From an uncultured Oscillospiraceae bacterium (GTDB taxonomy: Bacteria > Bacillota > Clostridia > Oscillospirales > Ruminococcaceae), in NCBI GenBank assembly GCA_964446385.1, contig CAYUOH010000013.1, forward strand, positions 1 to 55,182: a stretch of 55,182 nucleotides of DNA, read 5' to 3'. Positions 1-55,182 of the stretch are shown here, one piece after another; within the stretch, counting starts at the first letter, position 1; every line of letters starts with the position of its first letter. Below the pieces are notes generated by a model. The model had not been told where the DNA came from and ran no database searches. It saw only the letters and a list, made by a program, of their open reading frames with translations. The position numbers and the translations under genes were made by a program.

Positions 1-15
1 GAGGGTTGGTTTGCC

Positions 16-345
16 ATGCGGCATATGGAGTTGGTAGACCTGATGTCGTACCACGACGAGTCTTATCTGGACTATAACGACCCTTCCTCCTCTGACGATA
101 GGATTGTTGAGAGCGTACTCAACCTGCAAGATTTGTGCTCCAGACTTATGGGGGGGAATATAACTAACCGTCCGAACAACATCCGGAAAACAGCGTATGT
201 TGTACCGGGCGAGATTCTAAACCTGACTGATCTGATGCCACAATACCGCGACGACCCAAAAGGAACTGCAAGCCTTGCCACCGAAATGCTCGCGCAAAGA
301 TTCATAGACTGTATCGATAAGTATCACCACGAGACAGGTAGTTGA
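16..345 (+). CDS. hypothetical protein (109 aa), no recognisable domain
   Basis: ATG at 16 preceded by a GAGGG SD-like motif; open frame to 345; no motif I can assign. Confidence 0.3.
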   Translation: MRHMELVDLMSYHDESYLDYNDPSSSDDRIVESVLNLQDLCSRLMGGNITNRPNNIRKTAYVVPGEILNLTDLMPQYRDDPKGTASLATEMLAQRFIDCIDKYHHETGS

Positions 346-567
346 TTACGCAACCTCTGGGTTTCCGCTTTTTGTACTGTTCGGTTCAGTATCAACGGCC
401 TTGTTGAAGACCTGTTTTTCTCCTAAATTAAGGATTATAGCCTGATCAGTCAGTCAAATCCGACCGGGAATGCCTTGGCGTACGTTTTTTATTATGATTC
501 GTCATTAAATATAAAAGGGAGTGTATGGTCAATCGGTCATTTACCGACAGTATCATACAAAAACACA

Positions 568-1938
568 ATGGAAAACATTCACAAACTCTCCAGAGGACTT
601 AAACTCCGCTACGGAATCGGCGACTTTGGTGTCGCGGTGATGACTGCGAGTCTTCAGTTCTACATGCTGCTATACTACACTGACGTGGTAAAGATCGATC
701 CGGGCATCGCAGGAACCTCCATGCTGGTTGGCAAGCTGACGTGGGATACGGTCAATGATGTACTGTTTGGATACATCTCCGATCGCACGAAATCCCGTTG
801 GGGTAGGCGCAGGCCATATCTGATGTTTTGCCCGATTCCACTCGCTCTGTCGTTTTGGCTCCTGTATTCACTTCCGCAGGGCATGAGCAATGCCACGGCT
901 TTTTTTGCTATCATCGGTTCGTTCGTACTCTTTGATACATTCCATACCATGATCACCATGGCATATCAGTCCATGAGCGCTGAGCTGACAACAGACTACA
1001 ACGAGCGAACGAGCCTCGCGACGGTACGTATGGTATTCTCAGTTATCGGCTACATATCGGGTGCCGCGCTCACAACCTTACTGGCATCTATGATTCGCGA
1101 CAACACGGGAACCTCTGATTCGGCAGCTTGGAGCAAGGTAGGTTTGATCTTCGGCGTACTCGCGGCTATTACGGTTCTCATCACAGGGTTGACGGTTCGC
1201 GAAAAGCCGGTGGTGAACGATAGTCCTACTAAAATGCCCCCGCTGCGTGCACTGGTCAGTACACTGGAAAATAAACCCTTTTTGCGCTTTGTGGTCATCT
1301 CCAGTATCATGAGTACTGCGTTTACGGTGGTGACCGCTATGCTCCCATACTATGTGATCTACCAGCTCAATATGGAAAGCACGATGTCTATCATCATGAT
1401 GCTCATGCTCGTGGTACTTGGCTTGTTTTTGGTACCTTGTCAGATGGTTGCTATGCGCATCGGAAAACACAAGGCATACGCTCTGGGCTTGACCATTGCC
1501 TGCGCGGCTCTACTAGTTTCGTTTTTTTTACCGCATCGAGAGACGATACTCATCTACGCCATTGCCGTCGTTGCCGGATTGGGTTTTTCCAGCCAATGGG
1601 TCTGCCCGCATAGCATGATGCCTGATGTTATTGAATACGACGAACTAGTTACACACGAACGTCGTGAAGGTATCTACTTCGGCATGTGGAACATGACCGG
1701 TAAAATCACTGGCGCACTGGGCATTGCGATCTGCGGTTGGGGATTGAAGTTATTTGGCTATGTGGAAGGCGTTGAGCAAACTGCCACCTCACTGTTTGGC
1801 ATCCGTCTCATGTTTTCCGTGCTGCCCGTCGTTCTCCTACTTGTGAGAGTGCTGCTTCTCATGCGCTATCCGATCAACCGGGAAACGCATGCGAAAGTGC
1901 TTGAGGAAATAAACAACCGCAATCAAAAGTTGCAGTAA
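568..1938 (+). CDS. MFS transporter, glycoside-pentoside-hexuronide (GPH):cation symporter family (MelB-like)
   Basis: N-terminus KLSRGLKLRYGIGDFG and the D..R..RWGRRRPY motif are typical of GPH symporters; about 12 predicted TM helices. The ORF-track start at 475 adds 31 non-conserved residues, so the ATG at 568 is more likely. Confidence 0.8.
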   Translation: MENIHKLSRGLKLRYGIGDFGVAVMTASLQFYMLLYYTDVVKIDPGIAGTSMLVGKLTWDTVNDVLFGYISDRTKSRWGRRRPYLMFCPIPLALSFWLLYSLPQGMSNATAFFAIIGSFVLFDTFHTMITMAYQSMSAELTTDYNERTSLATVRMVFSVIGYISGAALTTLLASMIRDNTGTSDSAAWSKVGLIFGVLAAITVLITGLTVREKPVVNDSPTKMPPLRALVSTLENKPFLRFVVISSIMSTAFTVVTAMLPYYVIYQLNMESTMSIIMMLMLVVLGLFLVPCQMVAMRIGKHKAYALGLTIACAALLVSFFLPHRETILIYAIAVVAGLGFSSQWVCPHSMMPDVIEYDELVTHERREGIYFGMWNMTGKITGALGIAICGWGLKLFGYVEGVEQTATSLFGIRLMFSVLPVVLLLVRVLLLMRYPINRETHAKVLEEINNRNQKLQ

Positions 1939-2182
1939 GTCCATACCATGTGAAGCATGCAATTTCGGGCCTCTTATTGTTAACCTGCTCCCCGAAAACA
2001 AAACCAATTGTGGAATGATGAGAAAAATTTCAGCTTATCTCTGAGTCTAAATAAAAGAAAAACAAAGGCACCCTACGTTTGATTTCGTAGAGAGCCTTTT
2101 TTTAGGGATATTCATTTACATCCCAAATCACGCTGGAATTGAATTCTACAGCAAATCTGTCCTCATTGACATTGACCTTGTG

Positions 2183-4192
2183 TTATTCCTGCGCCTGGGG
2201 CACCAGTTCACTAACATTTGCTTCCTTGTTTGTGTCCTGCTCAATTGTCTTCATTATGGATTCTTTAATACTTTGAACCCGGGCGTTCTCTTCCTTGTTC
2301 CCACTGTTGAAATTGACGCCGAGCTTTTCGCTGATCAAAAGCCCAAGAAGCATCTCAAAGGCATTCACAGAGCTGCCTTGTTCCTGTCCACCCATGTTGA
2401 CCACGGTCTTTGGGACAATGTCAATTTGTGATTTCTCGATGGCTGCGGTAAATTTGCTCATGACATCCTGCACGACCTGATACTGCGGTCCACCGTATGC
2501 GCGGACCTGCTCTTCGATGGCTATGGCCTTGCCTATGCCTACTCTTGCCTCGCGTTCAGCCTCAGCCTCGGCAATCGCCTTGATCTTTGATGCCTCCTGA
2601 AGAGATCTTTGAAAATCGGCCTTACCCTGGTTGCTCTGAATCTGAATATTGATATCCGATTCTGTAAGCAACCTTTGCTGCAGCGCCTTGGACTCGGCTT
2701 CTCTGAGTTCTTTTTCCTTGCCTGCGGCTTTTTCCTGCTGCGCATAGGTTTCTATTCGCTCAACGGCTATCTGTCTGTCGCGTAGCTGTGCAAGTATAAC
2801 TTCAATCTTGTTGTCATTGGAGGACGCGGAGGGTGTACCGATGAGCACTTCCTCGAGCTCCAGGTTGTAATGCGCAAACTTTGCCTTCATTTCGAGGGAC
2901 GAGGTATTTTGAATATCATTTCTTTCATGAATAAGCTGTATGAGCGTCTTTGTCTGGCCGATGTTTTTGAAATATGCGGAGACCATCGGGTCAAGCGTTT
3001 GATCAACGAGCTTCTTGATATCGCCGAAGCGCTGGATTACCAGAGGCGCTTTCTTGTAGTCAATATGCATGACCACGGAAAGCGGAAGCGACGGTTCGAA
3101 AGCATCCTTTGTGATAAGGCTGACTTCCCTAAGATTTTCGTCAAAATTATGCGAACCTGTCTGGTTGCTGATCCACTTGAGTATGATGTTCGTTGTCGGG
3201 ACCCTTATGATCATTCCGGAATAAGTATTGAAGGCATATTTACCCGGCATGAGCGGTTCACTCCAGACACCGCGGAAGCCCTTTTCGACAAGTTCACCGT
3301 GCTTATATTCGTCTCCTGTGGAGTCAACACCTTTTTCACCAATAAAAGATACAACCACACCGACAAATCCGACGTCGATAAGGGTCTTGTCGATGAATTC
3401 CACTGTCGCAAAAAATCTGTTGATAAAGTATGTACCTTCGACAAGCGTTTGATACTGTCTGCCACGGAATCCGCCCGCTTTGAGAAATTTCTCAGGATCC
3501 TGAAAATTGTTATGGTATGTTTCCGGATTGTCCGGGTTATCACCGACGGCAGGTGCGATAATATCCTGCCTGTTGAGTGAAAGACCGTCGTGGACTGTTA
3601 CGATTCCGACCTTATCATCACTGCCTTTGATAACGATAGGTCTGAAGCCGTCACGCTCCCTGAGTTGTTCCGCCATATTGATTATCGTAGACTCCTCAGA
3701 TTTTGTGCCCATAGGCAGATAGTAAATTCTGTCCTGTGTTATGATGACAAACTGCGCAAGATTAAATGCGTATGTACCTTCACGAACAATGCCGCGCTGG
3801 GGCCCTTTCTGGCCTCCGTTAAGTAAAAAAGCTTTGGCATTTTGAAAATTACTGCCTTCAGGGACGACTTTGCCCAGAGTCTGAATAGGTTCAAGAGGCC
3901 GTCCGTCCCGAGCGAAGACATAAGCGATCTGCCCTTGCGGCACAGTCACAAGCGGACAGAGGTGCACAATATACATTAGCGGAGACAGAAGATGCAGACC
4001 GCCTCTGATAATCTGTGGCTGGAAACCGGCTTCGCCATTAAGTGCGATGATCTGCTCGTTCAACGAGCCCTTTGTAGACCACCATTTTTCTACTATCGCA
4101 ATCTTGTTGTTAGGTACAATTCTTAGACCGATAAGCCAAAAGAATAGAACAATGCCGAAAACAATTGAAATTGTAAGCAACAAACCGTCCAT
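2183..4192 (-). CDS. flotillin-like SPFH/band-7 domain protein (YqiK/FloT-like), 669 aa
   Basis: N-terminal TM helix, SPFH domain, and a long Ala/Glu-rich coiled coil (AEAEAEREARVG...) typical of bacterial flotillins; AGGAGG SD 6 nt upstream of the ATG at 4192. Confidence 0.8.
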   Translation of the reverse strand: MDGLLLTISIVFGIVLFFWLIGLRIVPNNKIAIVEKWWSTKGSLNEQIIALNGEAGFQPQIIRGGLHLLSPLMYIVHLCPLVTVPQGQIAYVFARDGRPLEPIQTLGKVVPEGSNFQNAKAFLLNGGQKGPQRGIVREGTYAFNLAQFVIITQDRIYYLPMGTKSEESTIINMAEQLRERDGFRPIVIKGSDDKVGIVTVHDGLSLNRQDIIAPAVGDNPDNPETYHNNFQDPEKFLKAGGFRGRQYQTLVEGTYFINRFFATVEFIDKTLIDVGFVGVVVSFIGEKGVDSTGDEYKHGELVEKGFRGVWSEPLMPGKYAFNTYSGMIIRVPTTNIILKWISNQTGSHNFDENLREVSLITKDAFEPSLPLSVVMHIDYKKAPLVIQRFGDIKKLVDQTLDPMVSAYFKNIGQTKTLIQLIHERNDIQNTSSLEMKAKFAHYNLELEEVLIGTPSASSNDNKIEVILAQLRDRQIAVERIETYAQQEKAAGKEKELREAESKALQQRLLTESDINIQIQSNQGKADFQRSLQEASKIKAIAEAEAEREARVGIGKAIAIEEQVRAYGGPQYQVVQDVMSKFTAAIEKSQIDIVPKTVVNMGGQEQGSSVNAFEMLLGLLISEKLGVNFNSGNKEENARVQSIKESIMKTIEQDTNKEANVSELVPQAQE

Positions 4193-4482
4193 CGCGAACC
4201 TCCTAAAATATTTATTTGTCCCTTTGGTACAGCTGAATCATACGCTTTATTTATAGTACAGTCAATGTACGTTCATTAATGGCTGCGGAATTATTATTAA
4301 AGTTAATCCTGTTCGTCTTACTTTTTACGATAGCATCTAGAATCACATTGCTAAGCATTTCTTTTGATTTATATTTTGGATCTATTATTCAAATGAAGAG
4401 GATAAAGCACCAGAATATATTAATATTGCACAGATTAATTTGACATATAAGAAATATTTTATATATAATTCCGAAATATCCA

Positions 4483-4511
4483 TTGACATTCATAATAACA
4501 CATGCTACAAT
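4483..4511 (+). promoter_or_regulatory. sigma-A type promoter, TTGACA-17 nt-TACAAT
   Basis: Exact TTGACA at 4483-4488, 17-nt spacer, TACAAT at 4506-4511, in an AT-rich region about 350 nt upstream of ridA. Confidence 0.55.
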
Positions 4512-4670
4512 AAAAATGCTCCCCCAAAGGATAAAACCGAGTAGGTGAGTCGCCCCGGTAATCGGTAACGTGGTTTTAGAGCTTGAAACCTGCGAGGGCA
4601 ACACTCTATTACAAGGTTACAGCGGTCGTAGTTTTCGGATAGTTTTATGGTTATTCGGGAGTTGCGATCA

Positions 4671-4748
4671 ATGATTGGTTTCAGCACAATGATAGTAATA
4701 TCTGGATTGTGTAATATCAGATGGCTGAGCTTAGGGGTAGTAAAATAA
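4671..4748 (+). CDS. candidate 25-aa leader peptide MIGFSTMIVISGLCNIRWLSLGVVK (branched-chain rich)
   Basis: GGGAG SD 9 nt upstream; 10 of 25 residues are Ile/Val/Leu; lies between the promoter at 4483 and the intrinsic terminator at 4783, upstream of ridA. Speculative. Confidence 0.3.
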   Translation: MIGFSTMIVISGLCNIRWLSLGVVK

Positions 4749-4782
4749 GGAGAAGTGCACCATTGTTGTACGAACCTACTTA

Positions 4783-4832
4783 AGGGCACACCTTTTTCTA
4801 ATCAAATGGGTGTGCCCTAAGCTTTTTTGTTT
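4783..4832 (+). terminator. Rho-independent terminator / attenuator hairpin in the ridA leader
   Basis: 10-bp perfect stem AGGGCACACC...GGTGTGCCCT with a 16-nt loop, followed by AAGCTTTTTTGTTT; ends 35 nt before the ridA ATG. Confidence 0.7.
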
Positions 4833-4866
4833 ACTTGTCAGTATTGATTTTGAGGAGGTCAACTTT

Positions 4867-5238
4867 ATGGACAGTATATTTACACCAAATGCACCCGATC
4901 CAATCGGGCCGTATTCTCAGGCGATAAAAACTGGAAACATGCTTTTCTGTTCAGGACAGATAGCGATTATTCCGTCGAGCGGAAAACTGGCGGGAGAAGA
5001 TATAGAAACACAGACAAGGCAAATATGTGAAAATATCAAAAGCATCCTAAAAACTACTAATATGGACTTTAGGGATGTTGTTAAAGCCGTATGCTATTTG
5101 ACTTGTGCAGATGATTTTAAAAAATTCAATGACGTTTATGCCGAATACTTCGAATCTTCACCCGCGCGCTCGTGTGTGTTTGTTTCCGGTTTACCGAAGG
5201 GTGCAATAGTTGAAATTGAAGTAACTGCGAATAAATGA
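4867..5238 (+). CDS. ridA: RidA/YjgF family reactive enamine/imine deaminase
   Basis: MDSIFTPNAPDPIGPYSQAIKTGNMLFCSGQI is the canonical RidA N-terminus; GAGGAGG SD before the ATG at 4867. The ORF-track start at 4810 is upstream of the SD and unlikely. Confidence 0.85.
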   Translation: MDSIFTPNAPDPIGPYSQAIKTGNMLFCSGQIAIIPSSGKLAGEDIETQTRQICENIKSILKTTNMDFRDVVKAVCYLTCADDFKKFNDVYAEYFESSPARSCVFVSGLPKGAIVEIEVTANK

Positions 5239-5436
5239 AAAAGTAGAAAGTAGTAGGGATCAAATTCAAGTGTTTGGTAAATTAATCAAAATTATATACA
5301 CCGAAAACCCTGATAAATGATGTTGTAATAAAGACTGATAACTCATATAATTGAACAAATAAAAATATCAATGCAACACCGGAGACCCCAAGCAGTGCTC
5401 TGCATGTCCGTCCCGGATTTGATTTGCAGATACTTT

Positions 5437-5472
5437 AACTCCGCTGTGCTTACGGCGGAGTTTTGTGTTTTG
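5437..5472 (+). terminator. putative intrinsic terminator
   Basis: 8-bp stem AACTCCGC/GCGGAGTT with a 10-nt loop, followed by TTGTGTTTTGG. Confidence 0.4.
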
Positions 5473-5570
5473 GCAAATAAACTGAAGTCGACTATAACCG
5501 GAAATATCCATGAGCAAAATAAGACTTTCTGAAAATGACTTCAAAATCGTTGTTTCAAGGCGGTGATAAT

Positions 5571-6503
5571 ATGAATGAAATGAAGGAAGATTTAATCGCT
5601 CCATGCGGGATGAACTGCTCTTTATGCAGCGCTTATCAATTCGGAGAATATGATTTAAACAGACATGGGTTTCACAAAAAATACTGTTTAGGCTGCATTC
5701 CGAGGGGAGAAAACTGCACACATATGAGAGATGCGTGCGAATTGCTGGCAAAAGGTAGCATCCGTTTTTGTTATGAATGTAGAAGTTTCCCATGTAAAAG
5801 GCTGAAAGCATTGGATAAGCGATACTGCACGAAATACCATATGAGCATGATAGAAAACATCAACTACATCAAGGAATATGGAATTAAAAATTTCATAGAT
5901 AAGGAGCGTGACAAATGGCGCTGTCCGGAGTGCGGAGCGACCATATGCTGCCACAACGGACTATGTTTGAATTGTAATATAGATACGCTTATGACGAATA
6001 AAAAATACAGGTGGGAAACGGGTAAAAAACCGGAGACTGAAATTATGGAATCAACCAAGGAACAATTACTTAGAAATCCTGATACAGAGCCGACTAGCGA
6101 CGTTATTGCAGAGGCTCTTAAGGATGCAAATAACGTCTATATAAAGTTTATATCCGAACTTGCAAACCATGGTATTCAGATGGAATGGCGTTACTATAAC
6201 GACGGCAAGGCGTGGCTGGCAAAAGGACTTTATAAGTGGACAGGTGCAAGAGGAGGATATAAAGAAAATACTGTTTTTTGGTTATCGGTTTGGGACGGAT
6301 TTTTTAAAGTGGATATCTATTTCCCAGAAAAATCCCGTGCTGATGTATTGAGTCTACCGCTTGATCATAAGTTTAAACTTATTATAGCGGACTCAAAACA
6401 AATGGGGAAACTGAAATACTTCCCTCTTGTTTTTGAACTCTGTTCGGATGAAATGTTTAAGGCAGTTTTCCCACTTATTGATTTCAAGATAAGCTTAAAG
6501 TGA
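5571..6503 (+). CDS. DUF3795-like Cys-rich domain protein with a C-terminal extension
   Basis: Cys cluster CGMNCSLCSAY...CLGC...C..C..C matches the DUF3795 pattern and is shared with the 7405 paralog; AAGGCGG SD before the ATG at 5571. Confidence 0.6.
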   Translation: MNEMKEDLIAPCGMNCSLCSAYQFGEYDLNRHGFHKKYCLGCIPRGENCTHMRDACELLAKGSIRFCYECRSFPCKRLKALDKRYCTKYHMSMIENINYIKEYGIKNFIDKERDKWRCPECGATICCHNGLCLNCNIDTLMTNKKYRWETGKKPETEIMESTKEQLLRNPDTEPTSDVIAEALKDANNVYIKFISELANHGIQMEWRYYNDGKAWLAKGLYKWTGARGGYKENTVFWLSVWDGFFKVDIYFPEKSRADVLSLPLDHKFKLIIADSKQMGKLKYFPLVFELCSDEMFKAVFPLIDFKISLK

Positions 6504-6627
6504 TAGAATTGATTTAGAAGCTAAAAGAGTGAGAGCGGGAAAAACCAGTAAATTAATATTTCCATGTGCTCTATGTTTTGTTTCGTGATGGGATACCGGT
6601 TGTGGACAATGTAGTGAGGATAAAGAA

Positions 6628-7344
6628 ATGAAAAAATATCCGAGAACGGATAAATACGAAAAAAGTTGGATTAGTGAAAACTGGATGGGACCAAATCCGC
6701 TTTGGTTACTTGAGGAATTGTGCGAACACCTGGAATTAAAGCCAGGGATGAAGGTTCTTGACATGGGCTGCGGGAAAGGCATCACTTCAGTATTTCTAGC
6801 GAAAGAATTTGGCGTAACGGTATTTGCCAACGATCTGTGGATTGACCCGACGGAGAATTTTAAGCGCTTTGAGGAAGCCGGCGTAGCAGAATTGGTATTT
6901 CCTATCCATGCTGAAGCCCATACCCTCCCTTATGCAGAGGGTTTTTTTGATGTTGCAATATCAATAGACAGTTACCAATATTACGGAGCGGATGAACTGT
7001 ATTTTCCCTGTACATTTTCAAAGTTAGTAAAAAGCGGCGGTCAATTTGGCATCGTGGTTCCGGGTTTAAAGAAAGAATTTGAAAGAGGTTACCCTGATAC
7101 ACTTAAAAAACATTGGAATGGGGAGATGTTCAGCTTTCATAGCAAGAATTGGTGGCGTTTTCTTTGGGAAAAGACCGGAATTGCCGATATTATCGCATGT
7201 TATGATATTGAAGAACCTAAAGAATTATGGAAATCATGGGCAGAATGGGCAAAGGATAACCTCGGCTTTAACGATGTGGAATTTATAAATTCTGACAAAA
7301 ACGATGACATTGCTATTATTGTAATGAGTGCAATAAAAAAATAG
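6628..7344 (+). CDS. class I SAM-dependent methyltransferase
   Basis: Motif I VLDMGCGKG and downstream acidic motifs (FDVAISID) of Rossmann-fold methyltransferases. Confidence 0.75.
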   Translation: MKKYPRTDKYEKSWISENWMGPNPLWLLEELCEHLELKPGMKVLDMGCGKGITSVFLAKEFGVTVFANDLWIDPTENFKRFEEAGVAELVFPIHAEAHTLPYAEGFFDVAISIDSYQYYGADELYFPCTFSKLVKSGGQFGIVVPGLKKEFERGYPDTLKKHWNGEMFSFHSKNWWRFLWEKTGIADIIACYDIEEPKELWKSWAEWAKDNLGFNDVEFINSDKNDDIAIIVMSAIKK

Positions 7345-7404
7345 CCTGCTCCTCCGGAGTTATTTTTCAATATATATCATGACTATTTTTTACTGAGGTG
7401 AAAG

Positions 7405-7941
7405 ATGAAGAATTTCAACCGGCAAAATCCACTGTTTTCTCTTTGCGGTTTAAACTGCGGATTATGTTCTATGAAATTAGGCGGTTATTGTCCGGGGTGC
7501 GGACAGGGAAACAAGCCGTGCAAGGCTGCAAGATGCAGTATAGAGCATAATGTGGAATACTGTTTTCAATGCAATGAATACCCTTGCCCTATCTACGATC
7601 ATGCCGATGAATCTGATTCTTTTATAACGCACAGAAACCAAATGACTGATATGGAAAAGGCAAAACAAATCGGGATGGAAGCCTATAATGTAGAACAGAC
7701 GGAAAAAGTTGAGTTGTTGAATGTTTTACTATCGGAATATAATTCAGGCCGTGAAAAGACATTATATTGCCTTGCCGTAAATCTCCTTGAGGTTGATGAA
7801 ATTAAAAACGTACTGGAAAAAGGATCGGATTATTCTGAATTGACGGATATGTCCCTTAAAGAGAAAGCTGTCTATGTTTCAAATTATATACGTCAGTTAG
7901 CCCAAAAGAAAAATATAGAACTGAAACTTCGAAAGGTATAA
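7405..7941 (+). CDS. DUF3795-like Cys-rich domain protein (paralog of 5571-6503)
   Basis: LCGLNCGLCS...CPGC...C..C...CFQCNEYPC cysteine pattern parallels the upstream paralog. Confidence 0.6.
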   Translation: MKNFNRQNPLFSLCGLNCGLCSMKLGGYCPGCGQGNKPCKAARCSIEHNVEYCFQCNEYPCPIYDHADESDSFITHRNQMTDMEKAKQIGMEAYNVEQTEKVELLNVLLSEYNSGREKTLYCLAVNLLEVDEIKNVLEKGSDYSELTDMSLKEKAVYVSNYIRQLAQKKNIELKLRKV

Positions 7942-7985
7942 TTACTGTTTACTTAATATCTACTCGGCTCACAAGATGGCGAGCA

Positions 7986-8018
7986 CTAAACAAAGAAGGT
8001 GCCGGAATTAAATCCGGC
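7986..8018 (+). terminator. Rho-independent terminator
   Basis: 11-bp stem AAGGTGCCGGA/TCCGGCACCTT with a 6-nt loop, followed by a TTTTTT run. Confidence 0.7.
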
Positions 8019-8203
8019 ACCTTTTTTATATTCGAAATAAAGTCAGACGGGCACACTAGTGGAAAACAAATCTAATATATCGTGAATAATTATGATCATG
8101 CTGTTTTATAATTCTATATTTCAGTGTATTATTCTCAAGTAATCAACGTTATAATATATAGAATATATACTGCAATGATATTACCCGGGGATAGGTTATA
8201 AAC

Positions 8204-9610
8204 ATGGTTTTTAGCAGCATAACTTTTTTATTTTATTTTTTACCAGCATTATTCTTTTTATATTATCTGGCTCCCAAAAAGCTAAAAAACTTAATTATGA
8301 TAATCGGAAGCTTCGTGTTTTACGCATGGGGTGAAATAAGGTTTTTGCCGGTAATGCTGGCGTTGTCTGTCGAGGATTATATTTGCGGAAGACTTATGGA
8401 AAAAAACCGCGATAATGAAAAACGCAGGCGCCTGTTTATGCTGATATCGGTGATCAGCAATCTATCCGTATTGATTTTCTTTAAATATACAAATTTCTTT
8501 GTCGGTAATTTTTGTTCATTATTTGGAATTGAAAATATGGCGATCAATATAATACTCCCAATAGGAGTATCATTTAACTCATTTCAATCAATTTCTTATG
8601 CCATTGACGTATACAGGGGAACGACGAACTGCGAAAAAAGTTTCTATAATTACCTTACTTATACGACATTGTTTCCCCAGGTTATTGCCGGACCGATAGT
8701 TCGTTATGTAACGGTTGAAAACGATCTTGACGATCATAACATGACTGCTGACAGCCTTTCCCGCGGAATGCGCAGATTTATAATCGGCCTTGCAAAAAAG
8801 GTATTGATCGCGAATAATGTCGGCCTGCTTTGGAGCAATATATCATCAGGCGCTGCGGGTGAACCTTCCGTTTTACTGTACTGGCTTGGTATCACAGCCT
8901 ATTCCTTTCAGATATATTTTGATTTTTCGGGATATTCCGATATGGCAATCGGGCTTGCCCGTGTCTTCGGGCTTACTTTTGACGAAAACTTCAATTTCCC
9001 TTATATCGCAAAGAGTATAACCGAATTCTGGCGGCGCTGGCATATAACGTTAAGTTTATGGTTCCGCGACTATATATATATTCCGCTCGGTGGGAACCGC
9101 GTCTCGATAAAAAGACATATTCTTAATCTTCTTATTGTATGGGGGCTTACGGGTTTCTGGCACGGAGCTTCCTGGAATTTTGTCATATGGGGTCTGTATT
9201 TTGCGGTAATATTGATTTGCGAAAAATATTTTTTCATGAGTTTTCTGGAACGTTTACCGGCATTCCTTCGTCATATTTATACTATATTGCTTGTCATGAT
9301 AAGCTGGGTAATATTCTATTTTGAAGATATGGGCATGGTTATTGACTTTTTGAAGGGAATGTTCGGATTTAACGGGGTTCCCGCCCTTAACAGTCAATCG
9401 TTGTATTATTTGTTCGGTTACGGAATGATTTTTATTCTGGCGGCATATTTTTCCACCCCGCATTTCAGAAAAATAATCGATGCAACGGAAAAAAGCACAA
9501 GAAAATGGGTTTGGAGCGCGGCGACAGCGGTTTATATTTTAATATTCGTCTGCTGCATAGCTTATCTTGTAAACAGCACATATAATCCTTTTTTGTATTT
9601 CAGATTTTAG
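8204..9610 (+). CDS. MBOAT family membrane-bound O-acyltransferase (AlgI/DltB/PatA-like)
   Basis: Multi-TM protein with the FWRRWHITLSLWFRDYIYIPLGG motif containing the conserved MBOAT His; very AT-rich. Confidence 0.85.
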   Translation: MVFSSITFLFYFLPALFFLYYLAPKKLKNLIMIIGSFVFYAWGEIRFLPVMLALSVEDYICGRLMEKNRDNEKRRRLFMLISVISNLSVLIFFKYTNFFVGNFCSLFGIENMAINIILPIGVSFNSFQSISYAIDVYRGTTNCEKSFYNYLTYTTLFPQVIAGPIVRYVTVENDLDDHNMTADSLSRGMRRFIIGLAKKVLIANNVGLLWSNISSGAAGEPSVLLYWLGITAYSFQIYFDFSGYSDMAIGLARVFGLTFDENFNFPYIAKSITEFWRRWHITLSLWFRDYIYIPLGGNRVSIKRHILNLLIVWGLTGFWHGASWNFVIWGLYFAVILICEKYFFMSFLERLPAFLRHIYTILLVMISWVIFYFEDMGMVIDFLKGMFGFNGVPALNSQSLYYLFGYGMIFILAAYFSTPHFRKIIDATEKSTRKWVWSAATAVYILIFVCCIAYLVNSTYNPFLYFRF

Positions 9611-9620
9611 AGAGGCCTGC

Positions 9621-10748
9621 ATGAAAATTACCTTTAATAAAATATTCTTTTCGGTTTTTATATTGTTATGGTTTGCAGCCGTACTAATCAATATACTGAC
9701 TCCCTTTCGAAGTTACTCAGAAAACGAGAACAGATATTTTTCGAAAATCCCGGAATACAGCTTTGATACACTGATTAACGGGGAATTCATGAACAAGGTT
9801 AATGATTATGTAAATGACCAGTTTATCGCACGGGATAACTGGATAAGCGCCCAGAGCATGTTGGAATATTTCATCGGTAAACGTGAAAGCAATAACGTCT
9901 TTATATGCAAAGATTCTCTTATCGGTAAAATCGACGGACCCAATGAAGAATATATAAAGGATAATATAGCAGGCATATATGATTTTATTACTGCAACGGA
10001 AACGCCCGCAAGTCTTATGATAATCCCGGGCGCATCTGAAATACTGTCTCACAAACTTCCGTCGTTTGCCAGGGTTTGGGATCAGAAAGAGAAGATCGAT
10101 GAAATATATAATTCGATCAATTTCGCAAAATGTATTTCTGTCTATGAAACATTGTCAGATCACAAAGATGAGTATATCTATTACCGCACCGATCATCACT
10201 GGACGACATATGGCGCATACCTGGCATATACTGATTATTGCAATGCCTGTGGCTTAAGTCCGGCCGAATATGCCGCGGATAAAATAAGTAAGTCTTTTAA
10301 CGGCACTCTTTATTCGAGTTCCGGAGTAAGGTTTATTAATAGCGATACTATTGAAGCGTTTATCGTCGGATCCGATGCCTACTGCGATATTTTCGACGGA
10401 AATAATACACAACGATATGACAGCATATACTTCCCCGATTATCTTAATAAAAAGGATAAATACGCATATTTTCTGGGTACCAACCAGCCGGTTGTCACAG
10501 TATACGGAGATAATGTAAACGGACCCAGGCTGATTTTATTTAAAGATTCTTATGCTCATTGTATGGCACCGATGCTGCTTGAGCATTACAGTCAAATAAC
10601 TCTTGTCGATTTGCGGTATATTAACCGTCAGTTCGATTACTATTTTGACGTCAACGATTATGACGAAGCGTTGTTTTTATACAGTATTGATACTTTTGGC
10701 AATCAAAACGATATCAGTAAACTGAGCACCTATAAGAACGCGGATTGA
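9621..10748 (+). CDS. DHHW-motif family protein (AlgX/AlgJ/DltD-like partner of MBOAT)
   Basis: N-terminal signal-anchor, YRTDHHWTTYGAY (the DHHW signature); located immediately after the MBOAT gene. Confidence 0.75.
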   Translation: MKITFNKIFFSVFILLWFAAVLINILTPFRSYSENENRYFSKIPEYSFDTLINGEFMNKVNDYVNDQFIARDNWISAQSMLEYFIGKRESNNVFICKDSLIGKIDGPNEEYIKDNIAGIYDFITATETPASLMIIPGASEILSHKLPSFARVWDQKEKIDEIYNSINFAKCISVYETLSDHKDEYIYYRTDHHWTTYGAYLAYTDYCNACGLSPAEYAADKISKSFNGTLYSSSGVRFINSDTIEAFIVGSDAYCDIFDGNNTQRYDSIYFPDYLNKKDKYAYFLGTNQPVVTVYGDNVNGPRLILFKDSYAHCMAPMLLEHYSQITLVDLRYINRQFDYYFDVNDYDEALFLYSIDTFGNQNDISKLSTYKNAD

Positions 10749-10770
10749 CATTTATATTAGGAGGTTATTT

Positions 10771-11640
10771 ATGAGTACTCAATCAAAAAGGAACTTTTTC
10801 TATCGTGTTTTATGCGGTGCATTCATCGGTATCAGTATTATTGCGCCCGGTATAAGCGGAAGTATTATGGCGGTTATGATGGGAATATATGATGAACTTA
10901 TAGATATAATCTCAAATCCTTTCAGAAATTTTAAAAAAAATATCATTTACCTACTCCCCATGTGTATCGGTGCCGGATTAAGTATGGTTTTATGTCTTAA
11001 ATTGTTGAAATTCGTATTCGAATATTATCCTACGCCGGGATACCTGCTGTTTATAAGCCTGATTGCGGGCAGCTTCCCTGCAGTACTGCAGGAAGCAAAA
11101 GCAGACAAATTCAAAGTAAGATATATTTTCGGAGCGTTAATTGCCTTCGCATTTGCACTGACTATCGGTTTTCTGGCAAAGAACGATGTCGCTGTAACTG
11201 TTGATACGGCATCGGCAGGCAATACAGCAAGGATGGTATACCTATCTGCGAGCGGAGCTGTTGCGGGGATTGCAGGCATGATCCCGGGAATGAGCGTATC
11301 AATGATCCTTATGATGCTTAATGTGTATGAGCCTCTCCTTAATGCTGCCGCGGGATTTGATGTCATAACAATTTTTCCTGTCGGAATGTGCTTTGTAGTC
11401 GGAATGATCTTGTGTTCAAAACTTACTAAATTCATTTTTAGAAAATATCACGGCATCGGTTATTTTGCGGTTTTGGGTTTTATGTCAGGCTCGATTATAA
11501 GTATATTCCCCGGATTGCCAAACGGATTATTGGATTGGGTTCTGAGTATCATTGCTGTCGGTACCGGAATAGGTATTTCATATATATTTAAAATACTTGG
11601 TAAGAAAATCAATACAAGCAATAATTTACAAAATGAATAG
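10771..11640 (+). CDS. DUF368-like polytopic membrane protein (putative polyprenyl-phosphate translocase PopT-like)
   Basis: Two-repeat membrane protein with PGISGS and PGMSVS motifs in each half, consistent with the DUF368 family; assignment made from memory of the family motif. Confidence 0.5.
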   Translation: MSTQSKRNFFYRVLCGAFIGISIIAPGISGSIMAVMMGIYDELIDIISNPFRNFKKNIIYLLPMCIGAGLSMVLCLKLLKFVFEYYPTPGYLLFISLIAGSFPAVLQEAKADKFKVRYIFGALIAFAFALTIGFLAKNDVAVTVDTASAGNTARMVYLSASGAVAGIAGMIPGMSVSMILMMLNVYEPLLNAAAGFDVITIFPVGMCFVVGMILCSKLTKFIFRKYHGIGYFAVLGFMSGSIISIFPGLPNGLLDWVLSIIAVGTGIGISYIFKILGKKINTSNNLQNE

Positions 11641-11728
11641 TATGATCATTCGACTTTGACAGAAGGCTGGAGCAGACAGAATAGAAAGCAAACATACAGT
11701 ATATTGAAACATTGAAAGAAGAGAAAAC

Positions 11729-12283
11729 ATGGATGTAATTACAAATATAGATTTTTCTATATTGGATTTTATTTACACACATTTTTCATGCGAATTATTA
11801 GATTTTCTGATGCCGAGAATCACTTCTCTCGGTAATGCCGGTGTAATTTGGATATTGGCATCTTTAGTTTTAGTCTGCACAAAAAAATATAGAATGAACG
11901 GAGTTATAATGCTTATTAGTCTGAGTGTTGGTGCATTGGTGGGCAATATAATATTAAAGCCGCTAATCGCTCGTCCCCGTCCTTGCTGGATAAACGAAAC
12001 GATATCCTTGCTAATAAACATTCCAAGAGATTATTCATTTCCATCAGGACATACACTTTCATCAGTAATTGGGGCCGTTTCGTTTACTGTCGCTAACCGG
12101 AAATTCGGGCTTATTGCTATACCGCTTGCCGCTTTAATTGCATTTTCACGACTTTATCTTTATTTGCATTTTCCGAGCGATATTTTAGCTGGTATGGTGC
12201 TTGGCATAGTAATCGCGTACACGCTCTGGAAGATGCTTAACCCTCTATTAATAAAGCAGCAAACTGATAATTGCCCGAAATAA
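11729..12283 (+). CDS. PAP2 family phosphatase (undecaprenyl-diphosphatase-like)
   Basis: All three PAP2 motifs present: KPLIARPRP, PSGH, SRLYLYLHFPSD. Confidence 0.8.
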   Translation: MDVITNIDFSILDFIYTHFSCELLDFLMPRITSLGNAGVIWILASLVLVCTKKYRMNGVIMLISLSVGALVGNIILKPLIARPRPCWINETISLLINIPRDYSFPSGHTLSSVIGAVSFTVANRKFGLIAIPLAALIAFSRLYLYLHFPSDILAGMVLGIVIAYTLWKMLNPLLIKQQTDNCPK

Positions 12284-12435
12284 ACGCAGGGAGAAGATAT
12301 ACAGTAGTAATGGATTATTCAAATTATTAATCAGCCTAGTTATGAAGGTTTAGCCAAACTATTGAAAAGTATCAAACCTCAGGAAATACGGGAGAAACCG
12401 TTTCATATATTATCAATTTGTGATATAAAGCAACC

Positions 12436-12472
12436 CGCCCCGGGAGTCTATCCGACCGGGGCGAGTTTTTCT
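12436..12472 (+). terminator. Rho-independent terminator of the MBOAT-PAP2 operon
   Basis: Stem CGCCCCGG/CCGGGGCG with a 12-nt loop, followed by TTTTT. Confidence 0.65.
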
Positions 12473-12702
12473 TATTTCATTTGCGTTTATACTTCCTGTC
12501 AAGATGATGCCGATGATTGAACCTGCCAGGTAATCGGTGCAATCCTTACAAAAAGTCACATAAAATAATGAAAGGCAACTCCAAGAACTGCGCTCCCTCG
12601 TTTTTCTGTGGTGACTTTAGGGGTCAGGATATTTAATTGTCGAAAGAAAATATTGCGAGAATTTTGTAGCTTTGAACAACACTTGCGCTGTTAGATTCTA
12701 GT

Positions 12703-14121
12703 TTAAAACCCCTCGCTGATTATCAGATTACCATTGCCTGCGAATTTCGATGCTGCATCATACTTATGCCAAATCTGATATGTCACGCTGTAACCCTTGC
12801 AGGTAATCTTTACTGTATATCTTGCAGTGGGATCGTAGGAGAACATTTGATTAACATCTATGGAGAGATGCGTTTTTCCACCTCCCAGATCATCGTTGAG
12901 ATTAAAATACTGAATTTGTGTGATATCTAGAGGTACACCATTTCTACTTACTTCATAATCATAACTCAGGTAATGATTATTGCTTTTGGTGCGAATGTAA
13001 ATACTATAATGCCCCAAATTTGGTTGATCAATTTCTTCTACTCCGCCAAAGATATGACAGCTTATAGATCTCATTTCTTCCACAGGCCCGACAACGACTA
13101 AATCGAAAGCCATCCCGTCCATGTTATCTTCAAATTTAGCGTACTGGGTTTCATCTACAAATACCTTTTTCAGAGACCTGCAATCAACAAGAGGTGCGAT
13201 ATCAACAATCTGCGTACCGCTAATACACAATTCTTTCAACCGTGAAAGATTTTCGATGCCGGAAATATCTCTGATGGGATTTCCTGTAAGATCTAAATAT
13301 TCAATGTTGCGCAGTACCCAGAGCGGGCTCGCATCGGTAATCAGATTCGCTGCGACAGTAAGTTCCTTTAAATTCTTCAGTTGTGAAAAGTCGCTAACGC
13401 TTTCGATGCTGCCAAAATGTGCAGTACTCTCATTTCCGTGAAAAAAAACGGCCGGATTCTTCTGATGGTTCTCGTAGTCTATCTCTGTCCCAATGAACGA
13501 AGTATCACTGCGTTGTTCATCCACGCTTTCCCCATAAAGATAGACATGCTCAATATCCGACATTCGTCCGGAATATCCTAATTTTGCGAGCAGTGAATCC
13601 TCAGATACTTTCGCTCCGACCTGCGTGGCGAGAACTACAGTGAACGCAACTGTGAGCAATATGACTCCGCTTAGCCCCCAGGTCGTCCAACTAGCCGCGC
13701 GTTTTTGAGCAGTAGTAACCTGAAGATTCCGCATAAGTGTGGAAAAGACAAGTTTGTCCAGAAAGGCTTCCTCGGAAGCACAATCATGCCGTAAAATCCC
13801 TTGCTGCGTATTTAGCAGCAATCGCTGCGTGGGCGTAAGGCTGACTGGAGCAATATGCACAACCAAGAGAGGATTATTCATCTGAACAGCATATGTGATA
13901 GTTCGGTTGACCTCGTAGTTTTCTAATGCTGCAGGCGATAAAAGGAGCAAAACAAGAGCAGACTTTTTGATACGCATTTTATCAAAACGTGTACTCGGCC
14001 AGACTTCATATCCCTTATCCCGTAAAGCCAAGAGCACCTTCATTACATATTCACTGTCTTCCGGTGCGAACATCGCATAGACAAACGGTTTGCCATTTCC
14101 AGAATAAGGTTTGAACTCCAT
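12703..14121 (-). CDS. membrane protein: N-terminal divergent TIR domain, 1 TM helix, C-terminal leucine-rich repeats plus a beta-rich domain (472 aa)
   Basis: The N-terminus PFVYAMFAPEDSEYVMKVLLALRDKGYEVW aligns to the TIR fold but the FISY/CE motifs are degenerate; TM at about aa 148-168; internalin-type LRRs (LKELTVAANLITDASPL..LDLTGNPIRDISGIENLSRLKELCISGTQIVDIAPL); AAGGAGG SD 12 nt after the upstream gene stop. Confidence 0.7.
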   Translation of the reverse strand: MEFKPYSGNGKPFVYAMFAPEDSEYVMKVLLALRDKGYEVWPSTRFDKMRIKKSALVLLLLSPAALENYEVNRTITYAVQMNNPLLVVHIAPVSLTPTQRLLLNTQQGILRHDCASEEAFLDKLVFSTLMRNLQVTTAQKRAASWTTWGLSGVILLTVAFTVVLATQVGAKVSEDSLLAKLGYSGRMSDIEHVYLYGESVDEQRSDTSFIGTEIDYENHQKNPAVFFHGNESTAHFGSIESVSDFSQLKNLKELTVAANLITDASPLWVLRNIEYLDLTGNPIRDISGIENLSRLKELCISGTQIVDIAPLVDCRSLKKVFVDETQYAKFEDNMDGMAFDLVVVGPVEEMRSISCHIFGGVEEIDQPNLGHYSIYIRTKSNNHYLSYDYEVSRNGVPLDITQIQYFNLNDDLGGGKTHLSIDVNQMFSYDPTARYTVKITCKGYSVTYQIWHKYDAASKFAGNGNLIISEGF

Positions 14122-14132
14122 ATTCTCCTCCT

Positions 14133-15269
14133 TTACTCGGTCACTACCACTTCAAAGTTACCGGTAATTATATCCGAAACATAAGGCACCATATCAAGGC
14201 TTACATAGAGTTTCTGTAAGCCCGTCATTTCCAGAGCAGGTGATAAATCTGTAATACCGGTGTGTGAGAGTTTTAGAACTGAGATATTGTCCAAACCGGA
14301 AAGAGGCATCAAATCCTTAACATCATTACCGGAAAGATCAAGGTATGTTAGTTTGGTAAGATTCTGTAGCGCCGTCAAATCAGTAATGTTTTGATAACAG
14401 ATCGCCAGCTCATTGAGATTGATCAGTTTGGAAATGGCGGTCAGGTCGGAGATATCGCCACGCTGCACCGCTGTACCGCCGACGCAAAATGCGCCGTTCT
14501 GATAATCGATTCCGCTGCGAGTGGTTACAAACGCGTTTCCGCAACAGTAGAGAGCTTCACCGCTAGTCTGAGAGATAATAAGATCACGCATCATCGTACT
14601 GGACCAGGTGGTCATCTCAATGATCTGTGCGCTTTCTTCCGAATTGCCCGGGGTGACGGCCAAAGTCGTCGTGGTTAATCCGGGTTTCTCGCCAAACCAG
14701 CCGCGCATATATCCCAACAGTGCAACGCCGAATACTACAGCCAACGCGATACCGACTATTCCGACGATCAATGCTGTGTTCAGGTGTTTGGGGTTTGGAT
14801 CACGCTCAATTTCATAGCCTTCCTTGCCGTCTCCGATCAGTTCATTTTGCAACGCACCGGATTGAATGAGCCTTTCTGCGGTATCAGCAGCTATGCTACC
14901 CGCAGTAATATTTGTCGCGGGCGAAAGCTGCATCTTCATTCCCGGTGGCATCGGTGCGTCGTCCATGCACACACATGCCATCGTCTTTTTCGCATCAACG
15001 GCGAAATTGATTTCCCGCTCGCAGTTACGGTTTGTGTTGAAATTTTCTGACGGAAAGAATAGCACGACGGTAGCGTTTTCAAGATGATTGGCGATAAACT
15101 CTGCCCAGCGTGCGCCCGCCTCGATGCCTTCGTCGTACCAGACACGATATCCGCGTTTGTGTAGTTCCTCCGCAATCGGTAACACCGCAACGCTGTCCAC
15201 GTGTGCATAGCTGATAAAAATGAATGGTTTTTCTCCGCGGTAGACCGGAAACCTCGCTCTTGAAGCCAT
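14133..15269 (-). CDS. membrane protein: N-terminal canonical TIR domain, 1 TM helix, C-terminal leucine-rich repeats (378 aa)
   Basis: KPFIFISYAHVD...RVWYDEGIEAGARW...NCEREINFAV are the classic bacterial TIR motifs, including the putative catalytic Glu; TM IVGIVGIALAVVFGVALLGY; LRRs LTKLTYLDLSGNDVKDLMPLSGLDNISVLKLSHTGITDL. Confidence 0.8.
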   Translation of the reverse strand: MASRARFPVYRGEKPFIFISYAHVDSVAVLPIAEELHKRGYRVWYDEGIEAGARWAEFIANHLENATVVLFFPSENFNTNRNCEREINFAVDAKKTMACVCMDDAPMPPGMKMQLSPATNITAGSIAADTAERLIQSGALQNELIGDGKEGYEIERDPNPKHLNTALIVGIVGIALAVVFGVALLGYMRGWFGEKPGLTTTTLAVTPGNSEESAQIIEMTTWSSTMMRDLIISQTSGEALYCCGNAFVTTRSGIDYQNGAFCVGGTAVQRGDISDLTAISKLINLNELAICYQNITDLTALQNLTKLTYLDLSGNDVKDLMPLSGLDNISVLKLSHTGITDLSPALEMTGLQKLYVSLDMVPYVSDIITGNFEVVVTE

Positions 15270-15465
15270 TTTCCTTTACCTCAATATTATTAAAATCCTG
15301 TATATGATTGTCAATGGCTGAACAGATATGATATTGCATTCCACGGTGTAACCAAGTACATCATTTCAGAAGCGATATGTGCTCGCTCTGCTTTATGCAG
15401 ACATTCCACGAGTCTACCATAGCGTGCGTATATTTTTAATACTATTATATCTAGAAAAACTTATA

Positions 15466-15494
15466 ATTGAAAGGGTTGCACTTTAATGCTATAT
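15466..15494 (+). promoter_or_regulatory. candidate sigma-A promoter TTGAAA-17-TATATT for the HD/RyR operon
   Basis: Hexamers with a 17-nt spacer about 95 nt upstream of the start at 15590, in the divergent intergenic region. Confidence 0.35.
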
Positions 15495-15589
15495 TTCTGT
15501 TAAAAGAAATATTCACTTTTATGGTAGCTGAATAATAATCGTTATGTATTAATGTGGCACTAACCCGCAATAAGGAAGGAGTTCGAGAA

Positions 15590-17617
15590 ATGAGTTATCG
15601 CGCGCTCAATAATATGCGAAATAAGAATCTTGATAAGTATCATTTGGAACACACAGTCCGAATTCCCCCTTTACCTGAGACAAAACGGAATTATGGCAAA
15701 GAGGCACTGCTTTTTATCCGCGACTGCTGTGAAGACCTAAAATTTGACTATAGTACAGAATCACGCAGATCTTTTTCCGATTCTGACGGCAGAAGCGCCG
15801 GGAAAAACCAGATTCCATACAACATGGAGCGTGACCTGGATCGCCTCAGTTTTGAAGTGGCAATCGGGCGGTTTCTCTCCTCCGGTTCAAAGGAGGACGC
15901 ATTTGATATCTATTATTGCTACTGCGAGATTTTCAAGCCGTTTGGCACAGGTTATGATTCCACGGGGTTACTGCTGGAACTTTTGAGCGAGCACGAATCC
16001 AATGCAAGTTCGCTTCTTATGAAGCATCGTGACCATTATTCTCACAGCGTATATGTTTTCCTTATCGGGCTTGTCATCTACAAGAATCTATCTTCATTTC
16101 GGACAGCTTACAACAGTAAGTACGGATTTAAGGACAGCAAAGAAGCCTCGTGCCATTTTCTTGAGTATTGGGGACTAACCTCTCTGTTTCACGATGTCGG
16201 ATATCCCTTTGAAATCGCGCATCAACAGATGAAATCTTATGTATGCAAACTGGATTCGAATAACAACGACGCCTTCGGTTTTTCACCATATGTGTCATAC
16301 CGTAATGTAGACGAGTTTGCGTTATCCAGGCTCGGCGATTTAAACGATTTTTACGCAAAAGCTATCATCGAACGCCTTTGCGAGGGTTACCTAAGCCACA
16401 CGGACATCGAACCCTATTATGCAGAGCACCAGCTTCAAAAGGCCCTGAAGGATCGCGCGATCCATGAAAATCCGACAGAAAAGGATTACCTCTACATGGA
16501 TCACGCTTATTTCAGTGGACTAATTATGGCAAAGACCTATCTCAAGCGACACAAGGAAATTGACCGCTATGAAATGTTGCCGCCTGCGGTGCTGGATGCG
16601 TTATGTGCCATAATTCTGCATAACAGCCTGTTTAAATTTACCATGCGCTCTTTTTTACACACGCAGGAACCTCTGCGCCTCTCCGACGGGCAGCCCCTCT
16701 GTTACCTGCTGATGTTTTGCGATGAGTTGCAGTGTTGGGACAGAACCTCCTATGGGCAGAACAGCCGAAATGGTATTTACGCGTTTGATTTTGATCTGGA
16801 GTTTACGCGTGACGGAATGCGCTGGATTTACTATTATGACCAAAGTTACGAAAGAAAGGTATTGAATGCGAAGTCATACGCCGACATGCTCTATGATGGG
16901 TATAGGAAAAAAACAGGCGCAGTGCGGAACGGTCGCAGCAGGTTTGTGGACGACATAGATGAAATCACCTTCATCCGAGACATCGTTACAGCATTTGAAC
17001 CGAATGTGAATACGCCAGATCCCAGTGCAATTATAGAAACTCGTATCGAAAAAAAGCAGAAGCGCACGGGACTGTATCTTTCTGATAGCAATTATCTCAA
17101 CCTATATTCTTTTGCCCTCGCTCTTAACGGGCGCTACGCAGGTGCCAAAACTGTAGAGCAAATGAAAACAGCCTTTGAAGAAAACCTGTCGCTTGAATAT
17201 AAACTTTCCAATATTGCGCAAGCAAAGGGATTTGCCGCGCAGTTGGAGTCAATCGACTGTTTTTATACCGACCGAGCGGTTGATTATTTACCCGTGACCG
17301 ATTTTCATGCGCTTACACAGGAAAGGGGACACGAGAACGACCTTATGAAAATAGCCGTTGCGGAGCATGAACGCTGGTGCAAAGAGAAGTGCGCAATGGG
17401 TTGGGATTACGGCACCGCTCATGTTGAAGCTGACATACTGCCCGACGGCAGTAAAATGAACGACAACGAAATGCGCGAGCGCACAAGGCTGCACCACGAC
17501 ATAACTGACTTTGACCATCTGGATGCGCAGGAGCATTTTAAGGACTCCGATCCGATGGAACATATGCTGGAGTTGATTCGAGAATACGACGGGCTGACCA
17601 TTTATCGCACCGAATGA
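15590..17617 (+). CDS. HD-domain phosphohydrolase fused to a C-terminal RyR (ryanodine-receptor-type) domain, 675 aa
   Basis: HD signature H(RDHYSHS)...LFHDVGYP...D; C-terminus AEHERWCKEKCAMGWDYG...HHDITDFDHLDAQEH matches the RyR-domain consensus (HE.W...GW.YG). AAGGAAGGA SD before the ATG at 15590; the ORF-track start at 15554 is less likely. Confidence 0.7.
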   Translation: MSYRALNNMRNKNLDKYHLEHTVRIPPLPETKRNYGKEALLFIRDCCEDLKFDYSTESRRSFSDSDGRSAGKNQIPYNMERDLDRLSFEVAIGRFLSSGSKEDAFDIYYCYCEIFKPFGTGYDSTGLLLELLSEHESNASSLLMKHRDHYSHSVYVFLIGLVIYKNLSSFRTAYNSKYGFKDSKEASCHFLEYWGLTSLFHDVGYPFEIAHQQMKSYVCKLDSNNNDAFGFSPYVSYRNVDEFALSRLGDLNDFYAKAIIERLCEGYLSHTDIEPYYAEHQLQKALKDRAIHENPTEKDYLYMDHAYFSGLIMAKTYLKRHKEIDRYEMLPPAVLDALCAIILHNSLFKFTMRSFLHTQEPLRLSDGQPLCYLLMFCDELQCWDRTSYGQNSRNGIYAFDFDLEFTRDGMRWIYYYDQSYERKVLNAKSYADMLYDGYRKKTGAVRNGRSRFVDDIDEITFIRDIVTAFEPNVNTPDPSAIIETRIEKKQKRTGLYLSDSNYLNLYSFALALNGRYAGAKTVEQMKTAFEENLSLEYKLSNIAQAKGFAAQLESIDCFYTDRAVDYLPVTDFHALTQERGHENDLMKIAVAEHERWCKEKCAMGWDYGTAHVEADILPDGSKMNDNEMRERTRLHHDITDFDHLDAQEHFKDSDPMEHMLELIREYDGLTIYRTE

Positions 17618-17671
17618 TTTTCTGAATTTAATATAAATCCCTCTGTAAATGCGCTGTAGAAAGGAGTATGT

Positions 17672-19318
17672 GTGGGCATCCCGATTGTTGTCGGCGTAAC
17701 CGGCCATCGCTCACTGCGAACGCAAGATCTTTCGATGCTGCGCGCAGTTGTTTCAGCACAGTTGGAAAAGTTGATTGTTTCATACCCGAATTCCCAGTTT
17801 GTCATGTTGAATTCTATTGCATCCGGCGCGGATACTCTCTGCGCAATGGTCGCACTGGAACTGGGAATACGGCTGATTTGCCCGTTACCTATGCCGATTG
17901 AAGAGTATCGCAAAGATTTTACCGGCACGGACGCGACTTCATTTGATGCGCTGATTCTGCAGGCCGAGCGCCTTTTTGTTGTACCTGATAACGGTTTGTC
18001 TCCAAATCTTACGAGGGATGAGCATTATATGAACTCAGGCAGATACATCGCAAGGCACAGCTGCCTGCTTCTTGCTCTTTGGGACGGAATGCCCGCTAAA
18101 CCGGACGGTTGTGGAACGGCGGAGACTGTATCTTTTATGCTCGGTGCCAGCGACGAAGCGACTACCGGCTGCCTTAAAGCAGCGAACAATGGCGCGGTTC
18201 TCCACATATATACGCCTAAGCAAGGAGAAGAGTGCGAATTACAAAATCCATCTGTCCGTCTTCTGGAAAACGTACCGGGCTGTCTGAAAAACACGCTGGA
18301 GACAATAGATACATTCAACACAGATACAAGGAGAATAGCCAGCGACGTTAAAAAGACTGAGCCGCTCATAACAAAGGGTATCCTTTCCGAGATGCCGGAA
18401 GACATACAGCAGCTTCATGAGGTATATCAGACGTCAGATAGCCTGTCACTTCGGTTTCAGGCAAGATACTTACATGCGATCCGATATTTATCTATATTCG
18501 GCGCGATGCTGGTGCTATTTTTCCTACTCTACGACGAAATGGAGAGTAATTTGTTTTTAATTTTATACGGGCTGCTGATCCTGTTTTATGTGCTGACTTT
18601 CGTGAGAATTCGTAAAAGCCAAGCGCATGAAAAGTACCTTCGTTACCGTATGCTCTCCGAAACGCTTCGCGTGCAATTTTTTCTCTGCGCAGCCGGATCA
18701 AACGACAATGTAGCTGACGAATTTACCTGGACACAGAAGCAGGAAACTGCATGGATTAAGCAGACCATTTCGGCGCTGCTTATCGGTGAATCAGCAAGGC
18801 AATCGCTACCCGATGAAACGATTAATAAATTGTGGATTGAAGGTCAGCTTTCTTATCATGAAAGTGCATATCGTCGCTCCTTCGGTCAGCAACATATCCG
18901 TGAGACCACCGCAAATTGGGTGCTTGCTGCTACCTTTGCTCTCTTTATCCTTGTATTAGTGCTGGAGTTCACGTTTGATTCTGCCATGACAAAGACGCTG
19001 TTCCGGAAACCTTTCCCGCCTCTTATGCTCTATCACAGCGGACAAACGGTCACTCTCCGAAACCTTATGAAAATACTGCTCGGCACGGTTTCGGCTATAG
19101 CCGTGTTTTTCACTAATTATTACGGAAAACTCTCCTTGGGCAGAAAGAGTATCGACCATAACCGTATGGCTCACCTGTATGCCTCGGCGAAGGAACAGTA
19201 TGCATCCCAAAAAAATGATTACATGTCTCTTTTCATCGCGCTTGCACGCGAGGAGATCATCGAGATCGGCAACTGGTTTTCCTATAGCCGAGAGAATGCG
19301 CCTTCTTTTCAGATATGA
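17672..19318 (+). CDS. SLOG-like (LOG/DprA/YpsA-type Rossmannoid) N-domain fused to a C-terminal multi-TM (SLATT-like) region, 548 aa
   Basis: GTG start 5 nt after an AAGGAG SD; N-terminus IVVGVTGHR...SGADTLCAMVALELG...DGCGTAETV resembles the LOG-family GGxGTxxE and DprA GxD..AH motifs; four predicted TM helices after aa 250. Confidence 0.5.
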   Translation: MGIPIVVGVTGHRSLRTQDLSMLRAVVSAQLEKLIVSYPNSQFVMLNSIASGADTLCAMVALELGIRLICPLPMPIEEYRKDFTGTDATSFDALILQAERLFVVPDNGLSPNLTRDEHYMNSGRYIARHSCLLLALWDGMPAKPDGCGTAETVSFMLGASDEATTGCLKAANNGAVLHIYTPKQGEECELQNPSVRLLENVPGCLKNTLETIDTFNTDTRRIASDVKKTEPLITKGILSEMPEDIQQLHEVYQTSDSLSLRFQARYLHAIRYLSIFGAMLVLFFLLYDEMESNLFLILYGLLILFYVLTFVRIRKSQAHEKYLRYRMLSETLRVQFFLCAAGSNDNVADEFTWTQKQETAWIKQTISALLIGESARQSLPDETINKLWIEGQLSYHESAYRRSFGQQHIRETTANWVLAATFALFILVLVLEFTFDSAMTKTLFRKPFPPLMLYHSGQTVTLRNLMKILLGTVSAIAVFFTNYYGKLSLGRKSIDHNRMAHLYASAKEQYASQKNDYMSLFIALAREEIIEIGNWFSYSRENAPSFQI

Positions 19319-19595
19319 TTCAATCCAGGTCACGCGGTTGAGTCTAATCGAAGTGAAAAAGTTGATTGATCAGCAAATTAATGCTTATACCAGACAAGTA
19401 CTAAACTGTAAAACTATTACATACACTACGCTGTCACGGATTCCAGCCGGGTTGGACGTATTGCGGTATCTGATCGAATCAGGCACGAGCATTGGCCGGA
19501 TGACGGAGAAAACGTAAAAGATTGATTGAAGTTGACTATAATCATGCTATACTGGAAAAACAAAGGCCATAAAAAACGGTATAAGGAGTCAAAAA

Positions 19596-20081
19596 ATGAA
19601 AATATTGGTCCCTGTTGATGGTTCTTCCGCTTCTATTAATGCAGTTAAAAAGTCGATTAAGATAGCAAAGTATTATAATTTTTCAATAAAACTGATATCT
19701 GTTATTCAACCTGCAACCGCAAGAAGATATATGAGGAATGAAAGCCTCTGGCGTCAGACAGATGGATCAGCAATAACGGGTAGAAAAATGAAGTTTGATG
19801 ACGATGAATTCACTGGTAAAATGCAAGCAGAGGCAAACGAAATGTTGGATTCAATAATTTCTAAATTAAACTTTGAAGATGTTAAAGTTGAAAAAGAAAT
19901 ATTAGTGGGAGAGCCTCACGATAAAATTCTTGAAACAGCAGAAAATGAAAATTTTGATTTAATTATAATGAGCAACAGAGGATATTCTAGCATAAAAAAC
20001 TTCTTTTTAGGTTCTGTGGCACAAAGAGTAATTGCCGAGTCAAAGTGTCCTGTATTAATATTTCATTCCGATTTAGAATAA
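19596..20081 (+). CDS. universal stress protein UspA family
   Basis: MKILVPVDGSSAS...DLIIMSNRGYSSIKNFFLGSVAQRVIAESKCPVLIFH, the canonical Usp ATP-binding C-terminus; AT-rich. Confidence 0.85.
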   Translation: MKILVPVDGSSASINAVKKSIKIAKYYNFSIKLISVIQPATARRYMRNESLWRQTDGSAITGRKMKFDDDEFTGKMQAEANEMLDSIISKLNFEDVKVEKEILVGEPHDKILETAENENFDLIIMSNRGYSSIKNFFLGSVAQRVIAESKCPVLIFHSDLE

Positions 20082-20104
20082 GATATTTTATTTATTAAAG
20101 ACTA

Positions 20105-20144
20105 GGGGTTGTCGCAGTTCAAAAAAAGAACATGCGACAACCCC
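20105..20144. terminator. 12-bp perfect hairpin downstream of usp (possible terminator, weak U-tract)
   Basis: GGGGTTGTCGCA with a 16-nt loop and TGCGACAACCCC. Confidence 0.4.
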
Positions 20145-20398
20145 AGTTCTATTTAGATTATTTATGTATATACCAATATTTAGCCAATATAAAGACTCTG
20201 ATATATTACTTAAGAAGCTTTAATTCTTTCTGGCAATATGATATACTTTCGATGATTTGCGTGCTTACTGCGTACAAGATATTGACACTGAAAAGGGAAG
20301 ATCATAAGCTTGGTGAAAGGGCTGATTAATGATTAACATTTATCCGAAATATGCAGTTGTTAAACTATTGAACCAAGGTCATATATCAGGAGAGTAAA

Positions 20399-21448
20399 AT
20401 GAGGTTAAGCGAATTCTTCAATCAAATTATGGCGAATCCCATGTTATTGGTATCATCAATTCTGACGTTGGGTGTCGTGTTGGTGAATGGCTGGACGGAC
20501 GCCCCTAATGCTATTGCCACATGCGTTTCCACAAGAGCCATTAATGTTCGAAAAGCCATTGTTATGGCGTCGATATTCAATTTTCTGGGTGTTTTGGTTA
20601 TGACATCCGTCAACACCTCAGTCGCGTTTACCATATACAATATGGTGGACTTCGGCGGAGATTCACGAATCGCCCTGATAGCGCTTTGTGCCGCTATGGC
20701 TGCAATCGTCATCTGGGCAACGGCTGCCTGGTACTTCGGCATTCCCACAAGTGAGAGTCATGCTCTGATTGCCGGTATATCAGGCGCGGCGGTTGCTCTC
20801 CAGAACAGCTTTTCCGGTATTAATGGCAAGGAATGGATGAAGGTGATTTACGGCATAATCCTTTCCACAATTTTAGGATTTGTCCTTGGTTTTATTTCGT
20901 CCAAAGCAACCGTACTTCTGTTCAGCAAGAAGAACCGGCTTAGGACAGAGCGCTTCTTCGGAGGAGCGCAGGTTGCCGGAGGGGCAGCAATGGCATTTAT
21001 GCATGGTGCGCAGGACGGGCAGAAGTTTATGGCTATCTTCCTGCTCGGCGCAGCGATGGCTAAAGGACAAGCGGGCTCTACCAATTTTGTTGTGCCCATT
21101 TGGTTAATGCTTCTGTGTTCAGCGGTGATGGGACTCGGGACATCTATCGGCGGCTACCGTATTATCAAATCGGTTGGAATGGACATGGTAAAGCTAAAAC
21201 CCTATCAGGGCTTTGCGGCAGATTTTTCCGCAACTCTCTGCCTGCTCTTGTCTTCACTAACCGGTATTCCCGTCAGTACCACGCACACAAAAACGACTGC
21301 GATAATGGGTGTTGGCGCCGCCCGCCGAATCAGTTCTGTAAACTGGAGTATTGTAAATGAACTGGTGCTGACTTGGGTATTCACATTTCCCGGTTGCGGT
21401 ATATTAGGTTTTGGAATGGCGAAATTATTCATACTGATATTTGCGTAA
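20399..21448 (+). CDS. inorganic phosphate transporter, PiT family
   Basis: Polytopic membrane protein with the GWTDAPNAIAT motif (PiT GANDVANA-like), repeated in the second half. Confidence 0.85.
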   Translation: MRLSEFFNQIMANPMLLVSSILTLGVVLVNGWTDAPNAIATCVSTRAINVRKAIVMASIFNFLGVLVMTSVNTSVAFTIYNMVDFGGDSRIALIALCAAMAAIVIWATAAWYFGIPTSESHALIAGISGAAVALQNSFSGINGKEWMKVIYGIILSTILGFVLGFISSKATVLLFSKKNRLRTERFFGGAQVAGGAAMAFMHGAQDGQKFMAIFLLGAAMAKGQAGSTNFVVPIWLMLLCSAVMGLGTSIGGYRIIKSVGMDMVKLKPYQGFAADFSATLCLLLSSLTGIPVSTTHTKTTAIMGVGAARRISSVNWSIVNELVLTWVFTFPGCGILGFGMAKLFILIFA

Positions 21449-21460
21449 GGAGATATTATA

Positions 21461-22081
21461 ATGTCAAAGAAAAACAATGATTATTTTGAGCTGATGAAAA
21501 AGCACACCGCCTGCTGTGTTGAGGCCTCCAATCTTCTGGAAGGTATTCTGAGTAACTACAAGGCGGAGGAGATTGGCACCTACAGAGAACAGATGCACAA
21601 GATCGAACATACAGCAGATAAAGTTCAGCATGATATTTTAAACAAACTCGCTGTTGAATTCATTACGGTCATCGACCAGGAAGACATTCTTCGTCTGGTT
21701 CAGATTATTGATGACATTGCTGATGCTCTGGATGATGTTATCCTGAACATGTATATGTACCATATTGATAATATCCCGGAGAGTACCATATCTCTCTCCA
21801 AGGTTGTCAACAGATGCGTGAAGGAGATGCATGGCGCGGTATCAGAACTTAAAAATTACAAAAAACGTGAGTCAATACACGATCTTATCGTTAAAGTAAA
21901 CGATATCGAAAGCGAAGCGGATCGGGTATATCAAGAGGCGATATACAAACTTTTCGGTTCAGAAGTCAGTGGAAAGACGCTGCTAGGTACAAAAGCAATA
22001 TACGATGGCCTTGAGGGTTGCTGTGATTTGTGCGAGAAAGTCGCAGATGTCATTGAACAGGTTATAATCAAGAACACGTAA
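21461..22081 (+). CDS. DUF47 (PhoU-like) phosphate-transport accessory protein
   Basis: 206-aa helical protein with the HKIEHTADKV...ESEADRVYQEAIYKLF pattern typical of DUF47 proteins that pair with PiT. Confidence 0.8.
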   Translation: MSKKNNDYFELMKKHTACCVEASNLLEGILSNYKAEEIGTYREQMHKIEHTADKVQHDILNKLAVEFITVIDQEDILRLVQIIDDIADALDDVILNMYMYHIDNIPESTISLSKVVNRCVKEMHGAVSELKNYKKRESIHDLIVKVNDIESEADRVYQEAIYKLFGSEVSGKTLLGTKAIYDGLEGCCDLCEKVADVIEQVIIKNT

Positions 22082-22168
22082 GCCAAGAAAGTTTTCGGTG
22101 TTTTTGAGGGAAAAACCTGTGATCGCCTCAGGATACACTGATACATAAAAATTAGTTGCCGGATGCAG

Positions 22169-22210
22169 CAACGCCTCTCAGCCGTGATGGTTGAGAGGCG
22201 TTGTTATTAC
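22169..22210 (+). terminator. Rho-independent terminator of the pit-DUF47 unit
   Basis: 12-bp stem CAACGCCTCTCA/TGAGAGGCGTTG with an 11-nt loop, followed by TTATT. Confidence 0.55.
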
Positions 22211-22274
22211 TATTAATATAAAAAGCGGGACAGATTACTCCGCCCCGCAGGTTCGCTATATGATCGCCCTCTAA

Positions 22275-22484
22275 TTAAAGAGCAAAAACGTTTACCGCTC
22301 TGAGCTTGCGGCTGTTTTTTGGATCAGTCTCAGTTTCGAATGTGACTCTTTGGCCATCTTTCAAAGACTTGTATCCGTCAGATCTGATTGCGGAAAAATG
22401 CACAAATACATCTTCTCCACCTTCGTCGTTGGAAATGAAGCCGAAGCCCTTTTCCGCATTGAACCATTTTACTGTACCGTTCAT
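22275..22484 (-). CDS. cspA: cold-shock protein CspA family (69 aa)
   Basis: [17 protein letters not shown]...DVFVHFSAI, the canonical CSD RNP1/RNP2 motifs; GGAGGT SD. The ORF-track start at 22535 adds a spurious 17 aa. Confidence 0.9.
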
Positions 22485-22776
22485 TGGGTACCTCCGAAAA
22501 TAATATGTTGTACCCAGAAAAAAAGAAAAACCCACATACTTTGCATATCATTAAACAACTATGATCCGCATAAATTTGAGGTCAAAGCAATTATCTTGAA
22601 TACTATATTAAAATATCACAAGACATTCCATAAGTCAAGAAAAATAATATGCATAATCTCTAGAGAAAACGGCATAAACGATATTGCTATCGATTATGCC
22701 GTTTATTTAGAAATGATAAATTCTTATCCTGTCTCGCTAAAGGGGAGAGATGTCCTTTTTATCGAATAATGGAGAA

Positions 22777-24168
22777 TTATTTAACTTCCTTTTTATCGCC
22801 GATACTGAGGATAAGGTTAAGAATAATACCAAAAATAGCAGCGCCAGCAATACAAGGAACATTAATCCCAAAGAATGGTATGTTGCCGCCGAAGGCATAC
22901 TGCCCGCCGATACCAATAACCATAATCGATGCGATAACTGCTATATTCCTGGAACTGAACATATCGACCTTTTTTTCAATCATAATCGCGATACCCTGAG
23001 CTGCGATTGCGCCAAAGAGGTATATTTCAAGTCCGCCGATTACAGCAAGCGGAATTCCATAAATTACACTAATAAGAGGAGTAAAGAAGGAAATAACCAT
23101 CGCAATAACAGAAGCTGCGATAAGAACAGGTATGGAGAAAACTCTCGTTATGGCCATTGTGCTTATATTTTCACCATAGTTTGTACCGGCGGGACCTCCT
23201 ACGAATCCGGATATCATATCACAGAGTCCGTCACCGATTAGATTCTTGTGAAGAAGATCAGCTAGGTTATACTTTTTTTTGCCTTTCTTCGCAGCTAGAT
23301 CGTTTACATAGATGTCCAGCTGATATATATGTGCAGTGGACTCCGGTATAGTTGCTATCGCTATGGGCATAATCGCCGCAACAGCCGGCAAGGAAAATTT
23401 AGGCAAAGAAAATGCCGGAAGGGCAAAGATGCTTCCGTCGCCGAGCTTCCAAGTGGAAGCGGCTAAAACTTCGGCTGGAAGGTTGCGGAAAAGACTCATT
23501 TCAGAGCCTCCTATCATACATAGAACAGCGGCAAAGGCGCAACCGACAGCTGCACCCATAAGCAACGGGAGCTGTCCGAGAAAACCCTTGAGATATCTAG
23601 AGAAAAGGACTGTAGAAATTAGAGTTACAAGTGATACTGCCCATACCCAACCGGAAGCGATGATACCGCCATCAGCAGCAGGTGCCGCGTCTAGAAGTGC
23701 GTTTCCCGCCAGAGTAAGCCCGATAACCATAGCAATAGGCCCAGTAATTGTTGCCGGCAGAACTTTTTCGACCGCATTTCGTCCGGAATACTTGACAATA
23801 AGGCCGGCGGCGATCGACACAAGACCTGACGCAATTATACCGAACTGAGCTATCTGTATTGCCTCGGCCGGAAGTATACCATTTACTTTCGCAAATCCCT
23901 GTGCAGCGGCAAGACCCGATATAGCTGATAGATAAGAAAAGCTCGAACCATAGTACATTGGAATCTTTTTGCCTGTAATGAATACAAAACAAATGGTCGC
24001 CAGACCGCTGGCGAAGATGGTTGTGGATACCTGAAATCCAGTAATGAGTGCAACCGTAATAGTAGCCGGGAACATGACGATAACCTGCTGCAGAGCGTAA
24101 AGCAGAAGCTTACCTACAGGTGGTTTCTCATCTGGCAGATACCCGATGATTTCTTTTTCTTTTTTCAA
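22777..24168 (-). CDS. NCS2 family nucleobase (uracil/xanthine) permease
   Basis: Polytopic permease with NCS2-like organisation; TTG start with a GAGGAGG SD. Confidence 0.85.
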   Translation of the reverse strand: MKKEKEIIGYLPDEKPPVGKLLLYALQQVIVMFPATITVALITGFQVSTTIFASGLATICFVFITGKKIPMYYGSSFSYLSAISGLAAAQGFAKVNGILPAEAIQIAQFGIIASGLVSIAAGLIVKYSGRNAVEKVLPATITGPIAMVIGLTLAGNALLDAAPAADGGIIASGWVWAVSLVTLISTVLFSRYLKGFLGQLPLLMGAAVGCAFAAVLCMIGGSEMSLFRNLPAEVLAASTWKLGDGSIFALPAFSLPKFSLPAVAAIMPIAIATIPESTAHIYQLDIYVNDLAAKKGKKKYNLADLLHKNLIGDGLCDMISGFVGGPAGTNYGENISTMAITRVFSIPVLIAASVIAMVISFFTPLISVIYGIPLAVIGGLEIYLFGAIAAQGIAIMIEKKVDMFSSRNIAVIASIMVIGIGGQYAFGGNIPFFGINVPCIAGAAIFGIILNLILSIGDKKEVK

Positions 24169-24287
24169 TTTGCCTTTCCTCCTCTGTTTTGCGTAATTGA
24201 AGATATTATAAGTACTAGAATCCGATATTTCAATATATATTTATTTAAAGTGCTAATTGTCTTATGCGTTAAAGTGAAAATACTAAT

Positions 24288-25403
24288 TTATTCCTGAATA
24301 TGAGGATAGGTATAAATATCGTTTTTATAATTTCTCATAACAATCTCGTCATTAGTAACAGAAACAACATACTCCGGATTGATCGGAATCTTCCCGCCGC
24401 CGTGAGGGGCATCAATCACAAATTTCGGGACGGCGTATCCTGAAATATTACCGGTCAAATTCTTAATAATTTCAATCCCTTTTTCAACCTTAGTGCGAAA
24501 ATGCCCAAGTCCCTGGCTTAAATCACATTGGTACAGATAATAAGGCCGCACACGCATTTTGACCAGCTTTAAGAGCAGTTCCTTCATTGTCTCAGTATTG
24601 TCATTGATCCCGCGGAGAAGAACACTCTGGTTTCCCAGCGGGATTCCCGCATCAACGATATCGGCGCAGGCCTTGACAGAAGCTGGGGTAATCTCTTTGG
24701 GATGATTAAAATGTGTGTTGATCCAAATGGGCTGGTATTTTTTTAACATGCTTAATAGCTCGGGTGTGATACGCATAGGCAGGACAACCGGAACTCTGGT
24801 CCCAATACGAATGATCTCTACATGGTCAATCTTTCGTATTTTCGCGATAATATTTTCCAGCATTTCATCGCCCAGTGTAAGGGGGTCTCCACCGGATATA
24901 AGCACATCTCGTATTGCTTCATTCTTTGCAATATAATTTACCGCTTTGTCTACCTCTTCTGCGCTGATTGCATGATCTTCCTCTCCTACAGTCCGCCTTC
25001 TGGTACAATGCCGGCAGTACATAGAGCACATATGAGTAACTAAAAATAACACCCGATCCGGGTAACGGTGTATTATATTTTCTACCGGGCTATCCCGTTC
25101 TTCATCTAAGGGATCTGCCAGTTCATACGGAAGTACCTTTATTTCGTTTATTGTTGGTACCGCCTGCATCCGAATGGGACATTTAGAATCCACCGGATCC
25201 ATTAATGAAGTATAGTAAGGCGTGATTGCCATTCGAAAATTATTCAGACAGTTTGATATGTTCTCTTTCTCTTCCTCGCTTAAGTGGATTACCTTTTCAA
25301 GCTGATTAACTGTTGTAATTCTGTTTCTTAGCTGCCATTTCCAATCCTGCCACTCAGCACTGTGAGGCTCAGGCTCCAGAGATGCTTCCGTAATTTCTTC
25401 CAT
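24288..25403 (-). CDS. KamA family radical-SAM protein (lysine 2,3-aminomutase-like)
   Basis: CSMYCRHCTRRR is the CxxxCxxC radical-SAM cluster in a KamA-type context; 371 aa. Confidence 0.85.
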   Translation of the reverse strand: MEEITEASLEPEPHSAEWQDWKWQLRNRITTVNQLEKVIHLSEEEKENISNCLNNFRMAITPYYTSLMDPVDSKCPIRMQAVPTINEIKVLPYELADPLDEERDSPVENIIHRYPDRVLFLVTHMCSMYCRHCTRRRTVGEEDHAISAEEVDKAVNYIAKNEAIRDVLISGGDPLTLGDEMLENIIAKIRKIDHVEIIRIGTRVPVVLPMRITPELLSMLKKYQPIWINTHFNHPKEITPASVKACADIVDAGIPLGNQSVLLRGINDNTETMKELLLKLVKMRVRPYYLYQCDLSQGLGHFRTKVEKGIEIIKNLTGNISGYAVPKFVIDAPHGGGKIPINPEYVVSVTNDEIVMRNYKNDIYTYPHIQE

Positions 25404-25419
25404 TATTTATCCCCAGTAT

Positions 25420-26484
25420 CTAATTAAAATAAGAGTTCATATTGTATCTTTTTGTGGCACTATTGAGTATGTTCCATATCAATAACTCGTAGTTCATTCC
25501 GTTAAACTCAGCGATCATTGGAAAGTCACTATATCCCGGTGCCAAACCAGGCAAGGGATTAATCTCGATAAAATAGATCTTACCTTCCGGAGAAAGACGA
25601 TAATCTATTCGTGCAAAATCCTTACAGGATAAAACCTCATAGATTTTTCTTGACATATTAGTCATTTCGGTTTCTATTTCTTTGCTGATATTTGCGGGAG
25701 ACTCATAGTGAACAAATTTAGTATAGTCCTGCTTGACTTGATAACTGTATATATTATAGTTATTGCTTTGATTTGTGTAGCATATTTCCATTGGGGGAAA
25801 TATATGAGTGTCGTTGCCGTTTCCGAAAATGCCCACTGTAAATTCGCGACCGCTGATGTACTCCTCGACCAGGATGTCCTGTTTGTATAGACTTATGTCC
25901 TTCAACAGCAGTTCCTGCAGTTCTTTCCGGTTCGTAACAACCGCGACATCGGATATTCCTTTGCTTGATCCCTCTGCGTTTGGCTTAACAATCGCTGGAA
26001 AATCAAGTTTTCCGGTCAATCGGAGCTGCTGTTCCGCAGTGATTATTCGACCTCTAGGTACTCTAATATGGTATGTAGATAAGATTCGTTTTGTTAACGC
26101 CTTGTCCAGAGCAATGCATAGTGTTGTTTCATCCGAACCGGTATATGGGATATTATAGAAATTTAGCAACGCTGGCACTTGCGATTCACGGGCTCTTCCC
26201 CTCATTCCTTCCGCTATGTTGAAGACAATGTCAGGCTTATCCTCCGCCAGTTTTGTCGGTAACTCGTTACTCACTTCAAGTAAGGTGACACGACAGTTCC
26301 TGCTTTCCAGTGCCTCCTTTATAGCCCTAACCGTTGTAATATCATCATATTCCGCTTCGTTATCTTCGGGTTCTGAACCAGTTGATTGTGGCACTGTTTC
26401 CGCGTTGCGATTGCTTTTCTTCAAATTATACGTTATTCCTACATGAAGTAATCGCGGAGGGGTACACGTTTCTTTTTCTTCCAT
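25420..26484 (-). CDS. ATP-grasp ligase of the D-alanine--D-alanine ligase family
   Basis: Ddl-like N-domain plus ATP-grasp motifs (EEYISGREFTVGI, IEINPLPGL); co-directional with and 16 nt upstream of the KamA gene. Confidence 0.75.
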   Translation of the reverse strand: MEEKETCTPPRLLHVGITYNLKKSNRNAETVPQSTGSEPEDNEAEYDDITTVRAIKEALESRNCRVTLLEVSNELPTKLAEDKPDIVFNIAEGMRGRARESQVPALLNFYNIPYTGSDETTLCIALDKALTKRILSTYHIRVPRGRIITAEQQLRLTGKLDFPAIVKPNAEGSSKGISDVAVVTNRKELQELLLKDISLYKQDILVEEYISGREFTVGIFGNGNDTHIFPPMEICYTNQSNNYNIYSYQVKQDYTKFVHYESPANISKEIETEMTNMSRKIYEVLSCKDFARIDYRLSPEGKIYFIEINPLPGLAPGYSDFPMIAEFNGMNYELLIWNILNSATKRYNMNSYFN

Positions 26485-27312
26485 TTTGACGCCTCATTTC
26501 TGTGCAGTAATCCATACGGTATGTATCTTATGCTTATCTTATGTTCCAAATCTCATTTTGCAAAGAGTCTCTTCATTTGCGTACTGTTCAATTGTTTACA
26601 GCCGATATTGTTGCAGGTTTCCATGTCTGTACGGAGCTCTTAATTACTGACCTTTTCTGCTTTATTCGCTGTTTTGCACTTGTACGATATTCAGGAATTG
26701 TTTTTAATTTTTGCACCACAGGGCATATTCGCGTAACCTGCTATTCAATTATTTGGAGAATGCCATACAAAATTTTTCAGCTAATTCTATCTCATAATTT
26801 TTATCGCGTCAATAGAAAAAATTTCTATATTTTGGACTTCAAACAGAATTCAAATTATGTTCAGCAACAGAGCGGATTTCCGTTATGTTTTGTTGTTTGA
26901 GCTATGATGCAAATGATAGTTTTTGTTTACTGTTAAATATAAGAATGATTGACCTGATATTCGTTTATGCGTTCACAGCGGAGATGAGATGATATGCGAA
27001 TCAAGGGAGATGTTTAGCGTCTGAAAAGCTGAACGTGCAGATGGCAGACGGACACAGTGGGTCGGGTTTGCTTTGAATAGCATTGGTGAAAAAATACGTA
27101 AACCGTTGCTGACACGGAAAATCGGCATAGCCGGTAAAAACATACCAAACCATGCCGATATTATTTCTGAGATGGAAATCTAATATTTTGTCCCCGTTCA
27201 AAGGACGGGGCTGCTTAATTATGATTGAAGTTTCGATTATTATCACCCAACCAGTTTGCGGCACGAAAAAACAAATGCGGCCGTGGCAGGGTTTTAATGT
27301 GCGGTAATCATG

Positions 27313-27447
27313 TTACTTCGTTTTTGATGTGATCTTATTCAGCAGCATCGTGATTAGCACGATAAGGCCGATTACTACGAAAACACCGAGCATTCCGAGT
27401 CCCATATATCGGAGATTATTCACAAAAGCCATTGGGTTGAACTCCAT
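27313..27447 (-). CDS. small single-TM protein, OadG-like gamma subunit of Na+-translocating decarboxylase (44 aa; below the ORF-track cutoff)
   Basis: GGAGGT SD 12 nt after the oadB stop; MEFNPMAFVNNLRYMGLGMLGVFVVIGLIVLITMLLNK resembles the OadG N-terminal TM segment. Confidence 0.5.
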   Translation of the reverse strand: MEFNPMAFVNNLRYMGLGMLGVFVVIGLIVLITMLLNKITSKTK

Positions 27448-27459
27448 AGCGTACCTCCA

Positions 27460-28572
27460 TTACAGAAAGAAATTTAGCACAATACCGCCCGCGATGACAG
27501 AGGCGATCTGACCGGATACATTCACGCCGATGGAATGCATCAGGAGGAAGTTTTGACTGTCCTCCGCTTGCCCCATCTTGTGCACGATTCTGCCGGACAT
27601 CGGGAAAGCAGAAATACCCGCAGCACCTATCATGGGGTTGATTTTTTCTTTTGCGAAAACATTGTATAATTTGGCGAACAAGACGCCTCCAGCTGTGTCG
27701 AATATAAAGGCAAACAGGCCGAGTCCGAGAATCAACAGAGTGTCAGGCTTTAAGAACTGTTCAGCCTGCATCTGAGAGGCGATTGTCAGGCCCAGGAAAA
27801 GAGTCACAAGATTTGCAAGTACATTCTGTGCAGTCTCAGACAGCGAGTTCAGAACGCCGCATTCACGTATTAGGTTTCCAAACATGAGGAAACCAATCAG
27901 GGCAACGGATTCGGGTGCGATGACGCCGGCAAGGACGGTTATAATGATGGGGAACAGAATGCGGGTCGTCTTTGAGACTGAATTCTCTTTATAGGGCATA
28001 CGTATCAGGCGTTCTTTTTTTGTTGTCAGAAGCTTGATAATAGGAGGCTGGATGATGGGAACCAACGCCATATACGAATATGCGGCAACCATAATCGGTC
28101 CGATATATTGTGAGCCGAGCTTCATGGCGACCACTATGGATGTGGGGCCATCGGCCGCGCCGACTATACCGATGGAAGCGGCGTCATTTAGAGGGAAGAA
28201 CATCGAAGCTGTGCAGAGCGTGAAGAAAATGCCGAACTGAGCAGCCGCACCGAAAATCATGAGTTTCGGATTGGCCAGGAGCGGGCCAAAATCAATCATC
28301 GCTCCGATACCGATGAAAAGAATCAACGGAAACAGTTCATTTTCAATACCTGCTTTATATAGGGTACTCAGAACTCCGCTTGAACCGTTGACCGCCTGAT
28401 CCACAGCGCCGGATAATGGTAAATTGACCAGAATTGCACCGAACCCGATAGGGAGGAGGAGCGAAGGCTCCATGTTTTTCTTAATGGCAAGGTAGATCAG
28501 GGTTCCTCCAAGTGCCCACATAACAAGATGCTGCCATTGGATCTGAAGGATATACTTGTAAAAGATATCCAT
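27460..28572 (-). CDS. oadB: sodium ion-translocating decarboxylase beta subunit (OadB/GcdB/MmdB family)
   Basis: 370-aa polytopic protein with strong similarity along its whole length to the conserved beta-subunit family. Confidence 0.9.
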   Translation of the reverse strand: MDIFYKYILQIQWQHLVMWALGGTLIYLAIKKNMEPSLLLPIGFGAILVNLPLSGAVDQAVNGSSGVLSTLYKAGIENELFPLILFIGIGAMIDFGPLLANPKLMIFGAAAQFGIFFTLCTASMFFPLNDAASIGIVGAADGPTSIVVAMKLGSQYIGPIMVAAYSYMALVPIIQPPIIKLLTTKKERLIRMPYKENSVSKTTRILFPIIITVLAGVIAPESVALIGFLMFGNLIRECGVLNSLSETAQNVLANLVTLFLGLTIASQMQAEQFLKPDTLLILGLGLFAFIFDTAGGVLFAKLYNVFAKEKINPMIGAAGISAFPMSGRIVHKMGQAEDSQNFLLMHSIGVNVSGQIASVIAGGIVLNFFL

Positions 28573-28613
28573 TTAATGAATTTCCTTTCTGTTTATATTC
28601 GTGTACTTTGTAC

Positions 28614-30692
28614 TTAACCGAACAGAGAAAATGCCACAAAAAGCCCGGACATAAGGGAAGAGACAAGAGAAACTACGGTAATCTGCGTATTTATAGACGG
28701 ACCGGCCGTATCCTTAAACGGATCTCCTACCGTATCTCCAACGACAGCGGCCTTATGTGCGTCGGAACCCTTGCCGCCCTCGTTACCGGACTCAATGTAT
28801 TTTTTGGCGTTGTCCCACAGGCCTCCCGCATTGGACATAAACAAAGCAAAGAGAAGACCACTAATGATGTTGCCAAGGAGGAACCCTCCGATGGCAAGAG
28901 GTCCGCCGATGAAGCCAACCAGAATTGTCGAAATGATGGTCATAAGGCCTGCCGGAATGAGTTCCTTGAGTGCGCCTTTTGTCGCAATGTCGATACATTT
29001 GTTATATTCCGGCTGGACGCCATCCTTGCCTTCCTTCAGACCAACAATCTCATTGAACTGGCGATGAATTTCTGCCACCATTCGCTGCGCGTTCTTGTCA
29101 ACGCCGAGAATCAGCATCGCGGAGAAGACGGCAGGTATCGCTGCACCAACCAGAATTCCGAAGAAAACGACCGGATTCATAATATCAAACCCTGTGATCA
29201 GTGCCTTCCCGGCCGCCGAAAGAACTTCGTTCACTTCAGACATATAGGCGCCGAGAAGGGAGATAACGGTGAGGCCTGCCGCGCCGATGGCAAAACCCTT
29301 TGTCACAGCTTTTACCGTGTTACCGGCGCTGTCCAGTTCATCAGCAATCTGAATCGTATCATCGCCAAGACCGCCCATTTCAGCAAGGCCTCTCGCGTTG
29401 TCAACGATCGGGCCGTAGGCATCGTTGGATACAATCATACCCACGATGGAGAGCATGCCGACAGCTGCCATAGAGATGCCGAACATCGCGTACCCGTCGC
29501 CGAGCGGCGCGCAAAGCTTATATGCCGCAAGCGCGGAAATGGCGATTCCAACCATGGCCGGGAGCGAGGAGATAAAGCCATAGGAGATGCCGGACAGAAT
29601 GGTAAGCGCCGACCCAGAACGTGAAGCCTTGGCTACATAGCGAACGATCGGTTTGCTGTCATCCGTAAAGTAATCGGTTGTAATGCCGATGATCACGCCG
29701 ACAAGGAGTCCAACTGCAGAGGCGCCCCAAATGCGCCACGAAAAGCCTTCGAACAGGGCGGTTGCTACAGCTGTCAACACAAGGAAGATACCGGTCGTGA
29801 CATATGTGGAAGAGTTGAGCGCACGTGTCGGATTGCCATGTTTACCAATGCGCGCAGTGGCAATGCCAATGATGGAGGAGATAAGTCCCAGCGCCGCATA
29901 GCAGAACACCATCACCTTCGTCGCGCCACCCAGGGTCTGGGCGAGGACAAGTGCTGCAGTCATGGAGGCAACGTTGGAATCGAACAGATCAGCACCCATG
30001 CCGGCTACGTCTCCTACGTTGTCGCCGACGTTATCAGCAATTACCGCGGGATTGCGCGGATCGTCCTCAGGAATGCCAAGTTCTACCTTGCCGGTGAGAT
30101 CAGCTGAAATATCTGCTGTCTTCGTAAAAATTCCGCCGCCAGCTTTCGCAAACAGCGCCAGGGAGCTTGCGCCAAAGGAAAAGCCAAGCAGAATTGTCGC
30201 ATCGCCCACAATTGCCAGTACTGCGGCAACTCCGAACAGGCTAAAGCCGACCACCGCGAGACCCATGACAGCGCCGCCGCGGAATCCCACGAGAAAAGCA
30301 GGCTTGATCCCCTTCTGCGCCCCTTCCGCAGCGCGGGAGTTGGCGGAAGTGGCTACCAACAAACCGATTTTACCTGCAATCGCCGAAAGCGTTGTGCCAG
30401 CCAGGTAAGCTAATGTAATTTCAACATTATTTAGAATTTCACCCTTCCAGATGGGTGTCGGGAGCAGTACAAAAAGAATGACTGACGCTATCCCGGCGAA
30501 GATTGCAAGAATTTTATATTCTTTTGTCAGAAAAGCGTTGGCACCAGCCTTAATAAGAGCGGAAACCTCTTGAATCTTCGCGTTTTCTGTCTTCTGCTTT
30601 TTAACCCACATGTAGAGGTAAGCTGCAAATGCGAATGCGATGATCACAACTAAAAAAGAGAGTACATAGACATGCGGCAGTTTTAATTCCAT
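28614..30692 (-). CDS. hppA: membrane-bound K+-dependent H+/Na+-translocating pyrophosphatase
   Basis: GGG..G...A..G, DNVGDNVGD and GDTVGDPFKDT, the signature PPase motifs; AAGGAG SD before the ATG at 30692. The ORF-track start at 30812 is upstream of the SD. Confidence 0.9.
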   Translation of the reverse strand: MELKLPHVYVLSFLVVIIAFAFAAYLYMWVKKQKTENAKIQEVSALIKAGANAFLTKEYKILAIFAGIASVILFVLLPTPIWKGEILNNVEITLAYLAGTTLSAIAGKIGLLVATSANSRAAEGAQKGIKPAFLVGFRGGAVMGLAVVGFSLFGVAAVLAIVGDATILLGFSFGASSLALFAKAGGGIFTKTADISADLTGKVELGIPEDDPRNPAVIADNVGDNVGDVAGMGADLFDSNVASMTAALVLAQTLGGATKVMVFCYAALGLISSIIGIATARIGKHGNPTRALNSSTYVTTGIFLVLTAVATALFEGFSWRIWGASAVGLLVGVIIGITTDYFTDDSKPIVRYVAKASRSGSALTILSGISYGFISSLPAMVGIAISALAAYKLCAPLGDGYAMFGISMAAVGMLSIVGMIVSNDAYGPIVDNARGLAEMGGLGDDTIQIADELDSAGNTVKAVTKGFAIGAAGLTVISLLGAYMSEVNEVLSAAGKALITGFDIMNPVVFFGILVGAAIPAVFSAMLILGVDKNAQRMVAEIHRQFNEIVGLKEGKDGVQPEYNKCIDIATKGALKELIPAGLMTIISTILVGFIGGPLAIGGFLLGNIISGLLFALFMSNAGGLWDNAKKYIESGNEGGKGSDAHKAAVVGDTVGDPFKDTAGPSINTQITVVSLVSSLMSGLFVAFSLFG

Positions 30693-30957
30693 AAAAGCAC
30701 CTTCTCCTTCATTTAAATATCTGGTCAGTAAAAGGTTTTTGTCTTCTTCGATTCGCTTGTCCTCGGCGCAAAAAAAAAGAAACATATATTTTAGCTTCTT
30801 TGCACCGCACATACAAAACGGAATCGATTTCTATTTACATAGCCGGGAATCCCATAAAAAGAGGCACTTCTTTTAAACTACGTTATATATAGCACAAACA
30901 AAAATTGATTGCAAGCGCCCGCAAAATTGTTGAGGTGCTGTAATCATCAACAGATAA

Positions 30958-30992
30958 AGAAAACAGCCCGTCTTTATGACGGGCTGTTTCAG
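30958..30992 (-). terminator. Rho-independent terminator (minus strand) after the MFS gene
   Basis: 12-bp perfect stem AAACAGCCCGTC/GACGGGCTGTTT with a 5-nt loop and a T-rich tail on the minus strand. Confidence 0.65.
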
Positions 30993-31068
30993 TATATACA
31001 GATGAGACTACTCCATATGTTACTTACAAGCCCTGACTCGGTTTTCGCGCGTGCATGATATATGATCA

Positions 31069-32373
31069 TCAATACCCAGCTGGCTCTTTTGCGGAAACAC
31101 GCTTTACCAGCAGTAAAAACAACATCCCGATTACCAGGAATGCAATGATAGATCCAACAGCCCAGATAAGCCCGTATTGCTCGGCAAGTATCATTTCATA
31201 CCCATGGTTGACATACCAGTTGTTCGCTCGGAATGAAATGGTTCCGAATACAAGCGGGCCGATAAAAGTTGACGTACGTCCAGCAACTGAAAGGAAACCG
31301 TAAAATTCAGCGGATTTCTCCTGTGGGGCAAGCTGGCTAACCATCGTGCGGCTGACAGCCTGGGCGCCGGAGAGCGAAAAACCTGCCACAACGCCGATGA
31401 CATAGAACAACATAATATCCTTTATGAACAGCAGACCTGTGACGGAGGCGATTAATATAACAAGCGAGATAATAATGGCTTCCTTGCTGCTTTTTTTATC
31501 TGAAATCCGTCCAAAAAGTAAAGCGCCGAACGTACCGGAAAACTGTATAAGAATGACAAATATAATCAATTGAGTCTGTTCCATACCAAAAAGCGTGGCA
31601 CCGATTATGGCGGCAAAATCCATCAGCATCATAATACCATCGTTGTAAATTAAAAAGGCAACCGTATATTTGATGAATTCTTTATAATTGTTAACTGAGC
31701 GGAATGTATGCGCCAGTTTTTCAAATCCTAGGGCGATGACATTTTTATCTGCCGGAATATGTTCCGGTTCACTTTTTTCCTCTACCCAAAGGAAGGTAGG
31801 TATGGATGAGATAAGATAAACGGCGGCGGTAATTAAGAATGCTAACGGAATCATTTGATTGCCCACTATTTTTATGGGAACAAGCACAATAAGAAGGGCG
31901 ACGATACCGCCAATCATACCTAATGCCCAGCCCTTGCCCGATACGGTACCGATTGACTCGGGAGTGGAAACATCTGAAAGCAAAGAATCGTAAAATACCT
32001 GAGCGGCGCGATACCCGATTTCAGCCATGATGAAAAAGAAAACACCGATGAAAACGTCCCCTTCTCCGACAAAAAACAGAAGAGCTGTAAATATGACGGA
32101 AATTGCGGTGAATATAAGCAAGAATTTCTTTTTGGATTTGGTGAAGTCTGCAATCGTGCCGAGTATAGGTGATAATACAGCTACAATAACAGCGGCAGCT
32201 CCGACCGAAACAGCCCACAAACGAGTGCCTTCTGCGCCACCGACAACGACGTTTTTAAAGAAAGTGGAATATACCGCCAAGAGCACAACGGAGGCATAGG
32301 CGGAATTTCCAAAATCATAGAAATACCAGGAATGGCGAGATCTGTTGCCAGCTTCGACAGTTTTATTTCTCAT
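31069..32373 (-). CDS. MFS transporter, UMF1/Atg22-like family
   Basis: SWYFYDFGNSAYASVVL N-terminus and 12-TM organisation typical of this MFS subfamily. Confidence 0.8.
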   Translation of the reverse strand: MRNKTVEAGNRSRHSWYFYDFGNSAYASVVLLAVYSTFFKNVVVGGAEGTRLWAVSVGAAAVIVAVLSPILGTIADFTKSKKKFLLIFTAISVIFTALLFFVGEGDVFIGVFFFIMAEIGYRAAQVFYDSLLSDVSTPESIGTVSGKGWALGMIGGIVALLIVLVPIKIVGNQMIPLAFLITAAVYLISSIPTFLWVEEKSEPEHIPADKNVIALGFEKLAHTFRSVNNYKEFIKYTVAFLIYNDGIMMLMDFAAIIGATLFGMEQTQLIIFVILIQFSGTFGALLFGRISDKKSSKEAIIISLVILIASVTGLLFIKDIMLFYVIGVVAGFSLSGAQAVSRTMVSQLAPQEKSAEFYGFLSVAGRTSTFIGPLVFGTISFRANNWYVNHGYEMILAEQYGLIWAVGSIIAFLVIGMLFLLLVKRVSAKEPAGY

Positions 32374-32417
32374 GATAAACTCCTTAATAATTGCATATCT
32401 CAGTGTCCATTGTATCT

Positions 32418-32466
32418 AAAAATACTTGATAAGCATACATTGAATTAATATATATATCAAGTATTT
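32418..32466. repeat. 14-bp perfect inverted repeat AAAAATACTTGATA / TATCAAGTATTTTT (22-nt spacer) in a divergent promoter region
   Basis: Read directly from the sequence; lies between the MFS (-) and SRAP (+) genes. Confidence 0.4.
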
Positions 32467-32728
32467 TTTGATACATAAGGAGCAGGTTGAGCACCATACC
32501 ACCATGTATTCATTCAGTGAATTGATGCGGTTTCATCATGCCGTCTATGTCAGGATATAATGACAATGAGTGGTTTGACGCAATATGAAAACATGCCTCG
32601 CATGTAATTTCAGCAGGTTTTTAATATAAATGAGTTATTTTATTTGATATAATAAATAATCATATCAATGATTCGCATTAAATACGATTATAAGAAATTT
32701 GTGGTGTGAATAAACGGGGGACGTGGAT

Positions 32729-33307
32729 ATGTGCTGCAGATATTATTACGATGATAAGGATTTGAGCGAGATTCTGGAGAAGCTGGGCGTCATTCTGGAT
32801 GCCGGAGAAAAAATTCCTGAGGGGATCATTTCACCGGGAAGTGAGTCACTCATGATTACCGGCAGACAAAACAACCGAAGTGCTTCAGTAGCAACCTGGG
32901 GCTTTCCCGGCAGGGAAGACAAGCTCATATTTAATGCACGTTCAGAAACTGCACAGAATAAAACTATGTTCCGGAATGCGCTGGAAACAAGACGCTGCCT
33001 GCTTCCTGCAAAATGTTTTTATGAATGGGACAGTGATAAGAACAAAGTCACTTTTTCCGGTATAAATACGCAGGTAATATTCCTGGCCGGTCTATGGAAT
33101 CTTTACGGTAAAGAAATTCGTTTTACGGTACTGACCACTGCGGCAAACGCGTCGATGATACAGGTCCACGATAGAATGCCGCTTATGGTCGATTCTGACA
33201 ACATAGATTCCTGGCTTTTCGATACTGCCTTTGCGCATGAACATCTGAGACGCGAGATGCCTCCGCTCATAGCTCAGAGAGAATATGAGCAAATGACTTT
33301 AAAATAA
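32729..33307 (+). CDS. SOS-response-associated peptidase (SRAP/YedK/HMCES family), abasic-site processing protein
   Basis: Met-Cys N-terminus (catalytic Cys2), MCCRYY...; WGFP, LIFNARSE, CLLPA, FYEW and H..MP motifs conserved in SRAP. Confidence 0.8.
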   Translation: MCCRYYYDDKDLSEILEKLGVILDAGEKIPEGIISPGSESLMITGRQNNRSASVATWGFPGREDKLIFNARSETAQNKTMFRNALETRRCLLPAKCFYEWDSDKNKVTFSGINTQVIFLAGLWNLYGKEIRFTVLTTAANASMIQVHDRMPLMVDSDNIDSWLFDTAFAHEHLRREMPPLIAQREYEQMTLK

Positions 33308-33332
33308 AGACTATTTCAAAAGGTGAACACGA

Positions 33333-34562
33333 ATGAAAACAGCACGAATCTTTCCGTGTGTAATAATCAGTAAAAAGGGAGAACGCTGGACATCATCCGG
33401 TCACCCCTGGATTTACGCTTCAGATGTCATTGAACATCCGGAAAATCCGGAAAACGGCAGCCTAGTCGATGTAATATCCGAAAACGGCAAATATCTTGGC
33501 ACCGGCTTCTACAGCGGTATAAGTAAAATTTGCGTGCGTATTCTTTCCCGCGACGCAAACAATACGTTCGATACTAATTTCTGGAAAAGACGCATCGGCT
33601 ATGCACTGGACTACCGCAGAACGGTGATGAGGGATGATTTTTCCGCTTGCCGTATAATTTTCGGCGAGGCTGACGGTTTTCCGGGACTTACCGTTGACCG
33701 CTTTTCAAATATACTGTCGGCGCAGATTCTGTCTGCGGGGACCGACAGAATAAGGGATATAATTCTTCCGGAGATTGTCTATCAGCTGCGCGAATCCGGC
33801 GAAACGATAGACGGAGTATTCCTGCGCAACGACGTTTCCATACGTTCGCTGGAAGGCCTTCGCGAAGAAACCGGGTGGTACATGCTGCCCGGGGAAAGTG
33901 TTCCTGATTCACCGGTTACCGAAATATGCGAAAACGGTATTTACTATTCCGTAGATGTGGAAAACGGACAGAAAACCGGGTTTTTCCTCGATCAAAAATA
34001 CAACCGGCTTGCTGTCGCTAAGCTAGCAAAAGGCAAGCGCGTACTGGACTGTTTTACGCATACAGGATCATTTGCGCTGAACGCCGCGAAAGGCGGCGCG
34101 GAACATGTGACGGCTGTTGATATTTCCGCGTCTGCTGTCGAAATGGCAAAGAAAAATGCGGTGCGAAACAATCTTGACGATAAGATGGATTTTCTCTGTG
34201 CAGATGTCTTTGACCTACTTCCGCAGTTGGAAGCGGAGGGAAAACATCCCTACGATTTTATTATTCTGGACCCGCCCGCTTTTACAAAATCACGTAAAAC
34301 TGCCAAAAACGCCGAACGCGGCTACAGGGAAATCAACTACCGGGCGTTAAAGCTGCTGCCCCGTGGCAGTTATTTTGCCACTGCCTCCTGCAGTCACTTT
34401 ATGCCATCGGAGCAGTTTGTGAAAATGCTCCGGGCTGCCGCGGCGGATGCCGGAAAGGAACTGATGCAGATTGAGGCGCGTCAGCAGGCTCCGGATCATC
34501 CGATTCTCTGGAATGTTCCTGAGACCGACTATCTGAAATTTTATCTGTTCCGCGTAATATAG
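33333..34562 (+). CDS. rlmI: 23S rRNA m5C methyltransferase RlmI-like (PUA plus class I SAM methyltransferase)
   Basis: N-terminal PUA-like region HPWIY and C-terminal methyltransferase motifs (VLDCFTHTGSFAL, ILDPPAF). Confidence 0.8.
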   Translation: MKTARIFPCVIISKKGERWTSSGHPWIYASDVIEHPENPENGSLVDVISENGKYLGTGFYSGISKICVRILSRDANNTFDTNFWKRRIGYALDYRRTVMRDDFSACRIIFGEADGFPGLTVDRFSNILSAQILSAGTDRIRDIILPEIVYQLRESGETIDGVFLRNDVSIRSLEGLREETGWYMLPGESVPDSPVTEICENGIYYSVDVENGQKTGFFLDQKYNRLAVAKLAKGKRVLDCFTHTGSFALNAAKGGAEHVTAVDISASAVEMAKKNAVRNNLDDKMDFLCADVFDLLPQLEAEGKHPYDFIILDPPAFTKSRKTAKNAERGYREINYRALKLLPRGSYFATASCSHFMPSEQFVKMLRAAAADAGKELMQIEARQQAPDHPILWNVPETDYLKFYLFRVI

Positions 34563-34579
34563 TTTCGAGAGGTTATCCG

Positions 34580-35695
34580 ATGTCTGAGAAAGTTTATAAA
34601 CTGCTGATTATCAATCCGGGATCCACTTCCACTAAAGTAAGCGTTTTCGAAAACGAAAAGATGCTTTTTGAGCGGAGTCTTTTTCATGATTCGTCCGAGT
34701 TACTGCGTTATCCTAATGTTAATGATCAGCTTCCGTTCCGGTACTCGGTAATGATGGATATGCTTAAGATTGAAAAAATTGATCCCCAAGCCATTGACGC
34801 TGTGGTCGGACGAGGCGGAAGCGCCTGCACCCAGCTCAGCGGTATAACTATAATTGATCAAAAACTGGTGGACGATACTGTTGCAGCTGTCGGAGGCTCC
34901 GAGCATTCAGCCAAACTGGGGGTTATGATGGCCTGGGAGTTTTCTAAGGAACACCATGTCCCGGCTTACACCCTGGATCCGACAAATGTGGACGAGTTCT
35001 GGGAGCTTGCCAGACTTACAGGAATTAAAGGAATATACAGAACTTCACATTCCCATTTTCTTAATCAGCGTGCAGTTGCAAAATATCACGCCAAGGTACT
35101 GGGCAAACCTCTCGAGGAATGCAGTTTTATTGTCGCACATATCGACGGGGGAGTTACTGTCGGTGCTCATTACCACGGAAAGATGGTGGACGGGTGCATG
35201 GGTGCGGACGGAGAGGGCCCTTTTTCACCGACACGTATCGGATATGTTCCTGTTCTTCCGCTTCTGGATTATCTGGAAACGCATTCAATAGAGGAAGTCC
35301 GCCTTAAATGCTCGCGTGCAGGCGGATTCGTGGATTTATTCGGAACGTCGAATGCCGATACAGTTCATGGACTGGTTGAAAAAGAGGACCCGAAGGCAAT
35401 CATCGTCTGGAATACTATGATTTATCAGATATGCAAATGCATAGGTGAGATGAGCGCGGTGCTCAGCGGAAAGGTTGATGCTATCGTTCTTACCGGCGGC
35501 CTGGTCCGATTTAATGATATCGTGGACGGAATAAAGGAGCGCTGCGGATTTATTGCACCGGTTGCGGTTTATCCCGGAGAAATGGAGCAGGAGGCTCTTG
35601 CTATGCCCGCATTGAATGTGCTGCGCGGAGAGGAAATTCCAAGAGTGTATTCGGGCAAAAACGTCTGGGACGGGTTTGGAGAGCTAGATCTTTAA
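34580..35695 (+). CDS. buk: butyrate kinase
   Basis: LIINPGSTSTKVSVFE N-terminus and the acetate/butyrate kinase fold motifs; 371 aa. Confidence 0.85.
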   Translation: MSEKVYKLLIINPGSTSTKVSVFENEKMLFERSLFHDSSELLRYPNVNDQLPFRYSVMMDMLKIEKIDPQAIDAVVGRGGSACTQLSGITIIDQKLVDDTVAAVGGSEHSAKLGVMMAWEFSKEHHVPAYTLDPTNVDEFWELARLTGIKGIYRTSHSHFLNQRAVAKYHAKVLGKPLEECSFIVAHIDGGVTVGAHYHGKMVDGCMGADGEGPFSPTRIGYVPVLPLLDYLETHSIEEVRLKCSRAGGFVDLFGTSNADTVHGLVEKEDPKAIIVWNTMIYQICKCIGEMSAVLSGKVDAIVLTGGLVRFNDIVDGIKERCGFIAPVAVYPGEMEQEALAMPALNVLRGEEIPRVYSGKNVWDGFGELDL

Positions 35696-35789
35696 AAAAC
35701 ATGTTTGCCCGGACAGTCGTGCTGTTGTCCCGAGTTGTATTTTAATATAGTATATAATTATCATTTAAATAATAAGCGGAGGGATTACC

Positions 35790-36653
35790 ATGTTAGCAAG
35801 ACAACAGAGACGCTGGGCTCAGTTAACTATGGATACTGTCAGGGATATCGCTAAAAATACTACTTCGGAAATTATCTGGGGAGAAAACTTTTCACGCCCC
35901 AATCTTGTCACAAATGACAATCTGTCAGGTAAAACTATGAAATTCATATATGATGACGGAAGCGTCTGGAATTATAAATTCTTTGACGAGCGACATCTCC
36001 ATTGGGAGGCTCCGGACGGTACAACAGGCGACGATCTGTACAATGCCACAGTCTGTCCCGGTTTTAACAATGTGATTTTCTTTCATCATTACAGGGCATT
36101 CCTGGATCTTCCGCGCTGCGTTGATGTAATCATGGATCTTGAAACAGGTTATGCCATCCTGTTTGATGCATATTTGGGTAATCCGATCTGCCCCAGAGAG
36201 GTTCTGCATGATATCCGTTTCGGGCATATTGACGGAATAGAGACTCCCGAGGCAGCCGAGAAACCACATTTTACAAATGATCTTACCGGTAAATCCATCT
36301 ATTGGGCTCATGATGAGCGCGTACGCGGAATCCAGTACATTTTCTCTTCATGCCTGTATTATACTTACACTATGATAAACAAAGCGGAGAAAACCTGTTG
36401 GATGGCTACTAATCCCGCTGACTATATTATTGTCAAAGACGGCCTATATATCATGTCCGTTATCGAAGAGCGTCAGCCCGGTGTACAGCTTGTAATGCTG
36501 ATGAACCTGAATATAATGCGCGACGTACAAAGCTGCTTCGGATGCGGTGGTACCATCGATGAAGGCCCGCATCTTGAAACCTGGATGCACGCAAACCGCA
36601 AAGGCCGTTTCACAGATATGTGGTCGGATGTAACCGAAAATGAAAGAATCTGA
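35790..36653 (+). CDS. two-repeat calycin-like protein, MoaF / phenolic-acid-decarboxylase-like fold
   Basis: Two tandem segments (LSGKTMKFIYDDGSVWNYKF... and LTGKSIYWAHDERVRGIQYIF...) resemble the PAD/MoaF beta-barrel repeat; tentative. Confidence 0.4.
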   Translation: MLARQQRRWAQLTMDTVRDIAKNTTSEIIWGENFSRPNLVTNDNLSGKTMKFIYDDGSVWNYKFFDERHLHWEAPDGTTGDDLYNATVCPGFNNVIFFHHYRAFLDLPRCVDVIMDLETGYAILFDAYLGNPICPREVLHDIRFGHIDGIETPEAAEKPHFTNDLTGKSIYWAHDERVRGIQYIFSSCLYYTYTMINKAEKTCWMATNPADYIIVKDGLYIMSVIEERQPGVQLVMLMNLNIMRDVQSCFGCGGTIDEGPHLETWMHANRKGRFTDMWSDVTENERI

Positions 36654-37335
36654 TTTATTCGAGCCGATAAAAAAATATTTTACCGATGACGGATACAGTG
36701 GGGACGGCGAGGTCGGAAGTATAGATCTGTATCTTGAAAAGGACGGGTTAAGCACTGCCGTCGAACTTAAGAAAACACTGGATTTTAGATCGATACAGCA
36801 GGCTGCGCTGGACCAAAAAATCTGCGATTTCGTCTATATCGGGATTTTCAGGCCCAGGAACCTGTTTTCAAAAGTCGGAAGAGATAAGCTTTATCTACTG
36901 AAACGCCTCGGAATCGGGTTGATTTGCGTTTCTCCGCGGACCGAAAACGTGGAGGTTTTTAACGATCCTCTTGTCAGTGAAATATCCAATTTTCAGCAAA
37001 AGCACAGAGATAAGACGGAGGCAGTTAAATCAGAATTCAATAAACGCAGAATCAAGAGCAATACCGGCGGCGTTAACAAAACCGGACTGATGACAGCATA
37101 CAGAGAGGATTCCCTAGTCATTCTGTATGTTCTGAACATTCTCGGTGGCCGGGCTGAAAGTAAAACGGTAAGGTCGCTGACAAAAAATCCGAAGAGCACC
37201 GGTATTATGTACCGTAATTATTACGGCTGGTTTGAAAACGTATCAAAAGGCTTTTATTCAATTACCGACACCGGCTGTGCGGCACTGACAGAATACGCCG
37301 ATACTATACAAAAATTGACAGAGTCTTTGCAGTGA
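36640..37335 (+). CDS. conserved hypothetical protein; possible PD-(D/E)xK-like N-domain plus C-terminal winged-helix
   Basis: IDLYLEKD...AVELKK could be a D...ExK nuclease-fold motif; the C-terminal region looks like a wHTH; weak. Confidence 0.3.
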   Translation: MKESDLFEPIKKYFTDDGYSGDGEVGSIDLYLEKDGLSTAVELKKTLDFRSIQQAALDQKICDFVYIGIFRPRNLFSKVGRDKLYLLKRLGIGLICVSPRTENVEVFNDPLVSEISNFQQKHRDKTEAVKSEFNKRRIKSNTGGVNKTGLMTAYREDSLVILYVLNILGGRAESKTVRSLTKNPKSTGIMYRNYYGWFENVSKGFYSITDTGCAALTEYADTIQKLTESLQ

Positions 37336-37392
37336 GCCTGTTAGAATGTGATTATCAAGGTGCAGCATATAATATAAAGCGAGGTCTGTATT

Positions 37393-37776
37393 ATGAGTCT
37401 GATTAAAGGTATCCATCATGTTTCACTGAAATGTGCAAATGAAGAGGAATACGCGAAGGTCGTCAGTTTCTACGGTGATGTTCTCGGACTTGAGGTTGCG
37501 AGAAGCTGGAGTACAGGCATAATGTTCAAAGCCGGCGAAAGCCTTATCGAGCTTGCTTCCTCCGGAGGGGGAAATCTTGGAAGAGGCGTTATCCAACATT
37601 TTGCGTTTATGGTTGATGACGTTGATGCCTGTGTAAAGGCTGTTACCGGTGCAGGTTATGAGGTCTATGTCGGACCGAGAGATATCGAAATAAAATCGGA
37701 TCCCGTATTCCCGGCTACCATAGCCTTTTGCCACGGACCTATGGGCGAAGAAATCGAATTTTTCCACGAAAGATAA
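37393..37776 (+). CDS. VOC (glyoxalase/bleomycin-resistance/dioxygenase) family protein
   Basis: GIHHVSLKC...HFAFMVDDVD...EIEFFH metal-ligand pattern of VOC proteins. Confidence 0.75.
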   Translation: MSLIKGIHHVSLKCANEEEYAKVVSFYGDVLGLEVARSWSTGIMFKAGESLIELASSGGGNLGRGVIQHFAFMVDDVDACVKAVTGAGYEVYVGPRDIEIKSDPVFPATIAFCHGPMGEEIEFFHER

Positions 37777-37850
37777 TTATATCCCATTCGGGTGTTATGT
37801 TTCCCGGATGGGATATTGCTATAAAATCAGTTTTGTCGGAGATAGAAAAA

Positions 37851-38795
37851 ATGAAAAAGATCAGTTCGGAAGAATACATAAAGTTATTCTTCAGCCCGTC
37901 TGAAAAAAGTGAAATATCAACTGAAATTCTGCTGTCAGAGAAAGCGGATTTTTCTCTGCCGCTTAGGAATCCTGTTTCTCACAAATACAGTAACGGTCGG
38001 GCACTGATTATTGCGGGAAGTACCGGTTATGCAGGCGCGTCGGTTCTGGCGGCAAACGCGTGTGAGCGAAGCGGAGCAGGACTGACAACGCTGCTGGTTC
38101 CCGAAAGTATTTACAAAATTGCAGCCGTAAAGTGTGACGGATCCGTGGTTATACCTGTAAAGGCGAACAAAAACGGATGTTTTTCGCCTAAAGGTTTTGA
38201 TTTAGTAATGAATGCGCTTGAAAAAGCGGATGCCTGCGTCATTGGCCCGGGAATTCGGACGGGGAGCGACGCCGAAAAGATTGTCGCTGAAGTAGTGAAT
38301 AACAGTCCCTGCCCCGTAATTATTGACGCGGATGCTCTGACGGTATGCGGTCGTGATTCCCACCTGCTTGATGCCTGCAAATCAAAAATCATACTTACTC
38401 CGCATGAGGGCGAGTTTACAAGAATCGGCGGAGATTTATCCCGCGGCAGACTAGCCGGTGCTGAAGAATACGTAAAAAAACACAAAAATGCTGTTCTTGT
38501 CCTGAAGGGCTTCGGATCGATAGTCGCTGACGGAGAGAACCTGTATGTCAATCCGACAGGAAATCCCGGAATGGCAAAGGGCGGCAGCGGGGATGTTCTT
38601 TGTGGTATGATGTGCGCTCTGATTGCGCAGAAATATGATCCGGTGTTTTCTGCAAAATGTGCTGTATATCTTCACGGCCTGGCCGGGGATATGGCTTGTG
38701 CTGAAAAAGGGGAGTATTCGATAATTCCTTCTGACATAATTGACAAAATACCATATGCATTCATAAGCATAACCGAAAAAGAAACAATCAGATGA
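37851..38795 (+). CDS. nnrD: ADP-dependent NAD(P)H-hydrate dehydratase (YjeF C-terminal / NnrD)
   Basis: HKYSNGRALIIAGSTGYAGA, TPHEGEF and GGSGDVLCG motifs; start placed at the ATG with a GGAGA SD (the ORF-track start at 37728 overlaps the VOC gene). Confidence 0.8.
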   Translation: MKKISSEEYIKLFFSPSEKSEISTEILLSEKADFSLPLRNPVSHKYSNGRALIIAGSTGYAGASVLAANACERSGAGLTTLLVPESIYKIAAVKCDGSVVIPVKANKNGCFSPKGFDLVMNALEKADACVIGPGIRTGSDAEKIVAEVVNNSPCPVIIDADALTVCGRDSHLLDACKSKIILTPHEGEFTRIGGDLSRGRLAGAEEYVKKHKNAVLVLKGFGSIVADGENLYVNPTGNPGMAKGGSGDVLCGMMCALIAQKYDPVFSAKCAVYLHGLAGDMACAEKGEYSIIPSDIIDKIPYAFISITEKETIR

Positions 38796-38893
38796 TTGTT
38801 GAAGAGGGAAGACTTCTGGTTCAAAAGATTAAATAGCTTCTGCACGCAGGTAAACTTTCAGGGCGGTCAATAATATGACCGCCCCCAATTTCA

Positions 38894-39478
38894 TTATATT
38901 TTAAGTTTGAACATCCCGTGTCTGTTGCAGAAACAGTACAGATATCGTGTGCTGCTTATCTTGAAACGTGCCTCCGCAGGCCCTTCGGGATACAGTTTTT
39001 TTATTTCGCAGCCGTCGTCCTTTACAGCGGCGAAGAAAGATAAATAATGTTCTTTTGTCATTTCATGTTCTGAGGAAACATAATACTCATCCTCGGCAAT
39101 TCTTACTTTTATACTGTGAAAATCATCGGGATTTTCCGCCTCTTCAGACGGCAAGGTAATACCGCAGCAGCTGATTACTGCCTCACCGGTAGAAACTATA
39201 ACGTTTCCGCATACCGGGCATACGTGGAATTTCATCCTTATCATGTTGAATGATCGGTTGCTGTTCGTAACATTTTTTCCGGCAATCAGCTCGGATACTG
39301 AAAGCCCCAGAGCGGATGCAAGGGATTCCAGCAGAGAAATGTCGGGATATCCGCGACCGTTTTCCCATTTGGATACAGCCTTGTCGCTTACGTTCAGCAG
39401 TCCGGCGAGATTTGCCTGGGTCATGCCCCGGCTCTCGCGCAGTAATTTGATTATTTCTCCGGTAACGTACTGATTCAT
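38894..39478 (-). CDS. XRE-family HTH regulator fused to a complete desulfoferrodoxin (desulforedoxin plus superoxide-reductase domains)
   Basis: N-terminus LRESRGMTQANLAGLLNVSDKAVSKWENG is a Cro/C1 HTH; CPVCGNVIV...CCG is the desulforedoxin Fe(Cys)4 site; H..HEMTKEH...PEGPAEARF...CNRHG matches the SOR centre II ligand pattern (compare Dfx HPMEEKH...CNLHG). Confidence 0.75.
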   Translation of the reverse strand: MNQYVTGEIIKLLRESRGMTQANLAGLLNVSDKAVSKWENGRGYPDISLLESLASALGLSVSELIAGKNVTNSNRSFNMIRMKFHVCPVCGNVIVSTGEAVISCCGITLPSEEAENPDDFHSIKVRIAEDEYYVSSEHEMTKEHYLSFFAAVKDDGCEIKKLYPEGPAEARFKISSTRYLYCFCNRHGMFKLKI

Positions 39479-39708
39479 TTTTTCTCCCTAGAATGCTCCG
39501 TATGGATCCGATATAGCGCTGCAGATCCTCCGGAAATTTTGAAATGTGCCAGCGGTCGGCAGCGGCATGATGGTATATCAGCGGCTGCGTCATAATTATA
39601 TTATCACATTGACAATATATTAATGTATCCGGCAGATTCCAGGTACCTACGTTCAGTAGATATATAAAATCATTTCCCGAAAAAGGAAAGGCCACAGAAA
39701 CATAAAAT

Positions 39709-40569
39709 TTATACGTAAACCAGGAAAAGACCGACAAGAACACCTAAAAGAGTCATGAACGCGGGGGCTTTGGAACGCAGCATAAGGAAAGCTTCGGGCA
39801 TTAGCTCCCCGAAAACCACATACAGCATTGCACCTCCTGCGAAGCTGAGTGAGAAAGACAGCCACAGCGGGCTGAGCATACTCAGTGAATACCCACAGAC
39901 TGCACCGATAATTGTCGGTACGCCGGACAGGGCAGTAATGGCGACAGCCTTCCAGCTTCCCATTCCGCCGGAAATAAGAGGGACCGATACGGCCATGCCT
40001 TCGGGAATGTTGTGAAGGCCAATAATTACTGCTATCAGGAATCCGGTTCCTCCGGTAAGCGTAGCGGCGTCGCCCGCGTATGTGGCACCTATAACCATTC
40101 CTTCCGGCATGTTGTGCAGCGCTATCGCGAAAGCCATAACAACACCTGCAAGGAAAAGCTGGCGGTTGTTGTTTGTTCTGTACATGTGTTCGTAGTAATG
40201 GTCTGAGTGAATCAGCTCGTCCAGGTCGTCTGCGGTATGAGGATGCTCTTCCTGTTCCACATGTGAAAGCTCCGGATTGGTGTTTTTATCTATAAGCCAG
40301 TTAAGCAGATACACAACCCCGAATCCAACAGAAGTACCGGCCGCAACCAGCCAGATTGATATTTCAGATTCGGCTCCTGCGGGATGAAAAGCACTAGGCA
40401 GCATGTCAAAACATACAACGGACATCATTACTCCTGCAGCAAAGCTCAGAAGCAGACTGACCAATTTTGACGAGTCACGGCGTAAAATGGCACCGATAAG
40501 TCCGCCGAGGCCGGTCCCCAAAACTCCGGCAACGCCTGTAATTATAATTATTCCCCAGATCCTATTCAT
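39709..40569 (-). CDS. zupT: ZIP family metal transporter (ZupT-like)
   Basis: HNMPEGM and HNIPEGMA motifs in TM4/5-like helices, a His-rich loop, and about 8 TM. Confidence 0.85.
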   Translation of the reverse strand: MNRIWGIIIITGVAGVLGTGLGGLIGAILRRDSSKLVSLLLSFAAGVMMSVVCFDMLPSAFHPAGAESEISIWLVAAGTSVGFGVVYLLNWLIDKNTNPELSHVEQEEHPHTADDLDELIHSDHYYEHMYRTNNNRQLFLAGVVMAFAIALHNMPEGMVIGATYAGDAATLTGGTGFLIAVIIGLHNIPEGMAVSVPLISGGMGSWKAVAITALSGVPTIIGAVCGYSLSMLSPLWLSFSLSFAGGAMLYVVFGELMPEAFLMLRSKAPAFMTLLGVLVGLFLVYV

Positions 40570-40591
40570 ATATTACTCTCCACGTTTTGCC

Positions 40592-40635
40592 AGTTAGCCT
40601 ATGCTAACTGATTTCGTAGTTAGCATAGGCTAACT
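40592..40635. promoter_or_regulatory. duplicated DtxR/IdeR-type palindromic operator (two 18-bp sites, mutually reverse-complementary)
   Basis: AGTTAGCCTATGCTAACT (40592-40609) and AGTTAGCATAGGCTAACT (40618-40635); each has 7-bp inverted arms around TTAGC..GCTAA, resembling the DtxR box TTAGGTTAGCCTAACCTAA; located 23-66 bp upstream of zupT and about 180 bp upstream of the dtxR-like gene. Confidence 0.5.
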
Positions 40636-40810
40636 TGGCCGGAATGTCAAGGTATTATATACTTTTGTATAGAAATTGTTGTATTTGTGTCGACTACATG
40701 AAGGCTTCGTCCTATAATTAAGGAACAATATAATAAAACAGGGGACGTGTGTCATTGACCGCTGTGTTATGATGTTTTTAAATACCAAAATAATGCGGGA
40801 GATGAAATAA

Positions 40811-41185
40811 TTGCCTATTCAGGAATCCGGCGAAATGTACCTTGAGACTATCTTGGTTTTGTCCGGACAAAAGAAAACAGTCCGCGCTATTGATATTGTG
40901 GAATACATGAATTTCTCCAAACCTTCCGTAAGCCGTGCGCTTTCCCGTCTGCGTGCGGACGGGCTGATTGATACGGACAATGAAGGTTATATAACCTTTA
41001 CCGAAAATGGAAGAAGTCGCGCAGAAAAAATTTACAACCGCCACGTGGTTCTTGCGGACTTTTTTGTCAGACTCGGTGTGAATGCGGATACAGCATCCTC
41101 AGACGCTTGCAGGATAGAACACATAATCAGCGACGAAACATTCAACGCAATGGTAAAATACGCAAATTTACTGAAGAAAAAATAA
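40811..41185 (+). CDS. DtxR/MntR family metal-dependent transcriptional regulator
   Basis: EMYLETILVL...VRAIDIVEYMNFSKPSVSRALSRLRADGLI wHTH typical of DtxR/MntR; TTG start with a GGGAGA SD. Confidence 0.8.
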   Translation: MPIQESGEMYLETILVLSGQKKTVRAIDIVEYMNFSKPSVSRALSRLRADGLIDTDNEGYITFTENGRSRAEKIYNRHVVLADFFVRLGVNADTASSDACRIEHIISDETFNAMVKYANLLKKK

Positions 41186-41532
41186 CAGAATTAAGATAAA
41201 GGCTCACTATTTAGGTAGAGTGCTTTCACTAATTTATATAAACACCTCCTGTATGATTATAGTTTTTATGCGCTTAATACAATATAGCAGAAATTACTCA
41301 TCTGTTCATTGACTTTATTCAAGAGGTTTACAGAAGGCTGGATATTAAAATAGTGTTTAAAATTTGAAAAAACGGGGTGTTTTTCTGACTGAAACAGGCT
41401 TTTTCTCGGGATATGATTAGTTTTGTGATAAATAACAAAAACAGGAACTTTTGATTCCCAATTATCCCTCAATTAGTGAATTGAACTATTTTTTATTTCT
41501 GTTATCATTTAAGTATCAAAGGAGGTCGCCAG

Positions 41533-42111
41533 ATGAAACTTCTTGAAGAACGTATCCGCCGCGACGGAGAAGTGCTTCCAGGCGATATTCTCAAGGTCGG
41601 CAGCTTCCTTAATCACAGGATTGACACACGCCTTCTCGATAAAATGGGTGCCGAATTTGGCCTTTTGTATTCCGGAAGCGGTATCACCAAAATTCTAACC
41701 TTAGAAGCTTCGGGTATAGCTATCGCATCGATGGCTTCTCCGTATTTCGATTTCTGCCCTGTAATATTCGCAAAAAAAATTGCAGGAAAGAACGTATCGG
41801 GAGACGTTATTACATCTACTGTCGTGTCATACACAAAGGGTGTTACTTACAATATTACCGTCCAGAAGGACCTCATCAGTCCCGACGACACAATTTTGAT
41901 TATTGACGATTTCCTAGCTAACGGTGAGGCTCTAAAAGGACTTGTAGATATCGTAAACCAGTCCGGGGCTGCGCTTGCCGGCGCGGGTATTGCAATCGAA
42001 AAAGCATACCAGCCCGGCGGAGATCTTATCCGCGGCATGGGCATCCGTGTCGAATCCCTTGCCCGTATCAAGAGTATGGATGCAGAAAAGGGCATCGAAT
42101 TCTGCCGATAA
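41533..42111 (+). CDS. xpt: xanthine phosphoribosyltransferase
   Basis: MKLLEERIRRDGEVLPGDILKVGSFLNHRID... with the PRPP-binding loop IIDDFLANG; AAGGAGG SD. Confidence 0.9.
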   Translation: MKLLEERIRRDGEVLPGDILKVGSFLNHRIDTRLLDKMGAEFGLLYSGSGITKILTLEASGIAIASMASPYFDFCPVIFAKKIAGKNVSGDVITSTVVSYTKGVTYNITVQKDLISPDDTILIIDDFLANGEALKGLVDIVNQSGAALAGAGIAIEKAYQPGGDLIRGMGIRVESLARIKSMDAEKGIEFCR

Positions 42112-42346
42112 GGTAAACACAACTGAATACCGGTCGATATATATCGAATGATATGGTTTTGAAGTCTCTACCCGGCTACCGTAAATTGCCGGACTATCGA
42201 CACATTTATGCGCGGTGAGTTTTATTTTTCACCGGCGAATGTTTTTTTGATGGGTGGAGCTTTCAAAGTTCCGCCTTATTTGTTTTCACTGCCGCCCTAT
42301 ACGGTATGAAAAATATAAGTTCACTATAAATAGGAAGGAAAACAAA

Positions 42347-43588
42347 ATGAAAAAAGTATTAGCAGTTCTTCTTGCACTGGTTCTTTGCTTTTCCCTTGCC
42401 GCCTGCGGCAAAAAGGCCGAGGAACCCGTCCCTGCAGTAGATCCTGCCGCCCCTGAAAAAGAGGCTGATGCAGAACCCGAAAACACATTCAAGGCAGGTT
42501 TTATTTTCCTGCACGACGAGAACAGTACCTATGACCTCAACTTCATCAACGCCGCCAAGGCTGCTTGTGAATCTCTGGGCATAGAGTCCGTTCTCAAGAC
42601 CAACATTCCCGAGGGTCAGGAATGCTATGATGCAGCCTGCGATCTTGTCGATGCCGGCTGTGGCATCATCTTTGCCGACAGTTTCGGTCATGAGGACTTT
42701 ATGATCGAGGCTGCAAAGGAATTCCCCGAGGTTGAGTTCTGCCACGCTACAGGCACAAAGGCTCATACCGAAGGACTCAGCAACTACCACAACGCATTTG
42801 CCTCCATCTATGAAGGCCGCTACCTTGCCGGCATAGCCGCAGGCATGAAGATTAACGAAATGATTGATAACGGCGATATCACAGCCGAAGAGGCTCTTGT
42901 CGGTTATGTAGGTGCCTATACCTATGCCGAAGTTATGTCCGGTTACACCAGTTTCTTCCTCGGCATCCGCAGCGTATGCCCCTCCGCCGAAATGAAAGTA
43001 ACATTTACAGGTTCCTGGTATGACGAGACAGCTGAGAAGGAAGCCGCACAGAACCTTATAGACGACGGTTGCATTCTGATCAGCCAGCACGCCGATTCCA
43101 TGGGCGCTCCCACTGCCTGCGAGACCGCAGGAGTTCCTAATGTTTCCTACAACGGCAGCACTCTCTCCGCCGCCCCCAATACATTCATCGTTTCTTCCCG
43201 CATTGACTGGACTCCTTTCTTTGAATATGCCATTCAGAACGCTATGGACGGTACAGAATTCGAAGCTGACTGGACAGGTACAATTTCCACCGGTTCCGTT
43301 TGTCTTACCGATGTCAACACCAACGTAGCCGCCGAAGGTACCGTTGAGGCTATTGAAGAAGCTAAGGCCAAGCTCATTTCCGGTGAAATTCACGTTTTCG
43401 ATACCTCCACTTTCACAGTTGAAGGAAAGACCCTTGACAGCTATATGGCTGACATCGACACCGATGCCGCATATACAGGCGATACCGAGGTTATTTCCGA
43501 CGGTTACTTCCATGAAAGTGAATATCGTTCCGCACCTGCCTTTAATATCACTATTGACGGCATTACACTTCTTGATACTAAATTCTAA
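42347..43588 (+). CDS. BMP family (PnrA/Med-like) lipoprotein, nucleoside ABC transporter substrate-binding protein
   Basis: Lipoprotein signal MKKVLAVLLALVLCFSLAAC; BMP-family fold motifs; start at the ATG with an AGGAAGG SD (the ORF-track start at 42254 lacks one). Confidence 0.85.
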   Translation: MKKVLAVLLALVLCFSLAACGKKAEEPVPAVDPAAPEKEADAEPENTFKAGFIFLHDENSTYDLNFINAAKAACESLGIESVLKTNIPEGQECYDAACDLVDAGCGIIFADSFGHEDFMIEAAKEFPEVEFCHATGTKAHTEGLSNYHNAFASIYEGRYLAGIAAGMKINEMIDNGDITAEEALVGYVGAYTYAEVMSGYTSFFLGIRSVCPSAEMKVTFTGSWYDETAEKEAAQNLIDDGCILISQHADSMGAPTACETAGVPNVSYNGSTLSAAPNTFIVSSRIDWTPFFEYAIQNAMDGTEFEADWTGTISTGSVCLTDVNTNVAAEGTVEAIEEAKAKLISGEIHVFDTSTFTVEGKTLDSYMADIDTDAAYTGDTEVISDGYFHESEYRSAPAFNITIDGITLLDTKF

Positions 43589-43717
43589 TTTTATCTGTTA
43601 TGCAGAGGAAGGTCTGAAAAAGGCCTTCCTCTTGTATTGCTTTAAAGGGGAACCGGAGGGCATACATCCGGCTGCCCTGTGACGCAGTATTCCGCAATTT
43701 TCGAAGGGAGAAAAGAT

Positions 43718-45283
43718 TTGAATACAACTTCTTCAGCAAACGTAGCCGGCGCCACAAACGCGACGGTAAAAATGCGCAATATAACAAAAAGGTTCGGCTC
43801 AATCGTAGCAAACGACAAGGCTTGGCTTGATATATATAAGGGCGATATTCTTGCCATTCTGGGCGAGAACGGCAGTGGCAAGACCACACTGATGAACATG
43901 TTGGCCGGAATCTATTTCCCCGATGAAGGTGAAATCTACATCAACGACGAGGAAGTTGTCATAAGATCTCCGCGTGACGCCTACAGATACGGCATCGGCA
44001 TGGTCCACCAGCATTTTTTACTGGTAGATGTGCTTACAGCAGCGGAAAATATTATCCTCGGTCTTGAAGGCAAAGAAAAGCTTGATATGAAGGAGGTCAA
44101 CGCCAGAGTAAAGGACCTCTGTGACCGTTACGGCTTTGATATTGACCCCAACCAGAAAATCTACAGTATGTCGGTTTCGCAGAAACAAACCGTTGAAATA
44201 GTAAAGGCTCTGTACCGCGGTGCCGAAATCCTTATTCTCGACGAACCTACTGCTGTACTTACTCCTCAGGAAACAGAAAAACTTTTTGAAGTTTTACGCA
44301 ATATGCGCGCCGACGGAAGGACAATTGTTCTTATTACCCACAAGCTTAACGAAGTAAAAGAACTTTCCGATCGTGTGGCAGTTCTGCGCAAAGGCCAGTT
44401 TATCGGAGATATGCTGACATCCGAAACCACCGAGCAGGAAATGATCAACATGCTTGTAGGACATCCAATATCTCTAAGTATTAACCGCCCAGAGCCTGTG
44501 AACCCCAGACCCCGCATCCAGATTGACGGCCTTACAGTTCGCAGCATAGACGGCGTGCTCAAACTGGACAACGTGTCTTTTGTGGCGCAGAGCGGAGAGG
44601 TGCTTGGTATTGCCGGGATTTCCGGAAGCGGACAGAAAGAGCTCCTTGAGGCCATTGCAGGCTTGCAGCCTGTTGAAGCGGGCAGTATCCAGTATGTGAA
44701 CGACGACGGAACGAAGGAACAGATTATTGGCAAGGATCCTCTGGCAATTTCCGAGATGGGCGTTACGCTGTCTTTCGTGCCGGAAGACCGTCTCGGCATG
44801 GGCCTTGTCAGTGAGATGGATATCTCATCCAACATGATGCTGCGCAGTTTCAGAAAGGGTAAATCGGCCTTCCTTAACCTAAAGTTCCCGACGGACCTTG
44901 CGCAGGATGTCGTGAACAGGCTTGGGGTTGTTACCCCCGGCATCGACATATCCGTAGGTAAACTTTCCGGAGGAAATGTCCAGAAGGTTCTTGTAGGTAG
45001 GGAAATTGCCTTTGCGCCGACAGTCCTGCTTACAGCGTATGCGGTTAGAGGACTCGATATCAATTCTTCATATATGATTTACGACCTGATAAACGAGCAG
45101 AAGAATAAGGGTGTTGCGGTTATTTATGTCGGTGAGGATCTTGATGTTCTTCTGGATCTTTCAGACAGAGTTCTGGTACTCTGCGACGGCAAAGTCAGCG
45201 GAATTGTTGAAGGCAGAAACGCAGACAAGCAGGAAGTCGGACATATGATGACAAGTGTCGGAGGAAACGGTAAAAATGAATAA
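43718..45283 (+). CDS. ABC transporter ATP-binding protein with duplicated NBDs (nucleoside/sugar type)
   Basis: Two Walker A sites (GENGSGKTT; GISGSGQKE), LSGG signatures; probable TTG start after an AAGGGAG SD (the ORF-track ATG at 43679 is inside the SD region). Confidence 0.85.
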   Translation: MNTTSSANVAGATNATVKMRNITKRFGSIVANDKAWLDIYKGDILAILGENGSGKTTLMNMLAGIYFPDEGEIYINDEEVVIRSPRDAYRYGIGMVHQHFLLVDVLTAAENIILGLEGKEKLDMKEVNARVKDLCDRYGFDIDPNQKIYSMSVSQKQTVEIVKALYRGAEILILDEPTAVLTPQETEKLFEVLRNMRADGRTIVLITHKLNEVKELSDRVAVLRKGQFIGDMLTSETTEQEMINMLVGHPISLSINRPEPVNPRPRIQIDGLTVRSIDGVLKLDNVSFVAQSGEVLGIAGISGSGQKELLEAIAGLQPVEAGSIQYVNDDGTKEQIIGKDPLAISEMGVTLSFVPEDRLGMGLVSEMDISSNMMLRSFRKGKSAFLNLKFPTDLAQDVVNRLGVVTPGIDISVGKLSGGNVQKVLVGREIAFAPTVLLTAYAVRGLDINSSYMIYDLINEQKNKGVAVIYVGEDLDVLLDLSDRVLVLCDGKVSGIVEGRNADKQEVGHMMTSVGGNGKNE

Positions 45284-46385
45284 GCGCGATACTCCGTTAT
45301 TCCATATTACCAAGCGTAACGATTTCCCGTGGTACAAGGCCTGGCTTATCCGTGGCGCTGCAATTATCATCGCACTGGCGGCATGCGCTCTGGTAACCAC
45401 GTTGTTGACGGGTGAAAATCCCCTTGGAATTTACAAGACAATATTTGAAGGTGCTTTCGGTACTGTACGCAAGACCTGGGTCCTGGCCCAGAACATAGCG
45501 ATTCTGCTATGTATATCCCTTGCGGTCACGCCCGCGTTCAAAATGAAATTCTGGAACATCGGCGGCGAAGGACAGGTGCTTATGGGATGCCTTGCCACCG
45601 CTACCTGTATGATACTCATTGGCGACAAAGTTCCCGGCTGGTTTCTTATAATAATTATGTTTGTTTCCGCTGTTCTGTTCGGCGGAATCTGGGGCGCCAT
45701 TCCGGCACTCTTCAAGGCAAAATGGAACACAAACGAAACGCTGTTCACCCTAATGATGAACTATGTGGCGACACAGATAGTAGCCTATTTTACTATCAAA
45801 TGGGAGGTCCCGAAGGGATCGGGCAAAATCGGCATAATCAATCAGAATTCCGAGGCCGGATGGCTGCCAAAAATCGCCGGACAGAAATACCTTCTTAATG
45901 TTCTGGTAGTCGCAGGCCTATTAATATTAGTATATATATACCTGAAATATACCAAGCACGGCTATGAAATTTCCGTCGTCGGAGGCAGCGAGCGTACCGC
46001 CCGTTATGTAGGAATCAAGGTCGGGAAGGTAATAATAAGAACCATGTTCCTTTCCGGAGCTATCTGCGGCATCGCCGGATTCCTGCTTGTTGCTGGCACG
46101 GATCATACTCTTACAACGACTCTGGCCGCCGGGCGCGGTTTTACTGCGGTTATGGTTTCATGGCTGGCCCAGTTCAATCCGTTGATCATGATAGCATCCA
46201 GCTTCCTTCTCGCATTCCTCGGAAAGGGCGCGGGCGAGGTCTCTACAGTATTCGGGCTCAACCAGAGTTTTTCTGATATCCTCACCGGCATTATCCTGTT
46301 TTTTATTATCGGAAGCGAGTTCTTTATCACATACAAGCTTGTTCGCACAAAAACCGATGCCGGCAAAAAGGAGGTAGAAGAATAA
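45276..46385 (+). CDS. ABC transporter permease (BMP-system permease 1)
   Basis: Polytopic permease; ATG after a GGAGGA SD, overlapping the ATPase stop by 8 nt. Confidence 0.8.
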   Translation: MNKRDTPLFHITKRNDFPWYKAWLIRGAAIIIALAACALVTTLLTGENPLGIYKTIFEGAFGTVRKTWVLAQNIAILLCISLAVTPAFKMKFWNIGGEGQVLMGCLATATCMILIGDKVPGWFLIIIMFVSAVLFGGIWGAIPALFKAKWNTNETLFTLMMNYVATQIVAYFTIKWEVPKGSGKIGIINQNSEAGWLPKIAGQKYLLNVLVVAGLLILVYIYLKYTKHGYEISVVGGSERTARYVGIKVGKVIIRTMFLSGAICGIAGFLLVAGTDHTLTTTLAAGRGFTAVMVSWLAQFNPLIMIASSFLLAFLGKGAGEVSTVFGLNQSFSDILTGIILFFIIGSEFFITYKLVRTKTDAGKKEVEE

Positions 46386-47374
46386 TGTTCAGTTTTCTTG
46401 TTTCTTTTCTGCCTAGAGCCGTTATGCAGGGTGTTCCTCTTCTGTTTGGATGTGTGGGAGAAACCCTGACGGAAAAATCAGGCAACCTTAACCTAGGTAT
46501 TCCCGGAATAATGTATGTCGGCGGTATCAGCGGAGTTATCGGTGCGTTTATATACGAACAGAACGCTGTCGTAATGTCACCTTTCTGGACAATAGCAGTA
46601 CCTCTTTTGTCATCACTTACGGGTTCACTGCTTATGGGTTTGATTTACTGTTTCCTTACGGTATCGTTAAGGGCAAATCAGAACGTTACAGGTCTTGCCC
46701 TTACCACATTTGGCATCGGTATCGGAAACTTCTTCGGTGGTTCTCTTATTAAGCTGACCAACAGTGAGGTCCCCTCAATTGCCCTTTCTGCCACAAGCAA
46801 ATGCTTCAGCGCGTCGCTGCCTTTCGCATCCAAACTCGGCTGGTTCGGTAAAATTTTCTTATCATATGGATTCCTTGCTTATCTTGCCGTGTTATTGGCT
46901 GTACTTGCAGGCAACTTCCTTAATAAGACACGTACCGGTCTTCAGCTCAAAGCTGTCGGCGAAAATCCCGCTACAGCGGATGCCGCCGGTATCAACGTTG
47001 AAAAATATAAATATATCGCAACATGCATAGGAAGTATGATAGCTGGCCTCGGCGGACTTTACTATGTAATGGACTACGCCAGCGGCGTCTGGTCAAACGA
47101 CGCCTTCGGTGACCGCGGATGGCTGGTTATTGCTCTTGTCATTTTCACAATATGGAAACCTTTCAACGGTATCTGGGCATCATTCCTGTTCGGCGGTCTT
47201 TACATCCTTTATCTGTTTCTCCCAACAGGAACTAATCTAGCTGTGGGTGAGCTATACAAAATGATTCCCTACGCCGTAACCCTTTTGGTACTGATTATTA
47301 CCAGCATGCGCGACAGACGAGAAGATCAGCCTCCCGCAGCGCTGGGTCTCAGTTATTTCAGGGAGAATCGTTGA
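46385..47374 (+). CDS. ABC transporter permease (BMP-system permease 2)
   Basis: Polytopic permease; ATGA start/stop overlap with the upstream permease. Confidence 0.8.
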   Translation: MFSFLVSFLPRAVMQGVPLLFGCVGETLTEKSGNLNLGIPGIMYVGGISGVIGAFIYEQNAVVMSPFWTIAVPLLSSLTGSLLMGLIYCFLTVSLRANQNVTGLALTTFGIGIGNFFGGSLIKLTNSEVPSIALSATSKCFSASLPFASKLGWFGKIFLSYGFLAYLAVLLAVLAGNFLNKTRTGLQLKAVGENPATADAAGINVEKYKYIATCIGSMIAGLGGLYYVMDYASGVWSNDAFGDRGWLVIALVIFTIWKPFNGIWASFLFGGLYILYLFLPTGTNLAVGELYKMIPYAVTLLVLIITSMRDRREDQPPAALGLSYFRENR

Positions 47375-47597
47375 TGAGTTTTTCCACCGCCTTTTTTTGA
47401 TTTTGACGATACGCTTACCGATCCCGCTTTGGTAATATATAAAAGTATTATTCATGCTTTTGTAAAAGGCAGGTGCTCACGGCAATGTCCACGATTACTA
47501 TCGCTGGATAGCTTGAAGAGATACTGCTGAAACATCAATAATGTGTGAGCACCCTTTCCCCCGGGTGCTCATTTTTGAAAAATAACGGAGAAAAAGT

Positions 47598-48431
47598 ATG
47601 ATTGAAATTCTGTGCCCGATCTGTAAGGATCCTCTGATCAAAAACGAAGGCGCAATGAAATGTGAAAACGGTCACAGCTACGACATTTCACGTAAAGGAT
47701 ATGTTAATCTCCTGCCGTCGTCGGGTACCGGGCATCATGGTGATGACAGATTGATGGTAAAGGCGCGCACACATTTTCTTGATGGGGGATACTATGACAG
47801 GTTGTCCGCTGAAATATGCGGTATGGTACTCAGATTTCTTCCCCGCGGCGGGTCTCTTATCGATGCAGGCTGCGGAGAGGGTAAGTATACCGGTGACATT
47901 TTTAACACCCTGGCTGAGAATAATCTCGGGGCAGATCTAGTCGGTCTGGATATTTCAAAGGAAGCTATTAATGCCCTTGTGGCCCGGAACCGTGAGATAC
48001 GGGCATTTGTGGTGTCGACCTCCTCAATTCCAGTCGACGAAAACAGCGTTGACGTTCTTTTGAATGTATTTTCTCCTTTTTTCCCTGAAGAATTCTCACG
48101 TGTTCTGAAACCGGACGGAGTGCTGATACGGGTTGTACCCGATGTAAATCATCTCTGGGAACTGAAGAAGCTGGTATATGACACACCTTATAAAAATCCT
48201 ACTGCAGAGGCACAACTGGAGGGTTTTACCCTGATAGAATGTCGGGAACTTAAATACAAAATTAACATTACGGATAACGAGATTATAAACGATTTGTTTT
48301 TGATGACACCTTATTTTTACAAAACCGGTAAAATGGATCAGGAAAAACTGAAGAATGTCGATAATCTATCTGTTTCGCTTGAATTTGTGCTTTGTGTCTA
48401 CCTTCCCGGAGCAGACAGGGGTGATATATGA
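47598..48431 (+). CDS. rlmA: 23S rRNA (guanine-N1)-methyltransferase RlmA-like (Zn-ribbon plus SAM methyltransferase)
   Basis: CPICKDPL...C.NGH zinc ribbon, then the IDAGCGEG motif I. Confidence 0.75.
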   Translation: MIEILCPICKDPLIKNEGAMKCENGHSYDISRKGYVNLLPSSGTGHHGDDRLMVKARTHFLDGGYYDRLSAEICGMVLRFLPRGGSLIDAGCGEGKYTGDIFNTLAENNLGADLVGLDISKEAINALVARNREIRAFVVSTSSIPVDENSVDVLLNVFSPFFPEEFSRVLKPDGVLIRVVPDVNHLWELKKLVYDTPYKNPTAEAQLEGFTLIECRELKYKINITDNEIINDLFLMTPYFYKTGKMDQEKLKNVDNLSVSLEFVLCVYLPGADRGDI

Positions 48432-49072
48432 TGTACGAAGAAATTATAAACAAATGTCCTTTGTTCAGCGGGCTTTCGGGAGACAGCCTGCAGACAGCAC
48501 TCCGGTTTTTCAATGCTGTGGAAAAGAAATATCCTGCCGGACAGATTCTCAACCGTCCCGGTGAACCACTCAGTAATTTCGGGCTTGTTCTTTCCGGAAA
48601 CGTGCAGGTTTGTATGGACGATATCAACGGAACCAGGATAATTATGGCCGGTGTTGCGCCTGGCGAAACATTCGGAGAGTCACTGTGCTTGCTGAAACGC
48701 GAAGCAGACATCATAATAATCTGTGTCACCGAAACCGTTCTGCTGGTGATGAATACAGATTCTCTGTACAATAATTCCGGCAGCCCCGACGGTGCCGAAT
48801 TATCCAGACGCTTCTGTGCCATGTTGGCATCGCGTACTCTGAAGATGAATGACAGGATACAGTTATTGTCTCAGAACGGAATACGGGACAAGATAATCAC
48901 GCTACTTTCACAGTATGCTGTTCACGGCAGCGATGAGGTTTTTCTTCCTTTCAATAGGGAAACACTCGCTGTGTACCTTGGAGTGAACCGAAGTGCTCTT
49001 TCACGTGAACTTGGTAAAATGAGAGACGCAGGGATTATAGAATTTTGTAAAAACAGGTTCAAAATATTATAA
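48428..49072 (+). CDS. Crp/Fnr family transcriptional regulator
   Basis: cNMP-binding-like beta-roll (GETFGE) and C-terminal HTH (RETLAVYLGVNRSALSRELGKM). Confidence 0.85.
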   Translation: MMYEEIINKCPLFSGLSGDSLQTALRFFNAVEKKYPAGQILNRPGEPLSNFGLVLSGNVQVCMDDINGTRIIMAGVAPGETFGESLCLLKREADIIIICVTETVLLVMNTDSLYNNSGSPDGAELSRRFCAMLASRTLKMNDRIQLLSQNGIRDKIITLLSQYAVHGSDEVFLPFNRETLAVYLGVNRSALSRELGKMRDAGIIEFCKNRFKIL

Positions 49073-49144
49073 AAACGTTGCATATGCAACATAATAATGA
49101 TATATTTCTGTTATAATTACTTCAAAGAAATGGAGTGATTATTA

Positions 49145-50185
49145 ATGATAAAAAAACTATTTGCCATATTTCTTATGCTGACTGTGATTCTGAGCCTTTT
49201 CGCAGGATGCAAGAAGGAAGCTGTTCCTGCACAGCCCGAACCGGCCACCGATTCCGATAATTCTGCCTCAGCGCAGCCTGAGCAGGAGACCGAACCCGTC
49301 ACTATACATTTGGCCGGTCTCAAGGGACCGACGTCCATAGGTCTTGTAAAGCTGATGGAGGACAATGAAACCGGTACTACAGAAAATAATTATGAGTTTA
49401 CCGTTGCAGGAAGCGCAGATGAGATTACACCATCCCTGATTCAGGGAAAGCTTGATATGGCGGCACTGCCCGTGAATCTGGCATCGGTTCTATATAATAA
49501 AACCGAGGGTGATATTCAGATTCTTGCAGTGAATACCCTCGGAGTATTGTATATTGTAGGAAAAGGAACCGAAATCAACGGATTCGCAGACCTTGCCGGA
49601 AAAACGATTTACGCTACCGGTCAGGGAAGTACACCTGAATACAATCTGAGATATCTTCTTTCTCAGAACGGTCTGGATCCGGATAAGGACGTTACTATAG
49701 AGTTCAAATCCGAACCGGCAGAAATAGTGAATATTTTGTCATCCTCCGAAGAGGGTATTGCTATGCTGCCCCAGCCGTACGTTATCGCGGCATCCGCACA
49801 GGTTGAAGGGCTTGAAGTCAAATTAAGTCTGTCGGATGAATGGGACAGCCTCGAAAACGGCAGCATGATGGTTACCGGAGTTCTGGCGGTCCGCAGACAG
49901 TTTGTCGAAGAAAACCCAGACGTTGTAGAAAAGTTTCTGAAGGATTACGCAGCGTCTGTTGATTACGTAAACAGCAATGTTGACGACGCGGCGGAGCTTG
50001 TCGAAAAATATGACCTGTTCAAGGCTGCCGTTGCAAAGAAGGCAATTCTTCTGTGCAACGTTGTATATATAGCCGGAAAGGACATGACAGAACCTGTGGA
50101 AAAATATCTTCAGGTCCTGTTTGAAGAAAATCCCCAGGCAGTAGGCGGAAAGCTGCCGGACAGTGATTTTTACTATGAAGGTTAA
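49145..50185 (+). CDS. ABC transporter substrate-binding lipoprotein, NMT1/SsuA/TauA-like
   Basis: Lipobox LFAGC; periplasmic-binding fold of the aliphatic sulfonate / nitrate family. Confidence 0.75.
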   Translation: MIKKLFAIFLMLTVILSLFAGCKKEAVPAQPEPATDSDNSASAQPEQETEPVTIHLAGLKGPTSIGLVKLMEDNETGTTENNYEFTVAGSADEITPSLIQGKLDMAALPVNLASVLYNKTEGDIQILAVNTLGVLYIVGKGTEINGFADLAGKTIYATGQGSTPEYNLRYLLSQNGLDPDKDVTIEFKSEPAEIVNILSSSEEGIAMLPQPYVIAASAQVEGLEVKLSLSDEWDSLENGSMMVTGVLAVRRQFVEENPDVVEKFLKDYAASVDYVNSNVDDAAELVEKYDLFKAAVAKKAILLCNVVYIAGKDMTEPVEKYLQVLFEENPQAVGGKLPDSDFYYEG

Positions 50186-50927
50186 TGATATAGCAAAAAA
50201 AGTTATATTCACATCGCTGCTGCTTGCCGTATGGCAGGCGGCAGCGATGTTGGTTGATAAAAGCTTTCTGCTGGCCTCCCCGGTGCAGGTCGTAATACGC
50301 CTGTATGCACTTGTTGCGGAGCCCGGCTTTTTTTCATCAGTCTGGTCCAGTTTCTCCAAAATAGCTTTGGGATTTCTATTGGGCCTTGCCGCGGGTGTGC
50401 TTGGCGCCGTGCTGTCGGGACGATTCAGCTGGGTCAGGATGACGCTTAATCCTCTTTTTTCAGTTGTAAAATCTGTGCCGGTGGCGTCGTTTATCATTAT
50501 TGCTCTTGTATGGCTGTCTTCCGGCAGTTTGCCTTCCTTTATCTCATTTCTGATGGTTGTCCCGGTCGTTTATACGAATATCCTAGGAGGAATTGAGACT
50601 CTGGACCCGAAAATGAAGGAAATGGGATACCTGTTCAATGTAAGTCCTTTGAAAAAGCTAATATTTATCGATCTGCCTCAGCTTAAACCGCATATTACAT
50701 CTGCATGCAGGCTATCCATTGGTCTGGCCTGGAAATCCGGCATTGCGGCAGAGGTTATCGGACTTCCCTCAGGCTCAATCGGACGTATGCTGTACAACGC
50801 CAAGGTGTATTTTGAAACTGCAGATCTGTTTGCATGGACGCTTGTTATTGTTCTGGTCAGCGTAGTCTGTGAAAAGCTTTTTATTATGCTGATCGATCAT
50901 TTGTACAGGAGGCTTGAAAAACTGTGA
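50163..50927 (+). CDS. ABC transporter permease (SsuC/TauC-like)
   Basis: 6-TM permease with an EAA-like loop; the start may be the ATG at 50175 overlapping the SBP stop. Confidence 0.8.
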   Translation: MIFTMKVNDIAKKVIFTSLLLAVWQAAAMLVDKSFLLASPVQVVIRLYALVAEPGFFSSVWSSFSKIALGFLLGLAAGVLGAVLSGRFSWVRMTLNPLFSVVKSVPVASFIIIALVWLSSGSLPSFISFLMVVPVVYTNILGGIETLDPKMKEMGYLFNVSPLKKLIFIDLPQLKPHITSACRLSIGLAWKSGIAAEVIGLPSGSIGRMLYNAKVYFETADLFAWTLVIVLVSVVCEKLFIMLIDHLYRRLEKL

Positions 50928-51514
50928 ATGATATCATAATAAGCAACATCTGCAAATCTTTCGGTGAAAAGACTGTATTGAACAACCTTACTGTCAGCTT
51001 TCCGCAGGGGCAAAATACCTGTATTATGGGCCCATCCGGATGCGGAAAAACGACACTACTTAATATAATGGCAGGACTGCTTCAAAAGGACAGCGGAGAA
51101 ATAAAAAATATGCCCTGTGAGATTTCATTTGTCTTTCAAGAGGACAGACTCTGTGAGGAATTCAGCGCTGTTTCCAACGTAAAGCTTGCAGCAGACAAAT
51201 GTTATGACAGACAGAAGATTGAGTTTCTTCTTGAAAGTCTGGGAATAAACGATCTCAGCACCCCGGTGTCGGAATATTCCGGCGGAATGAAGCGACGGGT
51301 TGCAATTGCCCGTGCACTTTGCGCACCGTTCAGACTGCTGATGATGGATGAACCGTTCAACGGGCTTGACGGGAATACCAGATCAGAAACAGCACAGATT
51401 ATTAAGGAATATACCAGTGGTAAAACGGTGATATTCGTTTCACACGACCCTGATAACGCGAACTTTCTTGACGCGAAAATAATTGAATTTTCACAAATAA
51501 ACGGACAAAAATAA
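50924..51514 (+). CDS. ABC transporter ATP-binding protein (SsuB/TauB-like, single NBD)
   Basis: Walker A GPSGCGKTT, signature YSGGMKRR, Walker B LLMMDEP; GTG start overlapping the permease stop. Confidence 0.8.
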   Translation: MNDIIISNICKSFGEKTVLNNLTVSFPQGQNTCIMGPSGCGKTTLLNIMAGLLQKDSGEIKNMPCEISFVFQEDRLCEEFSAVSNVKLAADKCYDRQKIEFLLESLGINDLSTPVSEYSGGMKRRVAIARALCAPFRLLMMDEPFNGLDGNTRSETAQIIKEYTSGKTVIFVSHDPDNANFLDAKIIEFSQINGQK

Positions 51515-51590
51515 AACCCGGTTCATCCGGGTTTTTCTTTTGTCATACCTTATGCTACAATCAAAATAAGAAAAGAAGGAGGCTGCAGAT

Positions 51591-52835
51591 ATGGATAGAC
51601 ATAAAAAGGTAGGTCTTGTTCTTACCGGAGGCGGTGCACGCGGTGCCTATCATATAGGTGTGTGGAAAGCTCTTCGCGAGCTTGACGTTCATTTCGATAT
51701 AGTCACCGGGACATCGGTAGGCGCACTTGCGGGCGGCGTAATATGCGGGGGAAACTACGAACTGGCTGAGCAGCTCTTTTCAAATATCAAAAACAGTGAC
51801 ATTATGGATCTTCCCGACAACATTGACGAGCTTGGCGGATTTGTCAAATTTGTTTCAAAATACGGAGGCGTTGATACCACGCCGCTTAAGAGTATGCTTG
51901 AAAGCATAATAAACGAGGATGATATCCGTGCCAGCAATCTTGGTTTGGGGATGGTTATTGTAAGCCGGGACGGCCTTTATCCCGCTGAGGTGACACTTGA
52001 TACAATCCCTAAAGGCGAGCTCATCACATATATGTTGGCTTCAGCATCGATTTTTCCTTTTTTCATGTCCCAGAAAATAGATGGCAAAATGTATGTAGAC
52101 GGCGGAGTGTTCGACAATCTTCCCATTGGACTTTGTGAGGATATGGGCGCCGAAGAAATTATTGCCGTTGATCTGGGGTCTGTGGGTATCGATAAGCCGT
52201 ACAGAGGAGGGCTTCCGGTGAGGACAATTTATCCGAGCTGGCCTCTCGGAAGTATAGTGCAGTTTAACTCTTTAACTGCAAGACGGAATATCAAACTGGG
52301 CTATTACGATACCATGAAGGCTTACAGAAAATTAGACGGAATCAAATATACTTTCGGAAAGGGCGAAATAGAAAGTGAAGCGGAAGGATGGGATGAATCC
52401 GTAATAAAGGACTGTATTTCTTCTCTGCCTGGAATTGCACGCAAGGCGGTGTTCACACTTTTATCGTTGGAATATGATGCGCACCGAAATAAACGCAGAA
52501 TGCTGCTGGCCGGTCTGGAAAACGCAGCAAGGGTATTTAATGTTGATCCTACCGAAGAATATACTCCGAAAAGACTGAAGAGTATTGTTCTGGAACTTTA
52601 CAGCAGCGCCGCTCCTTTAAATATACAAATTAAAAAGGAGAAAGTATCCGCTGATATCAGCGGCAGCGCCGCAGCAGTAACAATGTGCGGCATGCTTCGG
52701 GAAAACAGAAAGAAAAGAGAAATAGCTGTTATGGCTGCCGCTATGCCACGTGAATTTGCCGCCGCCGCTTACATTTATTCAATGCTCGGACCGTATCCCG
52801 CTCTTGAAGCCGGAAATGAACTGGCCAAAATATAG
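51591..52835 (+). CDS. patatin-like phospholipase family protein
   Basis: GGGARGAYHIG oxyanion motif, GTSVG nucleophile elbow, DGG catalytic Asp. Confidence 0.85.
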   Translation: MDRHKKVGLVLTGGGARGAYHIGVWKALRELDVHFDIVTGTSVGALAGGVICGGNYELAEQLFSNIKNSDIMDLPDNIDELGGFVKFVSKYGGVDTTPLKSMLESIINEDDIRASNLGLGMVIVSRDGLYPAEVTLDTIPKGELITYMLASASIFPFFMSQKIDGKMYVDGGVFDNLPIGLCEDMGAEEIIAVDLGSVGIDKPYRGGLPVRTIYPSWPLGSIVQFNSLTARRNIKLGYYDTMKAYRKLDGIKYTFGKGEIESEAEGWDESVIKDCISSLPGIARKAVFTLLSLEYDAHRNKRRMLLAGLENAARVFNVDPTEEYTPKRLKSIVLELYSSAAPLNIQIKKEKVSADISGSAAAVTMCGMLRENRKKREIAVMAAAMPREFAAAAYIYSMLGPYPALEAGNELAKI

Positions 52836-52849
52836 AACGATAATAAGCA

Positions 52850-52884
52850 GAATGGCCAGCGGTAATATTTACCGCCGGCCATTC
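52850..52884. terminator. 13-bp (one mismatch) hairpin between the convergent patatin and MBL/rbr-remnant transcripts
   Basis: GAATGGCCAGCGG, a 9-nt loop, CCGCCGGCCATTC. Confidence 0.45.
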
Positions 52885-52897
52885 TACGTAGTTATGA

Positions 52898-52963
52898 TTA
52901 TTTAAAATATCTTTCGAGTAAGCCTTTGAGGGCTTTGCCGTGACGAGCCTCATCACGGGCCAT
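52898..52963 (-). pseudogene. 21-codon remnant (or mini-ORF) identical at protein level to the rubrerythrin C-terminus: [21 protein letters not shown]
   Basis: Translation of the minus strand gives [20 protein letters not shown], matching the last 20 aa of the rbr gene at 53829 with about 14 synonymous nucleotide differences; a GAGG motif sits 4 nt upstream of its ATG; it starts 12 nt after the MBL stop, in a different frame. Confidence 0.5.
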
Positions 52964-52974
52964 CTTGCCTCGGC

Positions 52975-53700
52975 TTATACAACATAGGTAAAATCATCCA
53001 TTGCCCGGACGGCCGGCAGACCTCTGGCGTTCAGCTCTGCACACAGCGTCAGAACACTGGGCAGAAACTCGTCGGAATAATGGGTCACGCAGACATTGCG
53101 AATGTTGCACTGCTCAAAAACCGGCAGATAACTGGTAGCCTCAAAGTGGGCCGCTTCGCACACAATCAGATCAAGCGGCAATTCCATGGCAGGCGCAGGA
53201 AAGTCAACGCTCGGGTGCTTGAGATCTCCGGTGAAGAGTACCGTTTTCCCCTCCGCTTCCACGATATAGGAAAAGGACTTGTGACAATGCATCGTTGCGA
53301 CAGCGGTCACTCTGAGTACACCATCGTCAAACACCGTGCCGGGTTGGGTTTCACGGTAGTGGATTTCCTTCTTTGCAACATTCAGGGTGACTGCCAGCCA
53401 GTCCCGGATGACCTGGCCGGCTTCCGGTATGGGAAGGCAAATGACCGGATCCGGTGTTCTGAAGTACCATGTGATCAGGTCCACGAATTGAATCAGACCG
53501 TTGGTATGGTCACCGTGCATATGGGTGATAAAGACGCCCTTCACCGCATCAACCGAGATATTTCGGGTACGCAGCGCATCGATGGCAGAGGTCCCCATAT
53601 CGATAAAATAGACGTTCCCGCCGGTCTCAAGCATGATGCATGAGCATTTGCGGTGAGGTTCCGGTACGCTATGGCTGCTGCCGATAAATGTGAGTTTCAT
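52975..53700 (-). CDS. MBL-fold metallo-hydrolase
   Basis: HMHGDHTNGL (HxHxDH) and downstream His/Asp ligands. Confidence 0.8.
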   Translation of the reverse strand: MKLTFIGSSHSVPEPHRKCSCIMLETGGNVYFIDMGTSAIDALRTRNISVDAVKGVFITHMHGDHTNGLIQFVDLITWYFRTPDPVICLPIPEAGQVIRDWLAVTLNVAKKEIHYRETQPGTVFDDGVLRVTAVATMHCHKSFSYIVEAEGKTVLFTGDLKHPSVDFPAPAMELPLDLIVCEAAHFEATSYLPVFEQCNIRNVCVTHYSDEFLPSVLTLCAELNARGLPAVRAMDDFTYVV

Positions 53701-53780
53701 ATTGCACCGCTCTTTTCTGTTTGTTCTGATAAATTTAGTTTAGGTTCTGCGGGGACGGATGTCAAGAAATCCGTGGACAG

Positions 53781-53814
53781 AAAAAGGTCAGCCCCTTGCG
53801 GGACTGACCTTTTG
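53781..53814. terminator. bidirectional Rho-independent terminator downstream of rbr
   Basis: AAAAA-GGTCAGCCCC-ttgc-GGGACTGACC-TTTT (9 of 10 bp stem). Confidence 0.6.
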
Positions 53815-53828
53815 AAATCACAGAACAA

Positions 53829-54413
53829 TTAGCCGAAGTAACGCTCCAGCAGACCCTTCAGAGCCTTGCCGTGACGGGCCTCGTCGCGGGCCATCTCATG
53901 AACCGTATCATGTATGGCGTCAAGGCCGTTCTTCTTGGCACAGGATGCCAGCTCGAATTTGCCGGCAGTTGCGCCGAATTCACAGTCAACGCGCCATGCA
54001 AGATTCTTCGCGGTGCTATCGGTCATATTGGGCTCAAGGTCTTTGCCCAGAAGCTCGGCAAACTTGGCAGCATGCTCAGCCTCTTCATAGGCGGCTTTTT
54101 CCCAGTAAAGGCCGATTTCGGGATATCCTTGGCGGTGAGCAATACGTGCCATGCAGAGATACATTCCTACTTCGCTGCACTCACCCTGGAAGTTAGCTTT
54201 CAGTTGTTCAAGGATATACTTCTTATCCTCTTCGCTGACATTAACGTTATCCTTGACGGTTTTGGCAAATACGCCGTATTCATGCTCTGCGGCAAGCTTT
54301 TGTTCACCCTTTACCTCCTCGAACATGGAAGAGGGTGCTCCACACTGGGGGCATTTCTCGGGGGGTTCGGGTCCTTCATAAATGTAACCGCAAACTTTGC
54401 ATACATACTTCAT
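53829..54413 (-). CDS. rbr: reverse rubrerythrin (N-terminal rubredoxin-like domain plus ferritin-like di-iron domain)
   Basis: [14 protein letters not shown]...CPQCGA is a rubredoxin CxxC pair, followed by E..EH di-iron motifs ([19 protein letters not shown]); AGAGG SD before the ATG at 54413 (the ORF-track start at 54506 adds an unlikely 31 aa). Confidence 0.85.
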
Positions 54414-54487
54414 TTCGGCTAACCTCTTTTCAAAAAATATGAATTTAAAAAAGGATATAATATTATATAAGCTAATCTTTTTTTGAA

Positions 54488-55182
54488 TTACGCTTTTCCG
54501 GCGCATCCAAGTACATCAACAAGCTTGTGACGTACAAGTTCCTTGATGTTGCTGCGGGCAGGTTTCAGGTATTCACGGGGATCAAACTTGTCAGGATTCT
54601 CAGCCATGAACTTGCGGATGGTGCCGGTCATTGCAAGACGCAGGTCGCTGTCGATATTGATCTTGCAGACGGAAAGTTCTGCGGCGTGACGAAGCTCATA
54701 CTCAGGGATGCCGATGGCGTCCGGCATTTTTCCGCCGAATTGATTGACCATTTTTACATATTCCTGGGGGACGGAGGAAGAGCCGTGCAGAACAATGGGG
54801 AATCCGGGCAGAAGGCGGGATACTTCTTCAAGAATGTCGAAACGGAGGGAAGGGGGAACAAGTATGCCCTTCTCATTACGTGTGCACTGATCCGGGGTGA
54901 ACTTGTATGCGCCGTGGCTTGTGCCGATGGCGATCGCAAGACTGTCACATCCGGTCTTGGAAACGAATTCCTCAACCTCTTCGGGACGTGTGTAGCTGGA
55001 AGCCTCGGCGGAAACCTTTACGTCGTCCTCAACGCCGGCAAGGGAACCGAGCTCTGCCTCGACAACAGCGCCGTGATCATGAGCGTACTCGACAACACGC
55101 TTGGTTTCGATGATGTTTTTCTCGAAAGGAAGAGAGGAGGCATCGATCATAACGGAGGTGAATCCGCCGTCGATGCAGCTCT
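54488..55182 (-). CDS. fba: class II fructose-/tagatose-bisphosphate aldolase (3' part; N-terminus lies beyond the window end)
   Basis: [22 protein letters not shown] and VLHGSSS motifs of class II aldolases; the frame stays open to the window edge. Confidence 0.85.

Follow-up and report, generated by a model that had tools for sequence, protein, structure and literature searches.

The 3′ end of the reverse rubrerythrin gene rbr is present twice in the 55,182-nucleotide stretch of DNA that was analysed here, referred to as the window, and the second copy is most probably (we put the probability at about 0.75-0.8) the displaced native end of rbr, left behind when inserted DNA supplied a replacement end. 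Codons 174-194 of rbr (53829-53894, minus strand) recur at 52898-52963, beginning 11 nt past the stop codon of an MBL-fold hydrolase gene and with a strong hairpin just downstream; an earlier note on this DNA had reported an rbr tail repeated between the MBL stop and a hairpin, and its coordinates and content are correct. The fear that the match would vanish on careful realignment proved groundless, since a tblastn search with the 21-mer finds only two matching places in the window, with E ~1e-10, and the match between the two copies is not due to chance. Identity between the copies begins 2 nt 5′ of the ATG, and outside the repeat they show no similarity (8/30 upstream and 6/40 downstream). 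Two runs, AGATGGCCCG and CGTCACGGCAA, are common to both copies. The longest identical run is CGTCACGGCAA, located at 53866..53876 in copy 1 and at 52935..52945 in copy 2, where it is the counterpart of the candidate crossover run (both on the minus strand). The two copies are spaced 931 bp apart.

The rbr gene (53829..54413, minus strand), recognized by its open reading frame and by Pfam, is intact and encodes 194 amino acids, with a RUBY_RBDX domain at residues 3-32 and a Rubrerythrin domain at residues 69-129; its nearest homologues are 99-100% identical and the next ones 86-92%. The 194-aa frame, both domains, and a common natural C-terminus are kept whole through the gene-proximal copy of the repeat. 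This GC-rich, attL-like copy 1 (53829..53896, minus strand) comprises codons 174-194, the stop codon, and 2 nt upstream, and its 3′ part at least probably came with the incoming module. It is followed by terminator hairpin T1, with a 14-bp stem and then a T-rich stretch (53782..53813, minus strand; −31.3 kcal/mol, z = −6.1), a promoter-like site of the MBL gene consisting of TTGACA, 17 nt, and TAAACT (53737..53765, minus strand), and the complete MBL-fold hydrolase gene of 241 aa (52975..53700, minus strand), the putative cargo of the insert. An 11-nt spacer, GCCGAGGCAAG (52964..52974, minus strand), which carries GAGG at 52968-52971, separates the fragment's ATG from the stop codon of the MBL gene and would hold the right-hand junction. 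The attR-like copy 2 (52898..52965, minus strand) consists of 21 codons and a stop, with a host-typical GC3 of 9/20, and is followed by terminator hairpin T2, with a 19-bp stem (52847..52887; −34.6 kcal/mol, z = −10). T2 is common to the minus-strand unit and a convergent patatin-like phospholipase gene (51591..52835, plus strand), which forms the right-hand flank and belongs to the host context. T2 is probably the original rbr terminator; its similarity to the rbr terminator of a sister-species contig, L105, is only marginal, as 10 of 500 shuffles score equally well. No credible Rfam family was found across the region.

The first 20 codons of the two copies encode the same residues (20/20) while sharing 44 of 60 nucleotides, and the 16 base differences, spread over 14 of these codons, are all synonymous. 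In codon 21, the copies have no base in common, with GGC (Gly) in one and AAA (Lys) in the other. Thus, the earlier description of the copies as identical in amino acid sequence with about 14 synonymous differences was right about the synonymous nature of the changes, and it needs amendment as to their number, 16 bases in 14 codons, and as to the last residue, which is Gly in one copy and Lys in the other. Under random substitutions, the probability that all 16 differences would be synonymous is ~1.6e-10, and none of 200,000 simulations produced this outcome, indicating that each copy evolved as part of a functional rbr gene, and in a different lineage from the other. The view that copy 2 is not a recent duplicate is therefore borne out, with divergence under purifying selection and a different functional rbr lineage as the source. 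The two amino acid variants correspond to the two commonest natural C-termini of Rbr, found in 17/115 and 12/115 related rubrerythrins, respectively; the sequence of copy 2 is the exact natural C-terminus in the latter 12. Copy 2 is thus a complete, true rbr C-terminus, with its own ATG and GAGG 4 nt upstream, as had been claimed. Moreover, GC3 is 16/20 in the in-gene copy 1 and 9/20 in the displaced copy 2.

Purely synonymous divergence would also be shown by two functional paralogs, and the earlier note had accordingly proposed two tandem reverse-rubrerythrin genes, the second of which lost its body by deletion or by overwriting with the MBL gene so that only its last 21 codons were left. 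Tandem revRbr genes are reported in Clostridium acetobutylicum, and one sister-species variant (L110) has, 34 nt after rbr, a gene that starts MKYTCDVCGYVYDSDE and is rubredoxin-like over the 16 codons visible. Nevertheless, this explanation seems very improbable. Neither tblastn nor local DNA alignment picks up any trace of an rbr body, whether between the copies or in the remainder of the window, and the gap is exactly filled by T1, the promoter, and the MBL gene; the last of these is of full length, has a conserved promoter of its own, and stops 11 nt short of the fragment. With its VYD motif, the gene start in L110 looks more like a plain rubredoxin than like revRbr (VYEGPEPP). An intact rbr-rbr tandem was looked for in relatives, and L105 and L106, contigs of the sister species, which is the nearest with a long enough rbr contig, carry a single rbr followed by a terminator. 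In addition, a lost paralog leaves unexplained the body-less rbr ends that are carried by phages and by contig L016, both described below. The sharp end swaps between strains and the phage-borne body-less ends are consistent instead with an insertion with a replacement 3′ end, by which the native end was displaced.

The strain swaps are seen in the sister species, whose contigs (L105/L106, L109, and L110) are ~99.5% identical over shared stretches up to CGTCACGGCAA, that is, up to rbr codon 183, beyond which they part into three different ends, and the DNA downstream differs as well. Two of these variants, L109 and L110, break at the same nucleotide, right after CGTCACGGCAA. Other pairs of Rbr, such as P0165/P0185, likewise combine identical bodies with different ends. 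Because the strain variants diverge immediately after this run, CGTCACGGCAA may be regarded as a candidate crossover region. In the window's own species, contigs differ from one another by just 0.05-0.4%. One of them, contig L001 from Logan SRR8925725, is 99.95% identical over 3.77 kb with the same arrangement and possibly derives from the window's own reads. No MBL-free contig of this species was found, and L001, L107, and L108 match the occupied form over the parts that they cover. Gene order downstream is not conserved between the window and the sister species, and a scan of genome contigs starting from the patatin gene gave relatives of at most 40% identity without synteny.

The MBL gene stands out in composition from the rest of the window, its GC3 of 0.618 being the top value among the 44 ORFs of at least 150 aa (mean 0.471, sd 0.071). 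It passes only the generic families Lactamase_B and Lactamase_B_2. Assignment as RNase Z was rejected (TIGR02651, 90 bits versus a cut-off of 293), as was assignment as the anti-Pycsar protein Apyc1 (PF23023, 21.7 bits versus a cut-off of 50). Homologues of the gene in unrelated contexts have a promoter-like site at the same position, in which TTGAC[A/G] and 17 nt are followed by TAAACT in L111 and L112, TAATAT in L113, and TATAAT in L016. The nearest homologue, 80% identical, is that of L016. Ahead of it stands a solitary rbr end of 22 codons, which opens with the same Met codon as copy 2 and gives way to a terminator and the promoter; local alignment found no rbr body upstream of this end. 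Contig L113 has, after rbr, an inserted ORF, a remnant of ~18 nt encoding KRYFG and a stop, and then a terminator, with an MBL homologue 2.6 kb downstream. Homologues at 73-79% identity (L017-L024, L111, and L112) have no rbr nearby, indicating that the pair of rbr end and MBL gene is not a general unit. Other homologues reside in ordinary, varied chromosomal contexts without rbr ends. A metagenome scan with the MBL alignment yielded relatives of at most 57% identity, none with an rbr end, and the gene was not found in plasmid and phage collections. The non-coding flanks of the window, L016, L109, L110, and L113 show no mutual similarity.

Body-less rbr ends also occur in two phage lineages. 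Contigs L122-L124 and L126, with tape measure and endolysin genes, and contigs L125/L144, with Sak-like and replication genes, contain only rbr residues ~163-194 and the stop, and a tyrosine integrase (PF00589) in divergent orientation is found 125-160 nt away from each segment. Between the two lineages, the integrases are 38% identical, and that of L125 has no match among GenBank phages. Further viral scans added just more contigs of the same two types. GenBank records named Bacteriophage sp. that have the rbr end all hold full-length rbr and are uninformative on attP. Judged from these sequence arrangements, temperate phages that encode tyrosine integrases use the rbr 3′ end for attachment in related gut Clostridia. 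In the literature, we found no paper that links rubrerythrin to an att site or names rbr as a target gene.

Collectively, these data can be combined into a displacement of the native rbr end. The locus would have started with a single rbr gene whose end was copy 2, in a native form ending with AGCCCTCAAAGGCTTACTCGAAAGATATTTTAAATAA and leading directly into T2. A foreign module of ~0.93 kb, comprising an rbr 3′ end, T1, the promoter, and the MBL gene, would then have recombined into the last rbr helix, within codons 174-183. The module's own rbr end would now close the rbr reading frame in the fashion of attL, and the resident end would have been moved ~0.9 kb downstream, past the MBL gene and still before T2, in the fashion of attR. 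This order of events is consistent with a direct repeat of 66-68 nt that flanks a 931-bp insert while rbr is intact, with the position of copy 2 (GC3 9/20) next to the host terminator and the convergent gene, and with the atypical GC3 of the MBL gene. Copy 2 would accordingly be the native copy, and the crossover may have taken place either at CGTCACGGCAA or at the 10-mer at the Met codon.

As to the route, we lean slightly towards site-specific recombination mediated by an integrase, which would have taken part in this particular insertion. The unit, now without an integrase, could be either a decayed element flanked by att sites, such as a CIME-like remnant of a prophage or island, or a small cargo that was moved in trans. 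The 931 bp contain no integrase or mobility gene, and tblastn with three phage integrases found no homologue in the window. Against this route, the identical runs are just 10-11 nt long, and the candidate overlap differs between the copies at one base. The later start of copy 2 relative to the phage attP sites, the shortness of the L113 remnant, the varied chromosomal settings of other MBL homologues, the recovery of only two phage lineages, and the failure to find the MBL family on phages or plasmids or an empty site in this species also weigh against it. The native end could likewise have been displaced without an integrase if donor DNA with the order rbr-T1-promoter-MBL was taken up from another species of Clostridia, with the left crossover in conserved rbr and the right joint formed illegitimately between the DNA directly behind the MBL stop and the beginning of the resident rbr end, so that both junction positions would be accidental. 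Such homology-facilitated illegitimate recombination, combining one homologous anchor with one illegitimate joint, is known in transformable bacteria, and conserved rbr, which is 80-90% identical across many Clostridia, could be a ready anchor for the foreign DNA gained here. The lack of an integrase in the insert, the occurrence of the MBL gene with its own promoter in many unrelated contexts, and the different left boundary of the L113 remnant are all in line with such an accident, and crossovers beside heterology are expected in the last well-conserved block. We nonetheless consider this route unlikely. It leaves unexplained why the isolated L016 end starts at the same Met codon and why the break falls on one and the same nucleotide in two independent variants of the sister species, and neither such recurrent junctions nor phages that bear integrases together with exactly this rbr segment belong to the known process. 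The rbr body, moreover, shows no mosaic block or breakpoint relative to L105, with identity remaining flat at 0.77-0.90 along the gene.

The displaced end forms an intact 21-codon ORF with ATG, GAGG 4 nt upstream, and a stop, inside the MBL transcript and upstream of T2, and a similar intact 22-codon ORF is present in L016. These features could be taken to mean that the ORF has been kept as useful, as a micro-peptide coupled to MBL translation or as a 3′-UTR element, which we regard as extremely unlikely. The SD-like GAGG is only a short 4 nt away from the ATG, and a young scar would be intact anyway, given the small differences among same-species contigs. In L124, the phage-borne copy is interrupted by an in-frame stop, the ORF is absent from MBL homologues at 100+ other loci, and it has no match to an Rfam family. 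Furthermore, a lone helix of a four-helix bundle would be unlikely to fold or to bind iron. The 21-codon ORF is probably merely the 3′ UTR of the MBL transcript, and we assume that it has no function of its own.

The exchange of a gene end has a known precedent in the rhs and cdiA genes. There, a module that enters recombines at a conserved motif close to the gene 3′ end, and the old end is left as an orphan; the swapped end is the functional, diversifying part, consisting of the toxin tip and an immunity gene. At rbr, a new end is likewise supplied, an old body-less end lies downstream, and strains share bodies and differ in ends. Unlike in rhs and cdiA, both ends encode the same 20 residues, so that the end swap at rbr appears to be a by-product of cargo insertion. 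A diversity-generating retroelement was also considered and rejected, since the differences between the copies are of all base types, are not adenine-specific, and are all synonymous.

A closer parallel is offered by prophages, ICEs, and IMEs that integrate into gene 3′ ends; in streptococci, the genes entered in this way by ICEs and IMEs include fda, rpmG, rpsI, and rplL (PMC7563491). As with such elements, the insert is bordered on both sides by the target's 3′ end as a direct repeat, the reading frame of the target is kept intact by the element copy, the native end stands before the old terminator, and integrase-bearing phages carry exactly this rbr segment. The likeness is incomplete in that the insert of 931 bp holds one cargo gene and no integrase or other element gene, and in that the repeat starts later than in the phage attP sites, copy 2 beginning at Met174, 10-11 codons after the start of the homology there. 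CIMEs are decayed derivatives of ICEs and IMEs that have kept att sites and cargo and have lost recombination and transfer genes, and they are described in two size classes, classical CIMEs of 1.2-13 kb and microCIMEs of 130-220 bp (PMC7563491). The unit at rbr resembles them in being flanked by att-like repeats, in having cargo, with MBL as its only gene, and no integrase, and in its location at the 3′ end of a housekeeping gene. It differs in its size of 0.93 kb, which falls between the two classes, and in that no parent ICE, IME, or prophage was identified, the integrase-bearing elements at the rbr site being phages and not conjugative elements. Most likely, the locus is an ordinary kind of insertion scar in a target gene for which no published report was found.

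On this reading, an odd duplicate becomes a readable record of horizontal gene gain that marks the entry point of a foreign gene, and the essential oxidative-stress gene rbr would have been kept intact through the gain. In uncultured gut Clostridia, the rbr 3′ end is thereby singled out as a hot spot of recombination and as a site of phage attachment. For annotation, body-less rbr ends should be expected as att scars rather than as pseudogenes or micro-genes, and the rbr end could be a landmark for prophages and islands in such MAGs. Site-specific engineering of such anaerobes might draw on the phage integrases as candidate tools. No principle of how integration works is changed.

A broader, rather doubtful extension is that the rbr 3′ end is a site of cassette exchange in gut Clostridia, at which integrase-less modules of an rbr end plus cargo, the MBL unit among them, would be inserted, stacked, and swapped. 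The tyrosine integrases of rbr-targeting phages would then act in trans, in a manner loosely similar to integrons or CIMEs. If true, cassette exchange would account for three different ends on an identical rbr body in one species and for the fact that two unrelated genomes have body-less rbr ends beginning with the same Met codon.

Except for a convergent patatin-like gene on the plus strand (51591-52835), all listed features of the rbr-MBL locus lie on the minus strand. Read along that strand, they comprise a class-II fructose-bisphosphate aldolase gene (54488-55150+, incomplete at the contig edge), rbr (53829-54413; its 194 aa comprise an N-terminal rubredoxin-like and a rubrerythrin domain), the hairpin T1 (53782-53813, -31.3 kcal/mol), a promoter-like site TTGACA-17-TAAACT (53737-53765), a complete MBL-fold hydrolase gene (52975-53700, 241 aa), an 11-nt spacer, a 21-codon ORF (52898-52963), and the hairpin T2 (52847-52887, 19-bp stem, -34.6 kcal/mol).

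The repeat of the rbr end downstream of the MBL gene was confirmed over 20 codons identical in protein, with T2 following. The earlier note had counted about 14 synonymous sites in an identical protein; within the 20 codons all differences are indeed synonymous, but they amount to 16 bases in 14 codons, and codon 21 of the fragment is completely different from the last rbr codon. Identity between copy 1, the end inside the intact rbr, and copy 2, the downstream end 931 bp away, starts 2 nt 5′ of the ATG and the flanks are unrelated; the longest runs common to both are CGTCACGGCAA and AGATGGCCCG, and no further rbr-like sequence was found in the window. The probability that all 16 changes are synonymous under random substitution is ~1.6e-10, and therefore the copies diverged while each resided in a working rbr gene, which bears out the claim that the repeat is not a recent copy. 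Nor is the repeat a chance match or the product of recent internal duplication. Both ends correspond to the two commonest natural C-termini among 115 related rubrerythrins, ...GLLERYFG (17/115) and ...GLLERYFK (12/115); thus the fragment, which has a stop of its own, is a full and typical Rbr C-terminus, not a truncated piece whose frame is accidental. The same arrangement is present in a second assembly, 99.95% identical, which may derive from the window's own reads.

With a probability of roughly 0.75-0.8, the fragment is the native rbr end, displaced by an insertion that brought a replacement for it. A foreign module would have integrated at the rbr end, copy 1 representing attL and copy 2 attR; integration at such an att site yields the order found in the window, namely rbr body, copy 1, cargo, copy 2, and the old terminator. 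The fragment had been read instead as the tail of a second rbr paralog whose body was deleted or replaced by the MBL gene. The window holds no trace of a second body, and this reading is not needed; what survives of it is a foreign-versus-native pair of rbr ends that is not a recent copy, with an insertion scar in place of paralog decay as the mechanism.

The window has a mean GC of 44% and an ORF GC3 of 0.471 +/- 0.071. Among its 44 long ORFs, the MBL gene ranks first in GC3 (0.618), and GC3 is 16/20 in copy 1 and 9/20 in copy 2, which adjoins the host terminator. These values suggest joint arrival of the MBL gene and the current rbr end, with the downstream copy as the resident one, although the argument is supportive only because the aldolase gene is likewise GC3-rich. 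The most atypical composition in the window belongs to a universal stress protein gene (19596-20081; GC 0.325, GC3 0.255). A run of seven same-strand ORFs at 5535-12283 has a low GC of 0.37-0.40, compared to the mean of 0.44, and may represent a cell-envelope modification island; among the products are DUF3788/DUF3795, a methyltransferase, an MBOAT acyltransferase together with a DHHW protein, a PAP2 phosphatase, and a VCA0040-like protein.

Two same-species contigs, L107 and L108, share 99.6% identity with the window and match it over the parts covered. The rbr-MBL order recurs in L108, where the MBL gene is directly downstream of rbr. The sister-species contigs L105 and L106, at 83% identity to the window over the aldolase gene plus rbr, have a single rbr, whose end LKGFLDRLFK is followed by a terminator and, in L105, also by a convergent membrane gene. 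No empty, MBL-free site was found among the same-species contigs. Together with L109 and L110, the sister-species contigs represent four samples of one study and are mutually ~99.5% identical over common stretches, up to ...GCCCGTCACGGCAA in rbr codon 183. Past this codon they split abruptly (L105:5441-5720, L106:1100-1353, L109:2388-2568, and L110:1367-1591) into three rbr C-termini with different downstream DNA: L110 has its own 10-residue end and then a gene with a rubredoxin-like start, and L109 has FAGLLKRYF and then a ribosome-binding site that belongs to another gene. Similarity between L109 and L105 is also lost upstream of L109:1539, within the aldolase gene. Identical bodies with different ends are found in other database Rbr pairs as well, such as P0165/P0185, and therefore the last rbr helix is a recurrent recombination junction, at which each downstream module supplies its own version of the rbr end. 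The sister-species junction points to a candidate crossover consisting of CGTCACGGCAA and the preceding GAGGC, flanked by CCGTGA / TCACGG, a short inverted repeat that forms part of the R-D-E-A-R-H codons. In another contig (L120:1-2375), the end of an rbr gene is followed by an opposite-strand, apparently frameshifted transposase gene (two overlapping ORFs, 290 + 292 aa), another sign of variable DNA downstream of rbr.

A scan of IMG/VR with Rbr recovered contigs matching only Rbr residues ~163-194. The first phage type (L122-L124 and L126) carries a tape-measure protein, tail proteins, and an endolysin, and the second (L125/L144) carries a Sak-like annealing protein and a replication initiator. 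In both types, an opposite-strand tyrosine integrase gene lies 125-160 nt upstream of a body-less rbr end (around 3840-4096 in L122, L123, L124, and L126; L125:2607-4099, equal to L144:6817-8309). The two integrases share 38% identity, and each has PF00589 as well as a SAM-like domain at its N-terminus. In the first type, inspection of the spacer sequence showed two direct ATTGTCACT repeats, as expected of arm-type sites. This is the classical layout, in which an integrase adjoins an att site containing the target gene's 3′ end. An integrase beside a body-less rbr end in phages thus makes the rbr end a real attachment site in this bacterial group, for which no report was found in the literature. 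A further viral contig (L121:2-1811) starts within an rbr gene that has 55% identity to the window Rbr, with a 406-aa protein bearing a phage-integrase SAM-like domain ~365 nt past the rbr end and then a dnaN-like gene; it may be one more element integrated at an rbr 3′ end, the host being more distant. Several IMG/VR contigs and GenBank 'Bacteriophage sp.' records (L114-L119 and L138-L142) contain rubrerythrin genes of full length, with 52-65% identity to that of the window. The genes lie mid-contig, in contigs of up to 66 kb, and represent either phage-borne rbr or host DNA in proviral contigs.

The MBL family is common in uncultured Clostridia (777 matches, many 60-80% identical) and was not found on phages or plasmids in the collections searched. 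Its gene contexts vary, and a TTGAC[A/G]-17 promoter-like site, with TAAACT, TAATAT, or TATAAT as the second hexamer, is always at the same upstream position. In L016, which holds the closest homologue (80% identical), the MBL gene is preceded by an isolated 22-codon rbr-end ORF, MVRDEARHGRAFEGLLKRYFGK (L016:238-306), and then a terminator and promoter. The rbr similarity begins at the Met codon with which the window fragment also starts, and no rbr body precedes it in this contig, which ends 237 nt upstream. In L113, whose MBL protein clusters at 90% with that of L016, rbr lies 2.6 kb upstream of the MBL gene and is followed (L113:363-790) by an inserted 103-aa ORF without a Pfam match, AAGAGATACTTCGGCTAA (KRYFG-stop), and a hairpin terminator. 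Genes for an HTH protein and an N-acetyltransferase and then the MBL homologue come next, within 2.6 kb. The KRYFG-stop looks like a second, shorter displaced rbr end, for which a rough estimate of the chance probability is ~1e-3 or less. No rbr end was found near MBL homologues at 73-79% identity (L017-L024, L111, and L112), and therefore the pairing of end and MBL gene is not a fixed unit. Precomputed Pfam tables give Anti-Pycsar Apyc1 (PF23023) for the whole family; in a direct scan of the window protein the match is weak (21.7 bits versus a cut-off of 50, residues 25-73 only), and for the NCBI name 'ribonuclease Z' the score likewise falls far short (90 bits versus a family cut-off of 293).

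As for the route of insertion, we lean slightly towards an integrase. Neither an integrase in the 931-bp insert nor a homologue of phage integrases anywhere in the window was found, and therefore the element has decayed or was never autonomous. The best-fitting published category is the CIME, likewise att-flanked, cargo-bearing, and without recombination genes; in streptococci, CIMEs occur at the 3′ ends of fda, rpmG, rpsI, and rplL (PMC7563491). The att reading is weakened by the start of the window repeat at Met174, compared to residue 163/164 in the phages, by the MBL family not having been found on phages or plasmids, and by the lack of a same-species empty site among the contigs. The main rival, illegitimate recombination anchored by homology in the conserved rbr, would yield the same end product. 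We consider it less likely; the Met174 boundary common to L016, and the fact that two sister-species variants break at an identical point, are explained less well by it.

Translation of the 21-codon ORF as a micro-peptide is a remote possibility. Transcription of the fragment within the MBL 3′ UTR is probable, and GAGG stands 4 nt 5′ of its ATG. However, an intact frame is expected of a young scar, no MBL locus other than L016 keeps such an ORF, and the rbr-end copy of the phage contig L124 tolerates an in-frame stop codon (TTA to TAA).
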